DNA from: Lama guanicoe
Taxonomy: Eukaryota
Assembly: GCA_013239625.1 (NCBI GenBank)
Contig: MU053758.1
Coordinates: 744,001-808,000, forward strand
DNA: 64,000 nucleotides
Reading direction: 5' to 3'
A program made the translations under genes and the position numbers. The notes beneath the pieces are model-generated. The model ran no database searches. It had not been told where the DNA came from and worked only from the letters and a program-made list of their open reading frames with translations. Of this stretch, positions 1-64,000 are shown piece after piece (the first letter of the stretch is position 1; every line of letters starts with the position of its first letter).

Positions 1-67
1 ACCTCTTAACAAAGAGCAAAAAATATATGCCTTAAGGATTACAGTTAATTGCCAGATCAAAAATTTA

Positions 68-181
68 GGTTTATCTATCTCTGTTTGTTTGTTTGTTTAT
101 TTAGTGGAGATACTGGGGATAGAACCCAGGACCTCCTGCATGATAAGCACACACTCTACCACTGAGCTATACCCTACTCCT
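68..181 (-). mobile_element. Short tRNA-derived SINE (camelid Vic-1-like, tRNA-Ala-type head)
   Basis: Minus strand reads GGGTATAGCTCAGTGGTAGAG...GGTTCTATCCCCAG (Pol III A and B boxes) followed by a (CAAA)n tail. 14-bp TSD AGATCAAAAATTTA at 54-67 and 182-195. Confidence 0.88.
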
Positions 182-3009
182 AGATCAAAAATTTAATGCA
201 AGGTTTAAAACAAGTTCTAAGCAAACTAAAAGTCATTTTGTCCCCATTATGATACTTTTATTTAATTGGTGTGAAAATAGGCAAGACAAGGTTTCTATGA
301 AGACTTCCATTCTTAGAGTAGGAAAATTAAACACTAAAGTTTTAGAGGGTTGATTTTAGTGAGATATTTAGGAGAGTCACCACAGAAATCCTGATGGTCT
401 GATACCTTCAGTATATCTGTGAAAAGGAATCAGGAATTATTTTTGTTTGTTTGTTTCTGCCAGAAGCTGTCAATGAGACTTTATAGAATTTGGATCAGCA
501 ACCAGGCTGGTATTTCTGTAAAAGCAGCAGTATGTAACTTAAAGGAGTAGTTGTGACATTTAATTAAATACCCAGATAAGTAGAATACCCGGATATCTAG
601 AATGAAATGTGGTCTTCTGCTATGTTCAAGGTGAAGATTTTTTTTGGTTTGGCGGGCATAGTTTGCTAGGCACTGCAAAGTGGGTGGGCATAGTCTGTTA
701 CTGGAAAGGAAGTCTTACTGTTAGTGGTTTACTCATGAAAGTCCTGAGGATGATGCAGGTCTTTACTCCCTGCTTACCTCCATCGATCCAGACAGAGGAC
801 TCCTGAGATGTGTCCCTGGGAGTTGTCCCTTCTCCCCTTGATCTCCCCTTCTCTTCTCCACAATCCCAACATTTTCTGCACCCCTCCCTTCCCCATACAG
901 GCTCCCACCTCCATCCTGGAGGGGTAATGTTTCATCTTTAAGGCTTTAACTCCTTCAAAGTGTTCAGAGTGTAGCATCTATAAGATAAATTAAACATTTT
1001 CTTTTTAATTAGAAAAAATGGTAGGTATCATTGAAAATTTAAGAGATGAAGCTGAAGTAGCATCCAACTCCTAGAATTTCTTTTTTAAAATCAGTGGATG
1101 GAATGTTTTCTAATGTTTACTTAGGTATTTTCTTTTAGAAACATTGTCTTTATGGGGAAAAGAGCCATTTTTTAAAGTTGATTCCCGGGCCAGCTCATTT
1201 TAAAAAACTATTTTATGGATAATTAAGATGACGTATTCTCTAATAAAGCTCTTGAGGGCATTGATGGCTGAGGCTGGACAAGAAAGGACCATGGTTCCCA
1301 TAGATTACGGTTGGAAGCTATGTGTAATTTTTTTCAGTATGTATTTTGGAAATTTATCTCAACTCCCAGATAAAGCAACTGATAGCTGCCAACAACTTAC
1401 ATGTTCACCCAGTAAAGGGCATTTGTTTATCTGGATTTTAAACTTAACTGTGTGTCATGTATTTTTTAAAAAATGATTTTGCAAGTATGTTACCTAGAGG
1501 AGAATACTATATACATAATATTTTGATGGGGAATGATCTTCCAACTTGAGACTCCAGAAACTTTTTTGTTCTGAAGCCTGGGCCACACCCCCTTCCACTG
1601 GCTTCCTCTTTGTTGGTGGGAACACACCCTTTATCCCCTGTTCCCTAACTCCAAGCTCTGGTGGTGATGTTATGACCTGGGGAATGACTCTGGTGGGCAG
1701 GGCTGGGGTTAGAGCTAGGTTGGGGTTCCTAGGATTGGGGAAGAGAATATTTAATGGGCCAGAATGAGAGGGAATGGACCTCACCTAGGAGGGAGGTGAG
1801 AGCTGGTGGAGAGACTCAGAGGGAAAGGAGAACAGAATTTCCTCTCCTGTCCCTCTCTTCCTTTCCTGTCTCCTTTTCTCCAACTCCATCTCCTATTGAG
1901 GGTGTGCTTCCAACAGGCTTGTAGGTACTATGGTAAGAGGAGGGGGCTCTGAAATGGAGTGAGGAGTGATGACAGAAGTCAGCAGACGTTTGTTGAAGTG
2001 AAGTGGTAATAGCAGCAGCAAGAGAAATATTTCTGTAATTGTGCCCAGCCAGGAAAACCACACACATTTAGAGTATTTGCAAGTACTTGGGGACTTTTTT
2101 TTTTTTTGTACCAAAGAGAGGGCCTGAAATACTGCCCAGCGTTACACTTAATAGAATTAATTTGGTGAGTCACTTTAGCCTGTGCCAACCCTTTTGAACA
2201 CAGACAAAAATCTCAAATATTTTCTTGTGTATGTATAATGCCAGTATAGGCAGAAATTTATGGCATCCTTCTTTTCAGAACTGTGAGTTCTGCCTTAGTA
2301 GTTCAAATACTTTTGCAAAATATCCCCTCTAGGAACATTTTGATTGGCTTTTGCTTGGTGAAATTGTTTTCAGCAGCATTTGGTCATTCATCCAGCCTTC
2401 AAATAGAAGGTTGATTGAGGCAAACTTTTGAATTTTAGAAACATATATCAACAAAAGAAAACATTTGTAACTGTTAAGGAACACCGAGTTAAAAATTTTT
2501 TCTTTCTGTATATTAGGAACATTACTTAGAAAACAGATGGAAGCATCTTTCAGTAATTTGAAAAATGTGACCCATAAGATGTCATTCTTCTCCAAATAAA
2601 CAAGAATAGCCTCATAAATGGACAAGGTCAGAGATTTGGGAGAATGTCAGAGACTTTCACCAGTCCACAGAACCTAGTGATCTTAGGTGTATCCTGTCAA
2701 GTCAGAATCTTTTCAGCCGGCGTTAGATCATGCAATGGTTTCTCCCAGGGGTGTGATAATCATATCTTGTCTACAGCGTTTCACATACCCTCTGTTCCCT
2801 TGTCCTTCAGCTTTGTTTTCCTATTCTGGTTTGCTGGAATAGATATCGTAAACTGCCTGAGGTAATCTATGTTTTAGGGAAGCTGTGAATTTTAATAGGA
2901 AGATGCATCTTTGCCAGAGCTGTGTTTACCTTTTAAATAAGGGACTTAAAATCATTGTATAATACTTTTAGTACAAAATACTGTATATTGCTACAAGCCT
3001 GCCTTCCAG

Positions 3010-3470
3010 AATAATCTTCCATCACTGTCCCTCTCACCCCTAATCTTATGTTCTGCCCTCCAGGTTGAAATTTTTTCAGTTTCTCCAACTGAAAACTAAG
3101 ATCTGTCACCTCAGGACCTTTGCATATGATATTCCCAGGCTTGTACCGTTCTTTTCCTCATTCTACTAACCCCCCTCTTCCTCTCTACCCCCAGCATACA
3201 TATTTGACCTGCTAATATGGGAGTTTCAGATGAAAAGTCAGTTCTCTGAAAGGTCTCCCCTGACTTATTTTCCTCTCTAGACTAGGTACCATGGGCCTGT
3301 GCCCCCTTCACTTTTCTTATTATAACTCTTGTCACAATTTATTCTAATGGTCTAAGTCTGTATTTTTTGCTAGACTGTAAACTCTTAAAATAGAGTTTAG
3401 GTCATGTTCACTTTCTCAGTACTTAGCAAGTAATAAGTTCGCATTGGATATTTGTTGAAGAATAAAGGCA
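3010..3470 (+). mobile_element. L2 LINE 3' fragment, degraded
   Basis: L2-typical motifs: ctttgcatatgatattccc, tagactgtaaactc, terminal atatttgttgaagaataaa. Confidence 0.6.
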
Positions 3471-4444
3471 TTTAGAAAAAAATGGCATTGTTTATTGGTA
3501 TGTTTCTGATTTTGTCTTTTCTCTTTCGTGTGAAGACATTTACAGCATGTGTGGTATTGCTCACTCACCAGCTGATGGTAACTATGTGCAAATCCTGTAA
3601 CACCAGGTATTGTATATAGTGAGCACTGTGATGTCAGAGGCACCTCAGGAGTGTTCTTACTCAGTGGTGTTTTTCACACTACGTTTTGCAGTTGCAGGAG
3701 CCTAAGGCATCCTGATGTGATAGGACTTGATGTTTATATTAGAAGAGTTCTTGTACAAGGTTGATTGCTTAATAGAAAACCCACCCAGAGAGGTTGGTGA
3801 TCTTGGTTAAATATGGGAGGTGAAAATATCTTTCCTGTTCAGTGGTGAGTAGTGTGTTTCTGAGCAGGGTTGCTCAGCCACTTTCAGGTCATAATCACTA
3901 TAAGTGGCATCGTCTTCTAAATTGAAAGGCAAATGTATTGTAAGTTGATCTGTAATTTTATTTCCTTAATATCTTTATCAAGTTTTGACATTAGGGTTAT
4001 GCTGGCTTCATAACATGAGGTGAACAGTATATATAATACTAGATATATATTCCCTCATTCAGCCCTTGCTTTTGACTTATTTATGTTTTCATCATTATAA
4101 ATCTGTTCATTTACTGAGTTGGGGGACTATTTTTAGATCAGGTTTTAAAAAATGTTGAGACAGATGGAAGAGTTTGTCTTTGTGTCATTTTATTCCCCTG
4201 AGTAGATGACACTTGCAGGTGAAGGAACAAGTACTTACATTAACACTCTTAAGTGTTTTGAAATGAAGCCTTCAAAAAAGTAATTTGAAATGAAACTTAA
4301 AAAGTCATAATAAAAATATCAAATTATCCTCATTGGGGGATAATTGTATCCTGTTGATTCCCTTTTAGCAATTTTAGTATATACAAGTATAATTACACAG
4401 GATATGTTACTTAGAAGAGTTTAGTAAGGACAGTAGAAGTTCAA

Positions 4445-4508
4445 AATTTTATATATATATAATTTTATATATTATATGTATATAATGTTTTATATATATA
4501 TATAATTT
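4445..4508. repeat. Imperfect (TA)n low-complexity tract
   Basis: Visible TA dinucleotide runs. Confidence 0.8.
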
Positions 4509-5564
4509 ACCATAGGCATAAAGTATACACTTTAACCATTGATGGATCTTTATTCCCCATTTTCTGTCTGCCTAGGTGGCCTCCTTTCATGTTCACATGT
4601 ATGAACCAGCTCAGTCCACTATCACTGAGTGAAATGAAGAAGAGGGAGAAAAATTAGTCTTTCTTTCCAAACTGCCTTATGCTTGCATGGTGATTTTTAT
4701 TTACTTATTTTTCATATTCTAAAACACATATTTTAGAACATTTAGAAATTATAGAAAAGTATGAAGAAGGTGACCATAGTTAATATTTTGGTGTTTATCA
4801 CAGTACCGGACTGACCTTCAGGAAGGACTCAATGAAGATTGGGTTAATGAATGAATTCAACCCAGTCCCTCCTCCTTTTTTGTGCAAAATGTTTAGATTA
4901 TACCATATACCACTTTTTAAAAATTAATAGACAATTTTTTAGAATAGTTTTGGACTTACAGAAAAGTTGAACAGAGTTCCCCTATTCCCCTTCCCCCCAG
5001 TTTCTGCCATTATTAACATTTTATATTAGTTTGGTACATTTGTTATAATTAGTGATGAATACTGATATGTTATTGACCAAGATCTGTAGTTTATTCCATT
5101 TTCCTTAGTTTTTACCCAACGTCATTTTTCTTTTCCAGGATCCTATCCAGGATACCTCATTTAATTTAGTTCCTTGGACTCTTCTTGTCTGTGACTGTTT
5201 CTCAAATTTTCCTTGTTTATGGTAACCTTGACAGCTTTGAGGAATACTGCTCAAGTATATTGTAGAATGCCATATATTAGAATTTGATATTTTTCCTGTG
5301 ATTAGCCTAGGGCTATGGGTTTTTAGAAAGAAGATCACAGAAGTAAAGTGCCATTCTCATCACATGTCAAGCGTACATATTATCAACATGATTTATGATT
5401 ATTGTTGTTGACCTTGATCACATGACTGCTATAGTTTTTGTTTGCTTTCTCCACTGTCAAATTACTCTTTATTTCCCCCTTTAATACTGTATTCTTCAGA
5501 AGGAAGTCTCCGTGTGCAACCTACACTTAAGTATTGGGAGTTATGCTCCCTTTTCAGGGTGGAG

Positions 5565-5700
5565 TATGTATGTATGTATATATATGTGTGTGTGTATATA
5601 TATGTGCGTGTGTATATATATATGTAAAGATCCATCGATGGTTAAGGTGTATACTTTATGCCTATGGTAAATTATATATATATATAAAAAATAATGATAT
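5565..5700. repeat. Compound (TATG)/(TA)/(TG) microsatellite with a short embedded L1-like 3' terminus
   Basis: Visible repeats flanking about 60 bp that resembles an L1 3' tip. Confidence 0.65.
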
Positions 5701-6343
5701 ATGTGTTATCTGGAATTCCTCTGCACTGGATATTTATGTTTTCTCCCCCCATGTATTAATTTATTCAGTTACTTATTTATATCATTGTGGACTTGTGAAT
5801 ATTAATTTTTTAATGAATACTTATTTTATACTTTGAGTTATAATCCAGTATTACCTAACTTTGTTGCTCAAATTGTTCTAGGTTTGGCCATTGGGAACTC
5901 TTTTACTTGGCTCCTATGCCCCTTTTGACATGCCCCATCGACTGTGTGTGTGCGTCTGTGTGTTGTGTATGGGAGAGAGAGAGTGTTTTGGGCATTTCCT
6001 TACTTTCTGGCACTACAAGATGCTCCAGGTTCATCGTGTATATTTCCTGCTCTGGTCCTAGAATCAGCCATCTCTCCAAAAAGCCTAGGTTCCTTTTATT
6101 GAAGATTGGTATTAGAAACCAAGATCTGGCCACTAAATGTACTCATTGTTACTGGGATGTTGTTTCTGTTAGGCTCTCTCAGCTGACAAAGCAAAGAAAT
6201 ATATGTGTGCATAGTAACCCCATATATACATATATCTATAAGCAATTTCTGTACATAGCCTTCTGTATCTATAAAAAGTTAAACATGAATTCTTACTGAT
6301 GTCTTCAACTCTAATTCATTTTAGACTCCTCTCCTTACTATTC

Positions 6344-7185
6344 TTTTTTTATTGCACTAACACTGGTTTATACCATTATATGTTTCAGGTGTACATTATG
6401 TTTCTACTTCTGTAGACACGACAGCGTGCCCACTACCAAATATTTAGTTTCTATGTGTCATGTACAGTTGACCCCTTTTACCCATTTCACCTTCCTCCCT
6501 TCCCCTCTGGTAACTGCTACTTTGTTCTCTGTATCTGTGTTTTTGTTTTTGTTTTGTTTGTTTATTTGTTTTTTTATTTTTTATATTCCACATATGAGTG
6601 AAATCATACAATATTTGTTTTTCTCCATCTGACTTATTTTACTTACCATAATACCCTCAGGGTCCATCTATTGTTTTTGCAAATAGCAAGGTTTCATTTT
6701 TTATGGCTGAATGGTATTCCATTGTGGTATTTATGCCATATCTTCTATATCCATTCATCTGTTGATGGGCACTTAGGTTGTTTCCATATCTTAGCTATTG
6801 TAAATAATGCTGCAATAAACGTAGGGGTACATATATCTTTTTGAATTAGCATTTTGTATTCTTTGGATAAATTATCCAGAAGTGGAATAGCTGGAACATA
6901 CACTAGTTCTATTTTTACTTTTTTGAGAAATCTCCATACTGTTTTCCATGGTGGCTACATCAATTTGCATTCACACCAACAGTATATGAGTGTTCCTTTT
7001 TCTCTGCATCTTCTCCAACACTTATTATTTCTTGCCTTTTTGATAATAGCTATTCTAATGGGTGTGAGATGATATATCATTGTGGTTTTGACTTGCATTT
7101 CCTTCATGATTAATGATGTTGAAATATGTCTTTTCATGTGTCTCTTGGCCATCTCTATGTCTTCTTTGGAAAAATGTCTATTCAG
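6344..7185 (-). mobile_element. 5'-truncated L1 nested in the older L1
   Basis: ORF2 C-terminal peptide MAKRHMKR...[18 protein letters not shown]. 18-bp TSD CTCCTCTCCTTA(C/A)TATTC at 6326-6343 and 7186-7203. T-run at the left end. Confidence 0.9.
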
Positions 7186-8989
7186 CTCCTCTCCTTAATA
7201 TTCACACTGCTTGCTCCTCTCCTTTTCACTCCAACAGTGAAAAACCTGGCTCCCACCACTCACCCTCCATTTATTGTTTGATTAGAGTATACATGTATAG
7301 CAGTATAAGAATGGGTAACCCCTACACCCATTGGAAACAACTTTATTGACTAGAATCCAGTATTCATGTGCTATTGACTATTCAGTTCCTATTGACTTTA
7401 GTCTTTTAGACTACCCATTTCCAATGTTACTCAGGTTACACTTTTCCTCCATTTCTTCAGTGAGGTTAATTCCTATATTTGTAATACAGTTAGATTATAT
7501 TGTTACAGTCTACATTCTTTCCTGAGGTTCCTCCAACCTGCTAAACGATTTTTTGAAATTTGCAGACATTAAGGCTTATTCTTTGTGTTGTAAAGTCTCA
7601 CAGGTTTTGACAAATACATAATGCCATGTGTCAACCATTAACATATCATACAATATAGTTTCACTGCCCTAAAAATCTCCTGTGCTTCACCTATTCATCC
7701 TTCCTTGACTCCTCTTGAACCCCTTGTCAACCACTGGTCATTTTATAATGTTGCCTTTTCCAGGATGTCATATAGATGGAACATCATACAGTATGTAGCC
7801 TTTTCAGATTGGCTTCTTTTACTTAATGATATGCATTTAAGTTTCCCCCATGGTTTTTCATGGCTTTGGTAGCTCCTTTCTTCTTAGCACTGAATAGCAG
7901 TCCACTGTCTTTATGTATCCAAATTTATTTATCCATTTATCTACTGAAGGACATCTTGGTTGCAGCCAAGATTTGGCAAGTATAAATAAACCTGTTATAA
8001 ACATTCATGTGCACGTTTTTGTGTGGATGTAAGTTTTCAACTTAATTGGGTGAATATTAGGAATGTGATTGCTGGGTCTTATGGTAAGACTGTATTTAGC
8101 TTTGTAAGAAACCAAACCATCTTCCAAAGTGGCTATACCATTTTGCATTCCCATCAGCAATGATTGAGAGTTCCAGTTGCTCCACATTTTTCCAGCCATT
8201 GGTATTGTATTGGTATTTTTTGTAATTTATTGTTCTAATAGGTACACACTGATATCTCATTGTTGTTTTAATTTGCAGTTCCCTTATGACATACGATGCT
8301 GAGTATCTTTTCATGTGCTTATTTGTCATCCATATATCTTCTTTGGTGAGAAGTCTTTTCATATCTTTTGTCCATTTTTAAATTGGATTGTTTGTGTTCT
8401 TACTGTTGAGTTTTAAGGGTTCTTTGAGTATTTTAGATACAAGTCCTTTATCAGACACATGTTTGGTAAAGATTTTCTACCAGTCTGTGGCTTCTCTTTT
8501 CATTCTCTTAATATTGTCCTTTGCAGAACAGAAATTTTCTATTTTAATGAAGTCTAACTTAATTATTTCATGGATTATGCTTTTGGTGTTATAACTAAAA
8601 ACTCACTGCCAAACACAAGATCACCTAGGTTTTCTCCTGTGTTATTTTCTAAGGTTTTAATAGTTTTGTGTTTTACATTTAGGTCTGTGATATACTTTGA
8701 GTTAGTTTTTGTGAAATGTGAGAGCTGTGTCATTTTATTTATTTATTTATTTATTTATTGGCATATAGATGTTTAGTTGTTCCAGTACCATTTGTTAAAA
8801 AGACTACCCTCTCTCCATTGAATTCCCTCTGCTCCTGTGTCAAAGATCAATTAACTATGTTTGTATAGGTCTATTTCTGTGTGCTCTGTTCTGTTCCATT
8901 AATCTGTGTCTGTTCTTTCAATAATGCTACTCTATCTTGATCACCGTAGCATTATAGTAAGTCTTTGAGTAATGTCAGTCCTTCAGCTT

Positions 8990-9082
8990 TTCTCATCCTC
9001 CTTCGTCCTGCATCCTCCTTCCTCTTCTCTTCCCTTTCTCCTCCTCCTCCTCCTTCTTCTCTTTCCTCATCCTCTTCTCCTT
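8990..9082. repeat. (TCC)n / CT-rich low-complexity tract
   Basis: Visible pyrimidine triplet repeat. Confidence 0.85.
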
Positions 9083-9419
9083 CAGTATTGTGTTAAAAAT
9101 ATGCTGTGAGAATTTTTGAATTCCTTAAAATTTTCTTCATGAATATTATTTTAATTGGCTGTATAATATTTCATTATATGATCTATGATAAAACCAATAA
9201 CCAGTGTTAAGTGGAAAAATTCAGAACATTTAATATCTCATTTTTGTAAATGAAAATAAAAAGGTAATGTCAGCATAGAATAAAAACTGAAAGAGTTGTG
9301 AGATTATATACAAGTAATTGTAATTTTCTTCCTTAGTCAATTTCTTTATTTCCAGTTTTTCTAGAATGAGTAGCAATACCTTTTTTATTAGAGGGAAAGG
9401 TAAATATGTTTGTGTTTAT

Positions 9420-10517
9420 TTTCTAAAGTCTGAGAAATATCTTTTTTCCTTTCCCCCTCTCAATCTGATATTAGTAATTTGGATTTTCTCTTTTGTCTTT
9501 TTATGAATCTTGATAAAAATCTCTAGGAGCTTATCAAATTTATTGGTCTTTTAAGAGAACCAATTTTTTTCTGCTTTCTATTTAATTGATTTCTCCTTTT
9601 ATCTTTATTGTTTTCTCTTTCATGCTTGGGGTTTAATTTGTTCTTCTTTTTCTCATTCTTAAGATGAAAACTTAGATAATTGATTTGAAACCTTTCTTTT
9701 CTAACATAAGCATTTAAAGCTGTACATTTCCCTTAAGCATGGAATTAGCTGTGTCCTACAATTTTGGATATGGTATTTTACAATCATTCAGTTTATTTAA
9801 AGAAGAATACTTCCTCTTTGATTTATGTTATTTCAAATTGTTGAGGCTTTTTAGATATTTCAGTTATTAATTTCTAACTTAATTACTTTGTGGTCAGGGA
9901 ACATACTTTAAGATTTTAGACTTTTGGCATTTATAAGACTATTTTATGGCCTAGATAAGGTATCTTTTAGTGAACATTTCATGGGCACTTGAAAAATATA
10001 TATTCTGCAGTTGTTGGACATAGCATTTTGTGAATGTTAATTAGATCAAAATGGTTGATAATGTTGTTCAGGTCCTTCTTTGCTGCTTATTTGTTTAGGT
10101 TCTATTAATTTGTGAGAGAGGGTAGTAAAATCCCCAACTGTGATTGTAGATATGTCGTTTTCTCACGTTAGTTCTGTTGGAATTTGCTTCAAGTATTTTT
10201 AAGTATATTATTATGTGGATACATGTTTATAATTCTGTTTTCCTGATGTTTGGCCCTTTTATCATTATGAAATATCCCTCCTTATCTCTAGTAATATTCC
10301 ATGTCCTGAAGTCTACTTTGTCAGACATTAATGTAGCCATGCCATCTTTGTTATGCTTACTATTTGCATACAGTGTGATTTCCTATTTTTCAGCCTGTGT
10401 CTTTATTTTTTGAAAAGGAATTTATTAGGGTACGTTGCTGTAGGCAACAGTGGGCCACATAGACAAGAGGTGCCTGTGTGACCCTGTGTCTTTATATTTA
10501 GAGTATTTCTCTTGTAG
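9420..10517 (-). mobile_element. Ancient L1M ORF2 (endonuclease region) fragment
   Basis: T-rich antisense L1 ORF2 motifs (ttagataattgatttga, ttgtggtcagggaacatac, ctgaagtctactttgtcagacatt). Confidence 0.7.
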
Positions 10518-11996
10518 ATTACTATGAACAATTATATGCCAGTAAAAAGGACAACCTAGAAGAAACGGACAAATTCCTAGAAATATGCAATCTCCCAAGA
10601 TTGAATCAGGAAGAAATACAAAACATGAACAGACCAATTACCAGTAATAAAATTGAATTAATATTTTAAAAACTCCTAAGAAATAAAAGTCCAGGACCAG
10701 ATGGCTTTACAGGTGAACTCTACCAAACATTAAAGAAGGGTTAACAGCTACTCTTCTCAAACTATTCCAAAAAATTTCAGAGGAAAGAATGTTTCTGAAC
10801 TCATTCTAGGTGACTAGCATCACCTGATACCAAAACTAGACAAAGATATTACAAAAAAAGAAAATTTCAAGCCAGCATCACTGATGAACATAGTTGCAAA
10901 AATCCTCAACAAAATATTAGCAAACTAAATCAACTATACATTCAAAGGATCATACACCATGATCAAGTGGGATTAATCCCAAGGATGCTTCAATATTCAC
11001 AAATCAATCAGTGTGATACACCACATTAATAAATTGAAGAATAAAAATCATATGATCATCTCAATAATTGCAGGAAAAGATTGTGACAAAATCAACATCC
11101 ATTTATGTTAAAAACTCTCAACAAGTGGGTATGGAGAGAACATACCTCAACATAATAAAGGCCATATATGAGATGCCTACAGCATACATAATACTGATAA
11201 TGATGAAAAGCTGAAAGCATATCCTCTGAGATCAGGAACAAGACAAGGATGCCCTGGAGGATATTATGCTAAGTGAAATAAGTCAGAGAAAGACAAAAAT
11301 TGTATGATTTCAGTTATATGTAGAATCTAAAAAACAAAACAAGTGAACAAACATAATTAAACAGAAACAGAGTCATAGATATAGAGAACAAACAGGTGGT
11401 AGCCAGAGAGGAGGAAGGTGGGAGGAGGAGAGAAATAGGTGAGGGTGATTAAGAGGTACAAACTTCCAGTTACAAAATAAATGAGTCATGAGTATGAAAT
11501 GTACAGTGTGGGCAATGTAACCAGTAATTTTGTAATATCTTAGTATGGTGACAGATGGTAACCAGACTTTATGGTGATCATTTTGAAATGTATAGAATTT
11601 CAAATCACTATGTTGTATACCAGGAACTAACATAGTGTTGTAGGTCAATTATATGTCAAAAACAAACAAATAAACTGATAGAAAAAGAGATCAGATTTGC
11701 AGTTATCAGAGGTGGAGAGTTTGGGGAGGGGGAATTGAATAAAGATAATCAAAATGTACAGGCCTCCAGCTGTAAGATAAATAAGTACTAGGAATGTAAT
11801 GTAAAACATGATAAATATAATTAACACTGCTATACATTAAATGTGAAAGTTGTTAAGAGAGGAAATCCTTAGAGTTCGTATCACAAGGAAAAAATTTTAT
11901 TTCTTTAATTTTGTATCTACATGAGATAATGGAGTTTCACTAATCTTATTGTGGTAATCATTTCATGATGTATGTCAGTCAAATCATTGTGCTGTA
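10518..11996 (+). mobile_element. L1 fragment: ORF2 RT start fused by internal deletion (~11253) to the ORF2 end and a bipartite 3' UTR
   Basis: Typical ORF2 sequence (aaaagtccaggaccagatggctttacaggtgaa; gcaaaaatcctcaacaaaatattagcaaac), then a jump to ctggaggatattatgctaagtgaaataagtcag. Confidence 0.88.
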
Positions 11997-12672
11997 AATT
12001 GTAGTATAGTCAGTTTACAATATTGTGTCACTTTCTGGTGTACAGCGTAATGTTTCAGTCATACATATACATACATACATTTGTTTTAATATTTTTCATT
12101 ATAGGTTACTACAAGATATTGAATATAGTTCCCTGTGCTATACAGAAGAAACTTGTTTATCTATTTTATATATAGTAGATAGTATCCACAAATCTTGAAC
12201 TCCCAATTTATCCCTTCCCATCCCTTTTCCTCCTGGTAAACATAAGTTTGTTTCCTATGTCTGTGCATCTGTTTTTGTTTTGTAAATAAGTTCATTTGTG
12301 TCTTTTGGGGGTTTTTTTTTTTGGATTCCACATATGAGTGACAGCATGTAATATCATATAGTGTTTTTCTTTCTCTTTCTGGCTTACTTCACTTGGAATG
12401 ATGATCTCCAGTTCTATCTACTTTGCTGCAATGGCATTATTTTATTTTATTTTTTATGGCTGAGTGGTATTCCATTGAATAAATATACCACAACTTCTTT
12501 ATCCAGTCATCTGTTGATGGACATTTAGGTTGTTTCCATGTCTTGGCTACTGTAAATAGTGCTGCTATGAACATTGGGGTGCATGTATCTTTTCGAATTA
12601 GAGCTCCCCTTGGATATATGCCCAGGAGTGGGATTGCTGAATCATATGGTAAATCTATTTTTAGTTTTTTGA
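11997..12672 (-). mobile_element. Young lineage-specific L1 3' end (~675 bp)
   Basis: Encodes DLPYDSAIPLLGIYP...TCTPMFIAALFTVAKTWKQPKCPSTDDWIKKLW. 3' UTR shared with copies at 27.3-27.9, 29.9-30.8 and 36.9-37.1 kb. Confidence 0.9.
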
Positions 12673-12925
12673 AATTCTTCTCTTTATCTTTGATTTTCAG
12701 CAGTTTGACTATAAGTTGTCTGTGTTTAATTTTCTTTATATTTATCTTGCTTGAGGCCCACTGAGCTTCTTGAATCTGTAAATTGACATTTTTCACCAAA
12801 TTTGGGAAAATATTGACCATTATTTCTTCTGGTATATTTTCTGTCCTATCCTTGTTTTGCTCTTCTTCTGAGATTCCAAGTTTATGTAAGTTAATGGCAT
12901 TTGATGTTTTCTCACAGTCCACTAA
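12673..12925 (-). mobile_element. Ancient L1M ORF1 fragment
   Basis: Peptide EEIMVNIFPNLVKNVNLQIQEAQ...IVKLLKIKDKEK resembles the L1 ORF1p RRM region. Confidence 0.8.
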
Positions 12926-14787
12926 GCTTTTTGCCTAAGGGTGTTCCCCCGCCACTCCACAATACTTGCACCCCATGACATTTTTTTCCTTCTAAGGCTC
13001 CTTTTTGTCTAGAACCTCCAGAATGTTAATTAACAGTGGGAGTAGCTGGCAAAACAGCCTTTCATAACAATGACTTTAGTTTTTCAGCCACAAATATGGT
13101 GCTAGTTTGTGACATAAATATTCCTTAGGTTAAGAAGGTATTCTTTTCTCTATATAATATAGTTTTGTCCCAAATAGATAATAAGTATCATCAGAAGAGG
13201 TTTTTTCATTTGTCAAGAGGCTTATATAGACTTCTCTTTTAATCTATTAAATAAAAAGTAATACATGAATCATATTGAAATGTTTTTATATTCCCAGGAT
13301 AAACTATATTATTCTTTCAATATACTGCTAGGTTTGATGGTATTTTATTTAGATTTTTTGTATCTGTACTAACTTTAAAATGATTTATTTTTATGTTCTT
13401 TTAGAACTGTGGTTGTGCTATCTTACACCAAATGATTTGAGAACTTTCTCTTTTTCTATGCTCTGAAATAGTTTATATAGAATGAGAATTATTTATTACT
13501 TAAAAGTTTGAAAAATTTATAAAAATACACAAATCTGAACTTTTTTAAAAAACATTTTTAGCAAACTTTTCTTGTCTCTTGGTTATTAGTCTCTTCAGGA
13601 ATCAAGGTTTCCATTTCTCAGTGAAGTTCAGTTTTAGAACTTAAAAATTAATTTTTTTCTCAGAAGTTTTCGTTGAGATTTTCACACTTATTTATATGGT
13701 ATTTTATTTTATTTACATAGCATTTTATTTTTAAAAATAATCTTTTAAATGGGTAAAAATGATAACCACTATCATAAAATTTAAATATACATAAAAGCAC
13801 AAAGAAGAAAATTAAAATAACTTGAAATCTCACCAACTTTATCGAATATTTCATTATCTTTACATTTTTTTCTATTGTTATCTTCTTTTTCTTCTGCCTC
13901 ATTTATGTATATTTGTACTTTCTTTTTTCCTTGATTGCATTTGCTAATGGTTTATCAATTTATTGGATTTCTTCCTCACCTCTGAAAAATCCCAGCTCTT
14001 ACATATATTTTTCTCACCATTTTCAAGTTCAGTGGTTTTTAATCACTAAATTGTGCAACGGAACCCTTTTCAAAATTAAAATCTTATGTGAAATCCCAGT
14101 GTATAAATAGATAAAAGCCAAGCACTTGTGATTAAAGCAAAGGGGAGTAAGGGGAAGGAAGGGAGTTTCTCAGAGTCTCAATCACTTGACCACCACCCCC
14201 AACTCCTCTTTCTTATCAGACACTTATGACTCCAGAGAGTACTGTTAGACAACCACTGTTCTGACTTATTAATTCTGCTTTTATCTTTATTGTTTCCTTC
14301 CTCTTCTTTTCCACAGACTGGTTTTATTGCTCTTTTCTGATTTTTTTAATTTAGCATTTACTGTATTTCTTTTCATTCTTTCTTGTTTAATATTGGAAAT
14401 ACTGAAGTCTGTGAATTTGTCACTGGCAGTGCTGGTCACATCTTATAATATTTTACACAGGATATTTTCTCAATAGGCGGTAATTATAGTTCTGAGTTTC
14501 CTCTTTGGCCCACAGAATATGTAGGAGTGTATTTTCAGCTTCTAAGTGTGGAGAGATTTGTTTACCCTTTTTTAATATTAAGTTCTGATTTTATTTTGTT
14601 GTGGTCATAAAATAAGATCTTTCTAATTTAGTTTTTAAGAAATTACTGGTTTTTTGTAATCCAGTGTTTAGTCAATTTTCATAAATTTTCCGTGCCAGCT
14701 GTAAAGGGTGCATTTTATTTTTAGGTTACATAGTTATTTCACTTCTGTTATCTATCCTATTAATTATATTGCTGAAATCCTCTATAT

Positions 14788-15104
14788 CTGCACTATCCAA
14801 TATGGTAACCACTCTCCACATGTGGTTATTGTACATTTGAAATGTGGCTAGTTTGAACTGATATGTGTTAAGTATAAAGTGCACATAGGGTCTTAAAGAT
14901 TTAATGCAAAAACAGGTAAAATATTTCAATAATAATTTTTATGTTCATTGTGTATTAAAATGATATGATTTTGGATCTGTTGAGTTAAATAAAATAAATA
15001 TTACTAAAATTAATTTCATCTCTTTTTTAGATACCTTTTGAAAGAGGTTACTAGAGAATTTTAAATTACACGCGTAATTATTTTATTTCTATTGGACATA
15101 ACTG
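14788..15104 (-). mobile_element. MER33-like hAT-Charlie MITE
   Basis: TIR-like ends ctgcactatccaata ... tattggacataactg. Internal ccacatgtgg and tgaaatgtggctagt motifs. About 315 bp. Confidence 0.8.
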
Positions 15105-15509
15105 ACCTATATAATAATTATATATTTTTGTCCACTTGATCTATCAGAGACTAGTAGTAACATTACAGTTGTTTTCTTCAGTAATTTCTACTTAAATTTC
15201 TCAGTTTTCACTGTATATATTTTTGTACTGTGCCATTTAGCACATAACAGGTCATTTCTATTGTGGATTGAACCTTACATAAAATAAAATGACTCTGTTG
15301 GCCTGTTTGAGTTCAACTTTGATGTGAATTATTGCTATTCTTTTTAAGAAAATTTGCTTAGGAGTTTTTGCACACCTCTTTTTTTTTAACTTCAGCTTCA
15401 CTTTGTTTCAGGTGAGTATCTCTTAAACGGTAATTAAATTAATTGTATCTTTTGACATAGTCTGACTTTGCTTTTCTTTTTTTCACTTGTTTCTGTTAAC
15501 TTTTTTCTT

Positions 15510-15662
15510 CTTTTTTTATTGAGGAATAGTTGATTTATAATATTATATTAGTTTCAGGTGTACAACATAGTGATTCAAAATTTTTATAGATTAACCCCAT
15601 TTATAGTTATTATAAAATATTGTCTGTGTTCCCTTTGCTGTACAATATATCCTTATAGCTTA
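15510..15662 (-). mobile_element. Short L1 3' terminal fragment
   Basis: T-run followed by tagttgatttataatattatattagtttcaggtgtacaacatagtgattc. Confidence 0.75.
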
Positions 15663-16404
15663 CTCTTAATAGAGGAGTCTAACTTTTCACAATTATTGTG
15701 ATCAGTGAATATCATTTTATGAGTTTTATTTTTATGCTACTTTATTTCTTTTTTCTATATTTTAGGATATTGAGTAATAAAAATATTTTGTTCTACTTTT
15801 ATTACATTAGTGTTTTGAAAAATCATAGTTGAACCCATTTGATTTAATTAGCATCATCAAGAATGGAATAGTACCCATTAGCCCTATGAAAATGGGTAAT
15901 TTAGCATGTTTTTCTTCCTCTCTATTCCTTTCCTAACTGAGATTCAGATGCTTATTACATTTTTTTTATAAATGTCTTAAGAATTACTTTTAAATAGAAG
16001 TTTTAAAGCATATTTAACCACAATTATCTAGATTTAACTTATTTTACTGTTTTGAATTTCATCACCACCTCTTTCTCTCTGTTGATCATTATATCCTTGA
16101 AAAGATTTCCTTGGGGAAGAATGTAGGTGGTAGAAATTCAGAGTTTGAAAATATTTTGTTCTCCTTCATGTTATATAACCAACATATTGAGTATGTTTAG
16201 AATTCTTTAGCACAGTATTTTTCCTTTAAAAATGCTATAAAACTTTCATTTTCTGGTGCTTATTTTGTGGAGAGGCCACTTTGACTCTGTTATTTTGTAG
16301 ACTACTTACTTTTTTCTATTGGTATGCTTGAGGGATGTTTTCATTTTCCTTCAGTTTTGAAAGTTCAGAAGGATATGTTTAAATGTTGTCATTCATTCAT
16401 TCAT

Positions 16405-19072
16405 TTATATTTTTTAACAGCTTCATTGAGATATAGTTCCTGTACCACACAACCTACCCGTTTAAAGCATACTGAACCAATGGCTCTTAGTATAGTATTC
16501 CCAGAGTTGTGCAATCATCACCACAGTAAATTTTAGAACATTTTCATCATTCCCAAAGAAAACTTGAACCCCTTTAGCCTGCATTCTCCAATCTGCCTCC
16601 TCCCTCCCACAGCCCTAGGCATCCACTAATCTGCTTTCGGTTTCTATAGATTTTTGCCTATTCTGTATATTTCATGTGAATGGAATTAGACAACATGTGG
16701 CCTTTGTGACTGCTTTCTTTTGGTTGGTGAAATGATTTCAGAGATTTATTTGTATTGTAGCATGTATCCGCATTTTGTTTTTCATTGCTGAGTAATATTC
16801 CATTGTATAGATTATTTTTATTTTTATTTTATTTGTCTTTTCATCGGTTGATGGATATCTGGGTTTTGTCCACATATTGGCTATTAAGAATAATGCTACT
16901 ATGAACATTTGTGTACAAGTTTTTGTTTGAACTCCTGTTTTCATTTCTTTTGGGTGTATATCTAGCAGTGGAATTGCTAGGTCACATGGTAACTCTCTGT
17001 TTAACCTTTTGAGGAAATTCCAGACTTTTACAAAGTGGCAGCACCATTTTACATTGCCACTAGCAGTGTGTCAGGATTTTAATTTCTCTGCATCTTTGAC
17101 AACACTCATTACTGTCCATCTTTTTGACTGTAACCATCCCAGTGGATGTGAAGTGGTACCTCATTGTGGTTTTGATTTTCATTTTCCTGATGACAGCTGA
17201 TGTTGAGCATCTTTTTATGTGTTTATTGGTTATTTGTATATCTTCCTTAGATAAATGTCTATTTAGATCCTTTACTTGTTTTAAAATTGGGTTATTTGTC
17301 TTTCTATTATTGAGTTGTAAGAGCTTTTTATATATTCTACATAAAAGTCTCATCAGATGTATGATTTGCAAAAATTTTCTCCCATTCTATGGGTTATGTT
17401 TTCACTTTCTTGATGACATCCTTTGGAGCACACTGTTTTTTCATTTTTGATGTCCAATTTATTTTTTCTTTTGGCATCATACCTAAGAAACTATTATTAA
17501 CCCAAGGCCACAAGGATTTATGCCTGTTTTCTTCTGACACTTTTATAGTTTTATTCTTTTCCATTGAATTGTCTTGGCATCTGTATCAAAAATTTATTGA
17601 CTATAAATATGAGGGTTTACTTCTGAATTCCCAATTCTGTTCCTTTGAACTATGTGTCTATCTTTATGCCAGTGGCATATTGTCTTGGTTACTGTAGCTT
17701 TGTAGTAAGTTTTGAAATCAGAAAATGTGAATCCTCCAAATTTATCCTTCTTTTTCAAAATTGTTTTGGCTATTCTGGGTTCCTTGGATTTCCAAATGAA
17801 TTATAGAATCAGCTTGTCAGTTTCTGCAAAAAAAAAAAAGCCAGCTCAGATTTTTATAGAGATCACATTGATTTAGATCAATTGGAGGAATACTGCCATA
17901 TTAACAGTAGTAAGTCTTATATATGAACATAGGATGTCTTTCCATTTACTTAGGTCTTTAACTTCTTTCAGTAATATTTTGTAGTTTTCAGAGTTTACGT
18001 TTTGTGCTGCTTTTGTTAAATTTATTCCTAAGTGTTTAATCCTGTTTTCTTAATGGAATGTTTTCTTAAAAGGTATTTTCCTGATTTAATTTTGGTTTGT
18101 TCATTGCTATTATATAGAAATACAACTGATTTTTGTATATTAATCTTATATCCTGCAAACTTACTGAACTCATTTATTAATTCTAATAGTTTTTTGGTGG
18201 ATTCCTTGGGGTTTTCTATATACAAGATTGTATCATCTGCAAGTAGAGATAGTTTTACTTCTTCCTTTCTAATCTGGACTCTTTTAATTTCATTTTCTTG
18301 CACAATTGCCCTGGCTAGCCCCAGTACAATGTTGAGTATAAGTGGTGAGATTAGACATCTTGTCTTGTTGCTAATCTTAGGAATAGGGGACAGCAGTCTT
18401 TCACTTGTTGACCTAAAACAACAAAACAACCAGTTATTTTACCAGCAAAATGGGGTTATTTGGGAACAACAAAGACTTAATAATTCAGAGCATGCAGTCT
18501 GTGATGATCCACAGGCAAGTCTAGAGAATAGAAGAGAGGAACTTTCTTTTATAGAGGAGAAGGAGGACTTAGGAGGGGCTGTTATAAACAAAGAGTTCAT
18601 TGGAGGAAACTGGGAGCTTTTCATTAGCTGAGTTGTGTAACAGTCTCTCATTGGGTGCGCTCTTGCTGGGCAAGGAGAAATTTTTCCTTCCTCCTGCTGG
18701 GTAGTAAAGTGCCAACCTTCTTCATGTTGGAGATGCAAAGGTACATCTCTTCCTGTTGGGTCTGCAATTGACATCAATGGGGAGGGAATGAGAGCTCCCT
18801 CTTCTGGCATCCTGACTTTATTTAAAATGCAGATACAGTTTATTAATTTTCACACACTGTTAAATGTGATGTTAGTGGGGTTTTGGTAGATGATCTTTGT
18901 CAGGCTAAGGAAATTTCCTTCTATTTCTAGTTTGTTGAATGTTTATTTTCTTGTTTGTTTGTTTTAAATCATGAAGGGCTGTGGAATTTTGTCTAAAGCT
19001 TTTTTTCCACCTGTTGGGATTATCGTGTGGTCTTGGTCCTTTATCCTATTAATATGGTGTACTACATTAATT
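16405..19072 (-). mobile_element. L1MA/MB-like element (3' UTR + ORF2 RT), interrupted by a solo LTR
   Basis: Peptide [43 protein letters not shown] (RT ADD motif) and an ORF2 C-terminal peptide. Confidence 0.9.
18406..18854 (-). mobile_element. Solo LTR, ERV1-class (449 bp)
   Basis: TG...CA termini. 4-bp TSD CACT at 18402-05 and 18855-58. TATAAAA on the minus strand near 18550. The host L1 resumes in register. Confidence 0.85.
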
Positions 19073-20059
19073 GAATTTTAGCTAGCATTTATTTTTTACC
19101 TTTTAATTCAACTTCTCATTTTCTCATTCTTTAGTCTCCAGAAGACTTTGGCGGAACCTATTAAATGACATATGCAATAGATGTGATGCAGGTCTTGGAA
19201 GTTGATGGTGGTCCTCTGTGAAATTTTATCTCCAGAACTTTGTACTTCGTCAAAAGTTCTGGTGATGACTATCTAGGATTTTTTTGTTTGATGGTGTTGA
19301 ATGGTATGAATGTAAAACAAAATTTTAAGTGTCCTATGTAACCCAAATGTTATATAAATTCATAACATTATTTTGGTAGTATATGTAACAGTTTCATATT
19401 ACAGGCACTATTTTTGGAGATGGAAACTTTTAACTATATTATTTATATACTTTTTAGGGATGATAATCCTTTTATGCATAATAAAGTATGTAATTAGTAT
19501 TTCTAGCAATTATAGTCAGTATCAGTGTATTTTTGTCTTCGGAAAATTTGTAGATGCCTCCCCAGTTTCTTTCAATATAACATGATTTGTTTCATATTAT
19601 ATATTTCTATCAGATCCCTATTTTATAGTGTATTCTCACCCTAATTGCAGTTTTCTTCTCTTGGGTATGTTTTTTCTTTTCCATGTGGGTTCCTTCAGTT
19701 GGTTGCATTGTCATTTTCATTGGTGATGCATCTGCTAATTAGTTTTCTTCTTTGAATGCCTTCTCTTTTTGTAGTTGAGTTTTCAGTTCAGCTCTGTTTT
19801 AAATTTAAGTTCTATTTATTGACATTTCTCTCTAGCTTCTATTGGCCTGTGACCCACTATGACTTGTTTGTAATGTTTATGTGTTTATGAAACTGACAGT
19901 CCATCCTCTGCCATCAGTGATAATTAACATTTAACTGTTTCTTTAAGATGGTTTAGAAAATAGTTATTTTTGTGGTTAATATATGTATTAGCTTTCTAAA
20001 TTTGTCGAAAGTTCTTGGATTATTAGAAAGTGTCACCTACAGGCATATGTAGAGTTTTA

Positions 20060-20155
20060 CTTACTTTTTATTCTGGTGAAATATACATAACATATAATTT
20101 ACTATTTTAACCATTTTTAAGTGTGCATTAATTACATTCACATTGTTCTGCAACT
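20060..20155 (-). mobile_element. Short L1 3' terminal fragment
   Basis: gtgaaatatacataacatataatttactattttaaccatttttaagtgt, a typical L1MA/MB 3' tip. Confidence 0.7.
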
Positions 20156-20263
20156 TTAACATTTTTAAAGAGAAAGTAATACCTATTTCTTAGTCTTTCA
20201 GATTTTTCTCTTTCTTCCTTAGTATTTTTTCTTTTTCATTGATCAACTTTCCTTTTCTTTTAG

Positions 20264-20369
20264 ATGCTGAGGATTTCCTGGCAGAAGGTTTGCGGAATGA
20301 GAACCTCAGTGCTGGTGCAAGGGACCACAGAGACCATATTCTACGGGGCTTTCAGCAAATCAGAGCTAG
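20264..20369 (+). CDS. SKAP1: SKAP1 coding exon 2 (N-terminal dimerisation region)
   Basis: Polypyrimidine tract + TAG acceptor at 20261-63 and GT donor at 20370. Translates (D)[34 protein letters not shown](R), nearly identical to recalled human SKAP1 [36 protein letters not shown]. 106 nt, phase 1 to 2. Confidence 0.97.
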
Positions 20370-23300
20370 GTTTGTATCAACTGGTTCCATTATTCTTCTT
20401 TATAAGCTTTAAAACAGTTTATAATCAGTAAAATCTACTTCAGTATATAAATTAGCAAGGTAAGACATATCCATCATAGTTCTTTACACTTGGTAGAGGC
20501 TTAATAAATGTTTACTGAATTGAATTAAAGTGAGGCAGGCATAGTTGGGTAGTTTACCAAAATAGAAAATTTTGACAACTATGTATGTTAAGAAAATTAT
20601 TCTGCTTTTAGCTCTGGATTGTTATGTTGTTCTTTATTGAACACTTTTGCAAATGTGTGAAAAGCTAAATATTTGTGCTTGTCCAATTTACTAAAAGGGA
20701 GGATGTTAAGCCATATGAGATAATTAATTTTCATTATGATTTTTATTCCTGGTTTACATCCAAATCTCCTTCCCTAATAGAAAACTTAAACCATACTTTT
20801 CCTATGACCATATTAGGATGTTTTAGTCTCAGACTGGTTGGAATATCATGCTCACTAATTTTTGTTTTAATTAAAGGCCCTGACCTAATTTGTGCCTTTT
20901 AGAATGTGAGCACCTGACAGATACATACACTTACTTGGAAGAGGAAGAAATAAACATTTTCCTTTACAATGTATTTCCCAACCACTTCTTGCTCAAAATG
21001 TGGTAACTGAATTAACTGAATGAGAGTTGGGGATAAGTGAGTGTTATTTTAAGCCTTTTCCAACCTGGTGGCAATGTGATTCAGAATGTTTGAACTGAGT
21101 ACTCTTAGTGAAAGGGAGAACATCTACAGGGTTATGACTGGAATTTAATTTGTGTGGCTGACCGATCTTGGCATCTACTTTAGAAACTTCATTGAAACTC
21201 CTTAGAAGCTGAGAGTTTTATCCTTTTGAAGGGCACAGCCAGAATATATTCCCTCCAGGAATGTGAGAGAACCTCACAAGATGCCCTGCTGGATCTTAAT
21301 CGATCTTTCCTGCTGGCTAATTAAGCATCACTTTTACTCAGCAACTGGGGACTGTGTAATTATCAGCCTGGGTTGCCCTAAATAATTGAAACAAACAGAA
21401 TGCAGAAGATGGAAGATTTTTGCAAAAGTAAGAATATCTATAATTTTTATTAGCCTGAAAGAGTGTTTAAAACAAACTTCCCTGTAATGTTACTTTATTT
21501 AGATAAATTTAGGCTTAGTTGTGTACCTGTTAGTTCGTAATCCATAGAATTTTTTATTTTTTTAATACAAAGTTGACCTTTATACCATAGGACTATTATA
21601 AGGATGACATGAGGAATAAAGGTGAAATTATTTTAAATTATGTTATAGGGAGAGGGATGCCCAAAGTATAATTGTGTATGTGGTGCTATTAGTGGTATAA
21701 ATCTGTAATAAGGAATGTAAAAACAATTTTACTGCATCTGTAGAGACAAATATACAATGAAAAGGAGCTCTCCTTTCCCATATTTGTACCACAGCATTTG
21801 GAAAGGGCTAATTTCAATCTGAAATTGGTAATAAAAGGTGATTTTTGTGGTGAGTCGCTGTTACCAGTACATATTACTTCTTAGTCCTCTTTTTAAATGC
21901 ATACACACACACTCATACACTCATATCCATGTGTGCACACATAGAAGCTGTATTTGTTATGAGGTAGAGAGGGTTCCTTGTTCTCAAAGAATTGCTGTGT
22001 GGTTTGTGGGACAGACATTCAGGAAATAACCAGCAGGATTTTTAGGAAACATCTGCATTGTTAATGGGAGCTTTCTGTTCATTGATTTGTTGCAAGAAAG
22101 ATGACACTTTGTTTAGAATTTCATAATTATCAGATCACAGAGGAAATGAGGAGCCAGAAATTAGATACTGTATAAGAAAATGGAAAAACAAGGCTTCCCT
22201 TTGGCAAGCTGTTTGAAATTGTCTTACATTTACCTATTCAATCATCGTCCCATTAATGTAACCCTTGTTTTGCTGAATCCTCTTTTTTCAGACATATTGC
22301 CTCTATAGCCCCTTTTATGGCTGGTCAGTATTATGCACTTATATGTACTGATGCCAGTTTCAAAGAATTAAAGCTTGTACAAGTCCAGCCGTATTTACTT
22401 TTTTTGTGTGTAGAAGTTGTATCTTTCCCAGAGGCTGGGTGTGAAAAGAAATTTGGAACTCATCAAACTTGAGAGTTAAATGTATATGGCAAGTTGCCAA
22501 GTAACATCAAAAGAATTGTTGAAAGCCACTTAAAAAGTTTTATCTTTAGTCATATTAAAGCAATAAAATGTTAAGGGTTTGGTAGATTTGTTGGGGAGAG
22601 TAGGAACATATCTAAAATTATTAATTTGGCACATCAGAGCTTATTTGGAAGGTAGGTAAGAAATCTCTAGCAGGATAATCTGGGAAAACCACTGGATAAA
22701 TATAAATACCGTATATACACATATTTCCACCCCAAAACTTTCTACTCTATCTTGTGTCCGTGCTTGAATCCCTGTAATTCTTTCCTCAGCACTGTGCTGC
22801 TGAGAATGAAAAGGGTGGAGAGAAGTGAGAATAGCACTGTCTCTGATTCTTCCTAAACTCTAGGGGCTTGGCCCTAATTTTTAAGGTGGCTCAGAATTCA
22901 GTGCTGCTTGCCATGGCTGTGGTCTTGCTGTAAATTAAAGCGTCTGACTCCATCATAGCTGTTATGTGCCATTTGCCACCTTTGTTGCACAGAGTCACTG
23001 ACCCCAGGAAATGATAGTTGTGTCAGAATTCATGGATTTCCTCCAAGTGCTCATCTGTTTCTCAGTACAAGTAGCTTCACTATTCTCTCTCCTCTCAGAC
23101 TTAAAAATAAAATCGTATCTGTATTTCTATCTACATATGGGGTTGGGTTTTTTTTGGCTTACAAGTGTTACGGATGATGTATAATGTTTTCCATATAAGA
23201 CGAAATAGAAAACGGATGGTAATTTCTGTGATTCCAAGGAAATGAAATCCTGTTGTGGTATTTGATGTCCTGAGCTGTGATGTTCATTGCTCTTCTTCAA

Positions 23301-26300
23301 ACTGCTTCCTCATTTAAACATTCTCCCTAAAAACTAACGGTTTTCACATTCTGAATCCAAGTTTTCACTGAGCTCTTTAGAGAATGATTAGGATGAAAGC
23401 CAGGCAGAAGCTCCTTCTGTTTTATTATGGTGGTCACTGCAGGATCAGTGCCAGATGTGAGACACCTGGAATGAAGCAGACATGATCTACACTCAGACAT
23501 CTGATGGCGTTCTTATGCATTTGTAGAAACAGTTGAGCATTTCTTAAGTTTGATTCAAGGGAGGCCATCTGACAGCAAGAATACATTGAGAATGGGGGAA
23601 GGGATGAACAATATAGAATATTTTTATTACTGAGGTAGGGATAAATTCTCTCTTGATGGCCCGTTTTAGAACAGCTAGTCATTTATGCTCACTGTTGGAA
23701 GTGAAGGCCAGAGCCAATGGAAACAAACTTGGAATATTATTTCCTTTTGTGAAAGTGAAAGGAGTTCCAAAATGAGACAGGTAGATTAATAGCATATTGA
23801 AATGGAAAGAAATAAAGAAATAACTTTATGTAACAGGATTATGGCCCAAAACCCACAAAACTCAGGACATTTAAAGTACAGGCTGAAAGAATATCTTTAA
23901 AAATGTCTCATTGTGGGTGGTTAGCATATAGCTCTGCATGAAACATGATACACTGGTAGAAATATCATAAAAATAATTCCAGTTTTTTTGGGGAACTTCA
24001 AGTTTTTCTTACAGCTTAACATGGATTTAGCTTTAAAACAGGATTTAGTTTAAGAATATATCATTCTGATGTCTTTGTATTATAGGAAGAAAGACAGGGA
24101 GTTAGTCTAGTATAACTCTTGGAAGCACAATCTTCAAAGTAGTGTACTGTAAATATCATTACTATTAATTACATAGAGTTTTACTTTTCCTAAGAGCTGG
24201 TTATTGAGCTTAAAACTCCCAAACAAAACACATTGGAATGAAGTGTGCTTATCAAGAGAACTAATGTGGAATGTGTTGTTGGTACATTTGTGTTGCTTGC
24301 AAGTTTAGATATTTGCTCATAACCTGTTGTTCATTTTGCTACTTATATCCATTGCAAAAAAAAAAAAGTACTTGTGCAATCCATCTAAGTTTAAAGAGCT
24401 CTGAAAAGGCTCAAAATCATACAGAGCAATAATTTGACCACATCTTGAAGGTTAACAATTTATTTCTTCCTTTTTCAGTCCTATCTCTGCCTCTCATCCT
24501 TAATCCAAAAAAAAAAAAACAAAACCCAAAACAATTTCATGTCTTTCAGCTGATCAACTATATACCAAATTTCTATACTAGTTTTCTGTTTTTCAGTGAG
24601 TGTATCTTGAGATTTCACAATCGTGTTAAAGATTTTTGAAGATTTACTTATTGGGGCAGTGAGGGGTTATATTTATTGTTCTTTTAGTCTGAAATTCTCT
24701 TCAGGTGGGACTGATATAATTATTACCTGCTGTTGGTTTCTTGGCTTAACCTGGAAAGGAAGATCATTTTATTATATGCTCTTTCATAGCAAGTCTCGTG
24801 TCCTTTCAAATCATCCTTGAAATGTATAACTCTCCTTTTGATTTGATGATGGTGATTATTTTGTTTATTCTTTTACTTGTGCAAATATCTTGAAATTAGT
24901 ACCAGCTCTAAGATTAAATTGATCCACTTTTATTTTCTTTTACTAGGCTATATTAGTGATCAGAAGCTTCTCCCTTTGGGCATCCCATAAAATAAATATT
25001 TTATACAAATAACTGATATATAATAATTTTTTAGTAATTTTATGCTAAGTAATAAGTGGGTTTAAAAAAAAAGCTTGGATTAATAAATGTGTTCCTTTCA
25101 AACCTTTTTATTAAAAATTCCCAGTACTGAGCTCTTTAAACAGATAATATGTTCTATCAAGAGTGAAAAGAATCTTGAAATGAGACCTAGGAGGCAGACA
25201 GGTAACTGAACTTTCACCCTTCAGGTTGGACTGACCCATTAGAATAATATGCTGAGTATTGCTCTTCAGTCATTTAGTTATGTTGCTGAAATTTTCTTTA
25301 CTCCTGATAGAATTATAGCCATCATTATCACTTGGGCACATTCCTATTATCTACTCGATATGGATTTGTCTTGGAAGGTCTCAGAACATCCTCAGTGTCA
25401 ATTTTTTAATACTAGAAGCTTTTTTATTTGCCTATAAATGGGTGCCCTTAATTCATACATTGTGTGAAAAGATCATTTATCTGAAATTACTGTCTTCATT
25501 TTACCAGTTTACTTTGGCCTTGATTTTAAGTTTCATTTCATCTGGAGCTAGTCTTTTGTCCCAATGCTGTACTATTTTCTCTCCTTATAGAAAACCAACG
25601 GGGGGAAATGCCTTTCTGTGTTATCTATTTGTGGATCTCCAGAAACTTGTGGCGTGGGGCCTTCTTGATTGTGGTTTTCTCTAATTTGCCTGTTTTCTCT
25701 TATTTCTGATATAGATCCACCCTGTATCCACTTTCTGTGTTATGAAACTAGAACAAAGGGGAGAGAAATGCAAGAGCACTGGGTCAGCTGTCAGGAGCCA
25801 AACTCTGTTTTGACGTTACTTCGATAACATCGATTCAGTGGAAGATTCTCCTAACCATGATCTTGTGTTTTCTTTTTAAGTTGCATCCTCCAAAATGCAA
25901 ATAACATTCTTTTTTCCCCAAATGGTATGAAAATGCAAGCATTACCAACCAAACCTTGAAACCTTCATTTGATTTTTTTATGGTATCACTATGATTTTTT
26001 TTTTAATTTACAAAATGATGCAGGAAATTTCATTTCCTTGGGATTTTATTTCATTTCATGATTCTGTTGAGAATGAGTTGGGCCTAAAGTGGGTTTTAAC
26101 AGTCACACCACGTGAATCATTTCTTCTTTGGAAGCTGAATCTTGTCTCTCACTGTGTGGCCTCATCTAGTCTCCCCAAAGTGCAGTGCTAGCAGGGTTGA
26201 TAATGAAATGCCATCCTGCTTACCACGCTCAGTAAAGGGCTCTAAGAAAACAGGAAAAAAATCAATCCCACAGGAACATCGCTAGTGCTAGATATCCATA

Positions 26301-27104
26301 TTTAACCCCCATGCATTTAAAATGGAAATGAGATATCTTAGGGTTTTAGTTTTTGATTTACACAAGATGTCACCGCCTCCTTGGCAATGGGAATATTTTA
26401 TAGACCAACTGCTGACCTGTTTGGGAAGATCTCAGCCTATCGCCCCAGGTCCAATGTAGTTCCTTCATATTTCTTTCGAAACTCTCAGCAGTGCTTTGCA
26501 GCAGCTTTGATTCTTCAGGCTTCAAAGGATGCCCCTTCCAGGGCCAGTCTTCCAAAAGGAAAAAAAATCAGCATAGGGGAACAAGCAGCTCATAAAGAAA
26601 GGGGCAGCTATCCCTGTGGCATCTCTTACTGTAGTTAATTAATAGGGAGTTTACAAACCAATAATACTAAGGCTTTGCAAAGCCAAGAAAATTCCAATTT
26701 GATGCTAGTGTGTTGTTAACGAAATTCTCACTTGGAATAACCCAGTCTTCAATAATCCAGCCTCAAATTGTCTTATCGTAGATACAGTGTGGCTGATATA
26801 AGATGCATTATCATTAATTGCTCAAACTCAAGCTCCCTCTTGAGTTTGTGAGCCTTGTTGAGGTTCTCATTATAATTTATGAAAAACTTTATGCCCACGT
26901 AATCTCCAATTAGCTATTTCTTTTAGTTATATTAGTGAGCGTCTCTTGCTTATAAATTCTGCCATTAACCGCAAGGTTCATTTTACAATTTAGTAATCAA
27001 GACCTTCTACCGTGTCTACCAAGTGCCTTTGTTCCTTTGTTGGTAAGAGAACTCAGATATAAGAAATTACTCAAAGTAACAAAATTAACGAAAGATTAGG
27101 ATTT

Positions 27105-27933
27105 TTTTCATTTTTCAGTTTTATTAGGTAGAATTGTTAAAATTTGCACATATACAGTATATTGCATGTAAATACATAAACAATATACTGCAAGTATTTT
27201 AAAAATTTATATGTATGTACGGTTCATTGTTTTGAAGAACATTTAGAGCTTTAGCTTTATTAAAAATTTTAAAAAATCATAAATTAAGGTACAGTCAGTT
27301 ACAATGTGTCAATCTCTTGGTGTACAGCACAATTTCCCATTTACATACATACATTCATTTTCGTATTTTTTTATTAAAAGATACTGAACATAATTACAAG
27401 ATATTGAACATAATTCCCTGTGCTATACAAAAGAAACTTTTTTTTAAATCTATTTTTATATACAGTGGCTAACATTTCTAAATCTCAAACTCCCAAATTT
27501 ATCCCCTCCCACCCCCTTTCCCTGGTAACCATGATTGTTTACTAAGTCTGTGAGTCTGTTTCTGTTTTGTAGATGAGTTCATAGTGTCTTTTTTTTAGAT
27601 TCCACATGAGTGATATCATAGGGTATTTCTCTTTCTCTTTCTGGCTTACTTCACTTAGAATGACGATCTCTAGGTCCATCCATGTTTGCCGCAAATGGCA
27701 TTATTTTATGCTTTTTATGGCAGAGTAGTATTCCATCGTATAAATATACCACAACTTCTTTATCCAGTCATCTGTCGACGGACATTTAGGTTGGTTCCAT
27801 ATCTTGGCTATTGTATACAGTGCTGCTATGAATATTGGGGTGTGTGTATCTTTTTGCATTAGAGTTCCCTCCAGATATATACCCAGAAGTGGAATTGCTA
27901 GATCATATGGTAAGTCTATTTTTATTTTTTGAG
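27105..27933 (-). mobile_element. Young L1 3' end (~27281-27933) with ~175 bp extra 3' sequence inside a shared TSD
   Basis: 15-bp TSD GAAAGATT(A/C)GGATTT at 27090-27104 and 27934-27948. L1 body is homologous to the 12.0 and 30 kb copies. Confidence 0.85.
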
Positions 27934-29779
27934 GAAAGATTCGGATTTAGAATATAGAATTTCTAATTGGTTGTGTAGTTTACTTGGCCAAACCACTACA
28001 AAAAATTGGCATATTCCAGAAGATTATTGGTTTAAAAGAACTATAGTTCTTTAAATAAATGTTGAAGTTTCATTAATTATATATTCATGGTAGAGTATAG
28101 CCAAGTCTGCAGTTTATTTTAGAATGCATCAAAAAAGAGAGATGGATATGTGACAAAACAAATATAACAAAAGTGAATCATAGAATCTAGGTTGTGGGTA
28201 TATGTGGGTGTTCTTTTACCTTTTATGCATATTTGAAATATTTCATAACGTAATGTTGCAAAAAACATTATTTGTTTCACTTTGCAGTTCAGAAATCATG
28301 GACCTCAATCACTGGTTTCAGAAAACCACATGCTTCCTCAATTTGGAAATATAACAAACGTGTTTGTAATTTTTTTAGGATGATAATTTTCTAGGAATAA
28401 TCTTATTATTACAGAATGATGGTAGATGAAGGGGTAATCCTCCAGTCTGTTATTTCTGACAGAACTAACTAACTTTAAGTATCTAACTTTCATACTTCTT
28501 TAAAACTTCTAGACCAGCAATTATTGAGAGCTGACATTCAATTCAAACAGGAGATCGGGAAATTTTGATCTTTTTTAAGGAAAGGCAATTTCTGACTTTT
28601 CTCATAAATTTGATAAAAGGAAAGCTAATATGAGATTGGTAGTCCAGTAGGAAATGGAACTCAATTTTACATTTTTTAAATCATTTTATGGTATTAAAAA
28701 TGACAGAGGTTAGAAACAAAGCTCTTATTCTTTTATTGAACTAGAATTGAAAGTGGCAGAAAATCATTTTGGCCCTGGTGCAGTAAATGTTATCACTAAA
28801 ACATGTTCAGAGGATATTAGGATAGTCTCTCAAGCACCAGAGACAAAAGTTCATGGAACAAGAACTGATTTTGCTGTCCTTACCTTGAAATTATTAGATG
28901 TACAGGAGATGAAAGTATCTTAGCTCTAAGAGGACAGGGTATGGAGTATATGTTGAAAATAATAATGGCTTCATTCTGGAGGGAAGTAAAATGGAGAGAA
29001 TATTGTGGGATGTGTGTCTTAGCAGTGACAGGCACAGTGGAGGGAGTACACAGGGACAGGAGGGCCAGCACCCGAACCGGCCCCAGGGCTGAGGAATCCA
29101 GAGAAAATTATACTTGTGCAAAATTGTGAGCTGACGATGAAAATGGTAAGAAAGCAAGCAACGCTATTCATTGAAAGAACTGTTTGAAGATATTATTTAA
29201 CAGGGAGATTAAACTGGAGCTGTCAGCAGCTACTTTATTTTGAGAATCTGGTAGGAGAGAAATTTTAAGTCCATTTGGGAAAAACCAATCATTTTTGAGT
29301 ATGCAGTGTGATTATTCTTTAGAATTTTGTGTAAATGTAGCAGGTTGGTAGGCATATGTTTGCTGATCCTATAATGATTAAAATTCAGAATAAGTAAGAC
29401 TCTTGTGAAATTGAATTTCCAGGTTCCAGCTAGTGTTCTATACTGCCATATGGCATAACTAGAATTAATTGCTGCTCCTAGTCTCTTACTCTTTTAGTGA
29501 ATATCTAGGTGCCCAGTTTGAAATAGTAGAGGTTCCACAAAAGTATTTAATCACATAAGATAGATGTTTGACATGCTCATGAAAGTAGTGTGTATAGCTA
29601 ATAGTTCCTTAGAAGAAAAAGCCTTTTGTAAGGTTTTCTACCTCAAGCCCCCCCCTTTTTTTTAAAGAAATGAATGCATAGGAGAGTTAACAAGGAAAAG
29701 AGGGAAAATTCTCAGGACTTTATAGGTCAGTGTAAACAGAAAAAGGAAAAGCAAGAAATCTTTTTTGCTAGAGTCTAGC

Positions 29780-30865
29780 TCTTTAATACTCCAAGAGTGG
29801 TCCATGGACCAGCAACATCAACATCACCTGGAATGTTGTTAGAAATGCAGAATCTCAGGCTTCACTGAGTCAGAACTACTGAATCAGAATCTGCATTTTA
29901 GATCAATAGGCACATGAAAAAATGCTCAATGTCACTAATTATCAGAGAAATGCAAATCAACACTACAGTGAGGTATCACCTCACACCAGTCAGAATGGCC
30001 ATCATTCAAAAGTCCACAAGTGATAAATGCTAGAGAGGCTGTGGAGAAAAGGCTCCTACACTGCTGGTGGGAATGCAGTTTGGTGCCGCCACTGTGGAAA
30101 ATAGTATGGAGATTCCTCAAAAGACTAGGAATAGACTTACCATATGACTTAGTAATCCCACTCCTGGGCCTATATCCAGAAGGAACCCTACTTTAAAAAG
30201 ACACCTGCACCCCAGTGTTCATAGCAGCACTATTTACAATAGCCAAGACATGGAAATAGCCTAAATATCCATCAACAGATGACTGGACAAAGAAGTTGTG
30301 GTATGTTTATACAATGGAATACTATTCAGCCATAAAATGACAACATAATGCCATTTGCAGCAACATGGATGTCCCTAGAGAATGTCATTCTTAGTGAAAT
30401 AAGCCAGAAAGAGAAAGAAAAATACCATATGATATCACTCATATGTGGAATCTTAAAAAAAAAAGGAGAAGAAGAAGAAGACAAATGAACTTAAATATAA
30501 AACAGAAGCAGACTCATAGACATAGAATACAAACTTGTGGTTGCCGGGGGGAGGGGAGTAGGAAGGGACAGACTGGGAGTGTGAGATTTGTAGATACGAA
30601 CAGGTATATATAGAATAGATAAACAAGTTTATATTGTATAGCACAGGGAAATATATACAAGATCTTGTGGTAGGTCATGGTGAAAAAGAATGTGACAATG
30701 AATATATGTATGTTCATGTAAGACTGAAAAATTGTGCTCTCCACTGGAAATTGATGCAACATTGTAAACTGACTATAACTCAATAAAATAAAAGAAAAAA
30801 GAATCTGCATTTTAATAAGATCCCAAGGTTGTTTGTATGCACATGAACATTTGAGAAGCACTACT
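29780..30865 (+). mobile_element. MER5A1-like hAT-Charlie MITE split by an L1 insertion
   Basis: ggaccagcaacatcaacatcacctggaatgttgttagaaatgcagaatctc before the L1; aagatcccaagg...tttgagaagcact after it. Confidence 0.82.
29901..30799 (+). mobile_element. Young 5'-truncated L1 (899 bp)
   Basis: Perfect 15-bp TSD AGAATCTGCATTTTA at 29886-29900 and 30800-30814. ORF2 C-terminus, 3' UTR, AATAAA and A-rich tail. Confidence 0.93.
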
Positions 30866-31299
30866 CTACCACATACTTTTAAATTCATTTAAAATCAGTT
30901 TCTTAGAACTCAGAATACATATTTGTGGAGATTATAAACTCCTTAAAGGTATGGATGGTCTTATGTTCATTTAAAAAAAGTCTATCATTGTACTGGTATG
31001 TGGTGTAAACTCAATAATGTGAGTTGAGTAAATGGGAGAGAACTGTTATAAATGTGTTCTCTGGTCCGAGGCTAAACTTGAGAACAAGACACCCTCTTTT
31101 TTAGGAAATTTACTGTTCAGTAACCAACCCCACACATTCTTTTCCAGAGACAGGATGCTTTCTTTTTACTGAGCATTAATTAGGGGGTACAGAGCCATTT
31201 GTTAAGACAGTGTCCATCTCTTCAAATGTCTCCTATGATAACGTTTCTCCAACATTCTGTGGTATAAGTTTACAAGACTACTGACCATGTGTTGGAGTT

Positions 31300-33130
31300 C
31301 TGTTGGATCATGGGTACCAGTCATTCCAGCCGTGATCCATCATGAGCCCTCTGCTTTTGGTCATCATCCTTCCTATGAAGCTTTGCAGTTCTTTGTCTCT
31401 ACCATCTCTCATCTTTCCTGATGACTTCTTTTCTAATCCTCTCCCCTTGTGTTTCCTAGAATCCATGATCTGTTGTAATCAAACTCCTCTATATCCTCAC
31501 CTTCTTTTCTCCATCTCTGCCTAAGTAAAACATGGCTCTTTTGCAGGACAGTGTTTTGTTTGAGATCATCTTTAATAGAATTTGCTCATTTTCCAGAAAT
31601 GCTGTTGGCATCCTTTAAGATCCTTGCTGTCATTTCTAGACTTTTATTATTCAATCTTACCCCAAATCTCTTCTCTTTTGAGATTTGTTTAGATGACTTT
31701 ACAATTTTCTGTCTTTCTGTCATCTTTTGAGTTCAGTCTTTTCTCATGCTATTGAGGACTGAGTTGTCATCTTCATTCCACTGTTACCACTGCCTTCCCT
31801 GACCCTGAGACCTTCTCTTTCTTAAATCTAGCTTTTCCTTCCCTGTTACATCTCTTCATTCATCATATAAATACGCTCACATCTTTCCTAATACTACAAA
31901 AAACATTACCTCCTACACAGTGATTCCCTCTCTGGCTACTGTCCCATCTCTCTCTTTTTTTACAGACACACTTCCTGAAATAGAAGCCTAGACTGGCCAT
32001 TTCTGTTTCCTTCTCTGGTCACTCTTCAGTCCTCTGTAATCTAGTCTCCACTCTTATCAAGTTACTCTTGTCAAAGTACCAGCAACTCTCCAGTTGCCAC
32101 ATTCAAGTGACACTGTTCAGTCTTTGTCTTATTTGGTCTCTCTGCAGCATGTGACACTGTTGACAGCTTCCTTTTCCTTAAAAAGTAAAAACAAACAAAC
32201 AAAAAATCTCTGTCAGTCCCTATGATAACAGTCTCTCCTGGTTTTCCTTCTTCTTTGCATTTATGCTCTTAGTTTAGGCTCTTGCTTGAGCTCATTTTTC
32301 TATCCTGCCCTCTTCACTGCTGTCCGTTAGTCTTGCCTCTTTCCTCACCACGTTCTTTGTAGGCAGTTGCGTGCATGCCCATAACTCCACGCTTTCTCTG
32401 TACATGATGACTACCAATTCTACAGCTCAACTGCCGTTCTCTCTCCAAGGCACCACAACATATTGGATGGCTCCTTTTGGGTGTCTTACAGATATCTCAA
32501 ATTTCACAAACCTGGGACAGACCCTGCTGGATGCCTACCCAGCAGCCATCCTTCATTCTTCCTAGACAACAGAATCCCTTGAGCCCCGGAATGACTCATG
32601 ATCTGAAAGCCATTCTGCCTTGCCAGTGGTTGGTCTAGAGTTTACATAAGATACAGTTTTGCTCAAAGAAATGTAAGGAGAAAACTTCTCTCACAGGACA
32701 GTCTTATGCTTGGGACACCAGCAAAATGTTGAAATGCAGTAAGCACCTTAAGATATTACTCTGCCCTAAGGTGTTAGAGCAGAAAAGTAAGGGAAGCTAG
32801 GTCCTTCATGTCATTATTGCACCCCTGTATCAACCCTGAATTCATCTGTGTCCAGACTTCTTATTTTGAAGGAAAAATAAACTTCTGCTTGTTAAAGCCT
32901 CTGCCAGTCAGCTTTTCTGTTACTTGTAGCCAAAAGAATCCTGATTGAGTGTCCAGAACTGAACTCACTATTTTATATTCTGCTCATTCCTAAAGTCTAT
33001 TTGTGCTTTCACTAGGTCCTGGCTCCCAAGGCAGGGTCCTGGGAGTCATTCCTGACTCCTCTTTACTCCTCAAACCATCAAGCCTATTGATTCTTCATCC
33101 TAAATCTATCTTCTCCTTTCTCTTCCCTTT
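31300..33130 (+). mobile_element. Long degraded L2 LINE, interrupted by a MaLR LTR
   Basis: CT-rich L2 ORF2 motifs, e.g. ctctctgcagcatgtgacactgttgac and cagaactgaactc. Confidence 0.7.
32560..32948 (+). mobile_element. MLT1-type (ERVL-MaLR) LTR
   Basis: MLT1 3' signature ccagacttcttatt...aaataaac...ttctgttacttgtagccaaaagaatcctga. Confidence 0.7.
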
Positions 33131-34534
33131 GTCCTCCATTCTGTTGAAAGGGCAAACTTAAAAAAAAAATCATTCATTATTCGTGCTATAGAAGAAGATG
33201 TATTGATGTAGAATGATAAGATATACTATAAATGAAAAAACAGGTAAGTGAAAAAATGTTAATGATAGTAATCTCTGGCAAGTAGTTCGAGTGATTTTTA
33301 ATTTCTCTTTTTTATTTATTTGTATTTTTAACTCTTTACAGTGAATATGTATTTAATTTTAAGTCACTGATATCAGAGCCTTTCCTGTTTTAAAAAGGGG
33401 CAGAGATTTAAGAGCCAAAGAATATCTGTTTCTAGGTGGGAAAGGAGTTGGCGCTGTGGGAGGGTGGTGGGGAGAGATGTGGAAAGAGGAAATTGGGCTT
33501 TAATTGTAGCCTTGGGTCACTTCTGTGCAAATAAACAGCTGTATTTGGAGGTGTTTTACTCTGTGCCTAAGCTCACAAACACATACACATACATGAAAGT
33601 AAAATTATTTTTGAACTATATGAAATACAGCAGTCCTTTGAGTAATTTATGATGATTTTTCTAAAATGTGTTTTTTTTTTAATAAAGGAAGTTCATTCTC
33701 GAGGTCTTCATTAGATGAAGTATCACTGACTAGGAACAACTTCCATCTCTCAGATATTATCTTTCTGAGCTGCACTGAACTGACACAGGATGAATTCCTC
33801 ATTAGAAAAGGATTATCTACACTCTGTGTGACTATTTAGTAAAACATTTGTGTTTGTGGGACTAGTTTTCCAAAGTGAGGGTACTTAAGTAAACCATTCA
33901 CTTCCTCCTTCTCAAAACATCAGTCGCCATGATTGATTTGTATGCTGATCATGAAGAGAAATGGAATTAACTAAAAGCAGGGTGAGAATTACAAACCGGA
34001 AGCAGTTAATTTACTTAACAAATGCGTCTTGGCTACTTGTTTACCCTTTGTTGGGCACGATGCCAGGTGATCAGGACAGTGTCATGTAAGATACAGCCCT
34101 GTTTTTCAAGAGGTTCTTGGGCCAGTGAGTGGCCAGACTTGTGAAAGGAGCCCACTGCTCACAGATACCTTCTGCAGACAGTCTGAAATGTCTGGTTTCA
34201 ATTTGTGTATGTAACATACCTGGAGTTTCACCATACAGAGTTTCATTTGGGTGCACAGTCTTTTTTAAAAATATAAATTCTTTCCTGGAGGGTTAAGGGA
34301 TTTTTGATTGTGCATTCATGTGCATTAGCCCTATTTAATGATTTCCTTCTAGCTTTTGTTTAAGATGATTGTGCTGAGGAAATTCAGTGGCCAATAAGTT
34401 TGTTGAACCTCTGTTATGGCAGGGCACAATACTAGGTACACTGAGGGTTATAAAGTTAACAGAGGATCCTTTTCCTCTGGAAGAATGAGGACTTTAGAGA
34501 TTCCTACCTCTGCTACTGAAGAGCAACAGTCACA

Positions 34535-34760
34535 GCTAACATTCGTCATACAGTTATCATGTGCCAGGCCCAAAATCAAGGGCACTACACACATTATCTC
34601 ATTTAATTCTCACAACAGGTGTGAGGTGAATACTATAATAAGCCCCGTTCGGCACAGGAGAAGACTAAGGCTCAGGGAGGCAGTCAACTTGCTTAAGGTT
34701 ATACAGTTGTTAGGTTTTGGAATTGGGATTTGAACCCAGGCAGTGTGATTGTTTTACCAG
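34535..34760 (-). mobile_element. MIR SINE
   Basis: Core motif gactaaggctcagggagg...ggatttgaacccaggcagt. Confidence 0.8.
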
Positions 34761-34809
34761 CACTCTTACTGAGGCTCAGTTTTTCATAACAAGTTAGTAA
34801 CACCACTGT

Positions 34810-35400
34810 ATTCATTTGACAAATGTTTATTGAGCCTCTACTATGTGCAAAGCATTTTTGTGGTGAATATGGCAGGTTCTAGGCCCCCTATAACTCATTT
34901 TTGAGCAGGATAAACTGAATAATTATACAATAAACCCACCTAGTAAGGTTGTTTTTATGCATATAAAAGTGCCTAATATAAAGCATGTTACATTATAGAT
35001 ACCCAAAAATATTTCCAAGAAACTTTCAACCCAAAGGGAAAGCTATAAAAGCATGCACAAATAAGTATAATTCAAGATGTATTGTGGCTAATGCTTTAAA
35101 AGAGGTACCCATAGATTGTACTGTGAAATCCCAGAAAAAGAAATCACCTCTGGTTGGTGGACTATGGGAGACCTTCATGGATGAGACGGCATCATGGCTT
35201 GATCTTGGGTTTGAAAAGGATGGATTTTTTGGTCAGATACATTGTACACAAAATAGCATGTGCAAAGAAACAGAGGAAATAAAAGTTTAGCCATGTTTGG
35301 GAATGACAGGGTGATCCTGTTTATTAGGTATAAGGAGTAAATAATAAGAGATATAACTGAAAAGATAAGATGGGACCAAATCATGGAAATAGGAGATTAG
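34810..35400 (-). mobile_element. L2 3' fragments
   Basis: ttcatttgacaaatgtttattgagcctctactatgtgc and downstream purine-rich L2 remnants. Confidence 0.55.
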
Positions 35401-36029
35401 ACTGGATTTGGGGGGGAGAGGTAAGTAATTTAGGAGAGTAAAGCATGGGACAGGGATGGGTAAGCTGATGCTTTAGTGGGGAACTATGGATATCATGTGA
35501 ATCCTTGGTACCTGGCTGAGGCCACTGGGAGGCAGGAGGTGGCTGCAAAGGAAGAGGGGTTGCCTATGTTTGTTTTTTATGCCCAGAGAAGACAAATCTT
35601 TTTTTCTTCCCAGCATCTCTTGCTTTGAGCTCATATTTATATCCTTGATTCCATAGCTGCCTTTGGTTCATCATGAGCTTCATAAGCTTTTACGGATAGC
35701 CTGATAATATAACCACTTTTCAGAACTTTATGTCAATGAAAAAAATACATTCAAAATGGCCAACTTTATGCTTCAACTTTTGAAATGTGATTGGTTTGTA
35801 AATTAAAGATTGTATTTACTTTATTTCAGGTAAGTTAACAAGATTTAATTGATTTTTGAAACAGATCCAGAAAACTTACCACTATCCATTACTTTGTTTC
35901 ATTAGGAAAATGCATTTCAAGGTTCAAACAACTGGCAATGAATTTTGGAATACAGTCTATACTTGAACTGGGAGCTGTCTGTCTAGAATCCCCTTAACAG
36001 GCAACCATTTGTAAACTACTCATGTCTTT

Positions 36030-36197
36030 AGAGTGTTTTACAATCTTGCTCCATCATGTGAATTACCTGGGGATCTTGTTAAAAATACAGATTTTTAAGT
36101 TGCTACTCTGGACATGCTAATTTACTAGGTCTGAGGTGGACCCTGGGGAATCGTGTTTCAATAAGGGTTCCAGGAGATTCTTAAAATCAGTCAAGTA
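36030..36197 (+). mobile_element. MER5B-like hAT-Charlie MITE
   Basis: gaattacctggggatcttgttaaaaatacagatt...ccaggagattctta. Confidence 0.7.
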
Positions 36198-36851
36198 TAT
36201 ATAAAAATCTTTATTAGAAAACACTATTTTTGTTTAGGTATGTCGCTACTTTGGTTTTAAACTGAATTTTAACAGTGAAGGGGAACAAAGAAAGAAAGAC
36301 TTGACTGGGAAGTGTGAGTAGGCTGTTGGTTTGGGTGGTAAGGAAGCTCCCCCAATGTAACTGGGGATTAACTGACATGAAAATCTTACCAGCAAAGCGT
36401 AGGGCCAGCTTTTGCTGACATTTCAACCTGATTAGCTTCTAGGATGAGGGATGGAAACACGGTCAGAACAAATAGTCTTGGTCTTTTCCTTGTCCTGATG
36501 TTTGCCTGCTGTCTTACATAATTCCTTGGGGCCTGGCAACATCTGGAGACATTTCTGATGCCGCAGAATCCCTTGAAGTGGGACAGAACCAGAAGTTCTG
36601 GCCCCAGGATGGGTCAGGGAAGTCCTGGGATTGACTGGCTGTTGTGGTTGAATTGCTGGTGACCCCTGACCTGTATTGATACAGGAATAGAACTGGTCAC
36701 ATAGTCATTAGCCTTTAGATCAAAGTCAGTTCCCTACTTTATGATTTGGATAATTGGGTACCTTATGTAAGTGCTTATGACTGCTGTAGGTATTGTACAA
36801 AGGAATAAATGGGAAAGTAATATTTTAGTATAGCATCTTGTACAATTAGAA

Positions 36852-37140
36852 AAAATAGAAACAGACTCACAGACTTAGAAAACAGACTTATGGTTACTGA
36901 GGGGTAGGTGGTAGGAGGGGTAAATTGGAAGTTCAAGATTTACAGATACTAACTACTATGTATAAAATAGATAAACAAGAAGTTTATACTGTATAGCACA
37001 GGGAACCTTATTCAATATCTTGTAGTAAATTATGGTGAAAAAGAATATGAAAACGAATATATGTATGTTCCTATATGACTGAATCATGTTGTACACCAGA
37101 AATTGACACAACATTGTAAACTGACTATACTTTAATAAAA
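36852..37140 (+). mobile_element. Young L1 3' UTR fragment
   Basis: Matches 30500-30790. Ends acattgtaaactgactatactttAATAAA. Confidence 0.85.
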
Positions 37141-37909
37141 TATTTTTAAAAGGAAAAAAAGTCAAGTTGACGGCAAAACTGAAATAATTTTTAAATAATT
37201 TCTGAATTTCTGTGTACATCTCAGTTCTTAACTGGAATAAACCATACACATTAAGAGTAGAGTTATTTTTTAATTTTTTATTTCAGTAATTCATTGTAAC
37301 TCTTAGAATGGTTACTAGTAGAGGCCTACTTCTTAGATTCTGTTTTTATATATTTATTCAGATTTTGGTGCAGTGTGAATGAGTGAAATAATATTATGTC
37401 TTTAATTAGGATTCTATTGTTATTTTTCAATTAATTTGTGTCAGTAGCTTTAGCATTTGTATTAAATCATTTTCTTCATGAAAGCTTTTAATGAGGAAAC
37501 AAATTGATTGTATTTCTATATTGGATTCTTGCCACTGTGATGTGTATTCAGTTGTGTCTTTTGAAATTTATTTTCCTGGTCATTTTGTGGTTAGTCTTTG
37601 AAGCCAGGCTTTAGGGGAATTTTTTTTCACTTGGATGAAGGTTTTAATTTAACAAAGGTGACTTGTTTTTATCATTCTTTTCTTCCCTTCCTTTGACTTC
37701 CTTTTTCCCTCTTGCTTTTGTATAAATAATTTAAGGAGAAATGAAGGTACCTCTCCCCATCTTATTTGGGATAAAATCCATACCCCATAGCATTGCTTGG
37801 AGAGCCTTGCTTTCGGCCTGCCTCTCCAGCCTTGTCTCCAACGCCTGAAATGTACTTTATGCTCCACTCATGCTGAACACAGACAGCCCTTCTGCTTCTC
37901 ATGTCCTTT

Positions 37910-38780
37910 CACTTATTTAGCAAGCGTTTATTGAACATAGGCTCTGTACTACTGCCCTTTGAGGGCTCAGTGACATAGACAAGAAGCTTGTAATGCAGTA
38001 CACAGGTGCTGCTGAAAGGAGTCCACAGATGTGCTGGGGGAGCCTAAGCTGAGCCTCGAAGGACCATCACCAAGGGTTCACTAGGGGAGGGGCACAACGG
38101 GAAAAGTGTGCTGGCAGTGAGAGCAGTGACATGTGAGAGTGGGAAGACCAGGTTGGGTAAGTCAGTGAAGGATTTCAAGTCGGGGAATGATAAGACTGGG
38201 TTTACATGTTAGGTCATTAGAATAATGATGACGCTAATGACATAACAGTTGAGAATTATTAAAGACTTTCAGGTGCCAGTTCTAGTGCTCAGTTCTTTGT
38301 GTGTATCATCATAGTTAATCCTCCCAAAAACCATACGAGGCAGGTCTGGTTGTTATTTCTATTAAGAAGGTGAGGAAACTGAGGCTGCAGCTATAGTCCC
38401 ACAGCTAGAAGATGAAGGCACTGGGGCTCCAGCCCAGACTTGTCTGCAGGCCTTTGGCCTCTGTGGTCACTGCACTTCCTTCCCCATCAGCACTGCGGAG
38501 AATGGGTCAGAGAGGAGCAAGGTGGCAGGTAGACCACTTGGGACATGGTTATATTGATCTGAGTGAGGCATTTTTGAGGGCTTGAATAAACTCATTGCCT
38601 GTAGAGATGGAGAGGAAATGGATTAAAAATATATTAAGGGAGTAGAATCTCCAGGTCTTGGTGACTGATGGGATATACATAGTGATAGGAAAAAGGGTAA
38701 AGGATGACTCAAGTTTCAGTTGGGTAGATGAAGCTGTCAGCCATTGAAGCAGTGAAGAGCAGGGAAGAGGTGGGAGAGGT
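37910..38780 (-). mobile_element. L2 fragment with a nested MIR (~38220-38450)
   Basis: L2 3' tip atttagcaagcgtttattgaaca; MIR core gtgaggaaactgaggct. Confidence 0.65.
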
Positions 38781-41700
38781 TTGGGACTTTGAGGACAAAG
38801 GATAGTCCTGAGAGAGAGGAGAAGAAGTGATATCTCCTGTTTTTGAGTAGTCTAATTGATTGTTTAAAGTATTTCATATGTACAGGCACTATAGTCAAGT
38901 CTTTGGCCATTGGTTTCTTCCCTGGCCAGCCTGAGTTCCATGGTGTGCCTCTCTAGTCTTCTCCTATTCTCTTATCCTTTCATCTCACAAGCCTAGAAAA
39001 ATTCTAACCTTGCATCAATTCAGCTGTCCACCTTCTCTGATCTTATACCTGGGCAGCTAATCAGTGCAGGAGAAAGATTACACAATTGGATTACTGCGAC
39101 AGTAAATCTTAGCCTACAACCTCAGCTGACCCCTTAATGATACCTAGCAATTATTTCAAATGCCACATACTAGCAACCTTTCCAATTTTGCTCAGTGTTC
39201 TTCCCCCTCAAATCTTTAGCAGTGTTTACCTTACTACCTCTCACTCTTGCTCAACATCATAGCCTATTTCACAAGATAAAATAAAGACTTTCAGATTAGA
39301 ACCCACTCAGAAATCCTGCTCTGCCCCCTCCTCAAACATGTCTTCCTTGGGCCTCTGCTGCCTGCTCTGATGGGCTTCTGCCTGGCCTCCCTCTGCATCC
39401 TGGGCCTGACCTCTCTGTGACCCTCCCCTGCTAGGCATCGTCCTCTGTCTGATCAGATCCACCTTCAGCAACTTTTATCTGCAGGCAGTAAGACAGGTTC
39501 TGGGCTTAGCCAGACCTGGGTTCTACTGGCTCCAGTTTTTACTTCGTGTGTGTTTGGGCCAATCACATCAGTTTTGCACAATTTTGCACTATTCTAGCCA
39601 AAATGGCCCACAGTTTAGGCTTTCTATGCTCTCAGTCCCTTGTGGAGTGTCTGGCAAATAGTGGAGACTTATTAATGTTTGAGAGAATGAATGCAGTATT
39701 CATAGCTTGAGATGTAAAGAGTATGTAGAATTGTTAATGTTCACAAATCCACACTGTCTTGAGGAGCTCTAAGAACTAGTCCAGCCTAACTTTTTTTGTG
39801 TGTGTAACATTTGCTCTCGGGTGAATAAAGTGACCATGTCTGTAACAAGAAAAACATCAAAGGAATTTTCATGTGAATATCATGTTTTTGAACCTGTTCC
39901 TGATTCTGCACAAGATAAACTGTGGTAGCTCCGCAATTTGGACTTTTAAACTCCTGTAGTACAATCAGGTAACGTTTCCATGCTTAGTTTTTCTCATCTG
40001 TAAAGTAGATTAAATGGCCTTTAAGCTGTAAAATTCAGTGAGTATATGGTCCACAGTCACACTGTCATAGAGTTATCAGTTATTCATCAATCAGATAATC
40101 AGCAGTTTCGATAGACCCAGAATAGTTATTAACCTGAAGCAAGCCAAAAAATGAAACAAATTAAGTTTTAAGCATCAACAGTGACAAAAGTGGCAGGGCA
40201 GGAGCCAAAGACGGTACAGATTGAAGCATGGGAACCAGCTGGAGTTCTTTGTATGTGAGTTCTGCCTTTTCTCTCATTACACAAGTTTGGAACCAAAAGA
40301 CATCTCTGACTTTCCTCCTGACTCTTTATTCCCAACCTGCCTCCATGTCTATTATCAAATCTCTTGTCCCTTCTCTTGCTCTCCAGCAGCTTCCCAAACT
40401 GCTTCCCACCTTCTCTCTCTCCCATCCAGGCTGCACGTTTCTGCTGGATTTGATCACAGTGGACATTATTCCCTATCCTTAAGAACAAGCAAACCAACCA
40501 ACCAGCCGTTCAGTTGCTCCTCTTTGTCTACAGAAAGAAAAAATAACTTAATTCTGACCTGAAATTTAGGGTCTTTTATTTTGCAAAATGCTTAGATAGC
40601 ATTTTTCTTTAGTAGTTCACTGAGTTATATTTGGTTGTCTATTTCATGTAGAGGGCATGGGGGTTGTGTAGTCATACAACCACAATTTGCAGTGTTGATG
40701 CTAAAACACAGGGGAAGAAATACTAGAATGTAGTTTTCCAGTGTTGAAGTGAAAGAGCATAATCATTGAGCGCCAGGATTTGTTACTGTTAATACCCAGG
40801 GTGGATAATGGATTGACCATAGCAGGGATTTCATGTAGTGATAGTGTTACATGAGACACTAGTTGTAAATAGAGTTTTATTTATTTAATTAATTTATTTT
40901 ATATTATTTCTTTTTATTGTCTGGGAATAGACTTCTTTTTAGTCGTGAGTAATACTGTCAACATCAGATAATGTTGCTTGTTTATTATTTAGTAAAAGTT
41001 TAATTGTAGTCATTATGTTTTGTAAGTAAGAGAGCATTGTGCTTCTTCTAGTGGGTTCAGAAAATTTGTGGATGTAGACTTAAGATCACAGAAATATTAC
41101 ATCCCTCAAAAGAACCAAGGACTTTCTTATGACGGGTCCTTCTGTTACTTGAGTTATGTGCTTGTTGTCTGTTATTACCATAGTATTTGTTATTTACTTT
41201 TAGATTGACACCTCTTCATAGGTAAATATCGCATCTTTTAGACTAGATTGTAAGCTTCTTGCAGGCAGACACTAGGTATTATACTTTTGATGGATTGAAG
41301 GAACTGGGACTAGAAGGGCACTATTCCCAGGAATCCTCCCATCCCTACCCAACTGTTTCTAAGGCTGGTACCCCACCCCTGGGTCCCAGGCCTCTGATGC
41401 CTCCACCTGAGACTTCCACCAGATGGTGCTCTTTTCCCATTTCTGTTCTTGGGTGTCATGCCCTATTACCCTTTGCCACTTGCCCACTCTTTCTGCAAGG
41501 TAGTAGTAGATGGAACACTGGTACTAGAAAGAGAATTTGAAATCAAGTGAACCATCCCAAGTGAAAAAAGAGGTTATAGGTAATATCTAGTGTACAGACT
41601 ATTAGCTTTGTTCAGAAAAGCCATTTCCTTGGGTGTAAATCAGTCTTTACCATGTGGCTCACTGCTCAAGGTCAATTGCAAGGGTTTTCCTGGTCTTATT

Positions 41701-42159
41701 AACTTGCCATTGAAGCTCTTCTCAACCAGATGCCATTGGAATTCTAAGATTCCATTTCTAATGCCAGGATAACACTTCAGTTTTAGTCTTTGCTGTCTGT
41801 TTGCAAGCAGTGGTTACCAGAGAACAGAGATGGTCAAGGGGTAAATAGAAGTCTCTGGACACTGAGTATTGCAGACAGCCTATCCATTTAGAAGGCACCA
41901 CTGTTTTGGTACAAAAACTGAAGTTTAGATGTGGACATCTGTAAGTGATCAAGAAGAGATTTGATTTTTTTTAACAGGTGGTTTACCAAGGCAGGGAATG
42001 TATGATGTGTTTTAAATTTCTATAAGTCACAGGTAAAATAACACTTTTAATACTTTTGGTTGCAAAAAAAAAATCTAAATGTTCTAGATTTATAACATGA
42101 CAGATGTTGCCCTTTCTGCATAGCTAGTTTTATAATGCCATTACAATCCTATTCATCTA

Positions 42160-42336
42160 ACCCAGAGGGTCTTATCATATTAGAAGGGGAGAGTTACTCA
42201 CATTTTTGGAAACCTGATGAAGTTTATGGACTCTTCTTTAAGGAAAAAGAAAACGTACCTTGCTTTTTAACCATAATTTTAGGGAGTTTATGAATCTCTC
42301 AAAGCTCAGTTATGGACTCCAAATTAAAGACCTCTG
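42160..42336. mobile_element. Degraded hAT-Charlie-type MITE
   Basis: TIR-like ends cagagggtctta ... ttaaagacctctg. Confidence 0.5.
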
Positions 42337-42429
42337 ATCTGACTACTCCATGATACTAGGCTCTCTGACAAAAACAATTATACCTTCTCTTCATAGTAGA
42401 TTTGTTTTCTATTTTATACTTAATAGAAA

Positions 42430-42690
42430 TGCAGTTAATATGAAATTTAGAGCTTGGGCTCTGGAACCAAACAGATGGATACAAATCTTGGTTCTGGCAC
42501 TTAATAACTGTGATCCTGGTCAGTTTGTTTGACCTTCCTGAGTCTTAGTTTCCTCATCTGTAAAATGGGGATAATAATCGTGCTGACCTTATAGGATTTT
42601 GATGAAGATTAAATAAAATAATACCTGTAAAAATATACTTAGCACAATACCTACCATATGTTAAGTGCTGAATATGTTGTTTTATTATAA
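42430..42690 (+). mobile_element. MIR SINE
   Basis: Core agtttcctcatctgtaaaatggggataataa. Confidence 0.85.
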
Positions 42691-43224
42691 TTAGGAAATG
42701 GATTTATTTTTCCTTCCTAGATGTTTCCAATAATATGAGGATAGTTACAGTTGTTTGTCTTATCTACTTCACCAGGATCTATCCAATTAGCTGGCTGAGT
42801 GATTAAAGCTTGGAGTATTTTAATCTCAATAATCGTGTTTTTTTGTTAGCTCCATGGTCAAGAATTTGACACCCACCCTCAGACCCCAACCTAATTATTG
42901 AGTCAATAGCCTTATTTTTAGGAAAAATCTAGTATTCTGTGAATCTTGTGTGGCAAACTAGAACAACATGATTGCGGTTTGAAAGATGCTGAAATATGTC
43001 TGTAAATTGACCATATCTATTTAAATCACTATTTTATTCATGACAGCAGAGCAAAGGACTTGCCATATAGAAGGCATTCAATAAATATTTGGTGACTGAG
43101 TGACTGGATTCTGTTATAACAGTAAAATGTCTTAAGAGAAAGAATCCATTTTTCTGAGTGTTTTTAAGTTAAATGATGTTTTCAAGACTTTCCTCCTTCA
43201 TTTCTTATTAGAGTGCCTGTTCTG

Positions 43225-43430
43225 CAACTAGTTGCTAGGACTGGAAACTTGTCTGCCTTATTTACTAGCTGTGTAACCATGGGCGAGTTATTTCACCTCT
43301 TGAAGCCTTGGTTTTCTAATTTATAAAATGGGCATAATAATAGGGTTAGAGTGTGGAGGAAGTGAGTTAATATAAAAGAGATACTTAGAACAGTGCCCAA
43401 CAATATGTTCCAAAAATCTTAGCATTGTCA
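43225..43430 (+). mobile_element. MIR SINE
   Basis: ttactagctgtgtaaccatgggcgagtta...tataaaatgggcataataa. Confidence 0.75.
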
Positions 43431-43492
43431 TTATCATTAACTAATTGCTACTACTACTACAGTTGAAGTTGCTCTTCAAGACTCCCTTCATA

Positions 43493-43813
43493 TGGATTTT
43501 TGGGGCAATGAAATTATTCTGTATGATACTGTAGTGGTGGCTACATGTCATTATGCATTTGTCAAAACCCATAGAATGTACAACATCAAGCGTGAACCCT
43601 AATGTAAACTATGGACTTTGGTTGATAATAATGTGTCCATATTGGTTCATCGATTGTACCAAATGTGCCACACTGATGAGGGATGTTGAGGGTAGAGGAG
43701 TATATATGTGTGGGTGGGGAGGGCTGTGTGCAAACTCTGTATTTTCTGCTCAATTCTGCTGTGAACCTGAAACTGTTCTAAAAAATAAAGTCTGTTAATA
43801 AAAAAATTTTAAA
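43493..43813 (+). mobile_element. L1MC-like 3' end
   Basis: 15-bp TSD AAGACTCCCT(T/C)CATA at 43478-92 and 43814-28. gtgaaccctaatgtaaactatggactttgg motif; AATAAA. Confidence 0.85.
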
Positions 43814-44640
43814 AAGACTCCCTCCATACAGTGGGCTTGTTTTATTTGTTGCATCTTTCCCTAAACTAAAATTCAATTAAAACTTCTTTAATTTAAAAAC
43901 ACAAATAGCAGATTTGTCTTGCATGTAATATAACTGTAAATTTTCAAGGCTTTATTCTGTAGAGTAGACTAAATGTGAAGTCTTATTCTTCCACAAGTAG
44001 AGATGGATTTATTTTGACTGAATGTGAAAATCATCATCATCAATATGGTTGCAACATTTTCTCTCTGCTCATTCTGTACTCCTCTTCCAGTTCCAAATAT
44101 TATTTGCATGGACCTGATGATGTTGAGTATGAATATTGCAGAGGAGTGATAGCTTCCCTTTCATATTGAAGCTGAAACTTCAGAGAGAAGATTAAAGAAG
44201 TGTTTGTTATCTATCTGCACAGGCCTTATGTGAAATTCTTAGAGGACTTTAGAGTAAACAGAGCTCTGTGTGTATGTTTGCATGCTTTTTCTTCTATATA
44301 CTTCTATTGTGGTCTTTGTATTTTGGTTTAAAATTTCTAGTTTCAGACTTGTTGGAGTCTCCGGCTAAGGGATAATTGTTTTCAGAGTGAAGGATAAGAA
44401 TTAGAAGATGTTGGCAGGATTTGACTAAATGCCTCCTAAAGATTGTGTAATTCTCTAGTGTGGAATCATCTTTCCAGAGAATGTGGTGAAGGCCATTCAT
44501 AGGATATATTTAACAAGACAAGAGCAAGACCTTAAATGTGTCCAGCAGAGAATAATCCATGGTGCCCTCCAGTGAGGGATGAAATTGCTCACCTTTTGGC
44601 CTTGCCTTTTAGACATATCCTCTGTGAGCTGTAGGATAGG

Positions 44641-44660
44641 GTGTGTGTGTGTGTGTGTGT
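44641..44660. repeat. (GT)10 microsatellite
   Basis: Perfect dinucleotide run. Confidence 0.95.
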
Positions 44661-46049
44661 TTAACAGACTTTCTTTAGGGTTATTACATAATTAATACTT
44701 AGAATAAGAAGAGAGGGAAAAGTGGTAGGTTATCAGGATAGTGTTATGCCTTCTAAGAAAGAAGGGAGCTAACATTCCACTTCATGCCATTACACATCAA
44801 GATCTACATATGATTTTTATTGACAGAAATATTTAATTACAATATCATCAAGAATAAAGCAGATTCTGATATTTTACTTCAACAAATAGACCTGCTACTT
44901 TGTTGGATTAAATTTAATTTATCTGTAATATTTAATTCTTTCTCTATAATCAGGTATAGCTACTGTAGGCAGAAGCAATAATCTTAGTATATATGAACTT
45001 ACAACATCTTCTTAACTAACAAGAGAAACCAGGAAGCCAGGACACTTTACAGTAGGTAGAGAAGGGAACTGAATATATGTGTGTGAGTTGGAGTGGGAAT
45101 TGTAGGATGGGGAGCGGACAAAAGAAGAGGTGGAAATCGTTAGTAACATATTTTATTTTAACTGCCATGGCACGGCTAGGTTTGTTTTTTTCTGGTTTGC
45201 TGGGTTTTTTTCTTATTTTTCAATGAATGAGAACAGCGTTGGCTAGCAGAGTTCGTGTTGTTGCCATTGTTAACATTTTGGAAAGAGGAGTGCACACACA
45301 CACAGATTTGTACATGCTCATGCCTTAATTTCTATTTCTGTTGAATTAGAGGTTGCATAATGTTTGGAATCAGGGGCCAAGGCAATGCCTTAAGAGAAAT
45401 TGGAAAAATAGGAACAGAAGATGGAACATTGCTCACCCCTTTGATAATTTGCTTGATTCGCTGTGTTTTACAGAGAGGAGTTTTATGGAAAACTTTTCAC
45501 AGTGGCCAGGTTCAGTGGGAAGCTGCACTGTCTGCTAGGTGGAGATTGACCTATCATGCTAATTCCCACCCCTTCCTCCTCTCGCCTTTTCCAGTGAAGA
45601 TGTCAAAGCTGCCCAAAACTTTTCTTGCCCTCTAACCCAAGTATCTTACATTCCTTCAGCTGATTGCCAGCCCAGAACAGTTTTGAGAAAGAGAAGGGAC
45701 AAGAAAAGTCAATCACAATATTTCTTCTCCACCTTCTCTTCCTCAACTCTGCTAATTTCCCACAAATTAATATCTGGATTGTTGTAGCAACATACTCCCC
45801 ACTGATCTCCTTCTCCATTTTCTGAATTTTTATCTTATCAAGAGATAACCTAGATACTCACCAGGTTGCTGTTCCTCCCTAAAGTAGCCACACCTTATTT
45901 CATCAAGTATGTACTGGAAGACACACCATTATCACCAATGTATTCCCCTTTTCTTAATCTTTTTTGGACTATGAGTCCTTTTAAGAATTTGATAAACACT
46001 GTGGACTCTTTCCCTAGAAAAAAACGCTTATATACATACCCTGAGAAGT

Positions 46050-46420
46050 CAAGATGAGGTTAGAAAAATATTTTTTCTGTTTAGCAGCATGGAGGTCACT
46101 ATGTTCATAGTAGGAATTAACATGTAGTGACTGTAAGCAAGATTGGAGTATGTTGAAGAGTGAGTGGGAGGTGAGGAAATAAAGAAAGTTTAGGCAATGT
46201 TTTTGAAAATTTCACTGTGATGTGAAGGGAAAGAGGACAGCAGATGGAGGGATATGAAAGGGGTGAAGGAGGATTTGCTTTATTTTTGTGTGAGCATAAA
46301 TGCTGATGGCAAAGGCCAAATTGACAGGAAAAGGTTGAATATATACAAGAAGAAATCGATACGGAATAATGTAAGGTTCCTGTGAAGGGAGGAGGAAATG
46401 GAATCCAAAGTACGATAGAC
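46050..46420 (-). mobile_element. L2 fragment
   Basis: tttagcagcatggaggtcact...ttgaagagtgagtgggaggtgaggaa. Confidence 0.6.
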
Positions 46421-46699
46421 TTTTTGTGGGTAGCCACCATATATAACATTGTTTCTGTGGGGGGAAGAAAAAGCAATTTAGATTTCAAATAAGTGACTTA
46501 CAAGTGATCCTTTCCACCACTGCCATTTCATTAATTTTAAGACTTTAAGGGTTGTTTTTGCAAATCATTTCCCAAAATAAAAGAGGAGATGGAATGATAG
46601 AGTGGACTGCAAGAACACCAACTTGGCTTGGACATTTAAATGTTAGATGACCTTTAGTCAATTGTTCATGCTTCATGTATAAAACCAAGAATTTAGGCC

Positions 46700-46876
46700 T
46701 TGAAGGTATTTCAGATGTTTTGGGGGCGGGTGTTTTAGTTGTCATAACAACTGCGGGTGCCACTGTTATTTGTGCCCAGGACTACTGATGCTGATTTGTC
46801 TTGTAATACACAGGACAGGTTGTCACAACAAATTGTCCTGCTCAAAGCCTGCAGAACTCCTGATGAGAAATGCTGG
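46700..46876 (+). mobile_element. MER20-family hAT-Charlie MITE
   Basis: ttttagttgtcataacaactg...cacaggacag...gagaaatgctg. Confidence 0.6.
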
Positions 46877-47136
46877 ACCATGGCTAGCTAACCACTTAGG
46901 ACCTTTCCACCTCTAAAGTCAAACTTACCAAAGGAGATACAGAGTTAAATGTCCCTTTCAAAGCCTTTGAGAATCTTTCAAATCTCAGGGATAACCCTTT
47001 GGTTTTTCTTAGAGTAGGTAGTAGCTTTGGCTAGTTATTGACTGTTTAGGAAGCTTTTGGACTATATCTACCAAAAGCCAACTAAGACTGAGAAATACAA
47101 GTCTGACTTATCTCCATTCTTTTCTTTGTATTTCAG

Positions 47137-47162
47137 GTACTTTTGGGATTATCAGCCCCAAG
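47137..47162 (+). CDS. SKAP1: SKAP1 coding exon 3 (26-nt micro-exon)
   Basis: ttctttgtatttcag acceptor and AAG/GTGAGT donor. Encodes (R)YFWDYQPQ(G) vs human RYYWDFQPQG. Phase 2 to 1, in frame with exons 2 and 4. Confidence 0.95.
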
Positions 47163-49611
47163 GTGAGTCCTCTTCGACAATTTACGATTTTACAGTAAAA
47201 ATGTGTAGATGGTGGTGTTTACTTCCGTCTCTTCTAAATAAGCTTCACCATAGAGTGGCATTAGCCATTTCCGAGGAAGATCAGTGGAGTGTTTAATTAA
47301 CCTTCACCCTGCTGGGCTCCCCTGCCCTGCTTTTTAGCAACAAGAGGCTCTGATGCTCTGCTTTCTCAGTGGACTAGATTATTTTATAGAACCAAAGCTT
47401 TAATATGCTTTTATTCCTTGAGCTTTGTTAGATGCCAACGGATCCACTGCCGTTCAAATAAAATGGTGGCCGAGTCCATCATAAAAACCTTGGGAGGCCT
47501 CCAACTCAGCTAATCCTTCATTTGCTCCAGAAATAAATTCCGGTATGTTACCTCCTCGATCACAGTGTTCTTCTACACAGCCTGCCTGTCTGGCAGCAGA
47601 GAAATGTCAGAAATGGAGTGGTGTTGAAATTCCCACTAGAACAGTGTTATCACATTTTAATATGAGCCTCACTGCAGCCTCAGTGCTTCTAATTGCTTTC
47701 AAACCATTGTTTCCCTGCTTTTGCTTGATGAACCCAGCATCTGGCATGATTCTGAAAAGTACAACAGACAGCTGTGTGCAAAATTAAAGAAAAAAAAGGC
47801 AGGAATCGAACATATTTTTAAAGGTTCAAAATTGGAATTTTTTTCTGAATTCAGTTTGAAGGGATGTCTTTAAAGTATATGCATTCTTTGTTTTTGGTAT
47901 TCTGGTAGAGAATGTCTGAAACATCATTCTGAATATTAATTATCTTAATTTATATAAATGGGGGGTTTTTATTTTCTCAGAAAATCAGTTTTAGATTAAG
48001 CTTGCAAACAGCTTTATGAACTGTTTTGCTCTATAACTTTTTTTAACCAATTGCAAACTTTTCCTTTTATTCTCTTAATATTGTCAGTATATCCAGTCTC
48101 AGTGAGCAGTAAAACCTTTAAAAATTCAAGTTGTAATGATATTAGTTTTATTGAAATTTTAATCTTTCTAGCTCATACTTTGTTTTAGGGCATTTCAAGT
48201 CTATATAGGTTTTCTTTAAAAGCAAACTTTAAGAAATAAAAATCTTACATTTTAAAGCTTTTTGATGCCTCCAAGTTAAAGTTGTAGCATTTATAATATT
48301 TTAAATAACGTCATGTGGTGTTACTATATATTCACTGTCCTACAATGCTTATGGCTGAAAACATAGACTGAGAATAAAGAATTACATGTAATAATGTCGC
48401 AGTTGGCTTTGCAAAATGTGAAATATACTATTCAGGGAATGGCCCTATAGTTCAGGGTTTAACAGATGTTAACCAAAATCCACAGAGGGCAGAACATGAA
48501 TTTGAACTGGCAGAAATGAATGAAACTGTGAGGGTAGAATTAATTACCTAAAGGAGAAATAAAGAATTATTGTCAGAGATGTGGTATAATAATGTGTTGA
48601 GAAGAGAAAATAATTTTGGAAGCTAACACAAGAGACTATGTGGGGCTAAAAAGACAAAAGGCACATCTTACCAGCTTCTTGTAATAGAGGCAGTGCAGTT
48701 ACCTTCCGGCATAGGGCAACGTCTACACAGACTTTCTCAGAAAAAGGGCAGAGGTAGGACAGCCAAGGGGACAGCTGGAAAGAGTTTATTTAGAACAGAA
48801 AACTGTATTTGCTTCTTGACAATGATTGGATATATATAGCAAATTCTTTGCTCATTTGAAAGTAAATGTAAGTAAAGATCAGATAGAAAAACCCATATTC
48901 ATGTGTCTTACCCCCAGCTTTGCTCCTCCCCCTGACACTTTTTTTGTGGGGAGAAGAGGGAGGAGTATCTTTTGTCTTGCCCTTTTGATCGGATCTTAGC
49001 TGATTGCTTCAGAAACTGGTAGAGTGGGTGGGAGCAGTAACAGGTCTTTATAAGGTACTATAGGATAATTTAGGGTTATGAAAAGAATAGAAATATGTAA
49101 GAAAGAGAACAGATGGCAGAAGAATTTTAAAAGCCCTGTAAGGCTAGGGAGTAGTAGGGGAAGGGAATGAGAAAGGACGAAATGATATTCCCAAACTTTC
49201 CTAGCATTTTTATCTATGGCAGGATTCCTCTGTGCAGGAAGATGATGGGATGAATTTTATTAACTGTGCATTTGCCTAAATACACATTTGTGTGCTTCAG
49301 GATATTTGAACTAAACCAGAGTCTGGTGCCTAGAAGGAAAATAGTCCTTAATTATAAAAGATCTCTTATTTATAAATATCTTTATTAGCACACATTTAAA
49401 CATCTAGTTATGTCTGTGATGAGTTGGTACAATGTACTGAAAAGGTAACCTTTAAAGAAAGATGCTTGGAAGAGTGGACTGTCCAGACGTAGAGAAGGAT
49501 TGCAAGCAAAGTGTTTCTTATCAATCATTCTATTCAATCCCAAGTTTAATGTGGTGGAGGAGTGACTGTTGAATAGTATTAGGGAAAGTTTTGTCCCTGT
49601 TCTGGAGAAGA

Positions 49612-49910
49612 AACATAGCATGGTAGAGTGTGGATGTTACAGTCTGACAGACCTGGGTTCAAATCCCACCTACACCATTTAACTAAAGGTTATGTGACCT
49701 TAGCAAGTTGCTTAATTTCTGTGACGTTAGCTTCCTTGTCTACAAAATGGGGATGTGCCAGACATTGTGTTAAGTCTTATTTAACCCTCAGAATAGCCCT
49801 ATGAAATAGGTACTGTTAATATACCTATTTGATAGATGTGGATATTGAGGTACAGTGAGGTTAAGAGAATTGCTCAGGGTCATGCCCCTCAAGGATTCTA
49901 GCTCGGACAG
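49612..49910. mobile_element. Two adjacent MIR SINEs in opposite orientation
   Basis: Plus copy: gacctgggttcaaatccc...gtctacaaaatgggg. Minus copy: tagatgtggatattgaggtacagtgaggttaag. Confidence 0.75.
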
Positions 49911-49934
49911 TATGACTTCATAGCATTCACTCTT

Positions 49935-50325
49935 TTTGGAAAAATAAATAACAGCTTTATTGAGACACAATTCACACATCATAAAATTCACCCTTTAAAA
50001 GTGTACAAGGCAATGCCTCCCTCTATCTGACAGGCCTGGGGTAGTTACTGCTGCTAAGGTTTCCACTGCAGACGCAAGAGAAAAAGAGTCCTTGTGCTTT
50101 CTGTCTGATTGTGACAGGCCAGATTGAATGAGGGAAGACAGGGAAAAAATTTTTTGCAACTCAGGTGTAATTTTGTGAACAGTATAAGCCTGCTCTACTC
50201 CAAAGGGGAAAAAAGTATGCAAGTCAGTGGTTTTTAGTATAGTTACTCAGTTGTGCAAGCATCACCAATGTCTAATTTCAGAACGTTCATTACCCCAGTA
50301 AGAAACCTCATGCTCATTAGTAGTT
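49935..50325 (-). mobile_element. L1MA/MB 3' terminal fragment, split by the snoRNA retrocopy
   Basis: aacagctttattgagacacaattcacacatcataaaattcaccctttaaaagtgtacaa | tcagtggtttttagtata...; continuous once 50010-50223 is removed. Confidence 0.85.
50014..50143 (+). ncRNA. SNORA31: Retroposed box H/ACA snoRNA, SNORA31 (ACA31) family copy; retrogene or pseudogene
   Basis: About 130 nt with two hairpins, H box AGAGAA (50077-82) and ACA (50138-40) + 3 nt. Each box lies 14 nt from the base of its upper stem. The 3' pocket GTGCTT/TTGAAT is complementary to 28S rRNA AUUCAA-UG-AAGCGC. Strong similarity to recalled human SNORA31. Lies in a 201-bp insert with a 13-bp TSD. Confidence 0.85.
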
Positions 50326-51334
50326 CCAGAGCCCAGTATCTTCATTGCTGTATTTTACTGTCTCACTGCAGAGTTGTTACAAGGATCAGTAATAATATAT
50401 GTGAGCCCTAGCATGGTACCTGGACGTAGTGTAGTTTCTGTTTATAATAGTGTTAATGCTAATTCTTTTCCTCACATTTTCACTTAAATTTTCTTATTAG
50501 TCCACTGTCACCTTCCTGAATGATGTTCATTAAAAAAAGAATGAAACATAGGGAAAACAAAACATAATCCAAATAATGTATTACTCTAATGTAGGAGGAA
50601 CGGAAATGAAAGAGCTCTTTTAATGAGCTCAGATACAGTTGGAAAACATGGGAAAGGCTTTTTATTTTTTAATAAGATAGAGAATCCTTTGATAATTCAA
50701 GTCCTGTTTACTTTAAGAACTTTTTTTCTGCTTAAGTTTTCGCTTAAGTTTACCAAGAAAATTCATTGGAATCTTTGCCATGGAACTTCTATCATTTCAG
50801 TAATCAGATCTCTAAAACATGATATTGGTCAGGTGTCTAAACAACAGTATCAGTGTTACCTGTTAGATGTGGTGACAATAGCACTTAATGGCATTCAGCA
50901 TACTGACAATTATAGTTGAATCAAAATTTCAATTATAAGACATAATGTGTGTAATTTAAATTTTATTACAATAAACGTCTTGATGAATATTAGAAAAATT
51001 GCCCACCATTGGCCCAGAGTCTAAAACAAATGACACAATATTTAAATAAAAATTTAAGAAAGACCCATGAGAATATTATAAATATATATAACAAAATCAT
51101 ATTTTTTTCTGTCCAATGGTCACTCACATTTGTGATAGTGGTAAATATGGGCCAGTGAAATTTCTTGCCAGTTTGCAGATTCTTTGAATATGGATGGTAT
51201 AGAGGGTTTATGAGAAAATTATTTGATATATTTCAGTATGAAACTTCCCACTGCATGAATCTTAAAAATCTTATTTTGAAATGCCAAGTCTGTATCCCTT
51301 GTCAAATTAAATTATCTTGGCAAAAGCAATTAGA

Positions 51335-51790
51335 GCAAAGTGAATAAAGAAAATGTTATCATAAAGCCACATTAACTGTAGATTAAAAGAGATTTGAAAG
51401 GAATTTCAACTAATATGTGGATCTTATTTGCATCCTGAGTCAAAAAACTATTAAAAAATTATTAGAAAATTAGAAATTTGAACACTGACTTGATATTTTA
51501 TGTTAATAATCTGTTAATTTTTTAGGTGTGACAATAGCATTATGTTTTTTTTTTAAAGAATCCTTATCTTAGAGAGATGTATGCTGTGGTATTTAAAGAT
51601 AAAGTAATAGATTTCTGACATATTATTCAAAATAATACGGACAAGGGAGAAATAAATGGGGTAGGGGTGTGGACGAAATGAGATGGATCATAAATTAACT
51701 CTTGTTGAAGCTATATATGGGAGTTTATTAGACTGTTTTATCTACTTTTTTACATGTTTAAAATTCTCCATAATGCAAAGATAGAAGAAA
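51335..51790 (+). mobile_element. L1ME-like 3' end
   Basis: gaaatttgaacactgact...aagaatccttatcttagagagat...tacttttttacatgtttaaaattctccataat. Confidence 0.65.
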
Positions 51791-51934
51791 AAATCTAGGT
51801 TGAGATAAATAAAAAATGTTATATTCTTTTATTTCTATTATAAAACCTAATACATTAATGCGTAAGATACTTTATGTATCTTGGACACAAAATACATAGA
51901 CTAGTGAGGTTTTTATTTCAAGTTTAATGTTTTG

Positions 51935-52140
51935 TGATGGAAAGAGCATGAGCTTTGAAATCAGACCTCGGTTTGAATCCCAGATCGTCCACTTACAAGC
52001 TTTGTGAACTATGGCAAGTAACTTCCTCATCTACAAAATCTTGCTAATAAAATCTACTTCACAGTTATGAGTTGTAATGAATTACAATGAGATGATGAAC
52101 TCAGAGGAGTGCTTGCCACTTGGTAGGCACTTACTAAAGT
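51935..52140 (+). mobile_element. MIR SINE
   Basis: ctttgaaatcagacctcggtttgaatcccag...cttcctcatctacaaaat. Confidence 0.75.
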
Positions 52141-53404
52141 TATAGCAGGTATTATTTTTATGTTTCAAAGTAGGGCTATGCAAGTAAATCCGTGTATGGA
52201 AATTAGATAATGTACACTTCATGTATCTTTACATAAAATTCTTCCATTCCAGCTGAACCCTGGTGTAGGGCCATGTAACTCACCATGTATATATTTGTGA
52301 AGTTTTCATTTAAAGGTTGTATGTGCAGAATTTTTATTGGTAGACACTTCAGAGGTTAGATTTATGAGCTTATTGCTCTGTAATGTCTGAGACATGTTGA
52401 ATCGAAGCATGGATGTCACTTAACTTCTCGTCTCTTACTATCACATACTCGCAGCATGTAGTTATGACAACTACAAGAAGCAAACCATTAAAGCAGCAAA
52501 GAAACACTGTCTTAGCACTAAAAAAATGGAGAGAAGGGTTTTGCTTTGGAGTTGAAGAGAAGTGTTTTTGAATTAATGGAGTGTACAGTGATTTTAGTAA
52601 GTTTTATTTATGAAAATACTCTTTGCATTCATGCCAAAAGGTTTTAGCACAGTCACAAGTAGGATTTATACAAAGAAACATAGCCAAAATTTATGACGTG
52701 TTTGCAAATGTAAGAAAAAGTCTGAATTTACAATATTTGTAATTTATTGTTAAGTATCTTTCTATCACTATTCCTGGAATGCTAATATTTTATAAACACA
52801 AGTGTTGGTTATGAACCTACAATATCCTAACTCATACTACTTTTTAAAAAGAAATCTTTCAGAATGTTTTCCATGTCTTTTGGGGATTTAATAGAGGGAA
52901 ATGTACACAGGACAAATACTCCTGCCTTTGGCTTTAGCCCAACCTTTTAGCATCAACAATCTTGACAGCTGCTTTTGTGGGTTGACTTCCTTTGGGCCTT
53001 TCCCCTTTCTTTATTTGCTACATTTTATACAAATTAATCTGTAGAAGGCAGATATACATAGACGTTGTTTTTGAAGTTAATTGCTGACTTTGATACCTTT
53101 TCAAATATTTTACTTCCTATACATCTACTGGCTGATTTTTTTTTAAAGAGTGGAATAATGCAATAGTGCATTTTTAAATTAATGCACTGTTTTGCAACTA
53201 CTGTCACAGAGGGTAAGATTTTTTTTCAATAAAAGGATTCACTTTTTTCTTTTTAACTTCAAAATTTTTCTAAGATTTTCATGTGTTTTGTAAATGTCCT
53301 ATCCTGGAGCACATGATCTTAAGACATAAGAAAAAGAACTGACTTTCATGCAGGTGAAAGAAATCATTTGAATTAGAAGCTGCAGCCTTCTGTATTCCCT
53401 ACAC

Positions 53405-54400
53405 AATATATTATACACAAAGATGTTCATTTATAGCATTGTTTGGAATAGCAAAGACTCCAGACAGCCTAAATGTTCAGCACTAGGGGACTAGTTAAAT
53501 TAAAGTATATTTCATGCATTTAATGGAGTACTACATAGAGGTTAAAAGAGTATATGTGTATCATGGAGAGCTCACCAAGGCATATTGGTAACTGAAGAGG
53601 GTAATTTGGACAGTGTATAATTTCTGTGTATGTGTTTGTATGTGTGTGCACAAACATGCATGCACGTGTACTTGCTTTTATTTGTGTATAGAATATTTTT
53701 GGAAGGATATACATGAACCTATTAACAGTGGTAGCCTTGTTGAAGAGGGGTGCTGGTGTGAGTACAAGACAGAATCATCATTATTTATATCTTTTGCTAC
53801 TGTTTGAATTTTCACCATGCGTATAATTTTTTAGCTAAAAATTAGTTAAAATAAAAATGAGATAAATCTATTTGTGCTGACATGGAGCAACCTCCATGAT
53901 AAATGACTAGGAGGAAAAGCAGGATACAGAACAAGACAAATGCTACCATTTGTTAAAAAAAAAGAAAGAGAGAGAGAGAGAGACATACTACCCTCACAGA
54001 TACTTGTTATATTTAGATAGAAAATTCATAGAACACCCAAGAAACATCACAATGGTTGATCTGAGAGAAGAACCAAGAGAAGGGAGGGAAGATGAGCTCT
54101 CATTACATGCCTTCTTGTAAGTTTGAAATTTTTGCTCTGGGCATACTTAACTTTTTTATTTAATAAAGCTTACTGTAATTAATAATACTATATTGTGTAT
54201 TTGAAAGTTACTAAGAGACTATATCTTAAAAGTTCTCATCCTAAGAAGAAAATTTGTAACTATGTGAGGTGATGCATGTTGACTTAACTTAGTGTAGTAA
54301 TCATTTCTTGATATATACATGTATCAAATCATTGTTGTACCCCTAAAACTAATATACAATGTTATATGTCAATTATAGATCAATAGAACTGGGGAGAAAA
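53405..54400 (+). mobile_element. L1ME remnants followed by an L1MA-like 3' end (~54173-54400)
   Basis: aagatgttcatttatagcattgttt; cttaaaagttctcatc...gtaactatgtgaggtgatg...atgttatatgtcaattata. Confidence 0.65.
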
Positions 54401-56707
54401 AGAAACGTACAAAAAACCTGATTTAACATAGTAGCTCTTTTTCAGTAGAAGCATGACTTGGTGGTTTATATCTACTCACTTTTTTCCTTCTTATTTATTT
54501 GTTTATTTTTACATATGAATTTATAGAGAAGACCCTGCTGACAGTATAAAATAGCAGAATTCTGTGTTGTTTAGTGTTTGAGAACCAGTAGTACATAGGT
54601 GTGTTGAGTTGGCATTACTTAAAAGTGAATTTTAAAATAAATAATAAAATAGTATCATATAATACTCATGATAACTGGTAAAGAATACATTTTTAACCCT
54701 GCCCCAGTCTTTCTTTTTTCCATGTGTGGTAATTAAGAGTTTATAGAACTTCTGATTCTTTGTCATTATGTAGATGGCAAAGAAAATAAAGTAATTGATA
54801 AGTGAATGACTGATTTAAGTTTATTTTATTTAGCCTGGAAACTTTTGTTGAGAAAAAAAAACACTTATAAATTATTTCTCTTAGATAGAATTATCCTTGG
54901 ACCAACACAGAAAACCAGGTAAGTAGTTACTGAACATAGAATCTTAGCATAAGAATTAATCTACCTCAGGAATTCTGACTCTGATGAATTTTCATGTTCT
55001 AGACACGAAGTATTGAGGGAAATATGTGGTTAATTTGAATATAAAATTTCTTGGGTTTCTGCTTGAAACTCTTTGTGAGTAAGCCCTTAGACTTAAAGCC
55101 TGGTGAATTTGTTTGATATTTGGAGGCTGAATAATGTGATGGTTGAGCTGATTCTATTATAAAGCATTCGTTTTTCACTCTGCTTCCCATCAACACATAC
55201 TTCTTTCACAAACTTGTTTAGTAGTTATCATTTCCCGGGATGGCTGAAGTATCACTAACACAGGAAAAGAAGTGCTAAGTCACGGACAAGGGGATTTATA
55301 TGGTGTGTAAAATAAAGTTTCCAGTTACAGCTAACTCTTGTGAGGCAAAGAGTAGAAGAACCAATCTTTGAACCTACCTGTCCCTGTCAGCTGACATGTG
55401 CTTAACGCACTTGTACCAGCCCGAGAAAGTTCTTGATCACAGTTCATCCCCTAAAAGGTATTTTCCTAAACTCGAAAGACGATACCACTTTCCTTAAGAT
55501 TTGTGCACTTTCCTTGCATTAGTGGTACCCCAATAAAAAGGAAAAATAAGTTTTAAATATAAGGAGATAATTTTCCATGTGAAACTCCTTTTCCAAAAGG
55601 GACCAAACATTGAACAGAATTGTGGATGGTAAGAGATTTTGGTTGTTGACATTATTACACACATGTTATTTTCACACATGAAAGGAGTTCTTGTTTGGGG
55701 TGGAGTGGGGCACAGGGAGGCCAAATCTCGTCATCCTTGGCCTTTACAGCTGTAGTGGTACTGGAGGTCTATATGACTCACAAAGAAACTCACCTTCTCT
55801 TCAGTATGTTAAAAGCTGTTTTACATTTTCAGGCCTGCTGATCTCACCCACAATCCATTCTTTATTATGTGTTGTTTTTATTTTTACTCCTTGATCTTTT
55901 GTAAAACTTTTCTTTCATCTACCTGTAGCCTGTAGCTCATGTAGTCCCATTCTTCTTTAGCAGAAGATACTGGAATTACAACTGGCTTTATAGTTCCTCT
56001 CAAGAAGAAGTAGTGTTGTAAACTGATTGGGGTATGATAGATCCTAGAAGGTGTCAGGGCAGGAAGGTCTACTATAATTTGTTATTTCAGAGAAAGGAAA
56101 GGATAAGAGGGGAAGAGAGAGCAAGATAAACCAATAGTAATAAAATTGCTACATTTATGGCTAACTACGTATTTTTGAAGAATTTTCCTACTGTGAGATT
56201 GAAAGCATGATGGTGCCAGAAAGGAAATGCATTCTTTAACTAAGCCAGGTCAAAGGTGTATTTGCGTGTGGAACACGTTGGCTCATTTTCTATGAAGCAG
56301 TGTCAAAATATCCAGGGTCCAATAAAACCAACAAGAAAGTGATGGGAAAAATTCAGTATGTTGCTCTAACTAAACCCAAAGTGTTGTGTTAAATTTGGTA
56401 AGCATGAAATTTATGCTAAAAAGTGGGTTTTTTTTTAAAATCACTGCAACAATACTAACTACTACAGTAAATTTGAACCTGTGAATTGGATCAACATTTG
56501 GCCTCATCTGTTAGTTCCATGCCTAATGTGACTACTAGTAGTACTAATATTTATAATAATTTATACTTTTGATTATAGGTTTACTTTACTGAAGTAAAAA
56601 AAAAAAGTACTAATTAATAGCACATGCCATAAATCCAAGGCATTGGCTGTCATTCAGTATCCTGTACCTTGAGTAATGACTGTAATTTATAAAGCGTGCA
56701 GATTTGG

Positions 56708-56950
56708 AGACTGTGCAGCCCAGTGGGTCAGAACAAGAGCTTAGTAATCAGACAAGCCGGGGTCAAAGCCTGGCCCTGCCAGGTATGAGTCACTTGTATG
56801 ACTTTGGGTAGGTTATGTAATCTCTGTGTCTCAATTTCTTCATCTGCAGCTTTGGGTTAATAATATATCATAAGATTATGCTGAGGATTAAATGGGATGG
56901 TGCATGAAGGGTCTTGATCCAGGGCCTGTAACCAGTAAAAGTTCAGTAAG
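56708..56950 (+). mobile_element. MIR SINE
   Basis: gtatgactttgggtaggttatgtaatctctgtgtctcaatttcttcatctg. Confidence 0.75.
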
Positions 56951-59900
56951 CTATTATATTTTTTGTTATTACTATAGCTGACTCTCTCCTGTAAGTCAGA
57001 ACATGTTGAAAATTCAGTTGAATGGCTTCATAATAAGATTTAAACACTGAGAATACAGTCAGTGGAAAACAGAACTATTAGCCAATAATTCCAGGTTATG
57101 ATTGCCTAGTTGCCATATGATAAATGCATTCATTTTACAGTATATTTATCCACATACTATGAAATACCTGGATTTACATGTTTTGAATTATGTCAAAATC
57201 TCATTACTATTGAAAATATTCTAACTCAGCAGGTTCCATTTTAGTACCAGTTGAACAACAGCAGTAGTAGATGGAATGTGTTAGTGTAGAGCCAAAATGA
57301 TTGCTGACAAGCTGTAATTTGCTTTATGAAGTGTGCGTTGTCACATATACAGTTATCTGGTTTATATTTGTTGCTGTCAGCCCTCCAGTTTGTTAATGTC
57401 CAGAAGTTATGCCTTTATGTGACACCTAAGAAGGGTTAAAAATCTCAGCATTTTCGAGGGGGGAGGGGAAGGAGCAGAAGTGTTCACAGGGTGGCTACCT
57501 TTTTTTTTTTTCTTTTTGAAGAACTGGGATGATGCTACACACTGCAGCCCACCCTACTGGTCAAAATGGAAAACTACATCAGACAGGACCCTTTTTTTTT
57601 TTTAAAGGAAGGAGGGAAAAAAGAACTTTTCTATTGGCTCCCCTGGGCATTTTCCTGTCCAGCCCCCCACTGTCAGATGTAGTTCATTTTGTAAATATTA
57701 TTAAGCTATGCTGTCCTTTTGGCTGTTGGATTCATAGGCGTAGTGACTGCTATAACCGTCTTATCAATTCGGTTGCATTTCTTACCATTTAGACTGCTAC
57801 TCTCTGCAAATGAGGTCCCTAAAGTTTCTTAAGATGTCTGTTACTGTTAGCATGATTATACAATTAGTAAACAGTATCCAAAGCTAAAAAACTTAGTCTT
57901 AGGCTCAATTTATTTCTTATACATTCAAGATTCAGTTGGAGCAACTTTTTAAAAGAATGATAAATGGAAACTTTCTTTACCTGGCCCATCATTTGTTCTG
58001 TAGACTTAATGGCATTCAGTACTGTTATAGTCACTGCCAGGGCCTTGGGGGGAAAAGAATATTTATACATTGAGTTATGACTAGATGTAGGAGAGGGGGG
58101 AAAAAAGATGGGCAGAGAGTCAGACTGTATAGAACAGAGAAGAATTTGAGACCTTCACTACACATGGATTAATCACAAGAACTAACCATGCAAATCCAGA
58201 TGGATATTTAGAAATCGGTGAAGCCTCTAAGATGTTCTGTGGGAAACACCATACATTTTCTAGTGCATGAGTATGTGCAAAATGGTATCTTAATTTATGA
58301 CGGAAGTGCTGACAGAACTTTAGCTTTGGTGTTACAGATGTGCTCCGTAATATGTTTACATGTGAATAGCATTTCACATATATGGGCACATATGTACCCA
58401 ACATATTTCTTTAGTTGGTGTTATATTCAATAACTTAAGTGAGTGGTTATAATAAGGAATAATAAGCTGCAGTTTTGCTAATCTTACCTTAGCAGGATCA
58501 GACATAAATGATCACAAACTATAGTGAGCAGCATTCCTAGTAAATTGGTCCATGAAAATCTGGCAATCTTAATGCTCTCAAGCATGAAAACTAACTGGAT
58601 TTGGATCAGGGACCTTTATTTGTAGCATTTTATTTAGGATTTATTAGTTTAAAGAAGGAGCTGTGTGTCTCATGTGTTCTTAAATATTAAATAGAGTCAG
58701 AAGTCATGTATTCCCTTCCAATGGCAATAATAAAAATGAAAACCAAAAAAAGGAGGCAATTTTACATTGATTTCAATTTCCTTACATTATCCAAAGATAC
58801 TTGGTGAATAGCAAAACCCTAGAAAATTTTGAAGCACTCTGTACAAATAGTTGGTTGCAGGTATGAATAAATTCTTTATAATATAGCTCATAATTAATTA
58901 GAAGAAAAGTAAAAGATGATGACTTTATACTAATGTAAAAAAAACTGAGCCTTTACATACTGAATAAGCAAACATATATTTATGGTTTATCTATTTGTTA
59001 TTCTCATTTTTCATGCTTAAACTACTTTCTGTCTTTTTTCTTTCCTTCTTTCTTATTTCTCTGGTAAAATTATCACTATGGCCTGTTTTGGCCCCTAAAT
59101 GGTACCTGCAAGTTCAGCATCAGATGGGTTTGCTGTGAGTCAAGATAGTTACAAGGGGAACATCATCATGGTTCATTTTTTTCCCTTGCTTTATTTGGAA
59201 TTGAATTAGGAAATGAAAGTTTTTAGCAGTTTAATTCACTTCTCCATAAAGTTTATGGAGCAGCAACAGCTGGTTGAATCCATGGCAGAAAAGCCAACTT
59301 CTAGTGGCCAAGCTATTGTTTCAGAATTAAGGCAGAAAACTCATTAGCTGTTAATGAAAACACAGGGAATAAAAACAAATAGCACCAGAAACCCTAGCAA
59401 ATAATTACCTTACACCTGACACAAAGCTGCTTTATCTTTCTGCTCCAACCCTCAGAAATTCCCAACTTATCACTCTACGGAGCATGAATGAAATTGAGTT
59501 TGACTCTAAGGAAAGAACAACAGAGAAATCATCCTCCTTATAGGCCCCTCAGCACAGTACTCTGTGGAGAACCTGCCATTGAATATACTAAGGAGTGTAT
59601 CTGGCGCCCAATTCTTATGACACTTAGGACAGAGGAGCAAATTACCAGCTAATAGCAGGTGAACGCTTGATATAGTTCCCCCAGATCTTGTTTAGAAATG
59701 CAAAGGGAAGGGACTGGAGGTAGTGGATGTGATTAATGGAGATATTGTGTGTTAGAATATATATCTGTATAGAAATATATTGATTCTGAGTGAGTTGCAA
59801 TGGGAAAGTGTGTCTCTAGTGGCAAGGGGTCTTGCTTGCAAGAAAGCCACTCTAAGCAGATGGAGTTCTAAGCCCTAATTGTAGAGCTGCTGAGTGGAAA

Positions 59901-60534
59901 TGTCTGTCACTATAGTTTGTGATCATTTATGTCTGATCCCACTGGACTACAGTTGTGGCCACTTGGAACTATGATTGTAAGAGCTATGGATGAATCCAGA
60001 GATGACTTGCAATTATGTTTTAAGGAAAAATGATGTTCTAAACTTCAACAAACCCAAAATGATCACAGTAATTGCTGATTCATCTATAAAATTTTTCTCC
60101 CATGCATCTTGAGCAGTTGTAATCATTTTAATTACAAGGGAGTGTCTATTCATATAATGTCATAGGCTTTTTTCTGTGTGTGCCCAAGGGAGGTGGGCCA
60201 CTTGATATGACACTAAAAACACTTATAGCAACATTTCCATCATCAGGAACTAATTACACCAAGATGTAAAACATATTTTTAAATGTTTTCCTTGCAGCCT
60301 TTTTTAGTACTGACCTGGGCTCTGTTTTTGCTGCATTGAGTAATATACCTTGGTTGTTGTGTACTTTACGGAGGTATGGTCTTGTATTTGGCACAGGAGT
60401 GGCTGTTAAAAGCCCACCTTGGGTAACTATATTCAGAAACTATAGAAATCACTGGAAGTGACTTTTCCATCTGAAGTTAGTAAATCAGATGCAAAATCCA
60501 GACAGATATTTTGGGTAAGACTTTAAAAACAGAA

Positions 60535-60810
60535 GCTCTGAATGCAACTGTATTGGATCCTGGAACAGAAAAACATTGGTGAAAAGAACCGGTAACATCC
60601 AATTAAGTCTGTAGTTTAGTTAATAGCAATATACCAATGTGAATTTCTTGGTTTTGACAGATATACGCTAGTTATGTAACAAGTTGCCATTGGGGGAAAC
60701 TGGTTGAATAGTATATAGGAACTCTGTGTACATTATTTGCAATACTTATAATACATTTTAAACTATTCCAAAATAAAAAGTTCATTAAAAGAAAAAACAG
60801 AACAAAACAA
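60535..60810 (+). mobile_element. L1MC-like 3' end
   Basis: ttggatcctggaacagaaaa...ggaactctgtgtacattatttgcaa...attccaaaataaaaag. Confidence 0.75.
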
Positions 60811-62578
60811 AGCCTCTCCTGATCTGCTTTTTTTTTTTTAAATCCTGGAATGCTACATCTAAGAGTAAATTTGTCAAATTTCTGAAGCAAGCAAAAAACT
60901 TTGAGTCTAGAGTGATAGTTGCTAAGTAATGTTTAGTATATGCTACAAATGTTAAATTTTACTTGGCAACCCAAAGTACAGTTTTTTTTTAAATGAATTT
61001 TGCTTTGGTTCAAAGATTTTTAATTCCTTTAACCTCACTGCCAGGCAGTCCATTTAGGTTTTCTTGATAATGTAATTTCAGTGGATTTGCAATGATGTAG
61101 ATTTGAGTATTTTAACTCCCAGTTCAGTATTTAAGGATTTTTCTGCTTATAGTAGAAATTTCACAGTACTACTTTAAGCATAACTGTAAGCTTTGTATCC
61201 TGATTAAGTTACCTAGGAAAGGAGAGCATTTTTTCTGGCTCCAGCCAGTGACTGTTGTGTGAGGTTGTTTATTTGTTTGTTTTAATTTTACTTTTCTTCT
61301 CCACAATAAACTCCTTAGTTTATTTTTAAAGTCCTATATCTGCAGATGTTCAACTCTCTTATGGACGTCTACCTACCATTGAGCATCCATAGAAGAGTCT
61401 AGATATAATCATCTAATTTATGGAAAGAGAAGGCTACAGTGATTCACTTTTAATCATTTTATATCCTCCCTATCCTTCTAGTTTAATTGTAGGAAATAAA
61501 CTTTTAAAGTGAGGCAATACAGATTCTATGTAGGTTGTTTGGTTTCACTGCTCCCTAGTTGAAATCCAGGGCCAAAACTCTACAGTTGTTTACTGAGATT
61601 AGCATTGGCGATTTCCTTTGGAAATTAGTATTTGAGATAATATTAAATTCAGTTGAAAATCCCCTTTTCATGTTTGTGAAATGAACTGAGCAGCTGTTGG
61701 TGTCCTTTTATCAGCAGCCTGTACCTCTGTTTGGGGGATTTTAAGGAAAGCCATTTGCAGTGCAGAGCCTTTTCTTCTGGTTTCTGAATGAGCTAACATC
61801 TTCCATCTAAACCTTTTAAAGTATCATAATAGTATGGGCCACTTATACAAAATATAATCCAATGTATGTTGAAAACACCCAAAAGGGATTAGCATTGTTT
61901 TAATTGCATAATTCAGTATTGTATATACATTACCTTTCATCAAAGCCATTTTACAGAACAAATATTACCTTCTTAAGGCTTTTAGAATTCCTAAGAGGTT
62001 GGTTGCATAGGCTGTAAACTAGAATTATAAAGAGGGAACTTCCTTAAGATTGCAGAACAAGTAGTGATTTAAACTGGAATAGTCCAGGTTCTCTCTAATT
62101 TTACTTCCCTTATTTTTCAGAGAAGGAAAGAATATTGACTTTGCTGTATTATATTATGTATAAAAGTTTAACCTTTTATGTAATTTATTCTCTTTCATTT
62201 GGAAATAGAGGCATTCAGGGTAAAAGTTGTAATTAATGGAGACACAGTATATATAAGTTTTATATATTTATTTAGCTATGTTTTCATTTTAAGTGTGATG
62301 GAGAAATTTCCCTCTGGTAGCAAGAGGTCTCCTCACTCTAAGCTAACCAACAGATTCTAAGTTCTAATTAGTTGAATGGAAAATTTCCCATCAAGATAGG
62401 TTGGTTCTTGAGTATATTTATATGTTTCTCTTATGTTAATGGATAGTGGCCATATCCATCAAGTAAAAGACATATCTTTTTGGTATATCTGGTATATTTG
62501 AATAACAGAAGGAATCTACAAAGACCTTTATAAAGGTATCAAAAATATGACCTTCTTTTCTTTCCTTTGGGCCCTCAG

Positions 62579-62695
62579 GAGGAGACCACGCTGAAAATTA
62601 CTTTGGACAGGACAGCTCTGATGATAATCACAGTGGACCTCATGGCCCGTCTCTCACATCAGATGCACCTTTTTTGTCAGATTATCAGGATGATG
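62579..62695 (+). CDS. SKAP1: SKAP1 coding exon 4
   Basis: cttcttttctttcctttgggccctcag acceptor and G/GTGAGT donor. Encodes (G)[38 protein letters not shown](G) vs human [35 protein letters not shown]. 117 nt, phase 1 to 1. Confidence 0.96.
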
Positions 62696-64000
62696 GTGAG
62701 TGTCATCTTCCTGGCTTTAGGGTGACCATACTTTGTACTTTTGTCCTGGTGTCTTTGCCTTTGGTCATATTGAATCAAGCAGCCTTCACAGGGTTCTCTG
62801 TATTGGTAATCATTAGTTTGCAAAGAGCAACTATTTGTTTCATTGTGGTGCTGATCCTTCTAGGTAATTCAGTACTTCTAAAGTTAATGTATTTACGGAA
62901 ACACTAATTCCATATTGGAGCAGGAAGACATCATTATTGACCTTTTTGTAAGAACTGTAGCTGAAAAGCTAAGAGGGCATTTTAAGATTGCAGGGCCCAG
63001 CTTACCAGTCTTTCAGATTTCTTAGCTTCACTGAGTTTCGTGAGAATTAGAGCTTTCATTTAATGATTATTGAATTATTGCTTTATTGTGGATTATTTGA
63101 GACCCTTGAGCTTATCATATTATAATAAGATATCATTTTTACCCATGCTTTCACATGCTCTTAACCATATTGGTGTTGTTCAAGGGGAAGGGGAAGCCAC
63201 AAGAACCACAATGCAAATCTTCCTGGAGCATCTATTTTATTTGAGTTTGAGAATGAGAGGAGTTAAATAATTCAACTGTTATGAACATTATTTTTATATT
63301 AAAAACACATTGATATGTAATGCAAAATATATATGAATTTTTAAGATACAAAGATACATGAATATAAAAATATTGGCCTTGTGGCTGCCAGTTTCTGGCT
63401 CAGGCTCAGACATCCCGGGAGTGGGGTTTCACTGTGTCTTTTCTGGCATCTGGCCACTTGAACAGAAGGTTTGATCATCACTGATGCACATGGTTATCTT
63501 ATCAAAGTCTCTCTTGTGCCTCTACAGTGGGGGAAAAAGGTAGAGATGCTACTAAACTGAATATTAAATTGGAAGCATATTATTCACTTAGGGATTGGGA
63601 GTAAAGTTGGTAAATTACTCTTTATTTTTCATTATTAGTCTGTGATCTTTCTATTTATTTTTCTTCCAAATTTCCCTCCAACTTTGGCATTTTCCAAGCA
63701 TTTGTAATCCCTATATCCTCTTCTGTTTTTAATTTATCCATTAATTCTTACTTCATTTAGCCCTTTTGGTGATTCATATTTTCTCCCTTTCATTGAATAC
63801 ATAACCACCGAATGAGAGCTGTAGATTCAGTCACACAGAAACGGTTATTTTTGCTTGAGCTTTGTATACTACCACGATTAATAACACCCAAGGTTTAGAA
63901 TTGAGCCTCGTAGTGAGATCTGTTTATTGGTTCAGGTATTACACCAAAAACATTGTTTGGATTGAAAGTTTAATAATTACCTTGGTAGCTGATTAATAAT

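Follow-up and report, generated by a model that had tools for sequence, protein, structure and literature searches.

The window, by which we mean the whole 64,000-nucleotide stretch of the Lama guanicoe genome that was analysed, carries a 201-bp insert at 50010-50210, inside the 3' end of an older L1 element (sequence read directly between 49700 and 50500). The left arm of the L1 occupies 49942-50009 on the minus strand; it aligns to nine of 11 paralogous copies, never left of 49942, and includes an AATAAA at 49961-49956 in minus-strand reading. A short A run at 49937-49933, on the same strand, is probably a mark of the L1 tail. The right arm, from the same minus-strand L1, extends over 50211-50325, as indicated by genome repeat matches and by its contiguity with the left arm in the paralogues. 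The two arms meet the insert in copies of a target site duplication (TSD). The upstream copy, AAAAGTGTACAAG, lies at 49997-50009 and is preceded by TTT, giving a TTT/AAAA site of the L1-endonuclease type; it may reach as far as 50015. The downstream copy, AAAAGTATGCAAG, lies at 50211-50223 and was located from a repeat search together with the L1 paralogues.

Between the TSD copies, the insert reads on the plus strand. An 8-nt spacer (50010-50017), unlike the sequence upstream of the parent gene, separates the TSD from the snoRNA 5' end; either it is untemplated or its first six bases are a diverged continuation of the TSD. The spacer is followed at 50018-50143 by an H/ACA snoRNA pseudogene derived from SNORA31B, as indicated by a full-length match to Rfam family RF00322 and 77% identity to a paralogue in the TPT1 locus. 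The pseudogene comprises a 5' hairpin at 50018-50076, in which 50019/50075 and 50021/50073 are C-C mismatches, the H box AGAGAA (50077-50082), a 3' hairpin (50089-50135) with the pocket strands GTGCTT (50094-50099) and TTGAAT (50124-50129), and an ACA box (50138-50140) followed by GGG. Alignment to the parent identifies 50144-50201 as the intron directly downstream of the parental snoRNA. This 3' extension contains the hexamer AGTATA at 50181-50186, a decayed AGTAAA-type motif by copy alignment, and ends in ...CTACTCC, an end common to six other copies in the same alignment. An A/G-rich tail remnant, AAAGGGGAA, fills 50202-50210 and abuts the downstream TSD. The coordinates that the preliminary description had given for the H box, the ACA with its GGG, and the pocket strands all matched on direct reading. 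Its hairpin-H box-hairpin-ACA layout holds, but the 5' hairpin is unclean, with both C-C mismatches falling in a 7-bp basal stem.

The gene around the insert can be followed through exons on the plus strand. An exon encoding a SKAP-family N-terminal region lies at 20264-20369, with an AG acceptor and a GT donor, and its only match among PDB sequences is the SKAP2 N-terminus (residues 10 to 45; E 0.011). A 26-nt micro-exon at 47137-47162, with AG/GT borders and encoding YFWDYQPQ, is part of the same gene, since without it the exons on either side would not join in frame, and the next host exon, again with AG/GT borders, lies at 62579-62695. The insert is located 2.85 kb downstream of the micro-exon donor and 12.4 kb upstream of the next acceptor. 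On the same contig and strand, 183 kb upstream of the window, there is a Hox9-type first exon (C1600:560783-561298(+)). Hox11-type N-terminal domains were found beside the other three Hox9 genes and none on C1600; in a protein atlas, the Hox9 exon could not be told apart as HOXB9 or one of its paralogues. As HOXB is the Hox cluster without a Hox11-type gene, the lack of such a domain on C1600 points to the HOXB cluster, and in the human map SKAP1 follows HOXB1 in the same orientation. The plus-strand exons with AG/GT borders, the SKAP2-like first exon, and the upstream HOXB cluster support a sense position of the insert in a SKAP1-like intron, bounded by the micro-exon and the exon at 62579-62695, in agreement with the sense placement in SKAP1 first proposed. 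The host intron would count as intron 3 provided that just one exon precedes the window.

To establish which RNA family the insert belongs to, covariance and nucleotide searches were combined. At Rfam gathering thresholds, a scan of the whole window finds nothing at the insert, its sole match being tRNA-like (105-174). A SNORA31 assignment, for which the preliminary description had proposed an Rfam scan, is thus absent at that threshold but does emerge full length in a permissive scan of 49900-50320, where RF00322 matches 50017-50143(+) over model positions 1 to 130 of 130 with 39.4 bits, 0.6 bits below the gathering cut-off of 40 bits. The three other matches in the permissive scan each have E >=0.34. 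The RF00322 match has an E of 8.4e-6 for the 421-nt stretch, which scales to ~1e-3 for the window and ~40 for the genome, and the covariance score alone is therefore no genome-wide proof of identity. BLAST provides that proof: within the same genome, a SNORA31-type gene of the TPT1 locus aligns to the insert over 191 nt (77% identity, 141 bits), at a genome-scale E of ~3e-31. With the full-length RF00322 match and this alignment, the identification of the insert as a retroposed H/ACA snoRNA of the SNORA31 family is sustained.

A closer look at the TPT1 locus shows which of its snoRNA genes is the parent. RF00322 finds seven places in the 2.05-Gb assembly, two of them in the TPT1 locus and five in dispersed copies. 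The canonical SNORA31 scores 137.8 bits (C7146:28623284-28623411(-)), and a second paralogue, at 61.3 bits, lies on the same strand 1.2 kb downstream of it. Host identity at this locus is given by the last coding exon of TCTP/TPT1 (Pfam PF00838; E 2.3e-15), which is on the same strand, has an intron boundary, and lies 0.7 kb upstream of the canonical SNORA31 and 1.9 kb upstream of the second paralogue. Just 62 nt of the canonical gene align to the window insert, compared with 191 nt for the second paralogue. The 191-nt alignment, at 77% identity the very comparison with TPT1-hosted copies that the preliminary description had pointed to, spans G000:C7146:28622001-28622185(-) and includes ~55 nt past the parental ACA box. 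The source of the insert is hence the second, weaker TPT1-locus paralogue and not canonical SNORA31. We call this parent SNORA31B-like because a human SNORA31B, 129 nt long and in the TPT1 direction, is on record (PMC6028756); a chicken SNORA31B homologue is listed in a table (PMC3349704). Tables in PMC6466398 and PMC9941101 give SNORA31 as the guide for 28S-3713 and 18S-218 with host TPT1, and so agree with the 28S psi3713 target and TPT1 host named in the preliminary description.

The target site could be examined through other copies of the interrupted L1. The two TSD copies are identical at 11 of 13 positions, and a repeat search recovers the pair, extending it at 79% over 19 nt; the TSD may accordingly measure 13 to 19 nt. 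For the right-arm repeat there are 632 first-look candidates in the same genome, and the 40 of these that were scored show 76-82% identity over query positions 1 to 115. The window and the first loci yielded no further L1-arm copy usable as an empty site. Among 11 paralogous L1 copies, the two window flanks are contiguous in eight, which represent the empty site; the flanks are ~130 nt apart in one, and the upstream flank is absent in two. In seven of the eight contiguous paralogues, the alignments of the two flanks overlap by 10 to 12 nt, which indicates that the 13 nt are single-copy in the repeat and were duplicated at the window site. The 13-bp duplication at a TTT/AAAA site, as originally described, is thus upheld by its 11/13 identity and by the overlap of the flanks in the L1 paralogues.

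To the left, the paralogues stop at a common boundary ~60 nt from the insertion site, and to the right their lengths vary, a pattern of 5'-truncated elements on the minus strand. One paralogue (L033) encodes on its minus strand residues 1104 to 1162 of LINE-1 ORF2p (PDB sequence search; E 2.4e-25), with a weaker second piece covering residues 1163 to 1206 (E 0.0018). Pfam searches of six reading frames of the L1 paralogues returned no L1 family, only two sub-threshold chance matches. These boundaries and matches show that the flanking L1 is a minus-strand element. Its 3' end lies near 49933-49942, ~55 to 64 nt from the insert. That the 201 bp are not L1 sequence and interrupt an L1 3' end, as initially stated, finds support in the contiguity of the flanks and in the ORF2p match.

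The guide pocket of the window copy can still be matched to rRNA of the same genome. The AATTCAATGAAGCGCGGG sequence occurs once in the assembly, within a fragment that Rfam calls eukaryotic LSU rRNA (211 bits). TTGAAT is complementary to AUUCAA, and so is GTGCTT to AAGCGC apart from one G:U; the U-G between these two rRNA segments stays unpaired. The first base of TTGAAT lies 14 nt ahead of ACA, and in functional H/ACA RNAs the target U is ~14 to 16 nt away from the box. The single-G:U pairing of the 3' pocket with 28S rRNA reported earlier is thereby reproduced on the species' own LSU fragment. Here the parent reads CGCGCTT and the window copy TGTGCTT, a change that is plain CpG decay yielding wobble pairs by chance. 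By calculation, 12 pocket bases stay unchanged in 22-28% of cases at 10-12% divergence; an intact pocket is therefore no evidence of selection.

To ask how the rest of the snoRNA has fared, we measured divergence from a majority consensus of the long copies (10 sequences, four of them 5'-truncated and so adding noise in the 5' columns). Against this consensus, the window copy has 15 differences at 122 aligned snoRNA positions, plus five gap columns, and five differences at 60 extension positions (Fisher p 0.61). For the parent in the TPT1 locus, the counts are seven of 126 snoRNA positions and 11 of 56 intron positions (Fisher p 0.006), the signature of a constrained RNA next to an unconstrained intron. 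In the window copy, no purifying selection on the snoRNA relative to its extension is detected, the comparison being a within-genome proxy with small counts.

The hinge carries an ANANNA-type H box (AGAGAA) and the ACA box is present, the 3' end of the RNA being predicted from it. Intact basal stems beside both boxes are not found in the window copy: the 5' basal stem retains five of seven pairs, compared with seven of seven in the parent, and the 3' hairpin basal stem keeps five of six. The two C-C mismatches of the 5' stem arise from three substitutions, none of them compensatory, and in the minimum free energy (MFE) fold of the isolated 5' hairpin the basal stem no longer forms. H/ACA ribonucleoproteins need the basal stem of the 5' hairpin for assembly. 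In addition, a 4-nt deletion shortens the 5' apical region and leaves a 1-nt apical loop in the Rfam mapping. Over the whole RNA, 32 of the 38 pairs in the consensus are kept as standard pairs; the 5' hairpin accounts for 18 of its 22 and the 3' hairpin for 14 of its 16. Under the same mapping, which was anchored on the window copy, the parent has 33 of 38. The 136-nt stretch 50010-50145 has an MFE of -41.5 kcal/mol (z -0.41), and 60 of 200 shuffled sequences fold as well; its MFE fold draws no H/ACA shape, which says little either way.

Overall, the window copy differs from the consensus at 20 of 182 positions (K ~0.12). Mammalian neutral rates are 1.2-2.2e-9 per site per year. With ~11% divergence, these rates would put the insertion at a rough age of 50 to 100 million years, with which the two differences in the 13-nt TSD agree. 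A burst of H/ACA expansion in early eutherians, described in PMC13197249, is in agreement with this estimate.

The window copy belongs to a dispersed set. The 195-nt parent, used as a DNA query, finds 19 places, namely the parent itself, the canonical gene, and 17 dispersed copies. As this search missed the window copy, all copy counts are lower bounds, and alignment gives at least 18 dispersed copies with the window copy included. Their 5' end equals the snoRNA 5' end in nine of the 18, and the other nine are 5'-truncated. Seven copies (the window copy, L009, L010, L014, L016, L019, and L023) end in ...ACTCC followed by an A-rich or A/G-rich tail. Another seven (L011, L015, L017, L018, L020, L021, and L025) have a ~30-nt insertion after the ACA box and end ~25 nt further into the intron. 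Two copies (L013 and L022) continue into the parental intron, one (L012) stops just past the ACA box, and one (L026) is a 59-nt fragment. When the sister copies are scanned with RF00322, four score above the 39.4 bits of the window copy (53.5, 51.9, 45.6, and 42.8 bits) and five below it (35.8, 32.2, 32.0, 28.1, and 27.5 bits), and the remaining seven of the 17 scanned are above E 1. The scores around 39.4 bits form a continuous series, placing the window copy inside a series of decay.

The seven copies that share the ...ACTCC end are independent, each with a mature 5' end or an L1-type truncation, and each with the one 3' end ~58 nt into the intron after AGTAAA. This hexamer ends 15 nt before the shared 3' end in most of the long copies; it reads AGTATA in the window copy and GGTAAA in the present parent.

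Two accounts of the shared end were compared. According to one, cryptic cleavage and polyadenylation at AGTAAA produced the 3' end of the RNA; according to the other, L1 reverse transcriptase primed internally on a genomic A-run following ...ACTCC. Internal priming is a possibility to which we give the smaller share of belief. It draws on the present parent, which has CTCCCAAAAAT at this very point, and on the longer sub-family, which has CCAAAAAAGAAT, but it does not account for the AGTAAA that most long copies hold at the 15-nt spacing expected of a poly(A) signal, nor for L014 and L016, whose long, A-rich tails exceed what the parental A-run supplies. On a mild reading, the window copy would belong to a set of seven or more fossils left by a discrete ~185-nt RNA with a snoRNA-capped 5' end and a polyadenylated 3' end, a proposal with more support than that of a working guide.

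The anatomy of the insert has counterparts among described snoRNA retroposons. Type-2 snoRTs, including cases with cryptic poly(A) signals and G-containing tails, were described by Weber in 2006, with 1 to 10 untemplated nucleotides at snoRT 5' ends (PMC1687206). As in the Type-2 snoRTs of that paper, the window copy begins where the mature snoRNA does, a few extra bases aside, and takes in part of the downstream intron, and it likewise has a short, A-rich, G-containing tail, a TSD, an L1-type site, and a sense position in an intron of a new gene. More precisely, the snoRNA start at 50018 lies 8 nt past the 13-nt TSD, or 2 nt past a 19-nt one; 50144-50201 aligns to the ~55 nt downstream of the parental ACA box; and the AAAGGGGAA tail is accompanied by a TSD identical at 11 of 13 positions, the TTT/AAAA motif, and an empty site in eight of 11 paralogues. 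Whereas the examples in the 2006 paper are mostly lineage specific, the window copy, at 77% identity to its parent, is much older and more decayed. ACA31 has no occurrence in the main text of that paper.

Also comparable are the human ACA31b and ACA31c retrogenes of Luo and Li (2006), which are located at chr17:19.5 Mb and chr2:4.85 Mb, have TSDs of 7 to 17 nt, and are 88-89% identical to their parent (PMC1802619). Like them, the window copy is L1-made, intronic, and of the ACA31/SNORA31 family (PMC1802619). It differs in being from another species, in its 77% identity, in its origin from the second paralogue, and in its intron extension. Compared with SNORA31 and SNORA31B themselves, it keeps the layout of two hairpins with an H box and an ACA box, and its 3' pocket sequence is unchanged save for C-to-T changes that give G:U. 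Unlike these genes, however, it lies outside the TPT1 locus, falls below the Rfam cut-off, has a broken 5' basal stem, shows no sign of constraint, and carries 58 nt of intron plus a tail. The literature found for SNORA31 in combination with SKAP1 made no mention of the window copy. New here are the parentage in the second paralogue, the 3' extension of parental intron, and the minus-strand orientation of the L1.

Taken together, the region 50010-50210 is very probably a dead Type-2 snoRNA retroposon that has decayed neutrally and most likely has no present function. It is presumably not expressed; of 24 sequencing runs listed, three are recorded as RNA and hold 0.07 to 0.13 of the sampled words, shares that speak neither for nor against expression. 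The anatomy suggests an RNA from the TPT1 locus whose start was the mature 5' end of SNORA31B-like, the second paralogue, and which continued for ~58 nt past the snoRNA into intron sequence before a short A-rich tail. This RNA would then have been reverse-transcribed by the L1 machinery at a TTT/AAAA nick within an older minus-strand L1, in what is the present SKAP1 intron. As the counts show, the copy has evolved neutrally since its insertion, and CpG decay and other substitutions have struck the snoRNA part no less than the functionless extension. The 5' hairpin basal stem is disrupted by three uncompensated changes, and the boxes and the 28S pocket survive by chance. Today, the copy would be transcribed only within the intron of the SKAP1 pre-mRNA and degraded with it.

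The preliminary description had instead suggested that the copy could yield an extra guide RNA with a bias to lymphocytes. Such an H/ACA RNA would be excised from the SKAP1 intron, assemble with dyskerin, direct pseudouridylation of the 28S site of SNORA31/31B, and follow the tissue bias of SKAP1. The lack of any sign of constraint, the broken 5' basal stem, and the place of the copy in the middle of a decay series speak against this proposal, and we regard it as very unlikely. Much of what a guide requires is admittedly there. The sense intronic position is permissive for H/ACA processing, the H box, the ACA box, and the box-to-pocket spacing are intact, and the pocket still pairs with 28S rRNA; the 3' hairpin keeps 14 of 16 pairs, the overall count (32 of 38) is close to that of the parent (33 of 38), and the Rfam score of 39.4 bits is near the cut-off. 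snoRTs in sense introns are, moreover, described as processable if their elements are preserved (PMC1687206). However, conservation of the snoRNA part does not exceed that of the extension in the window copy, unlike in the parent; the 5' basal stem has its two C-C mismatches from three uncompensated substitutions, and the 5' apical region its 4-nt deletion; the pocket changes are plain CpG decay; and the target site is already served by two guides from the TPT1 locus. That the copy might be excised from the SKAP1 intron and stabilized through its near-intact 3' hairpin and ACA box, to act as an extra guide for the SNORA31/31B 28S site in T cells, is a speculation for which we see only a slim chance.

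Some other use of the sequence, such as supplying snoRNA-derived small RNAs, forming a hairpin like that of a miRNA, or influencing SKAP1 splicing as a structured element within the intron, is exceedingly unlikely. H/ACA-like miRNA precursors have been described (PMC2730528), and at -41.5 kcal/mol the free energy of the 136-nt stretch is low, but this energy is no better than that of shuffled sequences (z -0.41; 60 of 200 as good), there is no sign of constraint, and the nearest splice sites are 2.85 kb and 12.4 kb away. Equally improbable is a duplication at the DNA level, or gene conversion, from the TPT1 locus in place of retroposition. Such an event would explain the presence of parental intron, which is unexpected for a copy naively viewed as processed, but it leaves unexplained the TSD at an L1-type nick site, the A-rich tail, a 5' end that coincides with the start of the mature snoRNA, and the 3' end shared with six other dispersed copies. 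It was rejected on the TSD, the tail, and the shared ends; the anatomy is that of the Type-2 snoRTs (PMC1687206), intron included.

As a dead retroposon, the window copy carries little biological weight by itself, as it adds another decayed member to a class known since 2006. The sister copies give a minor by-product. snoRNA-capped templates with an mRNA-like 3' end are rare, two cases being reported in the 2006 paper (PMC1687206), and the seven copies add a multi-copy example; if the fossil-RNA reading is true, SNORA31B once made, or still makes, an RNA species of ~185 nt. Retrocopies of snoRNAs in sense introns can become new guides, and each candidate deserves a check. The window copy illustrates that, in a sequence otherwise evolving neutrally, chance can leave the boxes and the guide pocket intact.

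Seven independent copies of the parent, the SNORA31B-like gene in the TPT1 locus, end at one and the same terminal base: the copy in the window (3' part at 50144-50210) and those at six dispersed genomic loci (L009, L010, L014, L016, L019, and L023). An AGTAAA-type hexamer precedes this end. The shared end hints at a discrete 3'-extended SNORA31B RNA. Several of these copies carry G-rich tails, such as AAAGAGGCGGGGGG in L010 and AAAGGTTGGGGCGGGGG in L019, in agreement with the G-containing tails remarked on among snoRNA retroposons (Weber 2006, PMC1687206). Two further SNORA31B copies, at ~1500-1700 of loci L013 and L022, read past the usual end into the parental intron (…GAGTTTACAAG…). These are either Type-2/Type-3 retroposons of greater length or duplicates that arose at the DNA level.

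The 28S target, complementary to the 3' pocket of the window copy, has its sole exact genomic match at locus L027, 1359-1710 (G000:C55229, ~10.30 Mb). This match sits in an isolated ~350-nt LSU rRNA fragment (Rfam model positions 1891-2388 of 3401), with no full rDNA unit around it. Since the only exact match is an isolated fragment, the rDNA arrays seem to be unassembled in this genome assembly, and the L027 fragment seems to be an rRNA-derived pseudogene.

Within the host gene, the frame between exons 20264-20369 and 62579-62695 depends on a 26-nt plus-strand micro-exon at 47137-47162, which encodes YFWDYQPQ. Its acceptor is an AG behind a strong polypyrimidine tract, and its donor reads GTGAGT. 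A tRNA-like sequence on the minus strand at 105-174 (Rfam tRNA, 38.7 bits) is probably not a tRNA gene but a tRNA-derived SINE, since similar matches are also found in the unrelated loci L014 and L017.

Seven other dispersed SNORA31B-derived copies, each at ~1500-1800 of its locus (L011, L015, L017, L018, L020, L021, and L025), form a sub-family. They share ~30 nt inserted directly 3' of the ACA box, diagnostic changes, e.g., CCAAGATT, and a 3' end ~25 nt deeper in the parental intron (…TTTGAGTTA, followed by an A-rich tail). Together, these common features point to a second source, which would be an older parent allele or a formerly active secondary copy.
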